Below are positions 1 to 12,438 of a stretch of 12,438 bases of DNA, piece by piece. The stretch lies in NCBI GenBank assembly GCA_964487115.1, contig CAZAPD010000079.1, forward strand, positions 1 to 12,438. Reading direction: 5' to 3'. Position 1 is the first letter of the stretch; every line of letters starts with the position of its first letter. The notes below the pieces were generated by a model. The model was not told where the DNA came from. It did no database searches and worked only from the letters and a program-made list of their open reading frames with translations. This DNA is from an uncultured Thermococci archaeon (lineage in GTDB: Archaea; Methanobacteriota_B; Thermococci; Thermococcales; Thermococcaceae). The position numbers and the translations under genes are program-made.

Positions 1-237
1 CTCCCTCTGGAAAGGCTGCAGGAGCTGGTGGAGAAAGCCGGGGGACATATCCTCAAAAGCGGAGCCTTTGAACCGGGCCTGCCACACTACCTCGCATATA
101 TCCCCAGGGAGTACGTGGCACAGATAAAGGATGAGAAAAAACGTGTCGAACTCCTAAAACGCTGGGATAGAGCATATGAAAAGTGGAAGAGAGGAGCGGA
201 GCATCCGCCGGTAGGGTGGCTGGTGGCAAGGAATTAA
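1..237 (+). CDS. 3' end of a CDS truncated by the window edge; conserved Thermococcales-type protein, possibly a class I SAM-dependent methyltransferase
   Basis: Frame is open from base 1 (LPLERLQELVEKAGGHILKSG...HYLAYIPREYV...RWDRAYEKWKRGAEHPPVGWLVARN) to TAA at 235-237, so the GTG at 28 is probably internal. Relatively GC-rich (35/60 in bases 1-60). The methyltransferase call rests on recalled similarity only; no SAM motif lies in the window. Confidence 0.5.
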   Translation, partial: LPLERLQELVEKAGGHILKSGAFEPGLPHYLAYIPREYVAQIKDEKKRVELLKRWDRAYEKWKRGAEHPPVGWLVARN

Positions 238-247
238 AATTAAAACT
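237..247 (+). repeat. 11-bp direct repeat AAATTAAAACT, left copy
   Basis: Identical to 7718-7728 and spans the lrp stop codon. Confidence 0.6.
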
Positions 248-749
248 TGATTTTGAATGACTTATACCATGCTTTTGGACTGCCGATCGCAGGATATACC
301 ATATACCTTTCAACAGCGTTGTTGTTTCTTAGGAATTTGTCTATATGATATTTCAGCTTTTCATTGTTGCTCTCAAGGAATCTGAGAAGAACGTCGTAAT
401 CTCCACCGAGATATTCCGTCACCTCGTATATCCTCGGATTATTAATGGCCTCTGTCAGGAACTCGTTTATCTCCTCTATCTTTGCGTGTTGATTCAGCTT
501 TACCATTACATCTGCATATGCTACATCCGCTGCCCTTAAAAGTAAAAGTCCGATGATCTGCAGATATCCCTTCTCCTGAAGTCTCATCCTGCGACGTCGA
601 ACGGTGGTTATAGACACTCCAATCCTCTTTGCTATCTCAGTGTCACTCATCCTGCCGTTTTCTCTCAATGCCTGATATATTTTAAGGTCAATGTCATCTA
701 ATTTATTCTTGAAAATGCTCTTCAGTACTAAAACTTCCTCATCTTCCAT
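240..749 (-). CDS. Lrp/AsnC (feast/famine) family transcriptional regulator
   Basis: N-terminal HTH LDDIDLKIYQALRENGRMSDTEIAKRIGVSITTVRRRRMRLQEKG and a C-terminal RAM-like effector domain (IYEVTEYLGGDYDVLLR). Start is ATG 749 (GAAGGA upstream) or ATG 764 (possibly leaderless). Confidence 0.92.
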   Translation of the reverse strand: MEDEEVLVLKSIFKNKLDDIDLKIYQALRENGRMSDTEIAKRIGVSITTVRRRRMRLQEKGYLQIIGLLLLRAADVAYADVMVKLNQHAKIEEINEFLTEAINNPRIYEVTEYLGGDYDVLLRFLESNNEKLKYHIDKFLRNNNAVERYMVYPAIGSPKAWYKSFKIKF

Positions 750-787
750 GTTAATTCCTTCCATGTGAATAATTTCGCCATTAATCT

Positions 788-803
788 AAAATAAATTTTT
801 CGC
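788..803 (-). promoter_or_regulatory. Putative BRE/TATA promoter of the Lrp/AsnC gene
   Basis: Minus strand reads GCGAAAAA-TTTATTTT, with the TATA-like element 24-31 nt upstream of ATG 764, which is typical archaeal spacing. Confidence 0.55.
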
Positions 804-844
804 ATTTTTGAAATTCTAAAATTAATTTCATCCAAATATGTTCT

Positions 845-859
845 AAAAAGATTAAAAGG
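845..859 (-). terminator. Putative oligo-T terminator of the hyuA-hyuB-peptidase-permease operon
   Basis: CCTTTTAATCTTTTT on the minus strand starting 5 nt after the permease stop codon. Confidence 0.45.
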
Positions 860-864
860 AGACC

Positions 865-2181
865 TCAGGAGAGCCAGTGCTTTGGTGTAAACTGATCCGG
901 AGCTACTGAGGCTTTTATCCTCATCAGGACATAATAAACAATGCCTGTTAAGATGAATGTCTGTATTGGAGGTATGCCGACAAAATGCTTGTACTGCATA
1001 TAGTATCCAAATATAATGCCGATTGCCAGAGACACAGTTGCTATCCAATTCCAGCCTTCAATGTCCTCCCACTCTTCTTTCCTGAGAATAAAGAAATCCA
1101 CCATTATGATTGCAGCCATTGCTGGGAAGACTATACCAAGGAGCAAGAGGAATTGCATATATTTCCCAAGGATTCCTGCAAGGGCTAAGATTATTCCTAT
1201 CACTGTTAGGGCTGCTGTTGCTACAGCCCTCCCCCTGCCAGTTCTTAGATTAAGCATATTCGAGAGTGCCAGTCCCGGTGTATATACGTTGACTATCTGA
1301 GTTGTCCATTGAGCGATGAACATCATAAAGTAAGCCCAGAACGGATATCCCAGTGCTACCATTACTGCAACAATATCCCATGAACCTACACCTACTGCCA
1401 TTATAGCACCAACGATCATGAGCACAAAGCCCACCATCATTGTTAGTGATGGCATAAGCACTGCATCTTTCCATGTAGGCTTGCACATTCTGCTGTAATC
1501 TGATATCATAACCCACTGACACACGTTGACACCTATTACTGTTGAAACAGCTAAACTCCATGCCATTGCATGTGAAGGCTTCCAGTTAGCTATACCTGCC
1601 ACACCATGAAGTTTTATTGAGAGATAAACACCCAGTCCAAATATAAACAGTCCTATTGGAACCGCTAGATAATCAGTCCACTTTATTGAAGTATAACCTA
1701 TAATTGCTGGAATTGCAAAGATAACTCCAAGTATCAGGGTTATAACTGCCCATGCGGCCCAGTTTGCTTGGTAGTTAATGCCTAAAGCCGCACATATGGC
1801 ATTCCCCATAACTGCAGTTTGAATTCCCCACCATCCAAGACCCATCAAAATCACTGCAAGTGCTATTAAAGTCCTTGCTTGAAGACTGCCGAAAGCCTGT
1901 CGTGCTATAACTGTCGATGGTCTCCCAACTTTTGCACCAATGTATGCTTGGAGTGCATCTCCTATCCATGTGATAAAAAGGGCCAGAGCCACAACCGCTG
2001 CAACTTCTTTAACACTTAAACCTTTGACGAGTCCTGCTCCTACCATTACAACAGGAAGACAGAACTCGACTCCTGCATAGACTACTGCTGGACTTATCCA
2101 TGATTCTCTGCTTGTCAGTGGCACCATGTCTATAGCCTTATCCTTTTCTTCAGATGCCTTCAACTTTTCTACTACTCCCAA
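865..2181 (-). CDS. NCS1-family (cytosine/hydantoin permease-like) nucleobase:cation symporter
   Basis: 438 aa with about 12 hydrophobic segments. NCS1 hallmarks include IGAKVGRPSTVIARQAFGS, GWWGIQT, ISDYSR and QWTTQIVNVY. TTG start with a strong SD GGAGGTG. Confidence 0.9.
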   Translation of the reverse strand: MGVVEKLKASEEKDKAIDMVPLTSRESWISPAVVYAGVEFCLPVVMVGAGLVKGLSVKEVAAVVALALFITWIGDALQAYIGAKVGRPSTVIARQAFGSLQARTLIALAVILMGLGWWGIQTAVMGNAICAALGINYQANWAAWAVITLILGVIFAIPAIIGYTSIKWTDYLAVPIGLFIFGLGVYLSIKLHGVAGIANWKPSHAMAWSLAVSTVIGVNVCQWVMISDYSRMCKPTWKDAVLMPSLTMMVGFVLMIVGAIMAVGVGSWDIVAVMVALGYPFWAYFMMFIAQWTTQIVNVYTPGLALSNMLNLRTGRGRAVATAALTVIGIILALAGILGKYMQFLLLLGIVFPAMAAIIMVDFFILRKEEWEDIEGWNWIATVSLAIGIIFGYYMQYKHFVGIPPIQTFILTGIVYYVLMRIKASVAPDQFTPKHWLS

Positions 2182-2212
2182 ATTTCACACCTCCATCAAG
2201 TTATACGCGTAA

Positions 2213-3307
2213 TTAAAGAGAGAGAAATTCTCTTTCAGCTTTTGTTAATCTCTCCCCTCTTCCATTCAACACCGCTACATCATCCTCAATCCGAATTCCA
2301 AATTTTCCGGGAAGATAAATCCCCGGCTCAATCGTGAAGACCATACCCTCGGCGAGAATTGTAGAATTTCCTGGGGATATATATGGTTCCTCATGCACAT
2401 CTAAACCTAAGCCGTGACCGGTTCTGTGGGTAAAGCATTCACCATAACCAGCTCTCACTATATACCCCCTTGCCGTCCGGTCAACATCTCCAGCAGTTAC
2501 GCCTTCTCTCACAGTTTGAAACGCCTTCTCTTGGGCTTCTTTCACTATTTCATACACTGTCTTCGCTTCTTCAGAAGGTTCACCAACAAACACTGTTCTT
2601 GTTATGTCAGAGCAGTAACCCCTGTATTTAGCTCCATAATCGAGGACAATAACATCTCCCTGCCTGATTTTCCGATCGGTTGGTCTGTGATGAGGATTCG
2701 CACCGTTTGGTCCTGATGCTACAATTGGTTCAAAAGAGACTCCATCCGCACCGAGGCTTTTTACGAGATACTCAATCCATGCCGCAAGCTCCTTCTCGCT
2801 TCTACCCTCGATTCCTTCTTCTAAGAGATTGTAGAAGACTTTATCGACAATTTTTGCCGCTTTTTTAAGGAGTTTGACCTCTTCTTCACTTTTAATGACT
2901 CTGAGTCCTGAGAGGAGCGAGTTGAGAGTATCAAGCTTGTAGCTCTGCAGAAATTCAGCCTTCAAAAGAGTTCCAACTGGCATGGTGTCATCCACCAGTA
3001 GTCTCCCCTTCTCAGGGAAATTCTTAGCCAGAATGCTGGCAAACAGCGCGTAGGGATTCTCGCCATCCCGCCACAGAAAAACTCTGCCAAGCTCCCAGCT
3101 GTCGAGCTCATTTTCATACAGTTGGGGTGCTATTATACTCGGCTCCTCTTCCGCCGGAATAAGCAGAAGAAAAAGCCTCTCAAGTGATCCAAGAGGGTTT
3201 ATTCCTGTGAGATAATAGAAATTGGAGCCGGGGGCAACAAGAGCCCCCACAGCCTCCTCTTTTCTCATAACCTCCTGAAGTTTTGAAATTCTTTTCCTGT
3301 AGTCCAT
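2213..3307 (-). CDS. M24B metallopeptidase (Xaa-Pro dipeptidase/aminopeptidase P family)
   Basis: Creatinase/prolidase N-domain (NFYYLTG) plus pita-bread domain with all five metal ligands: LDYG, SDITRT, GHGLG, TIEPG, RIEDD. Also NPHH and VHEEP. The start (ATG 3307 or GTG 3310) overlaps the hyuB TGA; SD GGAGG at 3316-3320. Confidence 0.93.
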   Translation of the reverse strand: MDYRKRISKLQEVMRKEEAVGALVAPGSNFYYLTGINPLGSLERLFLLLIPAEEEPSIIAPQLYENELDSWELGRVFLWRDGENPYALFASILAKNFPEKGRLLVDDTMPVGTLLKAEFLQSYKLDTLNSLLSGLRVIKSEEEVKLLKKAAKIVDKVFYNLLEEGIEGRSEKELAAWIEYLVKSLGADGVSFEPIVASGPNGANPHHRPTDRKIRQGDVIVLDYGAKYRGYCSDITRTVFVGEPSEEAKTVYEIVKEAQEKAFQTVREGVTAGDVDRTARGYIVRAGYGECFTHRTGHGLGLDVHEEPYISPGNSTILAEGMVFTIEPGIYLPGKFGIRIEDDVAVLNGRGERLTKAEREFLSL

Positions 3308-5040
3308 CACCCCTGCCTCCTCTGTTTTCTTAATGATTTCGTCTTTTCCCAGTCAATCTCCATCCGCTGGGGATCAATTACTACGCCGTAGACTTCCTTC
3401 GCAACTTCAAGAGAAATCAGGTCATTCCTGTAATCCTCCAAGACAAGCTCCGGATCCCTCTCTAAGGGATCACCCCACCCTCCACCTCCAGAAGTCCTGA
3501 TGCTTATTAGGTCTCCTTTCCTCAAAAGCTCAGCTGAGATTCTGCGTATTTCCTCTCCCTTTCCATCTCTGTAAACAATGACCCTGTTACCGGGTCCGGG
3601 GAGTCCCCCCTCAACACCCCAAGGCGGAAAGTCGTGCCTTCCAACCTGAATCGTAACCAATGCCTGACTGTTTAGGATTCTGTACTCTCTAATGACACCA
3701 AAGCCACCTCTGTGCTTTCCATGACCAACTCCATCCTCAACGTTCAGCATGTATCTCTCCACGAGAATCGGGAAGTTTCGCTCGTAGACTTCAGATGAAG
3801 CTATGTATGTTTCGCCATCTCCACACGCAACGAGACCGCTCGTTCCATCCATGTCGTAACCCGCACCCCATCCTCCCGGCTGGGGTTCGACTATAGCAAA
3901 AGGTTCACCTGTCCGGTCATTTATACCGCCGACTATCGTTGCTATTATTGAGAGGAAATGTCCTGCGGTTAGCTTTTCCGGAACGTGAGGAGCTAAGGCC
4001 TTCCAGACTAAGTCTGTTGCAAAGGCTATGGCTTCCCAGTCCGTTGACGTTGGAGCAGGCTTTATCGGGTGGAATATAGTTCCTTCAGGAGCTATGACCT
4101 TTAAAGGACTGAAGAACCCGCCATTCGGATAGGCATGGGGATCGGTTATCGCCATGTAGACCTCCCTAACCCCTGAAACTGTTGCCGGATAAGGCGAGTT
4201 TATAGGACTCATTACTTGCTCGGCGCTTCCAGTGAAGTCAACGATAAATTCCTCATCCGTTATTGTGATTTTCGCTCTGACATAAACAGGTTCATCCGTC
4301 CCAGCGATTGAGCTGTCTATGTAATCCTCTGCCTCAAACTCTCCCTTCGGCAGTTCTTTAAGCTTCAGAGAAGCATATTTTCTGCCATCATCAAGAAGTT
4401 TTTTCATTGCCAGCAAAACATTATCAACACCGTATTTCTCAATAAGAGTTTGTATCCTCTTCTCTGCGACCTTCATCGATGCTGCCTGAGCTTCCATATC
4501 TCCCAAGGTGTACTCAGGCAACCTTGAGTTTTCAAGGATTATGTCTATTACATCCTTGTTGGGCTTTCCCTCCTTGTAGAGTTTCACGCATGGCAGCTGA
4601 ATTCCCTCCTGATATATCTCAGTGGCATTGGGATTCCAGCTTCCGAAAGCCATACCTCCAACTTCAGTCCAGTGTCCTTTGTTCAGAATCATCCCAATGA
4701 GTTCATCCCTGTAGAAAACTGGAAGAGCCAGCGTTACATCGTTTAAGTGTGTTCCCGATTCGTAGGGCACATTACTCACGATGACGTCCCCTGGATGGAG
4801 ATTGTTCCCCCATTTATCCAGCACTTCCCTGGCAGCAAAGTCCAGAACCCCAGAGAACGCAGGAACACCCGGTGCCTGTGCGATTAAGTTGCCTTTAGAA
4901 TCCGTCATCCCCACGGCAAAATCGAGAACCTCATAGATAACCGGACTCTTGGCAGTTCTTGCAAAGGCTTGGAACATCTCCTCGTTAGCAACTACAAGGC
5001 CATTCTTTATTATCTCCAGGGTAAAGGGATCCACGCTCAT
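3307..5040 (-). CDS. hyuB: Hydantoinase B/5-oxoprolinase-family subunit (metal-binding amidohydrolase subunit of an ATP-dependent lactamase)
   Basis: DPFTLEII N-terminus, SNVPYESGTHLND, HWTEVGG, EIYQEG, DFTGS, GGWGA, GKHRGG and SGGGGWGDPLERDP motifs. SD AGGAGGTGA lies in the end of hyuA. The symbol denotes the family, not the substrate. Confidence 0.93.
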   Translation of the reverse strand: MSVDPFTLEIIKNGLVVANEEMFQAFARTAKSPVIYEVLDFAVGMTDSKGNLIAQAPGVPAFSGVLDFAAREVLDKWGNNLHPGDVIVSNVPYESGTHLNDVTLALPVFYRDELIGMILNKGHWTEVGGMAFGSWNPNATEIYQEGIQLPCVKLYKEGKPNKDVIDIILENSRLPEYTLGDMEAQAASMKVAEKRIQTLIEKYGVDNVLLAMKKLLDDGRKYASLKLKELPKGEFEAEDYIDSSIAGTDEPVYVRAKITITDEEFIVDFTGSAEQVMSPINSPYPATVSGVREVYMAITDPHAYPNGGFFSPLKVIAPEGTIFHPIKPAPTSTDWEAIAFATDLVWKALAPHVPEKLTAGHFLSIIATIVGGINDRTGEPFAIVEPQPGGWGAGYDMDGTSGLVACGDGETYIASSEVYERNFPILVERYMLNVEDGVGHGKHRGGFGVIREYRILNSQALVTIQVGRHDFPPWGVEGGLPGPGNRVIVYRDGKGEEIRRISAELLRKGDLISIRTSGGGGWGDPLERDPELVLEDYRNDLISLEVAKEVYGVVIDPQRMEIDWEKTKSLRKQRRQG

Positions 5041-5044
5041 TCAA

Positions 5045-7117
5045 TCACCTCCTATAAATGACGATGTTTCCATACTTATCCCTCACAAGCTCCTGATTTT
5101 CGAGAACGAGAACTGTTGAAGTCGGATCTTCAAGAATAGCAGGTCCATTGATTTTCTTTTCTATCGGTATCTTCCTTCTGTCAAACACCGGCATGTTGAT
5201 GAAATCCCCATGTATGAAGACATTTCTGTACTCTCTGATGGCGTCCTTTACAGAAAGATTCTCCTCTTTGATCTCCCGTATAGCCGGCCGCTTGACTTTC
5301 ACAACCCCAACTCCGTGGAAGTTCACTATCTCAACCGGGCTGTCCGGGAGTCTGAAACTGTATGCTCTCTCATGATACACATGGAATCTCTCAATGATAT
5401 GTGGTATGTCTTTCTCCTCAATAGTTCCAGTCTTCACCGGCACTTTGACCGTGTGCTCCTGACCCTTGTACCTCATGTCGGCGTAGTGGAATATCACCAG
5501 CTCTTTGGCGCTGAGGCCTTCCTCCTCTTCAAAGATCCTGGTTAGTCTTTTGTCGACCTCGGAATAGGTTTCATTGATGGCCTCGATGTTTTCAACCTCA
5601 ACCTTAAGAACGTTCGTTGTTATCACATCGTGCCGTATATCCGTGAGCAGCATTCCCCACGCCGAGAAAACTCCAGGTGGTATGGTTGGGATGATTATCT
5701 TTTTAATCTCCAAATCCTCAGCTATGAATGGAGCAAACATCGGACCGGAACCACCGTGAGCTATTAGAGAGAATTCCCTGGGATCATAACCTTTCTGAAC
5801 CGATATCAATCTTATTGCATTTGCCGCGTTTTCATTTGCGATTTTAACGATTCCTTCAGCGGCTTCCTCAACAGAAATGTTGTAGTAATCAGCTATCTTC
5901 TTCACGGCTTTTACTGCCAGATCTCTGTATATCTTCATCTCACCACCGAGGAGATATTCAGGGTTAATGAGGCCGTTTATTACGTATGCATCGGTAACTG
6001 TTGGCTCTTTACCTCCTTTCCCGTAGCAAGCTGGCCCGGGATCAGCCCCCATAGCCTTAGGTCCAACCCTAAGGTTGCCAACTTCATCAATCCACGCTAT
6101 GCTTGTGCCACCATTTCCAACTTCTTCGATCTCAATCACAGGAACCTTCACTGGATATCCCGGATTGAACTTATCCCGCCCAACAAAATACTCACTGTGA
6201 ACTTTTGGCGTTAGATTTTCAACGAGACTGGCCTTCGTAGTTGTACTGCCTCCATCAAGAATTATCACATTTCTTTCATTCAACAATTCAGCTATCGCTA
6301 TACCCCCTATAACACCAGCAATCGGACCGGACTCTATGGAGTATATCGGGAACTCTTTGACAAAATCAAACGATGCCATTCCGCCGTTGGACAGCATGGA
6401 GAAGAAGGATCCCTCATATCCCATGCCCCGTATTTCTCGCTCAAGTATTGAAAGATAGCGTGTCATTTTGGGTTTAACAAAAGCATTAAGAACCGCCGTA
6501 CTGGTGCGTTCGTATTCACCCCACTCTCTGGTGATTTCATGAGCCAGCGTTACAGGAATATCCTCCTTTCCCTCTTCTTTCAGAACCTCTTTTACTATCT
6601 CCCCAGCCTCGATTTCATGCTCTGGATTTGCATATGAATTGAGGAAACTTATGCATATCGATTCAACACCCTCTTTAAGGAGTCTCCTTACAGCTTTCCG
6701 CACTTCTTCTGCATTTAATGGCTTGAGCTCAGTACCATCACCCAAGACCCTTTCATCAATCTCAAGACTGAGATATCGGGGGACAAAGGGCTTGGGTTTT
6801 TTGTATCTGAAATTATACATATCCCTCCTATTTGCTCTCTGGAGTTCTAAGATGTCCCTGTGACCCCAAGTAGTCAGCAGCCCGACTTTGGCCCCATCCC
6901 TTGTTATGATGGAATTTATAACGAGAGTCTGGCCGTGAATAACCATAGTTACCTTGGACATGTCTAACTTGCTCTTCTTCACGGTGTTCAGAACACCTAT
7001 AGATGGCTCGGACGGTGTGGTTTCTCCTTTTACCCAAACAAAATCGCCGCTTTCATCATTATATCCAACCAGATCTGTGAAAGCACCACCGATATCAACA
7101 CCCAGCCGATACCCCAT
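5045..7117 (-). CDS. hyuA: Hydantoinase A/5-oxoprolinase-family subunit (ATP-binding subunit)
   Basis: 690 aa from ATG 7117 (SD AGGAGG at 7125-7130). Motifs GVDIGGAFTD, EYERTSTAVLNA, ESGPIAG, ADPGPACYGKGGKEPTVTDA, VFSAWG and DMRYKGQ. The 39-codon upstream extension in the ORF track runs through the AT-rich promoter. Confidence 0.94.
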   Translation of the reverse strand: MGYRLGVDIGGAFTDLVGYNDESGDFVWVKGETTPSEPSIGVLNTVKKSKLDMSKVTMVIHGQTLVINSIITRDGAKVGLLTTWGHRDILELQRANRRDMYNFRYKKPKPFVPRYLSLEIDERVLGDGTELKPLNAEEVRKAVRRLLKEGVESICISFLNSYANPEHEIEAGEIVKEVLKEEGKEDIPVTLAHEITREWGEYERTSTAVLNAFVKPKMTRYLSILEREIRGMGYEGSFFSMLSNGGMASFDFVKEFPIYSIESGPIAGVIGGIAIAELLNERNVIILDGGSTTTKASLVENLTPKVHSEYFVGRDKFNPGYPVKVPVIEIEEVGNGGTSIAWIDEVGNLRVGPKAMGADPGPACYGKGGKEPTVTDAYVINGLINPEYLLGGEMKIYRDLAVKAVKKIADYYNISVEEAAEGIVKIANENAANAIRLISVQKGYDPREFSLIAHGGSGPMFAPFIAEDLEIKKIIIPTIPPGVFSAWGMLLTDIRHDVITTNVLKVEVENIEAINETYSEVDKRLTRIFEEEEGLSAKELVIFHYADMRYKGQEHTVKVPVKTGTIEEKDIPHIIERFHVYHERAYSFRLPDSPVEIVNFHGVGVVKVKRPAIREIKEENLSVKDAIREYRNVFIHGDFINMPVFDRRKIPIEKKINGPAILEDPTSTVLVLENQELVRDKYGNIVIYRR

Positions 7118-7200
7118 ATTTTCGCCTCCTGAATTTTTGATGTTTAAATTTTTCATAATATATGCCCAAATTACATACAAATACGAAAATATGTTAATAT

Positions 7201-7217
7201 TATTTAAATATTTTTGG
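7201..7217 (-). promoter_or_regulatory. Putative BRE/TATA promoter of the hyuA operon
   Basis: Minus strand reads CCAAAAATA-TTTAAATA. A second candidate, GAAAAA-TTTAAACA (7154-7141), would place the start site downstream of the SD, so it is less likely. Confidence 0.5.
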
Positions 7218-7306
7218 ACAAAATTTAACTTCAAATGTTATGGGAGATGCAGTAAAATCAGTTGTTGAAGCTAAATTTATGCATTTATTTGAGTTAAAAC
7301 TTAACA

Positions 7307-7322
7307 CATAACCCTTTTATAG
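7307..7322 (+). promoter_or_regulatory. Putative BRE/TATA promoter of the cupin gene
   Basis: CATAACCC-TTTTATAG, with SD GGGAGG at 7355-7360 ahead of ATG 7370. Confidence 0.5.
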
Positions 7323-7369
7323 AACCAAATTTGACAAAAACTTGAAATTCGGATGGGAGGTAAATAGTA

Positions 7370-7693
7370 ATGGTAGAGGTATTCAATTTTAACAAAGAAT
7401 GGGAAAAGAGTCTTGGACGAGCAGTGAAGGTCATTGACATGGATGAAAAAATTCAAGCCGGAATACTTACAATGCCTCCCCATACCCGACTTCCCGAGAA
7501 AGGATTCAGCATTCACAAAGAGTATCATGAGTTTGCATATATTATCGAGGGTGAGGTTACATTGGTGACAGATAGCGGAGAATTCACTGCAAAAAGTGGA
7601 GAATTCATATATAACGAACCCAACACTCCTCATTATACTGTGAACAGAGAGGATAAGCCAGCTAAAGTTCTGTGGATGCTTGTTAGGATCTGA
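7370..7693 (+). CDS. Monocupin (cupin_2-type) protein
   Basis: 107 aa with cupin motif 1 (GFSIHKEYHEFAYIIEG) and motif 2 (GEFIYNEPNTPHYTVN). Good SD, and divergent from hyuA. Confidence 0.88.
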   Translation: MVEVFNFNKEWEKSLGRAVKVIDMDEKIQAGILTMPPHTRLPEKGFSIHKEYHEFAYIIEGEVTLVTDSGEFTAKSGEFIYNEPNTPHYTVNREDKPAKVLWMLVRI

Positions 7694-7717
7694 GAGAATA
7701 ACGAAAGGGAATGCAGT

Positions 7718-7728
7718 AAATTAAAACT
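7718..7728 (+). repeat. 11-bp direct repeat AAATTAAAACT, right copy
   Basis: Identical to 237-247 and spans the idsA stop codon. Confidence 0.6.
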
Positions 7729-8752
7729 CTCTCTCTACAAGAAACTCGGCCAGCAGCTCCAAATCTTTCCTTGCCTCGCTTTCAGGAAGCACTTTCAGAG
7801 CCTCGTTCGCCTCCCTGACGAGGTTCTTAGCGTAGTGAGCAGCGTAATCTATGCTACCATATTTTTTGAGAAGTTCAATGGCTTTGGCAACCTCCTCCTT
7901 CATCTTATCATCGTGGATAAGCGCATCCCCCTTTGCATCCCCAGCATACTTGCCGAAGACCTGCAGGAACTCGGTCTTGTCCTTCTCGCTCGCATTGTCA
8001 AAGAAATGGCTGACTATTAAGGTTTTTTTGCCCTTCCGTATATCGCTTCCCACAGGCTTTCCAAGCTTTTTCTCGTCCGCTATAAGGTCAAGTACATCAT
8101 CCCATATCTGGAAGGCTATTCCGACGTTCCTACCCCACTTCGACAGGGCTTGAATGTACTCCTCACTGTCCGTTCCAACTATGGCACCTATCCTTGCTGA
8201 ACCGTCAAAGAGTGCCCCTGTCTTACCGCTTATCATTTTAAGATACTCTCCAACACTTACCTCCTCTTTCGTCTCAAAGTCTATGTCCATGGCTTGACCT
8301 TCACAGAGTTCGTTTGATGTTTTTGCCATAACATCGAGAATTCTAACGACTTTTGAAGGTTCTACCGGCGTCTTTGCTATAGCTTCAAAGACCTTTGAAA
8401 AGAGCAGATCTCCAGCAAGGATTGCCATATTGACTCCCCAAACCTTATGCACTGTAGGTCTTCCCCGACGGAGCTCGTCCATATCCATGATGTCATCGTG
8501 AACGAGAGAGTAGTTGTGCAGGAGTTCAACCGCTGCCGCTGGGTACAGAGCCTTTTCAGGATCACCCCCAACAGCTTCCGCCGCCCTGAGGACAACAAAC
8601 GGTCTTACCCGCTTCCCCCCGGCGAGCGGATAATGTCTTACTGCATCATACAGCTCTGTAGGTTCTTTTTCAGGAATAAGCTCAAATATGACTCTGTCAA
8701 CAACCTTCGCTTGCTCTTTTATTCTCTTAAAGAGGACATCGAACTTCCCCAT
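7721..8752 (-). CDS. idsA: Short-chain isoprenyl diphosphate synthase (geranylgeranyl diphosphate synthase)
   Basis: GGKRVRP, FARM YSLVHDDIMD..LRRG with an aromatic residue five positions before the FARM, GQAMD, KT and SARM FQIWDDVLD. SD GAGGTGG overlaps the rnj stop. Start is ATG 8752 or 8755. Confidence 0.96.
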   Translation of the reverse strand: MGKFDVLFKRIKEQAKVVDRVIFELIPEKEPTELYDAVRHYPLAGGKRVRPFVVLRAAEAVGGDPEKALYPAAAVELLHNYSLVHDDIMDMDELRRGRPTVHKVWGVNMAILAGDLLFSKVFEAIAKTPVEPSKVVRILDVMAKTSNELCEGQAMDIDFETKEEVSVGEYLKMISGKTGALFDGSARIGAIVGTDSEEYIQALSKWGRNVGIAFQIWDDVLDLIADEKKLGKPVGSDIRKGKKTLIVSHFFDNASEKDKTEFLQVFGKYAGDAKGDALIHDDKMKEEVAKAIELLKKYGSIDYAAHYAKNLVREANEALKVLPESEARKDLELLAEFLVEREF

Positions 8753-8761
8753 CATACCACC

Positions 8762-10084
8762 TCACATTATTTCAACAGAGTACCCGTTCCTCGATACAAA
8801 GACGTCCCTTCCTATTAAATACCCTTCTTCTTCAGCAAGTTCTGCATAATGGGTTAGCATCCTGAAATCCCCGTGAGCAGGAACGATATTCTCTGGGTTG
8901 AGAATCCTGACCAGATAACGGTGATCCTCCCTTGAGGCGTGTCCGGATACATGCAAGTCTTTAATCATTCTCACACCTTTCATTTTAAGCTTTGTCTCTA
9001 ATGCATATCTTTGAGCGATATTAAGAGGATTTGGTATAACCCCTGCAGAAAACACAACAGTATCCTCTTTACCGATATTATAGAGCTCTCCATTGGCCAT
9101 TCTCGTCAGAACTGCCCCAGGCTCACCCTGGTGGCCCGTTACTATAAGCAGGTAATTCTCTCTCGCCCCGGCAACTTCCTTAAGAACCTTTTTGATAGCA
9201 TTAGGGCTCCTTAGAACCCTCGAACCCTTCATTTTTATAAGGCCAAGCTGTTTAGCCATTCCGGTATATTTTGCAAGTGAGCGGCCTATTAACACTGCTT
9301 GCCTGCCCATGGCATTTGAAACCTCAATCAGCTCCTGAAGCCTTGAGATATGGGAAGCAAATGTAGTTGCTATGAGTCCCTTCTCCTCCATTCCCTCATA
9401 GAGAAAGAAATCCTCAAGGAGCATCTTTGCAACAGCTTCACTGGGTGTCTTTGTCGGTTGAGCAACACGGGTGGATTCCGGAATGAGAATTCTGACTCCT
9501 TCCTGTCCGAGCTCCTTCAGACGCTTATAATCAGGTTTTTCCCCAAGGGGATTGTTGTTATCAAATTTGTAGTCACAGGCATAAACAACGGCTCCTTCGG
9601 GAGTGTGGACAACGACGATTGCTGACTGGGGAATTGAATGGGTTATCTGAATAAACTCTATCGCAAGATTCTCACTAACTTGCACAATCTCACCGTAGTG
9701 AGTTTCATACATCGGATTCTTAACCTCAAAATACTGCTCACTTTTCACCTCACTCTTTGCGAGCTTTATCGTGTAGGGCGTACCGTATATCGGGACGTCT
9801 GGGTAGTGAGGAGCCAGCTTCGCGACGGCTCCAATGTGATCAAGGTGGCCATGAGAAAATGCTATTGCAACGACTTTTTTATCCCTGATAGGCCTATCAT
9901 CCGGTATTGCTCCAAGCTTCTGGAGCTCCTTTGTTGGAAAGTGCTGAATGCTAACATCCTCATGGATTAAAACTCTGTCCAGCCTGATTCCCATGTCGAT
10001 TATAACAACCTCCCCGTTGTATTCAACGGCAGTCATGTTCTTCCCTACTTCCTCGTAACCGCTAAGCGTGTAGATTTTTATCAT
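8762..10084 (-). CDS. rnj: Archaeal ribonuclease J (beta-CASP metallo-beta-lactamase, 5'-3' exoribonuclease)
   Basis: GYEEVGKNM, SHGHLDHIG (HxHxDH), THSIP, DYKFD, ESTR, FASHISR, TGHQGEP, HVSGHAS and PAHG motifs. Conserved position between fni and idsA. Confidence 0.95.
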   Translation of the reverse strand: MIKIYTLSGYEEVGKNMTAVEYNGEVVIIDMGIRLDRVLIHEDVSIQHFPTKELQKLGAIPDDRPIRDKKVVAIAFSHGHLDHIGAVAKLAPHYPDVPIYGTPYTIKLAKSEVKSEQYFEVKNPMYETHYGEIVQVSENLAIEFIQITHSIPQSAIVVVHTPEGAVVYACDYKFDNNNPLGEKPDYKRLKELGQEGVRILIPESTRVAQPTKTPSEAVAKMLLEDFFLYEGMEEKGLIATTFASHISRLQELIEVSNAMGRQAVLIGRSLAKYTGMAKQLGLIKMKGSRVLRSPNAIKKVLKEVAGARENYLLIVTGHQGEPGAVLTRMANGELYNIGKEDTVVFSAGVIPNPLNIAQRYALETKLKMKGVRMIKDLHVSGHASREDHRYLVRILNPENIVPAHGDFRMLTHYAELAEEEGYLIGRDVFVSRNGYSVEIM

Positions 10085-10100
10085 ATCTTATCCTCCTTTT

Positions 10101-10132
10101 TGGCCTCTAAGCTCATAATGAGCATAAGGCCA
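10101..10132 (-). promoter_or_regulatory. Imperfect inverted repeat / predicted hairpin in the rnj 5' UTR
   Basis: Plus strand reads TGGCCT-CTAA-GCTCAT-A-ATGAGC-ATA-AGGCCA, ending 2 nt upstream of the SD AAGGAGGA (10098-10091). Confidence 0.6.
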
Positions 10133-10157
10133 CGTTGAGTAATAGTTGAGTGATGGG

Positions 10158-10165
10158 TTTAAAAA
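10158..10165 (-). promoter_or_regulatory. Putative TATA box for rnj-idsA
   Basis: TTTTTAAA on the minus strand, predicting a start site near 10133-10135. The BRE is weak. Confidence 0.5.
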
Positions 10166-10179
10166 GGTGTGCATCCATG

Positions 10180-10196
10180 AAGAGAGAAAAGATAAA
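10180..10196 (-). terminator. Putative pyrimidine-rich terminator after fni
   Basis: TTTATCTTTTCTCTCTT directly after the fni TGA. Confidence 0.4.
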
Positions 10197-11315
10197 TCAG
10201 CGCGCCCCAAGGTACGCCAGTAGGTTAATCCTCTGCTCGAGCCATTCCTTCGTGAAGCCGGTAACAACAAGTGGAACCTTCCTCAGCTCTTCGACGTTTT
10301 TAGCCCCAACGAGAAACATGGCATTTCGTATCTCCTCGATGTAACGCCTGAGGACTTTGAGGACCCCCTCCACGTCCCCCTTGACTGCAGGTTTTAGTAG
10401 CGGTAAGGCCACGCCGGCAAAAGTAGCCCCCATGGCTAAAGCCTTTGCCATCGTTATGCCGTCACGCATTCCGCCGGTGGCTATTATCGGAAGGTCCGTG
10501 GCGGAGCGAACCTCGGCGACGCTTATGGCCGTCTTTATCCCCCAGTCCCAGAATTTTAACGCCAAGTTTCTGCCCAGCTCATCCTTCGCGCGGTAGTACT
10601 CGACGGCGCTCCAGCTGGTTCCGCCGAGGCCGCCGACATCGATGGCATCAATTCCTATGCTCTCAAGCCTTATCGCCACCTCCTTGGAGACGCCAGCACC
10701 GGTTTCCTTTGCTATTATTGGATAGGGAAACTCAGCTTTGAGCTCGGCTAAAGCTTTCAGCACTCCGCGGTACTGTGTGTCACCCTCCGGCTGGACGCTC
10801 TCCTGGAGAGGGTTGAGGTGTATCGCCAGAGCGTCAGCCTGAATCATCTCAACCGCTTTGAGGGCCTCATCCATACCGTAGCGCCCCGGCATCGTCTCGG
10901 CAAACTGGGGAGCGCCGAGGTTGCCGACGAGGAAGACATCAGAAGCAACGTCGCGCACGTAGTAGCTCTCCCACGTTTCCGGCTTCCTTATCATTGCCCT
11001 CTGACTGCCGACACCCATCGGTATGTTCAGCTCCTGAGCGGCCTTCGCCAAAGTCTTATTGATTTTGCCTGCGAGCTGAGAGCCCTTGGTTCCCCCGGTC
11101 ATTCCCGCTATGAAAATCGGGTAGTCGAACTTCCGGCCAAGGAACTCGACACTTAGGTCTATTTCGTCCTTATCAATCTCGGGAAGAGATGTGTGAATAA
11201 AATAAACATCATCAAAGCCATTGCTTACATGAGCTTCTACCTGACGTTTGAGACAGTGCTCTATATGCTCAAATTTCCTGATAATTGTGAGCTCTTCCCT
11301 ATCGAATTCCTCCAT
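10197..11315 (-). CDS. fni: Type 2 (FMN-dependent) isopentenyl-diphosphate delta-isomerase
   Basis: RKFEHI, AGMTGG, GVGSQR, NLG, HLNPLQE, KETGAG, GGTSW and TGGMRDG motifs. ATG 11315 follows the SD GGGTGAT; the ORF-track GTG at 11324 is part of that SD. Confidence 0.96.
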
Positions 11316-11394
11316 CCATATCACCCGAAGAAAAAATTAGCAGAGAGAGTTAAGAGGTTTTTGGGTTCAATTTTTGAATGTTAAAAGTTAAGGT

Positions 11395-11409
11395 TTTAAA
11401 GTTTAAATA
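11395..11409 (+). promoter_or_regulatory. Putative BRE/TATA promoter of the AOR-family gene
   Basis: TTTAAATA at 11402-11409 preceded by AAAG, with SD GAGGTG at 11443-11448. Confidence 0.55.
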
Positions 11410-11454
11410 GTATCATGACACTTATTTTACTAACTTTGCTCTGAGGTGTTTGCA

Positions 11455-12438
11455 GTGTTGAATATCTCTAATAATTCGGTAGAAATAGGGAAAAAGATGC
11501 TGATTATTGACTTGACTCATGAAAAAATTATCAAGAAAAAGATTAAGCCCGAAACCGTAAAACTGTATCTCGGGGGAAGAGGCTTCAACTCAAAGGTCCT
11601 CTTTGATATGGTACCCGGAAGAATAGATCCCATGAGCCCCAAGAATATCCTCGCACTGAGCAACGGAACCTTCGCTGGAACTGCACTTCCGATGACCAGC
11701 AGGCTTCACATAAGCACCCTCTCGCCACTCTCCGGAATTCTTGGGGACGGTAACGCCGGCGGTGAGTTCTCTGCAATGCTGAAATTTGCCGGTTATGAGC
11801 AGGTTATCTTAATCGGAAGGGCCAAAAAACCGAAGTACATCTTCATCGAAGACGATAACGTCGAGATAAGAGACGCAGGAGAACTCTGGGGTCTGACCAC
11901 TGGTGAAACAGTTGACTGGCTGAGAGACGAACACGGTGACGAGGTCAGTGTTGCAGGAATTGGTCCGGCGGGAGAGAACCTCGTGCGTTTCGCCACGACG
12001 ATAGTGGACAAGTACCACTCCGGGGCAAGGGGAAGCGGCGCCGTGTGGGGTTCGAAGAACCTCAAGGCAGTAGCGGTCATCGGGACTGGGGAGGTTGAGC
12101 CGGCCGATCCTGAGAGATTCTACGAGATGGTCCGGGAGGACATAGAATACTTCAACCGGAACGAGTTCGTCAAAAGAATCTACTCCATCATCGGGACGCA
12201 TTACGGGCTGATACAATGGTACCCAAGCTGGAAGTACTTCCAGATTCCGCTCAGCGCCAATGAGCTGCCTGTTGGGCTGAGACCCCAGGATCTGGCAGAG
12301 TACGAGGTGGGAAGGACTCAATGCTTCTCCTGTCCGCTTGCATGTAAGGACGTTTACTATCTGCCGAGCACGGATGAATACGGTACTGCGAGCGAATTCG
12401 AGTCAATATACGCCCTCGGCTCCAACAACTGCATAACC
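11455..12438 (+). CDS. Tungsten-containing aldehyde:ferredoxin oxidoreductase (AOR/WOR) family protein, 5' partial (continues past the window)
   Basis: Hand translation gives 328 open codons from GTG 11455 (alternative ATG 11497): GKKMLIIDLT, YLGGRG, IDPMSPKN, SPLSGILGDGNAGG, LKFAGY, LWG, IGPAGENLVRFA, GAVWGSKNLKAVAV, the Fe-S motif CFSCPLAC (starting 12322) and EFES. It is missing from the ORF track because no stop falls in the window. Confidence 0.93.
   Translation, partial: MLNISNNSVEIGKKMLIIDLTHEKIIKKKIKPETVKLYLGGRGFNSKVLFDMVPGRIDPMSPKNILALSNGTFAGTALPMTSRLHISTLSPLSGILGDGNAGGEFSAMLKFAGYEQVILIGRAKKPKYIFIEDDNVEIRDAGELWGLTTGETVDWLRDEHGDEVSVAGIGPAGENLVRFATTIVDKYHSGARGSGAVWGSKNLKAVAVIGTGEVEPADPERFYEMVREDIEYFNRNEFVKRIYSIIGTHYGLIQWYPSWKYFQIPLSANELPVGLRPQDLAEYEVGRTQCFSCPLACKDVYYLPSTDEYGTASEFESIYALGSNNCIT

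Follow-up and report, generated by a model that had tools for sequence, protein, structure and literature searches.

A HyuA/HyuB and Xaa-Pro peptidase gene cassette in an uncultured Thermococci archaeon: a likely route for salvage of cyclic dipeptides

Here we describe a block of six genes from an uncultured Thermococci archaeon which, judged from sequence comparisons, represents a conserved, patchily spread catabolic cassette, likely salvaging 2,5-diketopiperazines, chiefly cyclo(Xaa-Pro). The HyuA/HyuB pair encoded by the block is a member of the ATP-dependent lactamase (hydantoinase/oxoprolinase) family, with domains scoring over curated cut-offs, and by alignment and phylogeny is a distinct branch of that family, set apart by an aromatic signature in the pocket. 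We consider it probable, though well short of certain, that the cassette imports cyclo(Xaa-Pro) and opens its sole N-H amide to yield Xaa-Pro, which is then split. Cyclic dipeptides are abundant, arise when peptides are heated, and withstand peptidases.

The window (the whole stretch of DNA analyzed, 12,438 nt) contains the block at positions 240..7693, where profile searches recovered all six open reading frames with the families previously stated for them. Features are as follows:

240..764, minus strand: Lrp/AsnC-type HTH regulator (PF13412/PF13404)
865..2181, minus strand: NCS1-family permease (PF02133, 57.6 bits vs a cut-off of 23.5)
2213..3307, minus strand: M24B Xaa-Pro dipeptidase, prolidase type (Creatinase_N and M24 domains, five metal ligands)
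3307..5040, minus strand: HyuB, predicted metal-binding ring-opening subunit (PF02538, 567 bits)
5045..7117, minus strand: HyuA, actin-like ATPase subunit of 690 aa (PF05378/PF01968/PF19278)
7118..7369, no strand assigned: divergent intergenic region with BRE/TATA-like boxes, candidate promoters (from sequence)
7370..7693, plus strand: small cupin (PF07883)

The first-pass annotation had described a tightly spaced operon with a divergent cupin and without carbamoylase or racemase genes, and the block reads as claimed on all counts: 4 nt separate hyuA from hyuB (TGA-TTGA-ATG), the hyuB and peptidase reading frames overlap at TGATG, and 31 nt, including a GGAGGTG ribosome site, lie between peptidase and permease. 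The start of hyuA is most likely the ATG at 7117, which follows GGAGG and gives a 690 aa product, as in relatives; it was preferred over the TTG at 7234 that begins the longest reading frame. BRE/TATA-like boxes at ~7217-7201 (toward hyuA) and ~7315-7321 (toward the cupin) are both recognizable upstream of the related cassettes at L007, L050, L051, and L052 (the L061 row covered another stretch). A scan with sigma-70 promoter and terminator models, an approach unsuited to archaea, gave nothing above shuffled sequences. Because the order hyuA-hyuB-peptidase-NCS1-Lrp is found again in six further loci (L007, L010, L050, L051, L052, and L061), the block is more than a chance arrangement; the divergent cupin is likewise present in five of these, the L010 contig stopping short of the cupin position. 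At 0.443, the block hardly departs in GC content from the genome as a whole (0.432), giving no sign of recent transfer.

HyuA and HyuB form a textbook pair. All three hydantoinase-A domains are found in HyuA, whose best PDB matches are 7HK5 and 6YRA_A, and both catalytic Asp residues are retained. Relative to the family phosphate/adenosine motifs (P1 DxGGTxTD, P2 DxGGT, and GxxPGP), DIGGAFTD and DGGST are variants and GADPGP is intact; the P1 variant recurs in 23 of 35 branch HyuA sequences. Residues D40/H98/D101/H123 of HyuB occupy the alignment positions of the CapB Zn ligands and are invariant in all 38 dereplicated branch sequences, and an AlphaFold model of HyuB superimposes on 6YRA_B with a TM score of 0.83, confirming the family fold (active-site loops have pLDDT <50). 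ATP-dependent ring opening is the predicted activity of the pair. Scores against the caprolactamase CapAB NCBIfam equivalogs (534 and 290 bits) are below the cut-offs of 1000, the best 120 of 2306 matches in a HyuB homolog search bear automatic names only, and no characterized member of this HyuB branch was found.

The branch receives an SH-aLRT support of 100 on a stem of 1.07, its members being 45-96% identical to the window HyuB and controls at most 39%. Five pocket positions characterize it (W135 in 37/38, W335 in 37/38, F362 in 35/38, P386 in 38/38, and D408 in 37/38), each of which differs in most of 29 controls, and this near-invariance of the core pocket suggests a single substrate class there. 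The wider branch likely acts on several substrates, since its plasmid members L238 and L241 have no peptidase and an altered pocket. Members occur in Haloferax volcanii (pHV4) and Parageobacillus, and the hyuA-hyuB-Xaa-Pro peptidase arrangement is found again on bacterial plasmids at 42-48% identity; the system reaches beyond archaea and beyond hyperthermophiles.

The window M24B protein retains all five metal ligands (D223, D234, H298, E327, and E341) and, on sequence grounds, is an extra Xaa-Pro dipeptidase copy tied to the cassette. Two further PepQ-like M24B genes located elsewhere in the genome are 53% and 39% identical to it, and it scores 268 bits against the archaeal PepQ equivalog NF040821 (cut-off 630). 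In an M24B tree, in which housekeeping copies of other taxa were not included, Thermococcaceae cassette copies cluster with one another and apart from the genome's other copies. Conservation of the peptidase beside this HyuAB branch, which the first-pass annotation had proposed as a test of its own reading, is borne out: in 7/7 Thermococcaceae carriers M24B lies directly behind hyuB (in 6 of them as a second copy of this subtype), and across all loci it is present in 38/141 branch and 0/41 control loci, 30 of the 38 neighbors being co-oriented and at most 400 nt away. It was absent from the fetched stretch in the other 103 branch loci, many on short contigs.

Neighboring genes were compared between the 141 branch and 41 control HyuB loci using profiles built from branch loci (one control NCS1 gene missed by these was found by Pfam), and in a strict set of loci flanked by 4 kb or more on each side and dereplicated at 90% (40 branch, 28 control). 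The controls represent one phylum plus one bacterium, kin loci are not independent counts, and no weight is placed on Fisher P values, which kinship inflates. A dipeptidase (M24B/M19) or Dpp/Opp importer lies nearby in 33/40 branch vs 1/28 control loci of the strict set, and in 9/13 vs 0/19 after dereplication at 70%. Individually, strict-set counts are 15/40 vs 0/28 for M24B, 25/40 vs 1/28 for the Dpp/Opp binding protein, and 21/40 vs 0/28 for a hydantoin-racemase-type epimerase; control loci held no peptidases. Thirteen loci, mostly of one lineage, carry an unrelated M19 dipeptidase instead of M24B, and a creatininase-family gene adjoins this M19 group. Four well-flanked loci (L023, L026, L093, and L113) lack every marker family tested, L026 carrying an M42 aminopeptidase. 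The missing hydantoin racemase had earlier been used as an argument; it is indeed missing from the block, and the window also lacks a Dpp system, but the absence is a local one: 53/141 branch loci have such an epimerase and several lie elsewhere in the genome. This racemase family, which also contains allantoin racemase, has PDB matches that include OpaE, an enzyme reported to epimerize a D-Phe residue within a peptide-derived ring (PMC7530659), and both Cys residues are retained in 49/49 of the two-cysteine partners.

The permease, predicted to be the importer of the cassette substrate, is CodB-like but divergent (CodB equivalog 158 bits vs a cut-off of 326; sole PDB match CodB 7QOA). The earlier argument from an NCS1 importer needs correction at the level of the branch, where NCS1 is a minority partner (14/141 loci, vs 67/141 for Dpp/Opp ABC systems) and Dpp/Opp ABC, MFS, or ECF systems stand in for it in most relatives. 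The Lrp/AsnC-type protein, predicted to control the block, belongs to a cassette-linked subfamily (19/141 branch vs 0/41 control loci) and is 51% and 44% identical to the Lrps of two related cassettes in the same genome; no operator could be singled out by intergenic comparison of related cassettes. A cupin subfamily is similarly linked to the cassette (25/141 vs 0/41), with S47, H49, E54, and H88 each retained by 90% or more of the 26 copies, and is matched in the ESM Atlas by generic Cupin_2 only.

Further partners in related loci point to cyclic dipeptides as substrates: peptide importers of the Dpp/Opp type, dipeptidases of a second family, epimerases, enzymes of proline catabolism, and cyclodipeptide-oxidase-like genes. 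In the proposed route, the NCS1 permease would bring cyclo(Xaa-Pro) into the cell, where HyuA/HyuB would open the diketopiperazine ring using ATP. Under the lactim-phosphorylation mechanism proposed for the HyuAB family, only amides with an N-H could be activated, so that the bond cleaved in cyclo(Xaa-Pro) would be Pro-CO-NH-Xaa and the product Xaa-Pro, which falls in the prolidase substrate class and would be cut by the M24B peptidase to amino acids for fermentation. The Lrp protein would sense substrate or product; in relatives, a Dpp/Opp system would replace NCS1 as importer and the two-cysteine epimerase would correct heat-epimerized rings. Ring opening of diketopiperazines need not use ATP, since crude extracts in phosphate buffer hydrolyzed cyclo(Asp-Phe), the portion of that report consulted mentioning no ATP addition (PMC3852281).

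Pyroglutamyl dipeptides, and pGlu-Pro in particular, are the main rival to cyclo(Xaa-Pro), one that we regard as unlikely; HyuAB would open the lactam of pGlu-Pro to give Glu-Pro for cleavage by the prolidase. The window's genes fit this substrate equally well, every one of them being consistent with it, as are the Dpp/Opp partners. Despite a separate pyroglutamyl peptidase (Pcp) gene in the source genome, pGlu-Pro would be a dead end because pyroglutamyl peptidase I is not known to cut it. However, NCS1 carriers favor uncharged heterocycles and pGlu-Pro is an anion, and this substrate leaves the ring-type epimerase and the cyclodipeptide-oxidase-like genes unexplained. A related P. horikoshii dipeptidase is reported to cut Glu-Pro at 28% of its rate on Met-Pro (PMC2814137, consulted in part), which speaks for this substrate.

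Use of 5-substituted or proline-derived hydantoins, as by the hyuABCE system of Pseudomonas NS671 with the carbamoylase encoded elsewhere or replaced by another amidohydrolase, appears improbable. The two systems share a family, a racemase-type partner (in relatives), and a predicted heterocycle importer; subunit lengths resemble those of NS671 HyuA/HyuB, given as 690/583 aa (PMC8453981), and D-aminoacylase-like amidohydrolases occur in 9 branch loci. N-methylhydantoinase (PDB 7HK5, 9H03) is a HyuAB-family enzyme as well, the window pair being 30% identical to 9H03. In contrast to both systems, the branch has no adjoining N-carbamoylase (none of the nitrilase, isochorismatase, or HyuC type in 141 branch loci) and has dipeptidases and peptide ABC importers instead; moreover, no HyuC-type protein exceeds the TIGR01879 cut-off in 4/4 Thermococcaceae carriers searched, and the peptidase, unlike creatinase-type enzymes, retains its five metal ligands.

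We assign a similarly small probability to another cyclic amide yielding proline or a dipeptide (dehydro- or hydroxy-diketopiperazines only, or some other lactam), with sub-branches differing in substrate. In its favor are several loci that carry more than one HyuAB pair, the range of importer types (ECF, SSF, MFS, and sugar-type ABC), a cupin that is conserved yet has no explained role, and bacterial members whose pockets diverge; the near-invariant core pocket speaks against it. It is very improbable that the pair is simply a 5-oxoprolinase acting on pyroglutamate formed by heat, the peptidase then being a general peptide-use neighbor. Hot media do yield pyroglutamate readily, and extracts of Sulfolobaceae are reported to show an ATP-stimulated activity (PMC6507225, in part). 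However, the genome encodes PxpA and PxpB, both above their NCBIfam cut-offs, with a pxpC-like frame following, PxpA is found in 5/5 carriers searched, control loci contain no peptidases, and the window HyuB branches separately from the candidate archaeal oxoprolinases, those described in that source being 505-513 aa, a size at which HyuBs fall among our controls.

Among known systems, CapAB of Pseudomonas jessenii (PDB 6YRA; PMC8453981, PMC6061476) and OplAB of P. putida are, as reported there, likewise two-subunit ATP-dependent lactamases. CapAB shares the fold and Asp-His-Asp-His metal site of the window pair, whereas identity to CapAB/OplAB is ~30%, far under NCBIfam cut-offs, the HyuB pocket has Trp/Trp/Phe/Asp where CapB has small hydrophobic residues, and hyuB is followed by a dipeptidase gene rather than a transaminase gene. 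PH0974 of P. horikoshii, which we take to be the protein of PDB 1WN1/2HOW, is the nearest assayed subtype to the cassette peptidase. It is described as a broad X-Pro dipeptidase in a study that, in the part consulted, calls the physiological role of Thermococcales prolidases unsolved (PMC2814137). The cassette peptidase of genome G079, the counterpart of the window copy, shares every residue from 2 to 366 with PDB 4RGZ/4FKC.

Searches of the literature, with subscription papers and bioRxiv supplements outside reach, found no gene assigned to diketopiperazine breakdown and nothing joining oxoprolinase with diketopiperazine. A 2018 paper ventures, in a single sentence, the guess that genes of this kind could encode hydrolases of cyclic dipeptides, and a 2013 study, as far as consulted, calls the enzymes of the first step unclear (PMC3852281). 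The cassette thus supplies candidates for the genes of a degradation pathway that, in the literature searched, has no named enzymes, and a defined branch, a pocket signature, and members in tractable hosts (H. volcanii and Parageobacillus) make the question directly testable. If the proposed route is correct, many proteins named 'N-methylhydantoinase B' or 'oxoprolinase' would be re-annotated, a role would be suggested for a crystallized archaeal prolidase, and a thermostable catalyst to remove or open diketopiperazines would become available.

More tentatively, and with slightly less than even confidence, we propose that the HyuAB branch serves archaea and many bacteria as their ATP-dependent diketopiperazine hydrolase, opening cyclo(Xaa-Pro) at one defined bond, and that together with epimerases, short-HyuA/DUF917 units, and synthase-less cyclodipeptide-oxidase-like genes it would form one widespread cyclic-dipeptide-eating network, with three linked cassettes in this genome under paralogous Lrp regulators. 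Synthase-less oxidase-like clusters, reported in Thermococcus, likewise contain hydantoin racemases, DUF917, AroM, Dpp/OPT importers, and peptidases; that report suggests purine metabolism or biosynthesis, and its consulted sections mention neither a HyuA/HyuB pair nor cyclic dipeptide breakdown (PMC11055893). One such cluster lies on contig C90 of the source genome, which has an AlbAB-like pair with cyclodipeptide oxidase as its best PDB matches. AlbB-like genes, whose distribution bears on the main cyclo(Xaa-Pro) reading too, are found in 6/7 Thermococcaceae carriers vs 9/90 others, and in a second phylum in 6/22 branch genomes vs 17/279 others, 16 of the 22 having no match. AlbA-like and AlbB-like genes directly follow hyuB in L128/L129 (a single locus, represented twice). 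For the main reading, a fate for the proline is indicated in some relatives: proline dehydrogenase is encoded in L057, L118, L121, L125, and L240, and trans-4-hydroxyproline and cis-3-hydroxyproline dehydratases exceed NCBIfam cut-offs in L160 and L130. On the plasmid of Parageobacillus thermoglucosidasius C56-YS93, a cluster described from annotation, in the part consulted, as proline/hydroxyproline capture and metabolism without naming a cyclic dipeptide (PMC4593210), a branch HyuB (48%) is encoded among racemase, hyuA, hyuB, cupin, and Xaa-Pro peptidase genes, followed by pruA and proline dehydrogenase.

On re-reading of the sequence, the six genes of the block (Lrp, NCS1 permease, M24B peptidase, HyuB, HyuA and cupin), their families and three junctions proved to be as the first-pass annotation had described them. 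The hyuA start is most likely at 7117, giving 690 aa, and BRE/TATA-like boxes are predicted in both directions in the hyuA-cupin intergenic stretch. The block, which holds the sole HyuB of its genome, is flanked by an isoprenoid/RNase J housekeeping run (7721-11324) on one side and a methyltransferase-homolog gene on the other. Outside the cassette, and divergent to the IDI-RNase J-GGPP synthase run, lies one further gene:

11446-12438, + strand, aldehyde:ferredoxin oxidoreductase-family gene, incomplete and continuing past the window end

The hyuA-hyuB-peptidase cassette is a real, conserved system. Among 97 Thermococcaceae genomes, 8 gave a HyuB match, and in 7 of these it falls in the same HyuA/HyuB branch as the window pair; the peptidase, whose conservation beside this branch the first-pass annotation had made a test of its reading, lies directly behind hyuB in 7/7 carriers, and the best seven peptidase matches family-wide are those of the same carriers. 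Named genomes supplied 35 loci; other relatives came from metagenomes (the 80 best out of 550), from plasmids, and from a sample of 301 genomes of a second archaeal phylum, where 25 HyuB matches in 22 genomes showed 48-76% identity and the remainder ≤39%. Twenty regions of the former set and, as controls, 40 of the latter were picked near rank order, a few being omitted (short contigs, repeated genomes); L041 served as an extra control locus.

By sequence, the cassette enzymes look intact. HyuB keeps all four metal ligands of CapB, the HyuB-type subunit of caprolactamase CapAB, and its predicted structure superposes on CapB with a TM of 0.83; in HyuA both aspartates that bind phosphate are retained, as is the adenosine motif, in variants typical of the branch. 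Both score far under the CapA/CapB cut-offs. In a quick tree search the branch formed a single HyuB group (SH-aLRT 100, stem 1.07), and at positions lining the CapB pocket, transferred via pairwise alignment, W135, W335, F362, P386 and D408 are nearly invariant, versus mostly I/M, V/L, S/C, T and M in controls. The peptidase has complete M24 metal ligands (5/5). Its identity as housekeeping PepQ was rejected, two further PepQ-like copies being encoded elsewhere in the genome. PDB entries 4RGZ/4FKC are identical in sequence to its counterpart in genome G079; the next match, 1WN1/2HOW, we take to be the P. horikoshii PH0974 protein. PH0974 is described as a broad X-Pro dipeptidase lacking aminopeptidase or endopeptidase activity (PMC2814137).

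Neighbouring genes of branch (n = 141) and control (n = 41) loci; counts are raw and include duplicates; all branch-control contrasts are inflated by kinship, and controls come nearly all from one phylum
M24B: 38/141 vs 0/41
M19 dipeptidase: 13/141 vs 0/41
M29-like: 15/141 vs 0/41
Dpp/Opp binding protein: 67/141 vs 1/41
Hydantoin-racemase type: 53/141 vs 0/41
Cupin: 25/141 vs 0/41
Lrp: 19/141 vs 0/41
NCS1: 14/141 vs 0/41 (profiles missed one control NCS1 that Pfam detected)

In a strict set (90% dereplication, at least 4 kb on each side; 40 branch and 28 control loci), M24B was found at 15/40 vs 0/28, Dpp/Opp at 25/40 vs 1/28, racemase at 21/40 vs 0/28, and any of M24B/M19/Dpp at 33/40 vs 1/28 (9/13 vs 0/19 at 70% dereplication). 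Control importers were of SSF, Liv or MFS type, 9/41 control loci carried an arylmalonate-decarboxylase-type gene, and Pfam detected no M24, M19 or M20 peptidase within three genes of control hyuAB (113 of 129 cluster representatives). M24B is absent from most branch loci within the stretch examined; wider-branch members include Novosphingobium and Qingshengfaniella with a peptidase, and Aminobacter and Paracoccus without. The window itself has neither epimerase nor Dpp system.

In the mechanism proposed for the family, the A subunit phosphorylates the lactim form of the amide and hydrolysis follows at the B-subunit metal (PMC8453981). The only N-H amide in cyclo(Xaa-Pro) is Pro-CO-NH-Xaa, which would thus be the bond opened, yielding Xaa-Pro, the substrate type of M24B prolidase; this may be why M24B is the commonest peptidase partner. 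We consider diketopiperazines the probable substrate, judging from sequence and gene context.

Proline-handling genes, ring epimerases and cyclodipeptide-oxidase-like genes are the pointers to this substrate. Proline diketopiperazines epimerise on heating. Racemases of branch loci keep two cysteines in 49/49 cases and have matches that include allantoin racemase and OpaE, for which epimerisation of a D-Phe residue within a peptide-derived ring is described (PMC7530659). A Parageobacillus plasmid carries racemase-MFS-hyuA-hyuB-cupin-Xaa-Pro peptidase-pruA-proline dehydrogenase, a cluster that the paper describing it assigns to proline/hydroxyproline metabolism (PMC4593210). A glycyl-radical trans-4-hydroxyproline dehydratase and activase adjoin hyuAB at L127, L130 and L160 (the last in archaeal genome G098); at L130 and L160, hydroxyproline dehydratases score above their cut-offs.

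Two further regions of G000, the Thermococcaceae genome whose contig C79 holds the window, are related:

Contig C90, about 62400-80400 (L210:4385-19685, L211:831-4382): Dpp ABC, four racemase-family, two DUF917, DUF1177, AroM, M29-like and OPT genes, two Lrp genes and, at its end, an AlbA-like/AlbB-like cyclodipeptide-oxidase pair
Contig C55, about 29500-40164 (L209:5524-16163): racemase, NCS1 paralog (33%), short HyuA (518 aa), DUF917, Lrp paralog (51%)

The C90 cluster is of a kind catalogued in PMC11055893, and the best PDB matches of its oxidase pair are 8UC3 and 9EXV; one M29-like/racemase stretch in it (L210:5804-6804) appears broken or frameshifted. At L128/L129 an AlbA-like/AlbB-like pair directly follows hyuB, the AlbB-like protein matching the G000 copy at 2.9e-15 and PDB at only 0.018. 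AlbB-like genes occur in 6/7 Thermococcaceae carriers vs 9/90 other Thermococcaceae and, with E > 1e-4 discarded, in 6/22 branch genomes vs 17/279 others of the second phylum. The branch stands back to back with an Lrp-NCS1-small membrane protein-DUF917-short HyuA-DUF917 unit at L097, L106, L139, L155 and L156, so the two systems are physically linked. The C55 cassette adjoins an arylmalonate-decarboxylase-type gene, an Nramp-like transporter and pxpA-PIN-pxpB-pxpC-like genes.

Pyroglutamyl dipeptides are a less likely substrate; pGlu-Pro would likewise yield an Xaa-Pro product and suits the gene content of the window itself, but leaves the epimerase and oxidase-like genes less well explained. 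Hydantoins are improbable, and some other cyclic amide equally so; nitrilase-type and isochorismatase-type genes were found at no branch locus, and an ArgE/DapE-type M20 gene at only one. Free 5-oxoproline is very unlikely; pxpA, pxpB, a pxpC-like ORF and pyroglutamyl peptidase are encoded elsewhere in G000, so that the simpler jobs are already covered outside the cassette. Counting against diketopiperazines are the gaps noted above, in the peptidase across branch loci and in the epimerase and Dpp system of the window; besides, crude extracts hydrolysed such rings apparently without need for added ATP, and the cleaved rings listed in the abstract do not include one with proline (PMC3852281).

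A cyclic-dipeptide substrate for this known family was not established in the literature searched; one sentence of PMC6061476 suggests that many oxoprolinase-annotated genes may encode lactamases or cyclic dipeptide hydrolases. This analysis adds a comparison with control loci, a signature for the HyuB pocket and an argument from regiochemistry; it also links the branch to cyclodipeptide-oxidase-like genes and identifies the crystallised prolidase.

Several loci vary the arrangement. The genetically tractable Haloferax volcanii carries on pHV4 (L058:169-10594) Dpp ABC-hyuA-hyuB-cupin with a convergent Lrp, and neither peptidase nor racemase in that stretch. In G078, NCS1 and Lrp are separated by an insertion that encodes a YfcC/DcuC-type transporter and an ArgE/DapE-type M20 hydrolase (L050:15366-18066), and hyuA is broken into two frames (L050:8892-10962). 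L110, L111, L112, L157 and L059 each hold 2-3 HyuA/HyuB pairs, some with an ECF-type importer.
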